This document shows positions 1-64,000 of a stretch of DNA of 64,000 nucleotides, piece after piece. The first letter of the stretch is position 1; the number at the start of each line of letters is the position of its first letter. The stretch lies in contig JALDTO010000208.1 in NCBI GenBank assembly GCA_023515725.1, positions 954,367 to 1,018,366 of the forward strand, in the 5' to 3' direction. The stretch is from Amoeboaphelidium protococcarum X5. Lineage: Eukaryota > Fungi > Aphelidiomycota. Position numbers and translations under genes: made by a program. The notes below the pieces were generated by a model. That model saw only the letters and a list, made by a program, of their open reading frames with translations. It was not told the origin of the DNA and made no database searches.

Positions 1-1714
1 ACTTCAAGTGACGCCAATTAGCAACACGATCTTTGCCGTACATTGCCACCTTCCTCTAAAAGTCCTCTTTCTACTACATGCGAGATTGCAATCGTCTGGC
101 CTTACGTAATTCCCTTTATTCAATCACATGCTACTTTGACTCCTCAGCTGTTAGAGATCTAGACGAGCTGATTTAATCAACAACACCATCAACTTGATTG
201 CTTTAATCAGATGCAAGCATAGGTGAAGTTACGGATACAGGCTTATCCTAATTATGACAGCGCACATATGGCTACAAGACCCAATACGGCAGGATTCGGA
301 AGCCATTCTTCACAAGGACACCTTAAGGCGTGCATTCTCTGACCACAGCACCGTCGCGTGTCAATAGAGACCATTACGATTCGTCATTCTAGATATCATC
401 TTCAATCCTCTTTTACAGCTCCCGAAGGACAGTTAGATAGTCTGTCAGAGTTCTGACTATTCCAAGCTTAGCCCTGTATTGTGGGAATACATCCAATATT
501 GATCTAAGCAACTTGAAAATGTGTCCACCTATGGAACTCGCGCCGTGAAATTTCAGATTACCATCCATTGTTGTATCCACTTTCACTATCAATTTACCTT
601 CCTTAACATATTGTTCACGGTGCACAGCGTCATATTCACACCCTTCACCATTAAACTTCAGCAACCGACCAAACTTGCATCCAAATGCCGCCAACACGTA
701 TTAAATAGCAACTTGAGTAGCTGGTGGATGCTCAATCAGAAGAGGATACATCTCAATGTTCTAAGCTTTACTTAAAAAGTCTTTGCCACAAAAATCAACA
801 TCCAGATATAGTTGAGGTTGAGCCAGAGACGGAGCAAATACAGCGGGATTGTATAGATTCGTCTCAGAGACCATCACAGCATCACAACCAGTATATTCCA
901 AGCAAGACTGAATATCGTCAAAATACAGGATATTTCCATTAGAAAACACCGGGATATCTGTAATAGCTTAGCGAACCGCACGTATTTTATCCCAATCTGC
1001 AAGTCCGGTGTTGACACCTTTCATTTCTCTAGTTCGTCCATGGACAGTCAAAATTTGAGCTCCAGCACTACGAATCATACGCGCGTATTCTACTGTCTTA
1101 TCCAGATCATCAAAGACGCGTATCTTGGCAGTGACCGGAATGTCTAGCTCTTTATGTAAAGTATTAATCAGACGATAAATCAAGTCCCAATCCTCCATCA
1201 GAAAAGCGCCATAATGTCCACGTTTAGCAATTCCTTGAGGACAGCCGAGATTCAGATCGATCGCTTTGACGTGGCCCTCTGCGGCAATCATACGTGCCAC
1301 ATTCAGTAGAGTATCAGGATCATTGGCGCATATCTAAGCGATAAGTGGACTGTCAATTTCCTCTTGATGATATCCAATCTACTTGAGCACCTGTCTATCA
1401 GCAGAAGCGTTGACCATCGAATCGTAAAAATGATTGCAGCATCGATTTGCGCTATTGATCTAAAACTGGTGCTCAGTCATTCTAGCGTGAATCATTGGAG
1501 TATAACACAACTGGGCACCATAAATCGAGCTCAAAACACGCCATGGGAGTTCAGAAGCATCCACCATGGGAGCGACGACATACTTGGGACTGCCCAACGA
1601 CTTATAGAGATCGTATCCAGATAACTTTTTGCCGTTTATCATTTTTTCGCTCTACGGAGACGAATCGAGATTTAGTTGATTTGCCAATGAGAATTTGGTG
1701 GATCTCAATAGCAT
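1..1714 (-). CDS. DUS1: tRNA-dihydrouridine(16/17) synthase Dus1 (3' end runs off the window)
   Basis: ORF fragments 1460-1642, 968-1300, 761-949 and 413-697 share one frame, separated only by TAA/TAG. Motifs [44 protein letters not shown] and C-terminal PYWVL(TAG=Q)PYVR. Start is ATG 1714 or 1642. Confidence 0.93.
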
Positions 1715-1937
1715 TTCTAAATAATCTTTCATCTAAATTATTTGTTGTGTTTCAGCAATATTCCATGCTTTTAATATTCAACCAATTTTGAACGTCGTGC
1801 TTCATGTTGATATATCATGCGTTGACTCGCAAGTCTCTGAGTGCTAACAGCGGCAAAGAGTCTGAAATAAAGCACATGTAAAACATTCAATCGTAATTTA
1901 TTATAACATCACTTTACTCATCTTAATACCATCATAA

Positions 1938-4091
1938 TCACAAAACATGCTTTATTGCACAGACTGTACCGTCTTTACCGCGACAAATCTAATCACTAGT
2001 CATAGACACGAAGCCTTGACCATATCCGGCCAACTATTTCAAATCTTCAACGACGCGGCGAGAGCCAAAGTACTTATGCTTTGCAGCTCCACTGTCAATA
2101 GAGTGTCCCAAAGTAACGCATTAAACACCATCAATACTTATGGTGTTGCCATCAGCCAATACGATGTTGTAAACTAAAGGCACAGTACTTAGGACAATAT
2201 CGGAGCTGCATTCAATAGGAAACTTGTATACCTGGTCATCAACAGCGACGGGATGATACGGCGTAATCAATAAGTTTCCGTTAGATCCCAGGCGCACAAA
2301 TGCTTAAAATTCTTACTGCAGCACTGTTTATACCAGACATTCAACTTTAGCAATACCGCTGTCACTTACAACTTCATCTCCTTTTTAAATATCTTTGATA
2401 GGACACTTTGATCCGTCAGCCATTGCCACCAGACTGTCAGGATGAAAGCATACTCCACCAGAGTTATAGTAGCGAGACATATTCACAGGCGCAGCAGAAC
2501 TAGCAGAACCTCCACGACCAGATGATGCATGACGCTGAATGGAAGGCTTTGGAGCAGGTAATGAGACAAAGAGATCAGTCAGCTTCTCCACAGATTCCTT
2601 GAATAACACCCCTCCATAGCCTTAAACACCCGGATCCTTAAAGTTATTGCAGAATTGAAGCATATGAGCAAAACCAAGAGATACCATGTAATGAACACCC
2701 CACTTTGAGTACCAGTGATCATTAGACAAGGCCTGGGATACCTGACCCTCAACATCCTTGCAGATATTGTCAATGAGTTCGTATTCAATTCTACGACTTT
2801 CAATGTCTGCAGGAACTTTGATTTCTCGCTTCTGGACACAGACAGCAAACAATTCAACGACCAGAGCGGCACGGTAGATCTGAAAAACTTTAAAGTGATC
2901 ATTTAATGTAGCATCATTAGCAGCCGCTTGCACTGCGGATACTTTAATATGCTTACCATTGATCCCGTCAAAATTTAAGGTGATATCAACCGGCTAATAC
3001 TAAAACGAAGAATGCTTAATGTCAAAGACTAACGTAGTATCTTGGCCGTAGCGTAAAGGCTAAACCGTCACAGTCTAAGACTCCTGCCCAACATTAGTTT
3101 TGAAATCTCCAACAACTTTAACATTAGGATTGCTTAAAGTCAGCTGCGGATTCACAGCATATACACAACGAGCATTACTCAGAGCATTGACAAATATAGT
3201 GCCCACCATTGACGCATCGGGGATGAAACTATACGACCCACAGCCTTCCAGAGCAATGCCCTTCAAGCATTTAGTGTCCAGTGAATACCCAAAGCCAAAT
3301 GTGCTCATGGATCCGTAGACAGGATTTTGGTCAAGTTGACGTTTGATCAACTGACGATAATCCAAATTGTCAGTAGGGACTCCATCCGTTAAGATGAAGA
3401 TCGAAGAGAAATGCTCGTGAGACACCTTGGCTGCAGTCTCAATACCCAACTTGATACCTTTGCTCATGTAAGTGGAAGCAGTTGGCTGTAGCTGTTGAAG
3501 AGCATTCTTGGCCAAAATCTTGCCACCCTTCGTCATCAATGTTGGATCCAGCTCAACGATGGCGTCATCAGAGAAGGATATCAGAGACAGCTTGTCATAT
3601 GCATTCAAAGACTCAATAATTGTCAGGCAGGCGTGCTTGACCAGATCTAATAAAGTCAGGCCATCAGATTCTTGATTGGAAATCGTAGCCTCAGTTCCCA
3701 TAGAGCCAGAAATATCAATGACGCAGCAGACATGAATCGGATGAGGCTTCTTTGAATCAGGGCCACTGATAGTAACACCCATATAGTTGTTGTGAGTCCA
3801 TTTCACAACTTTCACTAACTGATCATCCAGAGCGGGCGCCAAGTTATCAGCTTAGGTGGCTGCAGAGTCAGTTTGCGACAAGTCACCACCACCTTCGATC
3901 AAATCCTTCAGAGCTCTATTAGGCAATAGCTAAGCTGCAGTAAGCGGGCGCCTAGTAATTGGGGATTCTCCATGAATCTACAGCCACTCCAAAATAGCCG
4001 TTTTCTCATATGAATTTCCATCTGGATCAATCACAGGATCCTTCATTGGCATCTGAGTGATTGGACAACACGGCATAGTACTATGAGGCAT
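1938..4091 (-). CDS. U-box + VWA + Vwaint + Hint (Vint-type) protein, 717 aa
   Basis: Single table-6 ORF. N-terminal U-box ([29 protein letters not shown]...SPITR...[12 protein letters not shown]), VWA MIDAS (DISGSM...LTDG), Vwaint (WGVHY...NNFKDPGVQ), then Hint ([17 protein letters not shown]...LLITPYHPV...VYNIVL...CVTLGH). Confidence 0.9.
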
Positions 4092-4521
4092 CCTTAATAT
4101 ATCTTTGAAAATTGAAATATCTGATAAAAATTTAAACTGAAATATGTAAAATAGAAAGAGCGGAAGATATCATAGTATGAGAAAGCACGCATGTTATTGT
4201 TTGTTACATAGCACAGTAGCAAACACAACTCCTCAATCAATTCAATATGCATTGTTTGACGCGGATTGCATAACATCAAGGCGAACGCCCATAACACTCA
4301 TAATAGATCATCGCTGAGCTTCGCTTATAAGTAAATTTCTGAGGTTCTTTGACTTTTTGGTTATACAGTTGAAAGCGGACTTTGTATATCGCCTCATCAT
4401 TTTATTAAACGCCGGAATTTATCACATTGATCCGGCCCTTTTACTATACCCCTTAAATTAACAACCACCTTTCTTTGCTAATCTGCTCATTTTAAGAAAT
4501 AATATTTACAATATTCAAAGC

Positions 4522-6189
4522 ATGACAATTTAGAATAGCAAAGAGCGAAAGCATAGCATATTGCAGTCTATACCAAGTCTATTTCGCGGTGGTAAGAAGA
4601 AAAATTAGCTGTCCAATTCCAGGAGTGAGCGCGTATTTACTGATGCACCGGATGTGGATGGCGTTCTACTGCGGGGTCATTATTATCTAAACTCTAATCA
4701 TACGGTGCTCTAGGGAGAGGTACAATGGTGCGTATCCAATTTCTAAATATAGCTGTAATACCGCTCTATAACTGGCAAGAATTAAGTAAAAACTATCTAC
4801 CTTGCAGATGTGCTTGATTTGCACCTGCACACTCAGTTTGAGCCTGTGGCGCCCGTTTTACGCGAGTCCAAGTCGCCTGTTTAGTCGCCAGCCAACATGA
4901 TGCGTAAACCATAGTCAGACACCAGCTCTAATGTATCTAGTAGTATGACTTTCCGTGAGTACACTTAGTAGTATAATTAGGGTGATATTACGAGAAAGAA
5001 GTTACTGTGTGTCGTTTACAAGGATTATGAGTTATAGACGTGTAGTATTCTGATTATCCCTCTGGATTCTGCATAAGCTCACGATAAGAAGAGGCTTCCT
5101 AATGGTGCAATGATTGAGAGAGAATTTCTTAAGCTGAAATCTAATTGGCTTGAGATGTAAGTGGGTGCTCGAGATTACAGCGACTCCAAGTATCAAATAC
5201 TCTTCTAGAACCGCGTCGAGCATGCCGAGTCTCTGACTGTCTCTTAGTGGCTCATCACTAAAGATCACGTTGTATTGTGTGGTAATGAGTTTGACTTCCC
5301 CACTGTAGTACCATTCTAGAATGTATTTGATATTGAGTATCATTCTAGTAGCACTAGTAAAGCTGGTAACTGTGTCTCTTTCCACTATGCAGAGTATAAT
5401 GATGCGGTGAAGGACTTCACTGACCGTGTCATTAATGTTACTCAATTTGGACCATTATCTGATTTTTAAGAAGTGAGTCTGTTGTGGCGACAATGTCTTA
5501 ACATTAAGATAATAGAGAGTACATTAGAAGATCATCAGTAGTCTGCTTTGACATAGTACATTTTAAATCGATTAGAACTATCCACTGGGCAATAAGAATA
5601 GAAAGCTAGTGCAGGCGTAACTGCTGCTGGCATTGGATTACGTGCAGAGTCTATGAGCTGGATATACACAAAGCCATTGCCTGAAATTGATGCCGCTGAT
5701 GATCAGTCTTCGTCTGAATTTAACATGTCCCAGATTGATTATGACGATTTCAGGTAGCTTGAACAGAGTATCAGGACTCTGGATTTCAACTAGAATGGCG
5801 TGTAAGAAGAATAACAAGTGAACTAATCGTAGTAATTCATTGAGGAAGAAGAAGAAGTTTAATGTGATGTGCTTGACACTGACACGCTGCCAATTGCTGG
5901 ACAGCAGTTTGAACTCAGACGGAATACCGTGGCTGTATTTTAGTCTAATAGTCAAGAGTCGTTTTTAGATCAAGATGGGAATCACATCAAGGATCTGTAT
6001 GAGGCAAAGTATTCATATCACAGTAATGAAAATGGTGAGCTAAAGTTTAAAAAGGGAGATATCTTACGCGTCATCAAGAAGGATGATAGTGGATGGTTCT
6101 ACTCGTTGAAATTGAAAGAGAGTGGTTAAAGTGTTATAGTCGTTGATGAAGGTTGGGCGCCAAGCAACTTTCTTCAACTCCGTCAATGA
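4522..6189 (+). CDS. SH3-domain protein (possible N-terminal PH-like region, long low-complexity middle), 555 aa
   Basis: Table-6 ORF from ATG 4522 to TGA 6187. C-terminal SH3: YEAKYSYHSNENGELKFKKGDILRVIKKDDSGWF...GWAPSNFL. Confidence 0.8.
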
Positions 6190-6549
6190 GAAATTGTATG
6201 TCACGAGGAATCAAGTAATGGACAAATTTTATATGGACATTAAAGATATTTGTCATTGACTGTCGGTGTTAAATTGTTTTGCAATAAAATCAGTTGTATT
6301 GAGTTGAACGATGTTTACCAGTTGAATATCTTAACTCTTGAATGCCTCCTTCTTAACGTGAATAAAGATCACAGGAGGCGAAATCTATATTTAACCTCCC
6401 CTTTTGCGTCCAATCAAGTGATCAATCAGAATAAGGTTATTTTTCATCAGAAGATCACATCATTTTAAATAGGAATTTTCTTCTTTTAATTCACCTCAAT
6501 AGTAAACCAGATTTTAATATATTCAATATTATTATTGGTTCAAAAAAAA

Positions 6550-8664
6550 ATGAAATTATCCGTAACTGCATCATTTGTGCTTGTGGCCCTCGCGCTGTAA
6601 TCTTAATCTGCTGACGCGCATCGTATCCGCAAAGAGTCATTTGCGCCGCAGATTTCTCAGAGATTCGTGCATGGCATTCACAAGGGCTTGGATTTGCTGA
6701 AGAATAGCGTGTTTGATGCGTGGAAATGGTCGTCGGGAAAGCCTAGGCCGAATGCCGCGATTGGAATGGATCTGGTGGCTGATGGGGAAGAAGAATTTGC
6801 ATACTTGACGCAGGCTTCGTCTGATGCACCTCTTACTATTGCCTAGCGCTTTGTTGAAAGTCAGTTGGGATTGTAGGCTGAATCTGACTATGTGGTGAGG
6901 GATCAGTACACTACTAAACATAATGGAGTCACCCATATCTATTTAAAGCAGATGGTGAATGGTCTTACGGTGGAGAATGGTGATGTGAACATCAACATTG
7001 ATCGCTAAGGACGCGTTGTCAGTTTCGGTGAGAGTACGTACAGAGGTGGTAAGGGCGTGAAATCTTCTCCCGGCTTTGTCTTACAGAATGATGGTGGTAA
7101 TGATTATGTCGCTGCTGCTGAAGAATCTTACATCGCCGCTGAGCCTAAAATCTCTGCCACCTAGGCTGTTGCGTCTCTCGCTAATTACCTGAGTTTGCCT
7201 GTGCCTCCTGAGCATCAACAGCTTGTGAAGACTGTCAACTCGCTGAATGGAGAGCCTGAGCAGGTTGTACTGGGTTTTAACTTTACTCTGAAAAATGGAA
7301 TCCCAATTAAGAACAAGTATCTGCGCGTCCAATCGGATGACGGTAAAGACAGTCTTGTGCTGGTATATGACATTCAGGTCGAGATGGAGGAAAACTGGTA
7401 TCATGCACACGTTAATGCAGAGGATGGTAAAGTCATTGCTCTAGTTGATTGGGTCAGCGATGCTACCTATGAGGTGTATCCAGTCGGCGTGAACGATCCG
7501 CATGATGGTGATCGTGTAGTGTTGAAGGATCCAGCAAAATTGGCATCTGAAGCTAGTCCTCTTGGCTGGCACGCTCAAGGTGAAGACGAATCCGACAGGT
7601 TCACAACCACAGCTGGTAACAATGTTTATGCTCAGGAAAATCTTGATGGCAAGACTTCTGGGGAGATCAACAACTATCGTCCAGATGGCGGTGAAGATCT
7701 CGACTTCAGATCCAAAGTTGATCTCAAGAAGAGTCCTAAGACTTATCTCGATGCTGCGATTATCAACTTGTTCGTCATGAACAATGTGATGCACGACTTG
7801 CCTTATGTTTACGGCTTTGATGAGTAGAGTGGAAACTTTCAGCAGAACAACTTTGGCCGTGGCGGTCAGGATGGTGATGCTGTGATGGCCAATGCACAAG
7901 ATGGTGCTGGTATGAACAATGCCAACTTTGCCACTCCACCCGATGGATAGACTCCTAAAATGAGAATGTACGTCTGGAACACAGCAAAGCCTTATCGTGA
8001 TGGTGACTTTGATAATGCCATCATCATTCATGAGTACACTCACGGTATCTCGACTCGTCTGACTGGTGGTCCTTCAAACTCTGGCTGCCTGGGCTGGGGA
8101 GAAGCTGGTGGTATGGGTGAAGGTTATGGTGATTTCATGTCTTTGATTTTGCGTCAACGCGAGCATTATAATCGAACCATGGATTTCCCGATGGGCGCAT
8201 ACGCTTCTAATCGTCCAAAGGGTATCAGAAAGTTTGTGTACTCCACCAACATGACCACTAATCCGTCCACCTATGCTTATACTCGTAAGTTTGCTTACAT
8301 TGGAGTTCACGCGAAAGGTGAAGTGTTTGCAGCAATGCTCAATGAAATGTACTGGAATCTGGTGGAGGAATTCGGATTCAGTAATGATCTGTATGATCCA
8401 CTCTCTACTGATAAGACCCGTAAAATTGATCATCCTGCTGGTAACGTTATGGCTCTACAGCTGTTGATTGACTCTATGAAATTGCAGCCATGTCGTCCAT
8501 CTTTTGTGGATGCAAGAGATGCATTATTATAGGCAGATCAAGTCAATTATGACGGAAAAGCAGCTTGCGCCATCTGGCGTGGATTCGCCAAGCGTGGACT
8601 TGGTATGAAAGCTCGTCCTGGTGGCAGAGAAGACTTCTCTCTCCCTGCCAAGTGCAAAAATTGA
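6550..8664 (+). CDS. Secreted fungalysin (peptidase M36) metalloprotease, 704 aa
   Basis: Signal peptide [19 protein letters not shown] propeptide ([27 protein letters not shown]), ASPLGWH, zinc motif [41 protein letters not shown]. Confidence 0.95.
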
Positions 8665-8898
8665 AAATCTAAGTTCAATATAAATCGTACTATACATTGA
8701 CAGATTTATTAGTCTTGATTCTTTATAACGCTAGACAATTAGATTTTAGCATTTCAACTTGCGCCTGGACAGTAAAAACGAAAAAATTAGCTGGCAGCTT
8801 TCATACTCATTAAATAACTATAAGCTTACCAAAATAGTACAACTGCTAGTTAACTTCAAATTACCAGCCCTCAGGCAATAATGATAACTAGGAATTAG

Positions 8899-10107
8899 TC
8901 AAGGCTAATCAGGAGCAGGTTTCAACAATTGAAAAGCTCTATCATCTTACGAATCAACGCGTTTGAACCGATTCGCATCAATGTCTAATGACAAAGATCC
9001 ATCGGCAGCTTAAGAATCCCCCAGAGGTAGTAGATTGAATTGTCCTCCTGCGATCAATTATTGTTTCATTTCAGATTTGAAAACCCATTCAAGTAGAGAG
9101 GATGCTCGCGGGTCAGCTTTCAATAGCGAGATGAACATAAACTTGTCCCAATCTGATAAGTCGATTATACTTTTGTAAACTTCATCTGCAATATAAGCAG
9201 AACAAAAATATAACTTATACGTCCTCAAGGTAGTAAATGCGCCAAATACGGGTTTCATAAAAAGCATTTGATGAGCAAATTCTTCCGTGTTTGCGCTGAA
9301 CACTAGACAGTCCTTCAATTAAGAGTAAGATTTGATGAGTCTGCATTCTGTTACGAGTGACTATACATAATCCACAACCTCATCAGGATCTAATGTCAAG
9401 CATACACGTGCAGTTCCGCCAACTAGTGAATATCGCCTCTCAACTTCATCGTGGCCAATCTCTAGATTCAAAAAATCATGTGCCTCAATCAATTCATCCA
9501 GAGACCAAAATGGCATGTAAAAAATAGCAGGTGAACTCTTACTACTGGACTTGAGCCAGCTATAGTTCGGACAAGTAAAGCAAATCATTTGAGTCCTACG
9601 TGGGGAAGCAAAAGGAGGCCCATCATACAGATGAATAGCATCCGGATAATCATTCATGAGATCGACTTCGTGCCTTTTCTTTAACTATCCGTTTGCACTT
9701 CTTGCATGCGCAATATCAAGTACTCCATCTCTTTCTCCCACAAAGGGAGGATAAACAACAACTTGTAACAGATATCTTGACTCATCAAAAGAAGCAGTCA
9801 CTATTTACTTATCAGGATTAGATTCGCGATACTCTTAGAAGAAATGAGCATAGAATACAGACTTTCCAATTCCTGGAGTTCCAGTTACAGTAGTGATGAA
9901 TTTTCCCTTGTCCAACGACTGAATGAGATAACCATAGTACTCATCATAACAATCTCGAATGTAATATTTTGGATAGGAAGCCTCGTTGGATTGTGGTAAT
10001 TAACGTTGGGCAGGCGTCATTTCGAACACAGATTCTGCCACCATTCTATCATAGGCTGCATCAAAAGCAAACGCGTCAAATTTAGTTTTTAGACTCTAAT
10101 CTCCCAT
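8899..10107 (-). CDS. Crinkler (CRN)/RHS-type P-loop NTPase effector-like protein, 402 aa
   Basis: Table-6 ORF with YYIRDCYDEYY, Walker A VTGTPGIGKSVFY, HLYDGPP, FYMPFWSLDEL and ERRYSLVGGTARVCL, the motif series of the CRN C-terminal NTPase module. Confidence 0.75.
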
Positions 10108-10310
10108 ATCGTAGTCAATACTCTGCGTAAAAATATGAGTATGTTCAGACTTATGGCTTTCGTGTGCGTACACGCTTGACGCGTCTCTTTTTCCTTTTCA
10201 AATCCTCAAGGCGAACGAACGTTCTTGCTATTCCTCAAAGTACCGTACTACGTATCCTTAAACGAAATAACGGACATTTATTGCTCTAATATTAATATAA
10301 AATTATTAAA

Positions 10311-10674
10311 ATGCACTTTTGGAATTAAGAAGAGCGTGAAGAGAACAAGAAGAAGTTCTAGACTGCACCATATGATCCTCGTTTCCCTTCCACTAACCAG
10401 GCCAAGAGATGCTTTATCAACTACGTGGACTATTGGAAGTGTGCTAAAGTGAATGGCGAAGAGAATCCAATTTGCCAAGAATTCAAGTATGTATTCTCAG
10501 AGATTTGTCCTCCATTCTGGGTAAGCATATTATCTCTTATTGTGTATTTATTAGATGCAATGTACTTATATTTATTGATATTATTCGTGCATGTAGGTGG
10601 AGAGTTGGGATGAGTAAAAGGCTGCCGGAAGACACCCAGTGCGTGAGATAAACGAGGTTGACCCAAAATTCTGA
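10311..10674 (+). CDS. COX12: Cytochrome c oxidase subunit 6B; exons 10311-10520 and 10597-10674
   Basis: TAPYDPRFPSTNQAKRCFINYVDYWKC...C...ICPPFW/VESWDEQ; 76-nt GTAAGC...TGTAG intron in phase 0. Confidence 0.92.
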
Positions 10675-11328
10675 TAGTTGACGAAAGATGAATATATATA
10701 TATACTTTGATTTTTCGATAGGTTGTTGTTAGATTTCGCTTCTTGTGCTATATATTATAACTGAAGATGGACTCAACATACATCATCCTCATTAGAGGTC
10801 AAAGATCTTTTTGCGAAAGTAGAAAAACAATTAAAATGGACACAAGGTAGAAAATTCAAAGTAAATATGTAGCAAAGATTTTGTCAGCATAGGTAAAGAG
10901 TTAACCGTATCCTGACACCCAATCGTTTGCGTCAATCTCCTTCACGCATTGAGGTAAGCGTCATTAGATGTAATAAGGCTAATAAGACGCGTAATTTATA
11001 ATTACAACAATACGGAAGTGTTTAAGCGTTTGTTGAAGAATGAAAAGAATGAAGTGAGGCGACGTCTCTTTATAAAGCCTTTTTCTCCTCAACCCAAGTG
11101 CGAGCGAGACCGTGCTTTGAAGAACGGGCGACGTTGGCGTCTGTCTTGCATCACTATTTCAACTTTCTGCATACCATCAATCTGTTAGTGTTTCAAGGCC
11201 TTCAATTGTATAAAAATATTCATGTATCTTGCTCTATAGTGTGCAGCATTATCATATCCAGCAGAGAGCATTTCATATCCATTGTTAGAATATTCCGTGA
11301 TCTAAAAATAGATTATCGTGTCATCACG

Positions 11329-12627
11329 ATGGTGATTGATGTACAATTTATATAATCTTCCAGATTCATGGTCATTGCTCGTACCCTGTACACAAGAGTT
11401 TTCATTCTGTTAATTTTAAGCATATTTATTACAAGTGCAATTGTCAACTCCTTTATTCTCGATAAGTCTTAGTTTGTTTAAATTGTCTGCCTTATAGCAT
11501 TGCCCTTCAAAACAGTGGCTGCGATCATGAAACAATCTGATTACGTTTAAGACTCTCAAGATTCGATCGAGGTTGAAGCTGATATCGCCGATACTGCCGT
11601 ATTGTCAGAGAATGATGTCCTCACAGAGTCTGTGGTGGCTTCGATACGTTTACAGAATGCATAAACATCTGTGAGTGTGACAGCGACTGAATAGTAAATG
11701 CCTACAATTGTGAAGGAAAACAGTCCCTACATGAAAAAGTAGAAGACATAGACTGATAAGAGTGGCAGTGACAAGACTAAGAGCAAAGTTATGCATACTG
11801 CAGTGATGATGAGCGATGAGATTGTCACATCTAATGCTGCATTTTTGAATCATATGCCATGCTGCAAGATTTGTTCATAGCCCTTGATCGCGTCTGTTAC
11901 AGCTTATGATGCATTTGTATCGCCGTGCTATTGTGAGAGCAATGATAGATTTGTTCATCGGCGATGTCTCTACGCAGCTGCTGCTAATGATGGAATACCT
12001 TCTGGCAATGGTTACGCAGATTAGAGTTAGAAATAGCAATAAAATCAACCTAAAGTTCCTTATCACTGCGATTATTGTAATTACAGCTATACATTGAGAC
12101 GAGTCTAATTTGGTAAAGCTACTAGACATATATCTGTTGATATTTTATTGACTTTATGTGCAAGTATGTTCCTACTATACATACTCAGTCGGCTCGAAGT
12201 CTTTAATTTGATTATACCTCTGAAGGGAAATAATCTCAGTCAAGATTAGATTGGATATTTTAATGGATTTGTAATTTCTACAATTATTGGATTATTCATA
12301 CTGCTTACAGGTAGCGTATGTCACCTATTCGCTATAGTAGATATCTGCAAGTATTAACCTGTAGATTTACCTGTATGGTATACTTAGTTCTTTGACTTTT
12401 ACACGCTCTAATGTGTAATACACGCGTCATGGTATCGACTGGAAGCTTTGCTGGTGTTGGTGTTATTTCTTTCAGTGTATGCTGCAACATCTATGCTGAT
12501 GTGCTACTACTTGATATGGGTTGTCATCTATATATCTCTTGGTAGATTACAGGTATTGATTGAAAATATAAAGCCAGATTCTTCATAAGCAAAAGGTAAG
12601 CGGAAGACTGACAATGCCATAATATGA
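11329..12627 (+). CDS. RING-CH (RINGv/MARCH-type) membrane E3 ubiquitin ligase-like protein
   Basis: Table-6 ORF with C4HC3 pattern CKIC...VSPCYC...FVHRRCL...CDYC followed by several hydrophobic segments. Start is ATG 11329 or 11368. Confidence 0.75.
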
Positions 12628-12729
12628 TGATCAGATAGTTTTAAACTATATAGAATACTATACAATAGAGTTAATTAAGTACATATCAATTTCATTCATA
12701 ATATTTAGTAACTACCAACAATAATCCTA

Positions 12730-13440
12730 TCACGCTTTAGGCTGGGCAAACATGATTTAAACTGTATATACGTGAGTGTCTACATCATAGTGATCAAAAA
12801 GGAGATCAGAGTTGACATCTACGGGTGTATTAGGTATCTTAAATGCTATGTTCTCATAAGGATCAGCAGCGATTACCAAGTACTACCACGCGTTGTCTGG
12901 CGTATCAACTTTCTGCTCATAAGCACTCATGAACCGGTACATGGGATGTACATCAGCCAGTATTAGCGGAACGTGTATCTAAAATAAAAGGCCATACCGT
13001 CCTGACAGAGGATCTCTAATTTTCTGTATCTTATAACCAGGTCTACCGACTCTAGCGACAGTTCTCTATATTTTAGCTTTTTTATCCGCGGCGGATTCAT
13101 CACCTTTACCACTACCACCCGCAGCAGCGACAAGAGTATCAAGACTATGAGCTCCGGGACCGAGCTATTTTGCCTCTTTAGCCGCTCGCCTAGCCAAGTT
13201 GGCCTTGTGTTTCTTTCCTTGAGTATGCGCCAGATATGAACCTTCGTTGACGTGGAGTGTTAGACAGAGTTTACATTCAAACGTACCCAAATGATTCTTT
13301 AGAATGTACGGATCTTTTGATAGATCTACAGTCTCCAGTGCCAATTATCTCTACCTCTCGCGTCGACTCAAATTCTGTTCGCTAGCAGTGGCAACTCCAC
13401 CGCCACCAAATTTAACACCAACTCTATTTTACATGTCCAT
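12730..13440 (-). CDS. SF3A2: Splicing factor 3A subunit 2 (Prp11/SAP62), 236 aa
   Basis: MDM(TAA=Q)NRVGVKFGGGG...LALETVDLSKDPYILKNHLGTFECKLCLTLHVNEGSYLAHTQGKKH...RFMSAYEQKV...YLVIAADPYENIAFKIP. Absent from the standard-code ORF track. Confidence 0.96.
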
Positions 13441-13684
13441 CTTTAATCACTTTAATCACTAAATACTCTGATAAATGGTGTAAAATAATCGCGTTTTATT
13501 CTTGGCTCGAGCTCGCTGAAAAGTGTTGAATGAATAGGGGCGATTCAAAGGGCGCTTCCTAAGATAGAGAGAGAGAGAGCAGACTGAGCGTCTTTGATTG
13601 CGCAAGGGGAAAAGAAACTATTCTTCGTCGCGTCTCTTCGTAGCGGATTATAAATACTCATCAGTAAAAGAAAATTAATTTAGT

Positions 13685-14785
13685 ATGATGACTACTGCTA
13701 AATCTCCAGAGCGCGATGCTTGGGGAGTGCCTGATGCTGAGAGTGCACCAATTAAGGGTGGCTGGGGCGCATCCGGTGGTGATGATGCTACTACCAACAA
13801 GGATGACATGGATCATGATCGCAAATTGGCCATGGACTAGCCGCAGTCTCCACCACCTGCCAACGCTTCTTCTGGTGGTAGAGATTTGCGTCCATCCGGT
13901 GGAAGTGGGCGCTTTAGAGAGAATCCTGAGCCGACCAATGTGTTGGGTGTCTTTGGTCTTAGTTTGCGCACTTCGGAGGCTGATCTGCGCGACATATTTG
14001 GCAAATTTGGGCCCATTGAGAAGCTGACCGTAGTGATGGATAAGAGGACCAATGTCTCCCGTGGCTTTGCTTTCATAACCTTTGAGAAGGTTGAAGATGC
14101 AGACGAGGCACGTAAGGCCACTACTGATTCCATTGTGGATGAAAGGCGTATTCGCGTTGATTTCTCCGTTACCAAGAAGCCGCATGATCCTACTCCTGGT
14201 TAGTATATGGGACCTCGTCGTGATGATTACAGTGGCTCAGGTGCTGGTGGTCCAAAGAAGAGAGATCTTCCTCCGCCGCCACCACCGTCTTATGGTTCAT
14301 TCGATAGATATGGTCCTCCTCCACCTCGTTCGTTTGATCGCTATGGTCCACCTCCTCCACGATTTGATGGACCTCCTAGAGGTGGCCGTTACGATGACCG
14401 TGGATATCCGCCACCACCGCCTCCTCCACATATGCGTGACCTTCCACCTTATGATCGTCCTATGTATGGTAGACGCAATGATAGATATCCTGGTCCTCCA
14501 CCTCCTCCACCGCATATGCGTGATTACTATGATATGCCGCCACCACCTCGTCGCGGACCTCCTGGACCTGGTTATGGAATGCCATTACCACCTCCATCCA
14601 GAAGACGTTCCCCACCACCACCATTGAGTCCGCGCGGTGCTCCTCGCTATGATGCTCCTCCTCCGCCATCCGGTAGCGGCGGCGCGTCAAGACGTTCACC
14701 ATCTCCAGCTGGCTATCAGATGCATCCTGATCGTATGCGTGCACAGCAGCGTTCTCGTTCTCCACCTGGTGGATACAGACGTTGA
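13685..14785 (+). CDS. TRA2: Transformer-2-like RRM splicing regulator with Pro/Arg-rich tail, 366 aa
   Basis: NPEPTNVLGVFGLSLRT...SRGFAFITF...RIRVDFSVTKKPHDPTPG(TAG=Q)YMG matches the Tra2 RRM plus linker; RSRSP motif at the C-terminus. Confidence 0.85.
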
Positions 14786-15095
14786 GTGATATCAACATGG
14801 CTTTAGTGAACACTGGTGTTTATGAGGAGTGGCTGATAGTATGCGGTATAATAATGTTAAGAATGAAGTTAAAAAGGATGAGACGCTTAAAAAAATTCCA
14901 TAGTTAATCAAGTGAAGAACAATACTCTTTGAAGGCTCAAAGCTGAAGTTTTACCATCATTTCAAAGTACAAGATCTTTCAATATCGTGAAAGCAATCAA
15001 ACTTTAGATTCATCGCAAGACGGCAAGAATCTATTGACAAGGTAGTATTCCAGTTCAATGTTTAATGTACTATTGAATGATGATCATCACTCTTC

Positions 15096-16253
15096 TCAGT
15101 CATCATCTTCAATCTGCGGGGCGGGATACTTCAAGATTGCAGCGATACCTGTCAGTTAATCCAACTATTCGCCAGATGCGTGCTGACTAGAAAATATATA
15201 TACTTGACCACCGAAACCTTCAACTTCTTCCACCAGCTTTATATGCTTTTTACGCGTCGGAACATCCGCAGCTCTAAACAATGTATCACTAATCAGCAGA
15301 TACTAGATGGCAGCTATATCCGCAGCCTTCCTAACATGATTCCATCCATAGAAGGCTTTATCAGGACTTTCGCTCAAAGTGGTAAAGAACTGATCAAGAA
15401 TTTTAACTTCCTGAGCATATTTTGTGTCTTGTAATCGCCCTTAAATCGCCGGATCTGCCAAAATCTCACCCAAAGCCTATTTATGACCAGAGTTGGAGTG
15501 GAGCAGTAAGAATTTAGCTTTATTTTCAATAAGGGGTCTATTCGCTGCAGAGTTATCTGACCTGGACATCTCTGCTTATAGATATGTCCAGAACTGATCT
15601 TTCAGAAACCCTGGACTCGCTATTATGATAACCTTCACAATATCAAATCTGATATGCCTAAGAAGTCCCTGCATAATCTACTCAAAGAATCGATTCAGTC
15701 CCTTGTCATGCTGAGTCGATGTTCCTCTCCTCTTCTTTGGTATACTCGACTCTATGCGCTACTTGATCAGAGTCAAATTCTGAGTTACCAGACAAATGTT
15801 AGCAAGACCATCGTGCATCACAACTGCAGCGAGTTCTGCACGCTCCGAGATATCACAAGCAGCCTTAACGCGATCTAAAGCCACTCTATCCCATTCCAGT
15901 TTATACAGAGTGAAGTTGCGATGAAGCTCCAAGTCTATAGTGTGATACGCTCCCATTTTAACATACTCATTTTCTTCGCAGACACGGCCATTAATTCTAA
16001 TGGAAGCATCGCCAGTCTGCGGCGAAGGGTCATAATCTAAAGTCTCCACAGTGATCCTGAGGTTAATTCGCTGTCTAAAAGATTCACTGGAGCCAGTACT
16101 GGTAGAAGTTTATATTCGCCTGACGGTGGTGGCCTTCAATTAATCTCCAGGTAGAATGAGATTATACGCATGCCACATATCCTCCGATTCCTCTGGATAC
16201 AGAATAACATATCCCGATTAGTCCTTTTCCAGAAATTACTTTATCAACTTCAT
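15096..16253 (-). CDS. DOM34: Pelota/Dom34 ribosome-rescue factor, 385 aa
   Basis: PEESEDMWHAYNLI, ENEYVKMGAYHTIDLEL, ASPGFLK, SGE(TAG)LD(TAA)LTGIAAILKYP (canonical SGEQLxQLTG). Confidence 0.96.
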
Positions 16254-16410
16254 CTATAATAATAACAGGCTCTTCTGAGTATTTTAAGACTATTTAACTG
16301 ACTGGACAGTATTATATTGTCAAACGGTTTAAAATGTTAAAGTTCTTACTCTCTCTTCCTCCTTCTCCTTTCAAAAGAGATCAGACGTGGGCTGAGAAAA
16401 TCGCGCGAAA

Positions 16411-16902
16411 ATGGTCAAGACCGATGTTGTTGAGAATGACAAGGTGGTGATATCAACTGTGTAATAAGATACTAACGCTACAAATAATGCTACTACTAGT
16501 AAAATTTAAAAGAAGAAGAGAAAGCTTTCAAAGAAATAACGCCTGGCTAAATAGGCGAATGATGAGACGGCGGTCAGTGAAGAAGATTTGATCAAGAATG
16601 CAGTCGAGTATCTTCAATTGTGGAATGATGATAGATAGAAGTGGAAATTTTAAAAGAATAGGTAGCACGACCTTCTAGCTATTGCCTTTGATAAAGAGAA
16701 ATTGAGGAAGTCTGATTTCAAGATTTTATGCAAATATATTCAAGGCCTGTAAGGTGGCGCTCGCGATAGATTGGTATCCGATTCCACTGAGATTGTATCA
16801 AAATTTAATTAAGGTGATCAAGAGGATTCAGCTCCAGTTGATAAAGCTGCAAAACGGCGTTATAAAAGAGCCAAGAAGATTTTGAAAGTACTGCGACATT
16901 GA
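16411..16902 (+). CDS. WKF-domain protein (C7orf50/YCR016W-like), 163 aa
   Basis: AVEYLQLW...KWKF(TAA)KNR(TAG)HDLL...YIQGLQGGARDRL...RYKRAKKILKVL matches the WKFQKxxQ signature. Confidence 0.85.
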
Positions 16903-17036
16903 TATAATTACCACGTAATATATAATAGCTTGAAACGCGCTATTTTAAAGGTTGATACTACATATTAGATGGGATTTATAAATGAATCCTTTTTAGCATC
17001 ACAGTACATCATTCGTCATCTTCAGCATTTCAATTT

Positions 17037-19607
<2,571 letters not shown>

Positions 19608-19847
19608 TTCAATAACGATGATGATATATAATGCTATAAAAGCTGAAACACTAGTAAATAATAGCTTATAGTGCTCTATACGAATAAGACTGAGATGGTA
19701 GATGGATCTTGTTTCAAACAAGAGAGTGAGAACAAATTTATTATCGTTTCACAAAGGATTCAAAATCTTTTATAAAACAGAACGTACAATATCCCAACCA
19801 CTCACTACAATACAATGGACTGCAGTATTGTATTTTAATAATTCCCT

Positions 19848-20323
19848 TCAGCCTTGTTCGTTGTGGGAAGAAGTCGGGCGGTCCGGTGAAACGGCGGATG
19901 ATTTTATTTTCAGCAATCGCCTTCGCAACAACGTCGACCATTGGCTCTCTCCATCATCACCACCACGTCTCATAGTGTTACCTGTACTGATCATATTGTT
20001 TGATCCACTTCTTTAGTTGTCAAAGTTGATGGAGACATTCTTGACATCTGGTCGTGATAATTATTCAATTTTCTTTTTACATTATCTTAGATGATGTTCG
20101 ATAAGAAATAACTCACTCAACTTGATTTTAGCATTACGCTCCATTTCTTGTCGTATCATCGCGTAAAACTTTACTTGCTGTTCCTACAGTATATTAGAGT
20201 TTAGTTTATTTATTCTAGCTTTTTAACTATATATCAGAATATTACAACTTGTTTAGAGGGAATAATTTATCTTAGAGCTTATTTATATGTCCGCAGAACA
20301 TCTCTTTATAGTCCAGATCTCAT
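19848..20323 (-). CDS. SDH6: Succinate dehydrogenase assembly factor 1 (LYR family); exons 20246-20323 and 19848-20183
   Basis: MRSGL(TAA)RDVLRTYKQALR...IRQEMERNAKIKLSELFLIEHHLRQCKKKIEQL resembles SDHAF1/Sdh6. Requires a 62-nt GTAATA...TGTAG intron that removes an in-frame TGA. Confidence 0.72.
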
Positions 20324-20762
20324 GACGTTTGTCTAGAATATAATGGAGTGATTTCTCTTTCGCTTTTTCTCTTACAGCATTGCGAATGAAGCGGAGACTT
20401 TCTCATCGCGTCGTTCTTAGCTGCATTAGAGCGCGTTTCGTTTCTTACGAATATCACAGTGTGTGGTATTAAATGCAGGTTGAGTCTATCATTTACAAGA
20501 TTGCATGATATTGTAAGAAGGTTTATATTGTATCTATAATTTCCAAGTATGAAATAATAATATGTTGAATACTAATTCCAACTATCGAAAGTAATTCATT
20601 AGCCACTAGTTAGAGCTATCTATTGCGCGCGCTTTTGTCGTATCAGCGTAGCTAAAATCCATCATTTCCTTCTTCTTGAGAACAACGAACTACCGCAATC
20701 AAACCGCCTTTGAACATTTAACTTAACTTTGATAAAGTTTACTAGATTAATTCATATATAAA

Positions 20763-22622
20763 ATGGCAGGAGCGCTAGAAAATGCAAATAAGTACTTGCC
20801 CAAGATTATGGATGCCGATAAGGAGAACTCTTATGGTTACATTTACTCAGTCGCTGGTCCCGTGGTGATTGCGGAGAGAATGTCCGGCTCTGCAATGTAC
20901 GAACTTGTGCGTGTCGGTCATAATGAGCTGGTGGGTGAAGTTATTCGTATTGAGGGAGACAAGACAACTATTTAGGTTTATGAAGAGACTTCCGGTCTGA
21001 CGGTCGGTGATCCAGTTCTGAAGACAGGTAAGCCGTTGTCTGTTGAACTCGGTCCGGGATTGTGTGGCAACATTTATGACGGTATTCAGCGTCCATTGAA
21101 AGCCATTCAAGATCTTTCAAAGAGTATATATATTCCGCGTGGTGTTAATACTGCAGCGCTGGATAAACAAGTTGCATGGGAGTTTGAACCTGTCATTAAT
21201 CTGAAGGTGGGAGATCATGTCACTGGTGGCGATGTCTTTGGTATTGTGTACGAGAACACTCTGGTCAAGCACAGTATAATGCTTCCACCTCGTAGTCGCG
21301 GTACAGTCTCATACATTGCACCAAAGGGTAATTACACTATCACTGACAAGATTCTGGAAGTGGAGTTTAATGGAGAAAAATCTAGCTACTCAATGTTGCA
21401 GATTTGGCCTGTCAGAACACCCCGCCCAGTTAGTGAGAAGGTGTCGGCCGACTATCCGCTGTTGACGGGGCAGAGAGTTTTGGATGCATTGTTCCCATGT
21501 GTTCAAGGAGGAACTTGTGCTATTCCCGGTGCTTTCGGCTGCGGTAAGACTGTGATTAGTCAGTCGCTGTCCAAATACTCCAATTCTGATATTATTATCT
21601 ATGTGGGATGTGGTGAGAGAGGTAATGAGATGGCTGAGGTGTTGATGGATTTCCCTCAATTGAAGGTGAAAATTGGAGACAGAGAGGAGAGTATTATGAA
21701 GCGTACCAGTCTGGTGGCGAACACGTCCAACATGCCTGTGGCTGCCCGTGAAGCATCCATTTACACTGGTATCACGTTGTCTGAGTACTTTAGAGATCAG
21801 GGCAGAAACGTGAGTATGATGGCCGACTCCACGTCTAGATGGGCAGAGGCTCTGAGAGAAATTTCCGGTCGTCTGGCTGAGATGCCTGCAGATTCTGGTT
21901 ATCCCGCGTATCTGGGTGCTCGTCTGGCCAGTTTCTACGAACGTGCCGGCAAGGTGGTGTGTCTGGGTAATCCCAAGAGAAATGGTAGCGTATCCATTGT
22001 GGGTGCTGTCAGTCCTCCTGGTGGTGACTTTTCCGATCCTGTCACGTCCGCCACCCTGGGTATTGTCTAGGTGTTTTGGGGTCTGGATAAGAAGTTGGCT
22101 CAGCGTAAACATTTCCCGTCCGTTAACTGGTCTCTCTCCTATTCGAAATACATGAAAGCTTTGGATCCTTTCTATGAGAGCTTTGATCCGGAATTTGTCA
22201 CGTTGAGAACCAAGTGTAAGGAGATTCTGCAGACGGAAGAGGATCTGAGTGAGATTGTGCAGTTGGTGGGTAAGAGTGCTCTGGCAGAGAAGGACAAGAT
22301 CACACTGGACATTGCCAAGCTGATCAAGGATGACTTTCTGCAATAGAACGGCTACTCTTCATACGATAGATTCTGTCCATTTTACAAGACTGTGGGCATG
22401 ATGAGAAACATTTGCTACTTTTACGATCAGGCTGGACATGCGGTGGAGGTGTCATCTAGCCAGGTCACTTGGTCGCGTATCAGAGAGTCTATGAGCGATT
22501 TGATGTACAAATTGACATCTATGAAGTTTGAAGATCCAGTGGATGGTGAAGAGGTGATCAAGGCTCGCTACGCCAAACTGTAGAAGGAAATTGAGGAGCG
22601 TTTCCGTCAATTGTTGGAGTGA
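20763..22622 (+). CDS. VMA1: V-type H+-ATPase catalytic subunit A, 619 aa, no intein
   Basis: Walker [32 protein letters not shown]. Universally conserved Gln positions are TAG: TI(TAG)VYEET and IV(TAG)VFWGLDK. Confidence 0.98.
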
Positions 22623-22979
22623 ACATATTTGAATACACTTTGTAGTTCAATTCTTGATTCTTGATGAGTATTTATATTGTTTAACATCTGACGCGTTCTC
22701 TATAATTAGTTGCCAGTGAAACATAGTACGCGAATCAATCTAAATCATTACTGTACAGTAGTTGTAAAAAATCATTTCGTTTCAAGTCATTCTATCGCCG
22801 CCAGTTGGCTGTCTTACATTGGCTCGGTCTTTTTCCGCCAAGTGTTTTAGCTTTTACTAGAACGTTCTTCTTTTCTCTCCTGTTTAATCTCCTGTTTAAT
22901 GTTGTCATTGCATTCTGTCACAAATAATATCACAAAAAGTTACAACAGCTCTTTAAAAGAAAATCTACATTCTAACAGT

Positions 22980-25392
22980 ATGGACTTTTTAAAATCTACT
23001 TTTAATAAAGTTTATGGAGTTGCCACGTTCCCATACTCTATAGGTATGTTAAAAAACACATTGGTGCTTATGAGTATCGGTTATCCAAGAATGTATAGTT
23101 TTTTGTGTAGGAAGTGTTGTTAGTGAGCCTGGTGAATCTGTGTGGACAGTGCAGAATGGTACCAAGAAGGATGATGGCTAGAATGTGTTGATATTCAAAG
23201 CGAAAAGTGACCAAGTTATGGCACAGAACTCTGCTAGAAAGATGAAGTCTATTCGACATCCGCTCACTCTCAAGATTATAGATTCTATCCAGACGGATGA
23301 TACTTTGTATGTGATGACGGAGCGTGCTTAGCCACTCACTGGTATTTTCAAAACTAAAGCTTCATCCCTGCACCAAGATCTTCTTATATGGGGATTGTAT
23401 AACGTATCACAGTTCCTCATCTTCTTGCATAATGAGTCTCAATCTATTCACTGTAACATTAGGCCGTCGTCTATTTTTGTGACGCCTAGTGGAGAATGGA
23501 AAGTTGCTGGATTCGAGTTGTTGAGTTGTGTGAAAAGTGATACAGATTATCTGTGGACGTAGTATAGTTAGTATGAGCTTCTGCCTGGTGTTAAGCAGTA
23601 TCTACCTCAAGAGATTCTATAGAACAACTAGTCTGCGTTTTAATCTATAAAAAATGGCCAAAGTCCTCTCCACGCTGTGGACGGCTTCATGCTTGCCTGC
23701 TTGTGCTGGGTCATTTTTAACTATAATGAGTATAATTTTACCACGTCATAGTCTATTGTTGAGGAGATTCGTGGACGTGGTCGGATGAAGGTGCCTGCTG
23801 ATATATGGGCGTTCATGTAAAAGTGCCTCCATAATGATCCATTGGTACGTCCTAATTTGAAAGGCTTTGTATCCAATTCAGCCATAGTTAACATTTCAGC
23901 CTAGGACGGAGGTGATGGATCAGAATTATTAGCACAATATATTCAGAGTAATCCTTACATTCAAGTATCTAGATTTTTGGATAATGTGACCATTGCCTCT
24001 CCAAAATAAAAGACTGTTTTTAGTAAATAACTTACCGCTCTGGTTGAGAATAAGTTGATTAGTGACGATTTTATCAGGATTAAAGTCACTGATGCTCTTT
24101 GTAATGCTGTAGAATTTGGCTCTTTAGACTCAAGTTATCTCCGATTAATTCTGAATATTGTGCTCAAGGATTAAGATACATTTAGAACTAAGACTTAAGA
24201 TTTCATTGCGCGATTGTATGCATAGAATGATAGATAGCTGCGACTTGCACTGTTAGAGTCTTTGCATTTGTACATTGGAAAGTTGGATAAAGCTGTGATT
24301 AATGACAAGATTTTCCCAAATTTAGTGAATGGCTTTAATGATCAAATACCTGTGGTGCGTGAGGCTTCGTTGAAATCCCTCGTAGTGATTGTGGAGTATC
24401 TTAGCGAGAGGAGTATCAATACAGAGCTGGTTAAATGCTTGGAAAAGTGTTAGATGGATCAAGAGGCTGCCATTCGAGCTAACACTGTTATTTGTTTGGG
24501 TAAAATCTGTAAATTTATGCCCGAGTAGACTAGAAAGAGGTTGCTCATCCAGAGCTTCTGTCGATCTTTGAAGGATCCTTTTGTACCTGCCAGGACGGCT
24601 GCTCTATCTGCTCTCACAGCTACTGTTGAAAATTATACTGCTGCAGATCAAGCATCCAAGATCATGCCTGTGGTGGTGCCTCTGTTAGTTGACACGGATA
24701 AGTCTGTCCGCGATGCATCCTTCAAGCTCATACGAGTGTACTTGGGCAAGCTTGAGTAGCACGCTTAACAAATGTCTTCATAATAAGCTGATTTAGAGAT
24801 GACTGAATATGTGCGATAATAGCCTTAATCTTTGTAATAATAATAACAGTAATAGTAGTAGTAGCTACAAGTTATGAATGGAGAAGCTTCAAAAAGCTAA
24901 ATGCAAAAGTAAAGTTTGGGATTTGGGTCGATGATATCTCCTAGTTAACTTACCAAGTAAGGTAATGATACGTTTGGCAATGGTAAGACGGAATTAAAAG
25001 TTAATGTCGCGCCTGATGTTGATAGCGATGACTGGGGAGATTTAGATTCTCTCAATCAGAAGAGCGTGAGCAGTCAAGACAGTTCCATGGTTTTGAAATT
25101 GCCTGGAATGCAGAAGAGTGGCATGTAATTAGGTGGCGGAGTAGGATAGTAACTGACTTCTCAAGTGTTTAGTGAACTCTCATTAGACAGTTAGTTTAAC
25201 GGAAATGCTTCTTAGTAATAATAATCATAACAACTTGTGTAAAAGGATATCTCAAGCTTCTACTAACAGCCTAATAGTGATTTAGAGAAGAAGCGTGAAG
25301 AGCATAGAGCTCGGATTGAGGCACTGAAGCAACAGAGACGGTAGAATAAGTTGGCGAATGCTTTAGATGACAATTCTCAGTCGCTCATATGA
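22980..25392 (+). CDS. SCY1-like pseudokinase with HEAT repeats (SCYL1/Cex1); exons 22980-23043 and 23111-25392
   Basis: MDFLKS start, IHCNIRPSSIFVTPSGEWKVAGFE, D(Q)EAAIRANTVICLGKI, LKDPFVPARTAAL; 67-nt GTATGT...TGTAG intron; TAA/TAG-encoded polyQ tract. Confidence 0.9.
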
Positions 25393-25778
25393 TACCGATT
25401 TATGGTTGGAAATAAAATCCTTTATAGATCATAATATTCAACGTTTTAGATTGAGTTTCACTAAAACTTATCATTACCACTTATCAGTCAGCTGTAGGAC
25501 ACATTGCAGCAATTTCAACATTGACAACAAAGATCAAATCAATACGCGTGAAATTCCTCAATGGCTTGTCCCGATGAAAAGGCTTAATTATCAACGGGAT
25601 CGAGTGTGTGTGTGGAGTAATTGTGAAAGAGAACACGATCAAACAACAATGTCGACATGATCGATGTTGGAGGCATGAAATTTCAATAACTGAGGGCAAT
25701 CGATGAAGGTCATTCGTGATTTACTCTGTTCTACATGATATAAAATCTTACAAAGTATATTCATTTAACTGTGTTTTG

Positions 25779-26879
25779 ATGATGTCTTTCAAAAGTTTAA
25801 ATGTAATGAGTTCAGCTGCTACCAAGTATCGCGATATTGGCAAGAGAATGTTTATTGCCAGGAAGTTTAGCGCTTCCCGTATACTGATTGGTCACTCCTC
25901 GTACCGCTTCGTAGGAAATCATAACGTTGTATCTCAAGTTCCTTCTCAGAACTATTTATAAACTATCAAGTACCGCTAAAAGTCTACCCAGGTGGTCAAG
26001 TAAAGTGCCGTGGCCGCGAAAGAATAGATCGATGCAATCGGTGAAGACAATGCTAATGATCGGTAAGGTGATGCACCTCAAGTTGAAACAATGCTTTAGA
26101 AGCATCATGAGAACACCGGTGGTAAATCAGAAGCTTTGATCAGATCCACATCGCGCTAGTACTAATATAAACTACCAGTAGATCCACCATTACTGCCTGT
26201 AAGATCAGAGTTTAAATAGTAAAACAATAGTAAAGCTAATGCTCCTCTAAGTACGCGCTGCCTTTAAGAGATGGACATCGGGGAAGACTTCCACCATTAA
26301 CCATAATGTACAAGTGATCGAGTTGCGCTTGCAATCGTTATGGCACTGAGAAAGCCTTCTGATATATTCTTCGGGAAGAGGTACTTGCATCGAGCACTAC
26401 TTTTAGAATCCGTAGCTGCAGTTCCAGGATTCGTCAGTGGACTGCTGAGACATCTTGATAGTCTGCGCAACTTCAACGTGCTAAATGATGCGGTTATTCA
26501 TCATCTGGTCCACGAGGCTGAAAACGAACGTATGCATTTGATCACCTGGTTGGCGATTGCAAAGCCGAATCTATTCGATAGATTTCTAGTGAGTTCAGTG
26601 TAGGCACTCTTCTTTGGCGCATATTTCATGATGTATCTGGTGGCACCTCGCACTTGTCACCGCGTAGTAGGCCACCTTGAATCTCAGGCTATCATCAGTT
26701 ATACAGCCTTTGCCTAGGAAATCGAGCGTGGTAATATCGAAAATGTTCCTGCACCATAGTTTGCAATCAAATATTGGCATCTACAATCTGATGCCAAGTT
26801 GTACGATGTCGTGTTGGCTGTGCGAGCAGATGAAGCTAGTCATCGCGACTTTAATCATCACCTGGCTGATAAAATGTGA
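25779..26879 (+). CDS. AOX: Mitochondrial alternative oxidase, 366 aa
   Basis: Basic presequence; [47 protein letters not shown] di-iron motifs. Confidence 0.93.
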
Positions 26880-27025
26880 GTCTTGGTACTGTAATGTAGA
26901 GACGGAGGATGTTAATAATAATGAATAGAATATGATCAATGTAATGATAACAGTATATATATTTTAATTTTTGTTTACACTCTTGTTATGAATACAGAAT
27001 CAGCAGCCACTTTAAAAGATACAGT

Positions 27026-33748
<6,723 letters not shown>

Positions 33749-34322
33749 CACAAAGAAGTGTACTCTATCCAGAAATCTAATCCAAAGCAACTCAAATGAG
33801 TGTCAAGTTTATTAAATTTTATTGGTAAAAAGTTATTACTATATGTGAGTAAGAAGAATAGATATGAGAATGGGAAAGAAGACACGGCGTTGGTGAATGA
33901 ATCTTCACAAGTTCCGACGGAAATATATTTTTTTCGAATTTTTTTTCCTTTCTGACAGACAGAGACTGACACGCGCGCCGCACATGCTCGCTGCGGAAGG
34001 AATTTCCGTTACGCCTCCATACCACTTTGATAAATCGGATGCTTTCAGTATCAGTAGTATGAGTAATTATAAAAATAGTAATGGTAAAGTCTGCTGTTAT
34101 ATTTTGCACATAATCATCTTATTCATTCTCGCGGCTTTATGATTGCGGAATTGCTATAACAATCTATCTCCATGAATGCGAGAATAGTCGTTGATCTTCT
34201 ACTATGCTCGACAAAATAAAAATAATGGGATCTCACACTCAGTACACTTGCGCACACATTATATTCATACGCCATAGCTGCAAAAATACAACCAAAAAAA
34301 GCAAAATAGCTAAACTTATAAT

Positions 34323-35213
34323 TCATTATTTATTATCATCAACTTTAACATCAGCGGAGAGGTGGATCTTCTCTTTGAATGTGATCAGCCGTTTCAAGCA
34401 CTGCACCCACCGACGAACAGTCTCGTTGTTTAGCGGATGAGAAATATTCCGTCCGCTGATTCTGTCCAGAGCTTTACGTTCGTGTAGAATGGCAGCCGTA
34501 ATCCCAATGGGCCAAGCTTTATTCCCAATGCTCAGCTTCATGTAATAATCGAGAGCTTTCGCGAAATCACACGCATAAATATTCTGGGCAATGCACGCGA
34601 CATGTTGCAGAATCTCACCTTCCATCTTCTTGGCCTTGAGCATTTGAAAGAATGGCTTCATATAATCTTGACTGGTGTTGAAGAGTTTCCTTTCAACCAC
34701 TAAGTCTTTATTCCTTTCACCAATGCCAGCTGCTGATGATGCTTCCTACTCCTCCTCCTCCTTGACAGTGATGTATTCATCCCATTCCATTAACAACTTT
34801 TTAAAATACACATATAACAGTTTCTAACACTTGGAAGGGTCGTTAATCGCGAGTGTTTTACTAATGCTTGAAAATTCAGACTCATACTTTTAAATCACTA
34901 ACTGCTTATCTTTAGACTACTCTGATTATTCTTTATGCATCAAATCATTATTGTCATTATCACTGTTGTCGTTAATTTATGAACTGGAGATACTATCAGC
35001 ATTCTTAGACTTGCCACTATCATCATCATTCGGTTGATCTTTATCATTACTCACAGTGAGAGCACCATTATCTACCTCTTAAAGCGAAATAACACAGGCA
35101 ATGCCTGTTTATTCATCATTTCTTTAATCCCGAGTATCTGTTCCCTATTTACAGGCTTGCAATTATTATGCCTCTATCTTTTTTCTAGCAATTTCAGCTA
35201 TAATGGTGTCCAT
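34323..35213 (-). CDS. PRP18: Pre-mRNA splicing factor Prp18, 296 aa
   Basis: MDTIIAEIARKK N-terminus; YMKLSIGNKAWPIGIT...HER...SHPLNNETVRRWVQCLKRLITF. Confidence 0.92.
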
Positions 35214-35350
35214 ATTGTTTTTAGGCAGCGATCAAAGCAAGAAAAATTGATGATGAGAGGGAGAGCGTTAGAGATTTTATCGCGTTTTCAAGTCCGATTC
35301 CCACACGAAAATACTCATAATTCTAATCCACTATCGCATTATATCTCTTA

Positions 35351-35929
35351 ATGTCGCGTGGACTTGAAGAAGGCAGTTGGCATGAGACATACGCCGACAG
35401 TTAATGGATTTTTATTGGAAATTTGGCTCCAAGTGTCACGTAGTTGCAAGTTCTTGTCATGTTCTCTCAGTATGGCGAGATTATAGATTTCGATTTAAAA
35501 GTTCCAGACGCGCATAGAGTCGGTGGAGATAATACTCATTAAAACCGGCGGCCATAGTCTTAATCGCGTGAAGGTGTGCCCTAAATCGCTTAAAATCGAA
35601 GCTTATATGCCTACCTGAAATATGAAAATGCAAGAAGCTGTGCTTTGGCTGTGGATAATTTCTCTGGAGTTGAGTTGTGCGGACGACGCGTCAAGGTGGA
35701 CCATGTTCGCGATTATCGATATCCTAAACACCGGATAAGTATATCGAATGGTCGATCGCAGGTGAATGTATCATAGATTGAGTTGGAAAATTATATTGAA
35801 GGTTCTTAATCGGTATAGGATGATGCAACAGACAAAATTGATGAGATTGCCATAAAGTTGGGCCTGGATTTGGAAGATCCCATGAAAGAGTACTTGGTTT
35901 AGTAACATTTAGATAGTCTCCAGTAGTGA
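35351..35929 (+). CDS. RBMX2: RES complex RRM protein RBMX2/Snu17(Ist3), 192 aa
   Basis: SWHETYADSQWIFIGNL...FSQYGEI...AYLKYENARSCALAVDNFSGVELCGRRVKVDHVRDY...EDPMKEYL. Confidence 0.88.
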
Positions 35930-36050
35930 CGACGTAAACAGGGAGTGATTGTTACATGGATGATTAGTATTAGATGCCTACAGCAATACTTTATGAAAGG
36001 CAATGAATATGTAAAAGATTGAATGAATGTAGATATAATTTTATTTTTAA

Positions 36051-36767
36051 TCAGTTGAGAATCAAAGCAGTTAGCATCAAAACTATCGAGAGAACATATC
36101 CACTTCCTAGGACTGATACGGATGAGCTTGGAATCGGAGTCACTGCATCCTTATTGTCGCCATCATTGGATTGTGGGACCTGTACAGCTGGAGCGCCAGT
36201 GTTCTTGTTATCGTTCTTGTTGTTGTTATTATTCAGTGTATTCAGATCATTGGCAGTAACGTCAAAGTCATAGACCGTGGCAGGAGGAGCAGTATACTCT
36301 TTTCTCTCTCCCTCAACCAGCTGTGTGGACCAAGACATTGCAAAAACACCAGACTGCAGGTTGACTTCACCATTAGAGCTCTGGAAAACAACACGGTACT
36401 GTGAGCTGGAAGGCAGTTTGTGATTAATCAGCATTTACGCGTCAACCCAATAGCAGGAGCATTTCTGACTCACCATGTCGAAGCCTCGCTACATTGCAAT
36501 GTTTATTCCATAGAATGAGTTTACCAGGTACACTGTTACCAGCGGTTAATCTTTAGGATTACGCGTCAACTACTAGTAGAGGATCTGTGCACCTTTAGGC
36601 TAACCACCACTTGGCAGAGCATAAATTGTAGTTAGAGGATCATCAGATTTAGTCAGAGAGGTCTTTGCAGGATCGTTTATCCAAGCGATTTTACCATTTG
36701 ACAATTCAGCAGAGTGAGCGACTTGAAACAATGCAACGGCAATCACTGCTCTTAGTAGACTGTTCAT
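36051..36767 (-). CDS. Predicted secreted GPI-anchored surface protein ('CSCY' family member 1), 238 aa
   Basis: Signal peptide MNSLLRAVIAVALFQVAHS, globular domain, N/S/T-rich linker, hydrophobic C-terminal tail (VLSIVLMLTALILN). Confidence 0.8.
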
Positions 36768-37058
36768 TTTCGATAGTTTTGATATTCAGATTTAAGCTGC
36801 TTTGATATTATTATTTTAATTGTATGAGAAGAAGAAGAGAGAGATGGTTATACTTTCATAGCTTTTATAGTGAAGGGTGTTGCTATTTCAGATTTTATGG
36901 ATCTATTTGTGGTAAGCAATAAGCTCGTTTTAGTCACAACGCGCTTAAAATACTAACCATTGAGCACAATTAGCAACACCTTTTGATATACCCGAAATAG
37001 AATAATAGAGTCTCTAAAACATGTTATAAAAGTAAGATGGTAGGTATAAATGATTAAT

Positions 37059-38105
37059 TCAATAATTTCCATATTGCAATTTTTGAGCAGAGACCACAAA
37101 CTTGCGCTGGGAGATTATTTCAGTTTTACCCGCCAGACTGGATGCTTTCCAATCGCCCAACTCATCGTTGCTGAACAGAGATTTACCGTGATGATAAGCA
37201 GCTTTCACGGTACCAGTAAGATGTATGTCTAGACCACGTATATACGCATAATCTTCAATATCATAGTAGCCTTTGAGTAAATCTTGAGTGCGGTACAGAT
37301 GGATATCAGGTTAATTTTAGATTGCGATGGTAACGCTTATCTTATTCATTATAGATGGTACGTGCTGGCAACGCAACTTTCTGTACATGCGACACGCTTT
37401 GTAGCGTAAACTGTTGGCAGCACGTTTAATCTTGGCAACATTCCAGCTAATTCTTAACACATCTTACTAAGTATAGTACTTGATAGTGAACAGCAAAGGC
37501 TTTATATTAAGAAAATACGGTTGATAGTAGATCTTAACTGCCTGTTTGGACTTATCGAACTTGATCGCGCGATCAAAAATGCCGTTGACCATGGAATTCA
37601 CGTACCTCTCGTCAGAATCTTCTTATTGAGGGAGAGTCCTTTCAACCTGGAAATCATCTCCAGCGTTTGCCGCTGGTAAGACAGCTCTATCCTATTCAGC
37701 TTCTTCTTCATTTTCAATTTATTCAGCTAAATCAGCATCAATTTAGGTACTGGCATCAACCATGACTTTTGGCGCGGATTGATCTTATGCAGGCGGTGGA
37801 CCCATCAGCTGTCTTATATCTTGGTTACGCAAATTACTAGGTACTCCAAAATGGAAAGCAGATTCTATGTCACCTGCATCTGGCTCCATCTACCTTCTAA
37901 AAATTTACAGTCTCTTTTAAGCAATTCTTACACGATCATTGTTATCTCTATCACTATAAATATTGTCATTGAGAGCACGTAGATACTCTTACTAGCCGAT
38001 TGATGTGCCCAAATTGCCCCAGTACTCATCACCAGGACGAGTACCGTATGTAATAGTAGGCATCATCAAGATTAACACAACTATACACGCGCTAAATGTA
38101 ATCAT
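37059..38105 (-). CDS. Predicted secreted hypothetical protein, 348 aa (candidate effector)
   Basis: Uninterrupted table-6 ORF with signal-peptide-like start MITFSACIVVLILMMPTITYG; no family recognised. Confidence 0.65.
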
Positions 38106-38336
38106 ATTAATTTGTTTCTAATTTAATGGCTTTATTGTAATGAGTAATGGTTGATGTTGTGGAGAGACGATTGAGCAGCATATCAATCGACTGTCCTCAA
38201 AAGGCAAAAGTGGCTTAGATTTAACATCGAAAGCGCCGCTTTTCGCCACATGGTTCTTGCATTATCAAAAAATTGTCAAGTTAAATGTAAAATAGTATCG
38301 CTTAGATAACGCCTTACAATAATTCAAACGTCAAAG

Positions 38337-40003
38337 TCATAGTGGACGATTACCTACGCCTCCGCCAAAATCATATACCAATTGAGAAATCTCTGATCCA
38401 AGTTTATCCACGGTGTCTTGATCGTCAGCCTCAGCGTAAACTCTAATGTAATCTTCAGTGCCAGATGGACGAACAAATGATCTGGCATTCTTATTAGATT
38501 ATTTGGCAACCACTTGGTCAATCTTTTATTGCAGGCCTGTTGGAGCAACTAGTTTTCTATCAGCATCTACAGCTTTGAATGCAGATCTGTCGGCCACTTT
38601 GACTTTGAGCAACTTGTTCGGCATGTCCGTGTACAATCTCTTCCACTGAGCACATGACCATTTGCGAATGTGCATGATAGCTTCCACTAACAGCATATCA
38701 CTTAATGCATCTCCTACAGTCTAATTGATAACGTTCAACACGTTATGCAACTAATTCACAGCCTTCTTTTCTTCACTGCTCAGCTTGTCATCTTTGCACA
38801 AAGTCTTAATCTACTTTACAGTCTCTTCACTGAATAAGACAGTTCCATGACCATTTGCCTCGAAATACACTCCAATTCCAAACTGTTATGCTTCATGATG
38901 CAGATGCTTAACACCAGTGCTGGTACAGACGACAGGCACCTTGATAGAATTGAAATACCTAGTGGATGCACCATTAGCGTACGCAGTTTACACAACTCCC
39001 ACGGTCACCTTATTCAGTTGAGGAATCTGGGCCAACAATTCGCTAATAAATGATGCATACAGAGCACTCAAATAATCACCATCTAAAAGCTGAAATTGTC
39101 CATTCTCAACAAAATAATAGACAACACGGTCAGCGTCTCCATCAAAAGAGCAGCAGCGGACAGAAGACTTTTGTACAAAGTCATCATTACTGATCTAGCT
39201 AGGAAGCTTCTAACCAACTTTGACATAATCACTTCCACAATCACTATTCAACCTTCCGGTTAATCAACTAGACTATTCACCACTTTGATATGGTTAGAAG
39301 TATTCAAGTACGGGATAAACTACTTGACAATGACACTACCGATACCATTGGCACCATCTATAATCAACTATGATGCATTCGAATCCACTACACAGTCTGA
39401 AGTGAGGGAATTATAGGCAGTTGACAGCTTTTTGTAATAACCATCAAGAGAGTTATCGCCATATACCGGATCATTACGAGTTCTGACCATATAATGCAAC
39501 TGAGGGGTGGTGCAGTCACCAATATTAACAACTTCAACGTTGGAGAAGCAGTAAATGCCATCTAAAAGTGCATTCAACAATCGCTCACCCGATGGACGAG
39601 TATCCTTTCCAACTATTACCACCGTCTTCTTATTGGAGTCTATCGAATTATCAGAGATGATCTTGGACACTGAGGTTGGAAACTAGTCTGCTCGATAAAC
39701 GTTACACAGGTCCGTGGCAATTTTCTCCCATTCAGGCACAAGCATATCGCCCATAGGCTCCACAATCTTGACTCCATTATCATGAGATGGATTGTGACTG
39801 GCAGTGATCATGACACCGACTGCTTGACCACAGAGAGCTTTTGAGCGCAACGCAGCAACAATGCCAACCTTGAACATGATGGCATCCAACAGGGAACTGT
39901 CCATTCTGAACCCGGCAGTGCCATAGACCACTTTGAATTCTTCCTTGCCCTTGTGCTTGTCCAGGCCAGCTGTTATCTTTTACTAGTCAAACGCCAACGT
40001 CAT
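38337..40003 (-). CDS. PGM3: Phosphoacetylglucosamine mutase (PGM3/Pcm1) with one apparent 1-nt frameshift near 39258
   Basis: [37 protein letters not shown], [frameshift] [38 protein letters not shown]. Confidence 0.92.
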
Positions 40004-40500
40004 AATTATAAAAAGTATTACTTAAAAGTGATATTTAGAGTGGACTTGGAGAAGTTGTTGATGTTGTTTCAAAGAGAAAAGTCTTCTGTAGCAAAGTGTG
40101 TGAAGAAGAGAACCAGAGAGAGAGTGTGTGTGTGTGTTGGGAACGGGCGCGAGAGAGTGATTGAAGCGGCCAATTCACTCGATTAAAAAACAAATGCGCG
40201 GTTCAAAATTGAAGATTTTACTGTAGAAATGGTGCGAGTAAATTCATTCAATATAAAATACCTTAAATCTACACGCTTAATTTTGAATAGTGGTTTTCAA
40301 GCTGCCACTTACTCTGTCATTTCAATTGTATATTAACGATATCTGCTTAGCTGAAACAGTGTTGACTTGTTTCGAACACTTTACTCTCTACTGTGGTCAA
40401 ACAAACGATAGAGACACGTCTACTATAGCTCATATTCGCTTCACTCTCGTACATTACACTTAAGAAAACTAAGACTGACTTGTACTCTGTATAAATATCC

Positions 40501-42046
40501 TAGGAGGCTGGATTTAAAAAGAAGAGGCGCTCTTTAGAAAATGATAAGGAAGTGCCTACTAATCAAGAATAGACGCAGAGTTCTGTGAGTGCGCCTGCTA
40601 CAGGTACAGCTTCCTCGTCCAATGAGAAAAGAAAGCAAAGGGCGTTAGAGTCATGGTAGCTGCCAATTGATGAACGTATGAGCCACAAGTAGAATAAGTA
40701 TCACTACAATCTGCGATCATACAGTCAAAGCGGTGCACCAAGACTTCAAGTACTTGTCGCTTCCTCTTCCAAAAGCTAATATTCGTCACAAAGTACCACA
40801 TAGGAGAGCAGTGTGCAAGTGTAAGTCAGCCATCAGGCCGATTGCCAACAAGCAGGTTATGCTCTTGCTTAATCCACCTTAAAAGTCATGGGCAAATTGG
40901 CGGTGGATGTAGGGGTAAATGAAGTGGCAGAGGCAGATGAAGTGGTAGATGACGAAGCAGTTGATGAGGATGAAATTCATATCAGCTTGGATGAGTATAA
41001 TGAATAGGAACTGGCAGATTTACATGAGTATTTTGATGAAGTGAAGGTTGAGCCAAATCGCAATTAACGCGACCTGACCTGATTAAATGATCCAAAGTTC
41101 AAACAGCTGGACCTCAATGATGAGCACTTGGTATTTATTGCTATAGATCCAGGTGTAAACTATTTGGCCACTGTTGTTTACATTTAGGCAGAAGAAGGTC
41201 GTTCGGCGTTGGAGACACTAGAGGTGAAGCTGAGGTAACCGATTAGAGAAGGTTTTCAGACCAAGATGATCAAGACTTCAGACTACCATGAATTAGTGTC
41301 AAGCCAGCTGACAGCTGAAGAGAAGACGATGTGCAAAGATGTCTTCTCAACACCAAAGTACACTTTCCATGCCGTCGACTGCAAGATGAAGACTAGAGAT
41401 GCTGCACTCAGAACTGACCAGAGAATGCCACTGTATATGGATTTGACGATACAGAAGGCTTTGTTTAAAGAGCACTTTACAAAGAAGTCTGCACTGTAAT
41501 AGATTGCTAAGGATATCTGCAAGTTGCCAAGGTTTGTCGCCACCAACCAGAAAAATATCATTGTGTTCTATGGCAGTGGTGGACTGAAAAGATTTAGCAT
41601 CTACTGTCGACCAAATAACACACATCCTCCAGAAGTCAAGAGATTATCGAAATGCCACAAGGAAGCAAGCGAAGCAGTTGGAAATTGGCACGGTGGTGTT
41701 TGTCTTGGATGTGAATCGGGATTTAACTGGGATGCGATATATGAGGGACTTTATGAGATTTTTGGTATAGACGGAAAGAAGGCTTATGCGTTGAAAGATG
41801 AGATGGGATCCATATTGAATAAGCATGTGTCGAGAGAGCATCTCAAGGTTAGATCATAAATGTTTGCTGATCTGTCTGAGTTGGAGGTGGAGTCGATTCA
41901 GAATCATCGTGGATTAGATAGAGACGGCTTTGAATATCGGGTTTGTTGAAAGAAGTTGGATGCTTCGGAGGATTCTTGGTAACCTTAGAGGAACTTCTAT
42001 GGTTGAAAGGTCATACAGCATTACTGGAAGTCTCGTTTTGCTGTGA
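40501..42046 (+). mobile_element. Degenerate Fanzor/TnpB-like RuvC nuclease gene (5'-truncated pseudogene)
   Basis: Table-6 frame: acidic linker, in-frame TGA at 41080, RuvC-I LVFIAIDPGVNYLATVV (D at 41146), bridge-helix-like FKEHFTKKSALQQIAKDI, IIVFYGSGG...HPP, SKCH / CLGC Zn-finger remnants, RuvC-III LDRD (41917-41925) followed in a shifted frame by ALNIGFV. Confidence 0.72.
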
Positions 42047-42542
42047 GGGTGTAGCTTGTGGCTGGAAATACACGGACAAAAAGACATCTAAATTGATCAG
42101 TGATCTTTTACGGAGATATAAATGCGGCTGTTGTTGTTGAAATGAAAATTGGGCTAACTATGGCGTCTAATCACGCCCATGAGGTATTTCACCTGCTCAT
42201 GAGGAGCTAAGCATAGAACAGTTTTCACGCCGTCTGCGAATGTTCGTTAATCAAGGATTACCATTGGAGCCGAGAATTGGATCAACGCGCTATATCGAAC
42301 TCTGTAACTCTTGAGTGAGAAGTAAGTGGTCTACCTATTCAAAGAAGCCAAGATCTTTGACGACACGTTTTGAGATTTAGGATGTAGATAGAAACAGACG
42401 TACACAATGAGTGCGTGTATAAATAAATGATTTGTTATCAATGCAGTAGATTATGAAATCCTGAATTAATGTTTTAGACTGGAAGATAAATTAATTTTTA
42501 CTTTTATTAATACGGTATTCGAAATGACCACTAATATTAATT

Positions 42543-43944
42543 TCAGTTTCTCAGGTGCTATTTTAAATTCGGCGGAAATATAAAGCCGCCCTGCGCAATC
42601 AACTTGTCAATCCAAGCCTTGCCTTTGTTCATGGCTTCCGCATCTTCCTTACGCATTTCCTCCGCAATCACTTCCGCCGCCTCATACATGTCAGAACTTA
42701 GACCGAGCTGTATGTTGTTAAACAACACGCGACCAGTAATCTTCTGGAATGGAACAACTTTCGGAACTTGGCCAACTCCTAATTTAAGATACAAGTCGGC
42801 AATTCTATTGGCGTTGAAAAATTGATCAGCAAAAATTGGGACAGCAAACGTCGGTGAGCCACTCAGTAATGCCGCAGCGGTCGTACCACTTCCACCATGG
42901 TGAATAATCAAATCGCACTGTGGAAAGAGTCGTGCGTGTGGACTGCTAGATATCAGCTAGATCTAGGGGGATAATTCCGCCAAAACCGTACTAATTTCAC
43001 CAGAAGCCTCACCGACAAAGAGTAAATGGTCACGCCATATGCCTGTATGAAGTAGTTCAAATCTGTCACCAACTTTTTGAACACATTAGTATTCCAAATT
43101 GCCATTGATCCAAATCCAATATAGACTAACTTATCACCTTACTAGCGCGCAGACTATTCTACCTAAATTAAGCGTGAGCTCAAAGGCGGCGAATCTTAAC
43201 TGGCTTAAGAAGAGTATGCGGTAAAATACCCACTCAGCTCCACAGACGCAGGATAATCCGCCGGCTTTGGGAACAGATACGGGCTCATGGCATACAAAAT
43301 CCCTCCTGAAAATTCTTAATCGCCCTCCAATCTCTAAAGTCAAACTTGACACCTCCATCATCAGCCATTTTATTCCAAAAACTATAGCGCGACTACCGGT
43401 ATGGCGTACCAGCTTTATAGACTAAATTATAAGAAAGCCGATTCAAGAATCTAAACCAATTAGGCACCAACTGATCAATTACAACAAAAGGAAAGTCACC
43501 AGTTTAATGGAATGGGAAGAGAAGCAGCTATCCAACCGGAATATCGTACTTCTTGCCAACAATCAAAGCTTGATTAACGTTGAACATATTAGTGACGATC
43601 AGAGAGGCATCGCGGCAGTGAAAATCAATGTTTTCATAGATATTCCACTCATCATCATCAGATGCCACAGTCTTGCTGACAGCATTCATCGTATCACCCT
43701 TAGCTATCAATTCCACAATCTCCGGCTACTCCGCAAACGCGTCAATGTTATTTTGGAACTCGCGATTAGTCTACAAAGGAGCATACGGCACGTTATAACT
43801 CTCTACCAACAGGCGATGGTTCCCAGATGTCATAACCAGAGGTTGGTACACTTCATCAGTTCCCGGATAGGTTCTAGTCATTAAGAATTGCGCAAGTGCA
43901 TACACATCGCCACGCGTTCCTCTCGTTAAAAAGCACACTTTCAT
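42543..43944 (-). CDS. GT1-family (sterol 3-beta-glucosyltransferase-like) glycosyltransferase with two apparent 1-nt frameshifts (near 43302 and 43025)
   Basis: MKVCFLTRGTRGDV, LYAMSPYLFPKPADYP...SGYF, LVYIGFGSM, PHARLFPQCDLIIHHGGSGTTAAAL...VPIFADQFFNA. Confidence 0.85.
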
Positions 43945-44267
43945 CCTTAATAGAAGGTATATCAGATCTTGGAGCCTCGAAAGATACCTGCAAAAGAAAT
44001 AACAGGAATTTATTGCTTCGCCACACCTCGCGTCAGGATGCAGTGCTCGTCAAGCGAAGCCGAGGAGAAGCGTGAAGAAAGGGTGGTAATACACGGCCTC
44101 ACCTCATCTACTTTCACACCAGATGATATCGCTGTATCCGTGTCAGCATCCAGATTTACTTGGCTATCCACAAAAATAATAATTTGTGATACGGTCAGGT
44201 CCCATCAGTTTATAAATAATGAATTATGAGTCATTTCGAAATCAAATTTCATCCGAAAAAATTGACA

Positions 44268-44341
44268 ACTCCCATAGCTCAGTTGGTTAGAGCGTTCGAC
44301 TGTTAATCGAGAGGTCGGTAGTTCAAGCCTGCCTGGGAGAG
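44268..44341 (+). tRNA. tRNA-Asn(GTT)
   Basis: Cloverleaf: D arm GCTC-AGTTGGTTA-GAGC, anticodon arm TTCGA-CTGTTAA-TCGAG, T arm GGTAG-TTCAAGC-CTGCC, acceptor CTCCCA/TGGGAG; followed by a T6 Pol III terminator. Confidence 0.93.
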
Positions 44342-45248
44342 TATTTTTTGCATTTTTTGTTAAAATGATTGTATTGCTGCGATGGCTGCCTGCTGGAATG
44401 TCATTTATCGCTAAAAGTGGTAATAGCGATGTCGCGTTTCAAGACTAATTATATCAAATTGCACGAAAATGCTGTATATCACTAGTAAACTCATATTCTT
44501 ATTAAAATGAAAACTATCACGACTTTACGAAAATGCCAGCTTAAGATTTGCCTAAAGTTGATACATTTTGCTTCCTGTCTTGGCTTAGTATCTCGTCCAT
44601 CACGTTTTATTTCGCTTTTGACATGTTTGACGTCCAAGCAACAAAATATATATCAGGAAAGCATGTGATAAGTGGTATTAGACAAAAATGAAAAGTCAAG
44701 TGTATGCATAGTAGAATTTAATCTATCAAAAAACGTTTTTAATATTAGGATCCTGAATTCAGTGTAAACGTTTACTTATGCGATATGCTTATTGCAGCAG
44801 GATGTGGTTTCGAAACAATGTAAAACCACATCAACAGCTGTAAAAAATTTGTCGACGCGTTTTTCAATAGAACATCTCTAGCATGACTACAATACGTGTT
44901 TACTTACTTGTGCAATTAAACCACAGACTTATTATTATTCACATACCTTACGAATTTCAAATTAAGTTAATACACACTGAATATCAAGTTGATATCAATT
45001 CCACGATTATTATGTATCTTGCTTAATCTTATTTCTACGTCCTTGCACCTATTTTATACGTGAATGAAGACGTTACATGAGGTAATGCAATAGAGTTGGA
45101 TATAGATGTATCAAAATATTGTCAAGCTTTTAGAGTCGATATTCAGATAATTTCGTAAAGATCATTGGGTTCATACCACAAAGTTTTACGACATTTAATA
45201 TAAGCCTAAAATAAGCGCCTTAAACTGTATTTACATTTGATACTAGAT

Positions 45249-46145
45249 TCATTCAACATTATAGAGAGTAGACGCAATAGGAGGAGAGCAGTTAGCACGC
45301 GTTTGATGGCGTTTTAGAGAGCCTTTGCAGGTGAATGATTGTTTACATGTTGAGCATTAGAGTGATTACTCAGAGCTTCCCTTGTGATGTACCGAGACAA
45401 TATGAGCTTTGAGATTATACGACGTGCTAAACACTCGACCACATATAATGCAGTCATACGATTAGATGCGATTGGCAGAGTGCGCGTAATTTAAATGAGT
45501 CTGGAGTGAAGTCTTATTTTTCAACTAAATTCCACAGTGAGGACATTGTTAAGCCACATTATTATGCACGTCGTTTATGTGTTATTTCAACTAAAGAGCA
45601 GAGTCAAACACCAATGTACAATCCTTAATTCCACATGCAAAGTGTGCAGGAGTGTCTTTTCGCAAATGACACGTACGATGGACCATCAGTTTGGAAGGAT
45701 AGGGAAATGACCACTCACAGCCATCAATGCCACACGCATAATAACTACCATCTTTAATTTCATGTACCGCTTATACGTGCTATAGCAATTAAGCCTTCTT
45801 AACAAATTTAGCATCACACTCATGGTAAGTGCATGCAAATAATCTTGACGCCTAATCAATAGTGAGATGGTGAGATTTGCAATGCCTCTACAGCTACTAT
45901 TTAGTATAGAATGACTTTTCACAATGCTCACATTAATGGCGCCTTTCTGCTTACGCGTCACCGTGCTGTCTTCTAACGTGATCCTGCAGATGATCTTTAC
46001 GAATGTAAGCTTTATCACACATTTCACACTGGAATGGCCTGATATTATTATGAGAATTCAAATGAATCTGCAATTTACTAAAACACGGATACTTTTTACC
46101 ACACCCGTCAAAGTGGCATTCAAACACTTTTCCACTATCTTCCAT
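45249..46145 (-). CDS. Nine-finger C2H2 zinc-finger protein, probably transcription factor IIIA, 298 aa
   Basis: Nine consecutive Cx2-4C...Hx3-5H/C units beginning FECHFDGCGKKY...HLNSHNNIRPFQC; finger number and layout are typical of TFIIIA/Pzf1. Confidence 0.8.
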
Positions 46146-46280
46146 TTTAATACCGTGGTAAAGTGATAGATTAAACAGCAAAAAGAGAATTGTTGAGAAA
46201 CAAAATGTCTGATTGGGGCAGATGAAGAGAAGAGAGAGATCACTAGAGATTGAAGAGAGCGCTTGTTAATGCAAACCATA

Positions 46281-47474
46281 TCACAGTTCAATTTGTTTCA
46301 AATAGTCAATCAGAGCCTGAACATCATCCAGTGAGACAGCATTATACAAGCTAGCACGCAGTCCTCCCACTGATCTATGGCCACCAATTCCAATTAAATT
46401 CGCCTACTTTTCTGCATTCATCACAGTCTTCTTTTCCACTGCAAAGTCCGGCGCGCCATTTACGCGAATTCGAAACACCACATTCATTCTCGATCTGTAC
46501 GCCTTACTAACGGGACATTCAAACTACGCACTATGACTATCCAGAAAGTCATACAGTTACGTTGATTTCTATAAATTCCTCTACTCTATAGCCTCAAGGC
46601 CCGTATAGGTATCATGCTTATAATTTTTAATCCATTGCAGAACCAAGTTGGACACGTAAATTGACCAAACGTTTGGAGTGTTGTAGAGAGCATCATTGTC
46701 GAACGCGACTTTATAACTCAATGCCACGGGTAGACAATGCTTGTGTTAGAGTTCAAGCAAAGACTTGCGCACAATAATCATGGTCAATCCAGCGAGACCA
46801 ATATTCTTCTAAACACCCCCATATAATAAAGCATGATGATTTAAAATATTCTTCGGTATCTACCGAGATAGAGCATTTGATGAAATGTCAGACACCAACA
46901 TTACATCTTGATACGGACACCCACCAACAGTAAGGGGATTAGCATCCTTCGGCCATTCGACACCATGTACAGTTTCGTTGCTGCAATAGTACACATACTT
47001 GGCCTACTTGCCGTCAATACTCCATTTCCATTCAGATGGTGGAGGTAGATGACCATTATGTGAGCCATTCACCTTCATCGTGTCAACAACACAGCGCGCT
47101 CTGTCGCCAATCAAGCAACGCGCTTCTTCAAACGCTTTCTAGGACCAACAGCCAGTGATGATAAAGTCTACGCATTCATCACCACCATCACTTAGATCAT
47201 GCAACAAGTTCATCAGCCATGCACTAAATTACAAGGTAGCACCACCGCCAGACATCCAACACACTGCCCACTGATCTTTATCCAATTGGTAGAGGTCATA
47301 CACCGTCTGCGTCAACTCTTTAACCATTGCTACAATGCTCGGATCGCGATGACTAATCTCCATCACACTGCAGCCTTTACCATCAAAGTTGCTAATTTCA
47401 CTTTGCACTCGCTGCAGAACCTCCTCAGGCAACTTACTTGGACCAGCGGTAAAATTATGAACTTTCTAAGTCAT
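46281..47474 (-). CDS. SER1: Phosphoserine aminotransferase, 397 aa
   Basis: [25 protein letters not shown](Q)[15 protein letters not shown](TAG)[24 protein letters not shown]. Confidence 0.96.
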
Positions 47475-47762
47475 TAATTGATGAAAAAATAAAAATATTA
47501 CTGCGATTTAACAGTGTTGCTTAAATATATGCTTTGAAATAGGCACGGCAAATACCACTGAACGCCCTCGTTCGTTCGCACTCAAACGTCTAAACGGAGT
47601 AGAGGTGATCACGCGAGAACAATTCAGTCATCTCTTCTCAAATGTCTTTAAGAGGCTCCTTTCCGTGATTATTTTACTGTGAAATTCTCTGTTAGAGCCA
47701 AATTCTTCTACTTTATTGTGTTGAAAACACTCTTATTTGACTAAAATTAAACTTCACTTAGA

Positions 47763-48438
47763 ATGAATAGTCTGGTAAAGTTATTTGTTATACTTGGCGT
47801 CTCACAGTCGATCCTTGGCTATACCATAGAGTTGTATCCGAACGAAGAGATTTGCTTCAGTGAACAAGTTTCCTCTGGACAAGTCGTGTCCGTGGGATAT
47901 CAAGTTTAAGATGGCCCAGAGTTTAATGCAGACTTTAAGATACTTTCACCTAATGGTTAACTGATAAAAGATATTAAAGACAGTCCATCTTTTGAGGGCA
48001 AAGTGGATTCTAAAGATTTCGGTGAAGGCAGTTACAAGTACTGTTTCCGCAATAAGAACTAGAATCATCCAAGTAAATTGGTCTCCTTCTACGTGTTTAA
48101 AGATGATGTTGCAAAGGTAATGTTTTTCTGTTTAAGGCAAATTACTCTAATACAATGAGTTTTGTAATGGGAACCTTCTTAACATCATGTAGGCGAACAA
48201 GAATGATGCGATAGACCCGCTGGAGAAGGAGTTGCGTTTGCTAAGAGAGGGATTACGTGCAGTGAGAGAAGAGCAGTAATACATTGTGCATAGGGAGCGT
48301 ATACACAGAAACACGGCTGAGAGCACTAACGAGCGTGTTCTATGGTGGTCATTGCTGCAAGTTGTGGTGGTATTCGGCAGTTGTTTATTTCAAGTCTGGT
48401 ATCTGACGCGTTTCTTTGAGGTGAAGAGGGCCGTTTGA
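47763..48438 (+). CDS. EMP24: p24/TMED2 (Emp24) cargo receptor; exons 47763-48116 and 48193-48438
   Basis: Signal peptide, GOLD cysteines (EEICFSE, YKYCFRN), RERIHRNTAESTNERVLWWS, C-terminal RFFEVKRAV; 76-nt GTAATG...TGTAG intron. Confidence 0.92.
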
Positions 48439-48744
48439 GCAGTGATTTACACTATCTACATGACAATGCACTCTTGTTGCACCATTGCTCAATTCAAGTC
48501 AAATTTTCATTATCTTTAGATTATTTAAATTACTCTTGAAATTCTTTGAATAGTGCTGGTTGCGTCTTTGGTTTCATTCAATGTGGCGAATCGACGTTTC
48601 GGTGTTGGGAACGTTTAGTCCAATCATAGATGGTCCTAAGATTTTCGTGTCACATTTGCGCTATTAGATTCATCATTTGTTAATTTACCGCAATACATTT
48701 TCACTCTAGTATATATTCATCAAATATCAATACTGATTCCAAGC

Positions 48745-48996
48745 ATGTAGTATCCGGAAACGTTTGAATAAAGGTGTATGAGAATCGAGCAGAGACTAGA
48801 CGCGTTAATAGTTAAGGTTGAACAATTGAGGAAACAAGTTGATCTAATCGAAAGGGATGTTTCACAGCACGCTGTTGATTTTAGTAGAAATAGGGGAGAT
48901 TAATACCGAGCTATGCCGAATTCTACTGCACCTCATGCTCTAATGCTTAACGTGTAGAAATCCGCCTCGTATCTCGTTTAAGTTGTGACAATATGA
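48745..48996 (+). CDS. Small coiled-coil hypothetical protein, 83 aa
   Basis: Table-6 ORF with heptad pattern (IEQRLDALIVKVEQLRKQVDLIE); no family recognised. Confidence 0.35.
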
Positions 48997-49536
48997 TGTG
49001 AAGACGGCGTTCACATTGTCTACTGTTGCTGCAAATAAGTGCCCCGCTTACCTGTCAAAATAATAGAGCTACAAATTAAGTAAATGATGACTTAAATAAA
49101 AATACGTAAATTCCCAATTTTCCGGTATTTAGACAGGGCCTTAAATTTTTCACCACTTGCGCGTACCCACTACTGTATTGACTGAGAGCCATCTCAATTC
49201 AAATTCACAGTCTCAGGTATAGTTCGAATATAGGTATATCAATCGATAGTTTCAGAGATCTATTGCAAAACATAACTTATTTTATCTGGTGTTGCAGATA
49301 TTTGAGTGGGCGACAAGAATATCTAATTTTTGGCGTTGCTTTGTTTCTTCCAAACATATCCTAGCAACTTCTGTCGAACGGCCTTTTGTTTCTAATTAAG
49401 GAATTTCGTTTCCAATCAGAGCTGTTTCAAAGATTTCTTGCCACTTACAGGATATGGTGCACTTCTTCTACTTCTATTCCGCGTAAACATTTCACTCGAT
49501 TTCATTTAATTATTTCTAATACTTCTACTGTGAGAC

Positions 49537-50076
49537 ATGGCTTCATAACCTACCTTAGATTGGGCTCGTAGCATTGAACAATAGTTGGAGGCTTAAAGCC
49601 AAATCATTGCTCAGTTGAACATGCAAATTACTCAGTTGCATTAAGACAACGATTAGCAGAAAAAAGATTATGCTGAGTAGATGGCAGAGAATGCTGAGTT
49701 GAAGGCAGAGAATGCGCAGCTGAAAAAAGACAATGCTCAGCTGAGACGAGATGTCTAAAAGATTGCTGCTTATGTGAGAGATATTAAAGATAAAATGCGA
49801 GATTCTCGTCTCGCTATTGCTAAATCAACGGCGTCTTAAAATCTCGCCAGTTAAATGGCCTTCCGTTTCCTCTGGAATTTTATATAAACAATTCTTGGGT
49901 AGATGGCTCTAAAATAAACTAGTATTGAGCGCTGCTGGCTCCACGTTTATAATCGTTCTGGGAATAGCGATTGCAAGTGGCAATGTGACTAATTTAATTT
50001 TCGGTATTTCGGTAATACATGGCTAGCCTTAAATTGCCTTGCCAGGGATGGGTGTTTACTGTTGGGCTTAGCTTGA
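49537..50076 (+). CDS. Coiled-coil/leucine-zipper-like hypothetical protein, 179 aa; 3' end runs into a tandem repeat
   Basis: Heptad repeats ENAELKAENAQLKKDNAQLRRD in a table-6 ORF. Confidence 0.5.
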
Positions 50077-50360
50077 AATTAATGACCACTTAGCCAACAT
50101 CAAGCACATGGAATAGCTGCAGCGGTCATATGATGAATTGTTTTAATCGATCGAAAATGCGCTCTGGGAATAGCGATTGCAAGTGGTAGTGTTACAAGTT
50201 TTTTTACGGGATTGCAAGGTTGGAATCAAATTGCCTTGGGAGTGGTGGGTGTTTACTGTTGGGCTAAGCGTGAAATTAGTGATCACTTAGCCAACATCAA
50301 GCACATGGAATAGCTGCAGCGGTCATATGATGACTTGTTTAAGTTTTAATCGACTGAAAA
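49957..50360. repeat. Two-copy imperfect direct tandem repeat (~200 bp unit) containing a hairpin
   Basis: TCTGGGAATAGCGATTGCAAGTGG at 49957 and 50163; near-identical GGGTGTTTACTGTTGGGCT...CACTTAGCCAACATCAAGCACATGGAATAGCTGCAGCGGTCATATGATGA in both copies. Confidence 0.9.
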
Positions 50361-50583
50361 AGAATCATGATCCTTGTATTCATAAAACTCTTGTCCCATA
50401 AGTCTTGTCCATAAGTATTTATCGTAACCCTTTTTAGTCTCCGTGTTTGCTTACAAGTGAGAGCCGCCCTCGCGACTTCATTCTTCGCACCTATCTTTAT
50501 ATTGTACGTTCCTCATTCTTTGTCGCCAAATTTTATCTCCTTCTTCAATAACAACATCAATACCTCCCAATCTTTATAATAGT

Positions 50584-57666
<7,083 letters not shown>

Positions 57667-57831
57667 TTTCGGGATAAGTTTAAAAATAAATAATAAATAA
57701 AGTAGTCAAAAATGTGACATTGATACGTACTTTTTAGTCTTTTATGATCAATCATGTTAATAATACCCAGTCATCCAAGCCCCATTAATAACTTGTGTGA
57801 GATAAGTAGATAAAAGGACTAAACTTAGAAC

Positions 57832-58612
57832 TCACTTTTCAGCTTTATCCTTTCCAGCTTCCGCAGGAGCAGCAGCAGCAGTACTAGACTGAGTGGATGA
57901 GGTGGACGCAGCGGCAGCCTCCTTTTCCTTCTTTGCAGCCTCGCTGCCCTCCTCCTTCTCAACTTCCTTCAATGGAACCAGCTGAGGTACTTCATCCTTA
58001 GACTTGCCCTGAGATAGAAGATCATTCACCTTCTTGCAGGTCTCGAAGGACTCCTTGAACTTGTTTGCATTCTCAGCATTCGCAAATCTGATAGCCAGCG
58101 TCTCCGCAGTAGCCTCACCCTCCGCATAGTCAAGAGCGACATTATACACCCAAGAGCGATCGCTACCAACGTTAGGCACCAGCTCCATATCATTCGTAAT
58201 GTAATGGTTGGCGCAGACTTTATGAGTCTTATCACGACGCATCACCAATCTGACGCGATGGGAAAGCTTGTGCTGCAGCAGACGAACATCTCCAGTACCT
58301 CGCTCCTTCCACTCGCCAGCATCCTTGTCGTGTCTGAATAGCTTGGCGCGCATCTTGAACACTGGATGCTCCTCCTCTTCATGAGTCTTCACCTCAACTT
58401 TGTGCTCAAGCTTGATCACCGGCTCAAAGTGGACATCGACAGACTCTTCTGGCTGATCATCGTCCTCGTTCTCCTAGGCGGTGGATGCTACTACCTGAGG
58501 CTCCTTTTCTTGCTACTCCTACTCTTTCTACACATTATGAAAATTAAAATTTATCGCTTAAATTGATTCCATATAATGTTAGACTTACCAATTTACTCTC
58601 TACTTCAGTCAT
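57832..58612 (-). CDS. YRB1: Ran-binding protein 1 (RanBP1/Yrb1); exons 58589-58612 and 57832-58527
   Basis: [10 protein letters not shown]...FKMRAKLFR...[12 protein letters not shown]...[13 protein letters not shown]...GSDRSWVY; 61-nt GTAAGT...TGTAG intron in phase 0. Confidence 0.93.
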
Positions 58613-58834
58613 TTGTATTTTTGGATATTATGAACTTTTTCAATAAAATTTTAGGCTCTACTGCTGCGTTAAAGAAAGCTCCCGTATCGCCTCGAGTGAA
58701 AACGTTGAATAGAAAATCTGACTGACTGACGCGACACTAACAAGGGAGAGAGGCTCAAGTACAAACTGAAATACAAGTAATAATACGAAATTCAAAGTAA
58801 ATTGGTGGCAAAATTAAATTCAAATAATAATTAA

Positions 58835-59581
58835 TCATAGAAACGTAGAAACCATCATGGACAGGCCAGAGATAAGTGAGGATAATAGAAGCGAAGAGCC
58901 ATGTCCACTTAGTGATGAAGCAGAATTGCTGCGAGAACGCGTATTGTTAAGTGTGAGATCAAGATCAGTACCTTGGCCATACAGAATAGATGGCACAAAC
59001 ACATTCTGACCCGTGACGTGATCCAGAGCCAAGTCAACTTTATCAGTCTGAGGTGCAGGTAGACGACTGATGGTACCGTTATTTGACGCGATACCGAATA
59101 GACCAGAGGCCCATCTACCGCGATAGGTGGCGTTATTATCGCCGGGAATTGGCTGATAGAAATCATCCTAGAACAGAATCTGATAATTGCGACTAGGTAC
59201 AATCTAGTTTCCATACTTTGCAAGCAGCTCGACAGCGTTCAAGTAATAGCACGAGCATTATTACTTTTGAGGATCAAAATTAGACACCAGCTTCAAATCC
59301 AGCCCAGTATCGAGATTCAAGAGGTATACAGAGACGAGAATATTGCTCGGCGGCAGGTAATCATTAGATCCAACCAAGCCATCGGTATCAGTCTTCAAGT
59401 ATGGAAATTACGCGCCATTGGGCTATTGCTGAGAGAATAGAATAGTCTGCCCATCATATTTATTGCCAAACACGGTAGATTACGCCAGTTGTTTGCCTTG
59501 CCAATCAATCTGAGCACTAACCGTGGTGATCGTTATCAGAAGCAATTGCAGCATAGACACGGCATAATTTACTCTAAACAT
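58835..59581 (-). CDS. Predicted secreted GPI-anchored surface protein ('CSCY' family member 2), 248 aa
   Basis: Signal peptide ending ITITTVSA, Ser-rich omega region (SNSASS) and hydrophobic tail; motif similarity to 36051-36767. Confidence 0.8.
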
Positions 59582-59902
59582 TCTTTAATTACTGTATGAT
59601 TCACCTAGATTATTATTGATTCGAAATATCAACTATCTACTCAATGGAGTTAAAGACTAGATCCCCCTAAATACGCGGTCAGTTATCGCCATTCTGATTT
59701 GCCACCACGAGGCTCGCGTCACATTCAACGTTGCACGCTTATTTGATTTAGCGATGGTAACACTCCCAATTGCAACGCAGTAACATGTAACATCAGAATG
59801 TGTGTTTATATTAAAGCTGGATATGAAATGCAATTTTATCACAAAATGCAGTAATGAACACTGAAAACAATTCAATATTACAGCACGTTAAAACGCCGTT
59901 TG

Positions 59903-61195
59903 TCATAATAATAAAGATGATAGGCATTGATATAGATCCCAACACAGATCTTTCGCGTCTTCGCAGCCAATACTTACTCTGATAAGACATTAATCTTCGC
60001 TGTCATCCATGCCCTGACCAGATTAAGTGCTTTGCTGTTTCTTATTATCATATTACGCCCTGTAATCTATTAATGAATGTACACCGCCAAACGACGTTGC
60101 AGTTTTGAAAATTTTCAGTCGAGTCTCACCACCAGTCAAAGTATTTGATGTATTATTAGCACGATCATTTTACAGCATGCCGCATTAGCTAAACTGTCTC
60201 GCCATTTTCCTAGATTTAAATATTAGAGAGAATACAGGACTTATCACTTTACAAGCTGGATCTTATACGAGTGGATGAAGAACTTGACGTATGATGCTGT
60301 CAAAGTGTTCAATATATGGTGGAAAGTCAGTGTAAAGCCTACGATCTAGACTTTGCGTCAAGTATGCAACCACCACCTGCACACTGTCACGCTGTTTTGT
60401 CAGACGCAAATCGAAAGTCATTAAACTTCTTACAAGCATCCAAGCATCATGACTTTACATTACAGTGCCAAGCAGAGTACGCTACTCCTTCAAAACTATG
60501 CTGTCATTATGATTTAAAGTGGCAACCATTCCACCTTGAACGTCAGCGTGTCCGCCATGAAATTTCGTCAGAGAACATACCAAATACTCAGGTGCCAAAT
60601 CTCTCATAACATCTTACAGAGGATAAGGCGCCATAGTGTTATCAACAGCTACTTTGAACTTTCTATCACCACTAAACAACTGAGCATATACGCGCGGCAA
60701 TCTCTAGCTAATTAGGAAACCGGTCTCATTCATGGGAAACTCTATCCAGACAAGAGTATTATTACTTACATCGCCATCAGGTATGTTTGACGTGCCAGAC
60801 CAGTTACTAGTCATATCGTGACAGACAGCCCAGCCATGGGATCTCTCGCAGTAAGCATTAATAGCGCGACGACTCTAATAGTAACCACAGAGGTAGTAGA
60901 TGACTTGAGGCTGACAATGGTACAACACGGCTTGGATCGCTGCCATACCGCTACAATACACGGACACATACAGGGGCTCGGGTGCACCAGTTGACATTTA
61001 AGCCAGAGTTTTCTCTGCCAGCACCACGTTGGGACTCGCAATTCTACCATAGATATACTCTCCCGGTTACAAGTAGGTGGTTGACGTGTAATTAGGTGGC
61101 GCTATGGGGCAGACTAAATTAAAAGATGTGTCCCCTTCAGCGGAGTGAATAGCTCTAGTACTCAGGCCAAATTCTGGAGCTGCGGCTTGTTTCAT
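59903..61195 (-). CDS. Cys/Met-metabolism PLP-dependent enzyme (cystathionine gamma-synthase/beta-lyase family), 430 aa
   Basis: FGLSTRAIH, YIYGR..SPN, SGMAAI, VWIEFP, VDNTMA, PLP-lysine motif SLTKFHGGHADVQGG, ATSFGGVHSLI, LIRVSIGCED. Confidence 0.9.
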
Positions 61196-62529
61196 TATTT
61201 TATTAGTAGAGGCGTATTATAACTGTTAAAAGAAGTTACAAGTATAAGTAAAACTGGATTTATCTTTTTCAATCAGGCAGCGGAATTCAAAGTCCATAAA
61301 GCGAGAAATCTGACTGGTAATCACTGTACGTTGTGGACAATTCTAGCTGTATTAAGAACTCATGCGAACGCGTGATTTCGATCTGGATGAACGCGATAGT
61401 ACTGATGTGATGTTTAGAAGACTGAACTGATGGCATCAATGACTTAAAATTGGGAAATATTGAGTAGCAATTTTTACTTTTGAATATTTCATCTTCATTA
61501 AAGAAGAAATCGCTCCATGGATATACTGGTTAAGAATCCTTGCTGGGTGAATGCAACGTCCATCTGGCAGAACAGGAAGATTTCTTGCTCTCCGATTAGG
61601 GCAGAGCTGGCCACTCTAGGAATTGAATGCTCATCAACGTTTCGGGGCTTACTAAGAGACTTGGCGCAAACTGCTTGTACGTAAATAATACCGCGTCTGC
61701 GAAGAAGATGAATCCAATTGCTACCAGGTGATCGTGAATTCATTTCATTATCTGGGAAATAATCATGGCAATGGTATGTTAAAGACATCCATGTTAGCTA
61801 AGTCTTCGGCGATCGGTGAGACACAACTTCTGCCATGATTGGTGAAGATATCAAGCCTTGTAAATTCAACCCGCTGCCTGATGTAGAAATTCTGACTGCC
61901 TCTCATCCCATCAATTTCGGCACTGGAAATCCTCTATATCTGCTGGAATTCCTCCTAAGTTTGTCTGAAACCATTCCTCTAAGTTTGATCTTTTTGGCGT
62001 TCATGAGCGACAGATTGGAGAATCGCTAAGTCGATAATGCCTTGCTGGTCGTAAATTGTAAAGACCTGGTGTAAGTCCTCAAAGCTGGCATATTCCCTGG
62101 TCATTTTGCTAAAACTGGACATCTGCTAAGACTCCTGATGTCTTTCTCCACTTCATTGGATGCCAGAGATGAGTTTGGCCATCTCATATGCAGAGGAATT
62201 CTAGTTAAAGAGGCTGTAGGTGCGTCTTTTCTCGCCATGATAGTAATTGTAAACCTGCAGTTAGACGTTAAAGAATTTAATAAACTTTATTCAAACCAAT
62301 ACTGTGAAGATAGCTTGATTGAAAATTTCGGTTCATATAGTTGTCGCTCATTAGAGAATTATTGTCAAAGGCTCTCTACTTTACCAATAGTATCTGTGAA
62401 CTGAACTTCTTGGTCGGAATGTCCTGGACATTGCTGGTGTATTTGGAGATGTATTGGTGTTTCCCCATGTTTATATCTTTGTACTGAATACCAAGATTTG
62501 ATTTTGTCTACTTGAATGCATCCTGTTAA

Positions 62530-62886
62530 TAAGAGTATGGAGAAGTATGAAGAACGAGCATAATTAGGATGCATGGTTCAGACGTGTAGCCCGGCTAGAG
62601 AATGCTGTCCGACAAACAATTCTCTAATTAACCAAATTTGAATCCTGAAAATGCCTCGTAATAATTGGTGTTCGTTGGAGCAGCTGGAAATCATGTATCC
62701 GCTCAGTCTGGTAGAATGAGACATCCTCCGCTGGTTTAGTTTAGGTCTATTCTCTCTAAATACGCTATTATCAAATTTACACCAGAGAATTATTCCAGTA
62801 CACGCTGCAATAGATGTCCGGACTTTGCTATTGAATCAGGGCGTGCTTCTCTTCGAGATGGTAACATCCTAATCGGGCTGAGTTGA
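62530..62886 (+). mobile_element. Second Fanzor/TnpB-like fragment (bridge helix, RuvC-II, Zn-finger start)
   Basis: Table-6 translation LVFVGAAGNHVSAQSGRMRHPPLVQFRSILSKYAIIKFTPENYSSTRCNRC (catalytic-type E at 62785, CxxC at 62806-62817), then RDGNILIG and TGA. Confidence 0.68.
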
Positions 62887-63669
62887 TAATGATATATAAG
62901 ACCAATAAATTTGTACATTACAATCTATTTCAAGACAACTAAGAGATGCCTGGCTAGTTTTCAGTCTAGGATATTAACTGCGAATGCAATGCTATCATGC
63001 TCCAGAATTAAATCGCTCCATGGAGCAGAGTGTTGCCGGTGGGTTTTACATGATTTTGCTATGCAATGCTCTTGTTGCATGCCAGTCATGTACGGCATCC
63101 CATGTAAACATTACTTTGGTTGGTACGTTAACGATGCTAATACGTAGGAAGTATGTTTAAGAGGCCTTTCAATAACAATTACAATTCGTCGAGCTGGCCT
63201 TCGCAATTTGCTGAAGTGTACTTAGGACAAGAATGAAAAGCTATCCGAATATGTAAACAAACAGCAAGCAGCTAGTCACAATGCCAGAGTTGCAATCGAC
63301 AATTATGGAAAAGTTTGGTGTAAAGAATTGCAACTGGCCATATCATTGTTCGGTATAGACGCCAAATTCCGTCTTGGAAAGTAGTGGCGGATGAAAGGTT
63401 GTACCTTGTTTAGTTTTAGACCGACAAGGACAAGATCACTAGAACCGATTCGAAAAGCCCACTTTATAATAGAAATCAGTCATAATCCGCCAACAGCTAT
63501 TGTGGCGAGACATTTTGTGAAAGCTGGTCTTGAGGTATATCAAAATTACGAGACTTACCGAGAGCAGGAAATAGAAATTAACGAATACTTAACCTCAAGC
63601 TAAAGTGCAGGCAATAGAAGGAAGCTAAGTTCACTGTAGATAAGCAAAATGTCGAGGTTTAAGAAGTGA
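62887..63669 (+). mobile_element. MULE/Mutator-like transposase C-terminal fragment (SWIM zinc finger)
   Basis: CSCCMPVMYGIPCKHYF (CxC-x(n)-GIPCxH SWIM) at about 63067-63117, and NYGKVW further downstream; no DDE core visible. Confidence 0.6.
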
Positions 63670-63979
63670 GTAGAAAGCGAAGGCCAGCGAACATGGCATG
63701 AAGATTGACGCGTTAGCGAGTGATTGGTGATCGGGAGTTTGTCGCCTCTCTTATCTGAAAGATTTTGGATGAATTATGATTTATAAGATTGAAATAGTGA
63801 ATAGTAAAAAAAAATTATCTTCTGGAATTGAGGTTTCCATGCTTGACTAAGAGGTCCATTAGAACGGTGGTTCTCGTGTCCCTGTTGATACTTCTGTTGT
63901 CGATAGTCTACGTATCAGGACCGGTCTCAAAGTAATCAGACGCACAATACTTTTGGAAAAATAGGCTATTAATAAAATT

Positions 63980-64000
63980 TATATATATATATATATATAT
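63980..64000. repeat. (AT)n microsatellite at the window end
   Basis: TATATATATATATATATATAT running to base 64000. Confidence 0.85.

Follow-up and report, generated by a model that had tools for sequence, protein, structure and literature searches.

The DNA between positions 40474 and 42174 of the window is very probably a dead, chimeric relic of a Fanzor gene, the middle of which has been overwritten by a piece of a retroelement. Fanzors are the TnpB-like RNA-guided nucleases of eukaryotes. The window is the whole stretch of 64,000 nucleotides that was analyzed, and it comes from the aphelid Amoeboaphelidium protococcarum (G000:C207:954367-1018366, in an assembly of 23.6 Mb). The locus, a degraded Fanzor gene with an embedded retroelement-like piece, is represented in GenBank by a hypothetical protein (KAI3634448.1, MIR68_008052). 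To judge from its sequence, this copy cannot make a nuclease, as a catalytic residue is absent. The original prediction was, by the alignments given below, right on the Fanzor identity of the locus and wrong on the anatomy of its 3' third. The features of the locus, in order, are as follows.

40464-40473, no strand: left edge of the window-specific segment (the alignment with the homeologous contig C264 ends at 40463).
40474-41079, plus strand: 5'-truncated start of the Fanzor relic, from the paralogue profile alignment.
41080-41082, plus strand: TGA nonsense codon at a conserved Trp (motif WLN[ND]P), aligned with W in the paralogues.
41134-41172, plus strand: RuvC-I motif FIAIDPGVNYLAT, with a Fanzor-type DPG and the catalytic Asp codon at 41146-41148.
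41173-41556, plus strand: helical region between RuvC-I and the RuvC-II strand, from the tblastn and profile matches.
41557-41631, plus strand: RuvC-II strand IIVFYGSGG followed by ...THPP, aligned with IIVFWGTGG...HP(A/P) of the paralogues.
41631-42106, plus strand: 476-bp foreign block resembling an SH3-like integrase tail and a chromodomain, 86% identical to C132:43964-44440.
42107-42174, plus strand: Fanzor C-terminal remnant with the RuvC-III motif GDINAAVVVEMKIGLTMASNH and the Asp codon at 42115-42117, from the profile and the orthologue.

Comparison of the relic with its paralogues provides the evidence for the Fanzor core. A profile built on five paralogues that this genome carries matches window 40447-41661 with 164 bits (E 2e-51), the alignment beginning at 40447 with hmm position 69, and this match bears out a Fanzor-like locus written in a UAR=Gln code. 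In a tblastn search under code 6, residues 225-472 of the paralogue on contig C244 align with window 40951-41715 at 31% identity (E 7e-36). The relic starts with the strand TDLYSV (40474-40491) and continues through basic NLS-like clusters (KKKRRS and EKRKQR), a Ser/Gln-rich linker and a long acidic stretch; such an acidic segment ahead of RuvC-I had been predicted, and it is common to the paralogues. About 310 N-terminal residues present in the C244 paralogue (~748 aa from its first Met) are missing. The RuvC-I motif lies where it had been placed, and within it IAIDPGV (41140-41160) presents the RuvC-I Asp in a DPG motif. The helical region that follows is kept in the paralogues, as in RMPLY.D...QKA. 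Also as claimed, the hydrophobic strand IIVFYGSGG is found at 41557-41583 and HPP at 41623-41631, the latter being the final Fanzor sequence before the foreign block. The strand carries Gly at the site of the Glu of canonical TnpBs, and the alternative catalytic Glu is absent in this copy, in which HMM positions 405-445 are missing; the predicted loss of the RuvC-II Glu segment is thereby confirmed. A search with the family HMM did not find the missing Glu/zinc-finger segment elsewhere in the window. The zinc finger of PF07282 (CxxC...CxxC) gave no Pfam match in the window model P0005 or in its orthologue P0004, the C207 stretch of the window is not among the PF07282 matches of the genome, and stop-free pieces of the window compared with Pfam returned nothing useful.

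The relic is written in the code of its host. UAA and UAG encode glutamine in this aphelid (Karpov et al. 2013, as cited in PMC5304391). The relic frame, in phase with position 40201, contains 15 in-frame TAA/TAG codons between 40474 and 41630, in line with the TAA/TAG-rich frame of the original prediction, and one TGA at 41080-41082; from 41083 to 41946 the code-6 frame is uninterrupted. Read-through translations used the host code with X at TGA, and the search queries were stop-free pieces or database proteins. The share of TAA/TAG among Gln codons is 0.48 in the relic and 0.54 in the best paralogue, close to the 0.51-0.55 of the two large host ORFs of the window, as expected from the proposed adaptation of the family to code 6. 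As this usage is like that of host genes, the Fanzor family is taken to be a long-term resident and not a recent arrival. On the preferred reading, the relic comes from an old, species-restricted Fanzor subfamily fully converted to TAA/TAG=Gln. That such genes would be missed by standard-code mining holds in part: GenBank already contains code-6 models of the locus and its kin, as hypothetical proteins, and precomputed PF07282 matches are already listed for several paralogue models in the protein collection. These GenBank models splice around real stop codons.

A second strain carries the same chimera. Its locus (L066; GCA_023515745.1, JALECJ010000254.1, protein KAI3649044.1) matches the window collinearly along 13 kb, with 90-94% identity, and includes both junctions of the foreign block. 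The presence of the same chimera at the syntenic site argues that it predates the split of the strains, and thus is old. One or both junctions are bridged by contigs of three other runs, and neither a block-free nor an intact version of the locus was seen in four other runs. Run X6 has a contig of 2,784 nt, with a counterpart in X7, that resembles 41007-41240 at ~82%. Two lesions are common to both strains, the 5' truncation and a TGA in a Trp codon of the chromodomain. Specific to the window are the TGA at 41080-41082, a 1-bp and a 4-bp indel in the block, and the loss of 8 bp at 42175. The first of these had been recognized in the original prediction and is a TGG>TGA change at the conserved Trp; the syntenic copy has TGG, and position 41082 is G, not A, in all four other runs. 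The second-strain copy has a 1-bp indel, so that its NLS-bearing linker and its core lie in different frames.

The differences between the two strains are not distributed evenly. Within the core (40969-41628), 24 synonymous and 25 non-synonymous differences are counted, distributed 11/12/27 over the three codon positions, with a pN/pS of 0.28, where the null distribution has its median at 0.72. In 3000 base-matched permutations no ratio was as low (P <0.001), and a stricter count of synonymous codon changes gave P 0.005-0.04, according to the sequence-context control. The N-terminal linker, the foreign block and the tail show no such synonymous bias in the same comparison. The excess in the core does not fit a relic that was neutral throughout, and we take it as a lead for exaptation and not as a finding. 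The truncated core would, on this alternative, have been kept as an open, expressed, nuclease-dead fragment, and the window strain would have lost it recently through the TGA. We regard this as unlikely, and hold the same doubt about purifying selection on an exapted fragment, one that for example binds the guide RNAs belonging to related elements or serves them as a decoy. The confinement of the synonymous excess to the Fanzor frame and the open Trp codon of the second strain and the four other runs speak for it, as does low-depth coverage of the relic by contigs of a run with an RNA-like depth profile, the type of which is not on record. But the comparison is of one sequence pair, with P ~0.04 under the trinucleotide-context control. 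The fragment is without its N-terminal third, its catalytic Glu, its zinc finger and an in-frame RuvC-III helix, and a stable fold is therefore doubtful; the NLS-bearing linker of the second strain, moreover, no longer shares the frame of the core.

The dead relic has its kin in the same genome. Searches of the genome with stop-free pieces located paralogues on contigs C244, C158, C179, C212 and C235, which in code 6 read ...VG[VI]D[PVL]GV...IIVFWGTGG...THEKGTS.HC..CE...C..CH..INGDVNAA.NI.KIG, a motif set of D, HEKGTS, CxxC..CxxC and GDVNAA. RuvC-I is GVDPGV or GIDPGV in C212 and C235, and the Pro is lost in C244 and C179. The Glu of THEKGTS lies ~40 residues past the IIVFWGTGG strand. Two signatures of Fanzors have been described, a DPG at RuvC-I (PMC10711439) and a canonical RuvC-II Glu changed to Gly or Pro, with an alternative Glu ~45 residues downstream (PMC10530073). 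The paralogue family shows both; the window copy has the DPG and the Gly strand, without the alternative Glu. The triad DPG...E...D, whose absence from all paralogues the original prediction had named as evidence against itself, is present in P0008/C235 and in C212. Four gene models (P0001, P0008, P0009 and P0010) pass PF07282, the Cas12f1-like TNB domain, with 35-38 bits against a curated cut-off of 26.3, and the genome has 41 PF07282 matches in total. In a protein-language-model search, the RuvC half of a paralogue falls beside PF07282 clusters of eukaryotes and giant viruses, with a score of 0.96.

It is very improbable that the family is an unrelated eukaryotic gene family that shares short motifs with Fanzors. 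Such a reading could draw on the confinement of the family to A. protococcarum: a phmmer search of 1.84 billion representatives returned 7 matches, all from this species, and word-index protein searches likewise returned only A. protococcarum. It could also draw on the searches of the PDB by sequence and by profile (with pieces, P0001 and the profile), which were nonsignificant (E 0.2-1), and on the AlphaFold2 model of the RuvC half of a paralogue (P0009:350-625), which was poor (pLDDT 46.8, from an 8-row alignment). Against it stand the PF07282 matches above the curated cut-off in four gene models, the full order of motifs (D(PG), Gly strand, Glu ~40 residues on, CxxC..CxxC, D.NAA.NI) and the identity of the nearest atlas neighbors. 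The PDB matches, though weak, are to chains of the TnpB/Cas12f type, at collinear positions.

The window core is 24-33% identical to the paralogues. All five close paralogues have lesions, a single TGA in the case of C244, and the members of a third sub-lineage (P0007, P0011-P0013) have degenerated. The searches turned up no intact copy of the lineage to which the relic belongs, whose nearest kin are ~30% identical and all have lesions, and a scan of JGI metagenomes did not find this lineage. In other Fanzor subfamilies of the genome, ORFs stay open in code 6 for at least 581 and at least 618 aa, both reaching the end of the examined locus, with RuvC-I, then a Glu adjoining Cys-rich motifs, and a RuvC-III of the form D.(N/M)AA.N. 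The copy at C154:217828-220989 is an example of an open Fanzor from a young family. The expectation of intact copies elsewhere in the genome is supported in that relatives keep the complete motif set and other subfamilies have long open ORFs; for the lineage of the relic none was found.

The foreign block explains the 3' third of the locus. Window 41631-42106 aligns with C132:43964-44440 at 86% DNA identity with a single 1-bp gap, and these are the only two copies in the genome. The C132 copy translates as an SH3-like GPYEIV...AYVLK segment, then a chromodomain, and then the end of the ORF. It matches Pfam Chromo (PF00385) with 41.9 bits (E 9e-11); its match to SH3_Tf2-1 has an E of only 0.13, so that the chromodomain alone is significant. 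L067, a genuine integrase tail of the SH3_Tf2-1 type from elsewhere in the genome, aligns with it collinearly (25% match, E 0.011). In the sequence upstream of the C132 copy neither an integrase core nor an RT or LTR could be recognized, a PF24626 scan of the genome did not list the block, and the models of the block in the window, broken by TGA codons, have no Pfam match. The block looks like the tail of a chromodomain-bearing integrase of Ty3/gypsy type, from which we infer a retroelement origin. It ends 10 nt past a pol-like stop codon (42094-42096) and is decayed: it has an indel of 1 bp near 41726, and TGA codons interrupt it at 41947 and 42004. Ahead of that indel its own frame is offset by +1 from that of the Fanzor.

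The true end of the Fanzor gene lies beyond the block. Directly after it, window 42097-42207 reads SVIFYGDINAAVVVEMKIGLTMASNH and matches the family motif INGDVNAA.NILKIGL.MATN; the RuvC-III remnant, GDINAA...KIGLTMASN, spans 42112-42174, with GDINAAVVV...KIGL at 42112-42160. The original prediction ended at 42046, before this remnant. The profile domain of the tail (42100-42177) is on the same strand as the core and collinear with it, and is weak taken alone (3.5-6.6 bits, E 0.001, or 0.009 for the whole window). The orthologous tail of the second strain (...VIFYGDANAA..KIGLTMASNHGQFPMQYT) scores 30.4 bits (E 6e-11), and collinearity together with this orthologue identifies the window tail as RuvC-III. 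The tail is cut short by the 8-bp deletion at 42175. As the true RuvC-III lies past the block, the block takes the place of ~40 codons (profile positions 405-445), those of the alternative catalytic Glu and the CxxC...CxxC zinc finger.

The original prediction had read this region as part of one continuous Fanzor ORF, with a decayed SKCH/CLGC finger, a helical insert between the finger halves, and a RuvC-III made of LDRD, an ~8-nt deletion and ALNIG. The open code-6 frame from 41083 to 41946 favors that reading, and the GenBank model KAI3634448.1 also reads through, but we give it next to no credence. At the DNA level the stretch matches the chromodomain-bearing copy on C132 with 86% identity, its native frame before ~41726 is not that of the Fanzor, and the true RuvC-III with the C-terminal tail is found downstream (42107-42174). 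SKCH and CLGC are out-of-frame readings of the foreign block, and the helical insert falls inside it. So do both halves of the proposed RuvC-III: the chromodomain starts with LDRD (HRGLDRDGFEY...), and ALNIG turns up by chance in a different frame. The 1-bp indel near 41726 brings the remainder of the block by chance into the Fanzor frame, so that a single ORF seems to run through. The idea of a functional fusion, with a chromodomain added to the Fanzor for chromatin targeting, has in its favor that the two adjoin in an arrangement kept in two strains, but we reject it as hardly credible on frames and shared stops, as the block enters out of the Fanzor frame, has a TGA for a conserved chromodomain Trp in both strains with more stops and indels after it, and shows no codon-position bias.

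For the chimeric relic we propose the following history. A copy of the old Fanzor subfamily lost ~310 N-terminal residues. An internal piece of a Ty3/gypsy-like pol with a chromodomain, 476 bp long, overwrote the ~40 codons that specified the zinc finger and the alternative Glu of RuvC-II. This may have happened through break repair, with retroelement cDNA or an ectopic copy serving as filler; we prefer filler repair over normal integration because no LTR is present. The TGA inside the chromodomain, common to both strains, would have come later, as would the strain-specific changes, that is, the TGG>TGA substitution, the small indels in the block and the 8-bp deletion of the tail.

The copy has no recognizable guide-RNA (omega/reRNA) region. 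On their 3' side the paralogues have ~470 nt of non-coding sequence in common, 85-95% identical, and an nhmmer profile of that region found no counterpart in the window (E>1). A comparison of window 42150-42540 with shuffled sequences showed no better folding (z +1.24), and Rfam gave no match. On both sides, the surroundings of the locus are shared with C264: window 36001-40463 and 44086-46517 are 89% identical to that contig (blastn against L055), which has a different insert of 2.65 kb between the two aligned stretches. Fanzor homology begins, with TDLYSV, ten bases inside the segment absent from C264. The 3.6 kb specific to the window also contain a glycosyltransferase gene on the minus strand.

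Comparison with known systems places the family nearest to the Fanzors. The N-terminal strand of Fanzor1 is TDG. Like Fanzor1 proteins such as SpuFz1 of Spizellomyces punctatus, the family is found in a eukaryote from the fungal side of the tree, and its best paralogue is a large protein (~750 aa) that carries NLS-like basic clusters as well as an acidic, disordered region. It shares with them the DPG, the Gly at the canonical RuvC-II site, the Glu ~40 residues on adjoining CxxC...CxxC, and D.NAA.NI, and the paralogues have a conserved 3' non-coding region. Unlike Fanzor1, the family has no significant sequence match to any solved Fanzor, its N-terminal strand is TDL, its genes use TAA/TAG as Gln, and no transposase partner, TIR or TSD is defined; the window copy, in addition, is without N-terminus, Glu, zinc finger and RNA region. 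Fanzor2 and IS607-type TnpBs (mimivirus ApmFz2; pro-Fanzor TnpBs) share the DPG and the alternative Glu with the family (PMC10711439, PMC10530073), and its weak collinear PDB matches are on TnpB-like chains. The paralogues differ from Fanzor2 in being much longer, with ~135 residues from RuvC-I to the RuvC-II strand and a long N-terminal extension, and no IS607 TnpA is seen nearby. The foreign block, by way of its C132 copy, resembles the integrase C-termini of chromovirus-like Ty3/gypsy elements, with SH3-like GPYEI...AY.L, Chromo and ORF end in the order of L067. It differs from such elements in that 476 bp are left, integrase core, RT and LTR are absent at both copies, and the assembly has no intact element.

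The locus itself is a genomic fossil of minor importance. GenBank names these genes only as hypothetical proteins; we found no paper that names them as Fanzors or links Fanzors to Amoeboaphelidium, and the supplements of PMC10711439 that were examined make no mention of Amoeboaphelidium. The locus also serves as a caution for annotation, as TGA as the sole stop lets unrelated fragments fuse into plausible ORFs. The synonymous excess in a nuclease-dead fragment would be of interest if more strains confirm it. Its wider meaning lies in the host: an aphelid, of the sister lineage of fungi and with a reassigned code, appears to harbor a large, old population of Fanzors, as suggested by its 41 TNB-domain matches.

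In the paralogues of the relic's subfamily, the approximately 470 nt that follow the Fanzor stop codon are 85-95% identical between the sub-lineages on contigs C244 (locus L049), C179 (L051), C235 (L053) and C158 (L050), while the coding DNA of the same sub-lineages is only about 75% identical, and the copies share a common terminus, ...GTGCATTCTGATGAATATA. Because it is conserved above the coding DNA and ends at this shared terminus, the 3' non-coding region is a candidate for the subfamily's right end and for the scaffold of its guide RNA.

tRNA genes (Leu, Ser and Asn) lie 0.1-2 kb from several of the subfamily copies. On C158, one tRNA-Leu is found about 70 bp past the conserved 3' end of the Fanzor copy; the C179 and C235 copies have no tRNA gene in their 10-kb loci.

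tRNA genes near subfamily copies (positions within each locus or the window)
L049, 9419-9500: one gene near the subfamily copy
L050, 4742-4825 and 9320-9400: two genes near the subfamily copy
L052, 4216-4301 and 9308-9390: two genes near the subfamily copy
Window, 44268-44341: one gene near the relic

The GenBank models at the window locus (KAI3634448.1) and on C244 (P0009) both contain an "intron" that excises an in-frame TGA, removing VEPNRNQRDLT*LNDPKFKQ in the former and about 120 residues in the latter. These introns look like annotation artefacts on pseudogenes. Across window 39801-42800, sequencing run X7 reaches a depth of about 1000 at the neighbouring mutase gene, drops to zero at 40001-40600 and stays at 3-15 over the relic. 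Such coverage would fit an RNA run in which the relic may be transcribed at a low level.

Window segments 36001-40463 and 44086-46517 are homeologous, at 89% identity, to the minus strand of C264:1233000-1242999 (L055). Where the window has its 3.6-kb segment, C264 has 2.65 kb in which a P-loop gene (GTPGIGKS) is frameshifted. C244 (491,013 bp) and C158 (491,221 bp) appear to be a further pair of homeologous contigs. The following features neighbour the relic or lie further along the window.

Local features of the window
42192-42438: 247-bp stretch, 69% identical to C135:38451-38684, which lies about 1.6 kb from a match to PF07282 (Cas12f1-like TNB domain)
42392-42433: 42-bp stretch, 90% identical to C205:520416-520457 and C154:273184-273225
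42600-44050, minus strand: GT1/GT28-type glycosyltransferase (HHGGSGTT...DQ..NA), missing from the homeologue, with an 85% copy at C154:734537-736094
62400-63800: SWIM-type Cys/His motif (CSCC...GIPCKH)

The syntenic glycosyltransferase gene in the other strain is annotated EryCIII-like_C, and the apparent frame change near window 43130-43290 may be an intron. SWIM-type motifs are typical for MULE transposases. The profile of the relic's subfamily gave no match at 62400-63800; any Fanzor fragment there would therefore belong to another subfamily.

Record 19 of run X6 (2,784 nt) and record 24 of X7 match window 41007-41240 at about 82%, over the WLNDP-RuvC-I stretch only, and continue beyond it into sequence unlike the window. 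These contigs come from another sample and may derive from an additional, more remote member of the window's lineage, one missing from this assembly. Two other Fanzor subfamilies present long open code-6 ORFs of at least 581 and at least 618 residues, both extending past the locus end.

Fanzor loci of the other subfamilies
C154:217828-220989 (L019) and C212:52812-55973 (L020): near-identical copies
C264:680366-683557 (L035) and C155:1148147-1151332 (L039)

These two subfamilies (L019/L020 and L035/L039) look like young, possibly active elements of the genome.
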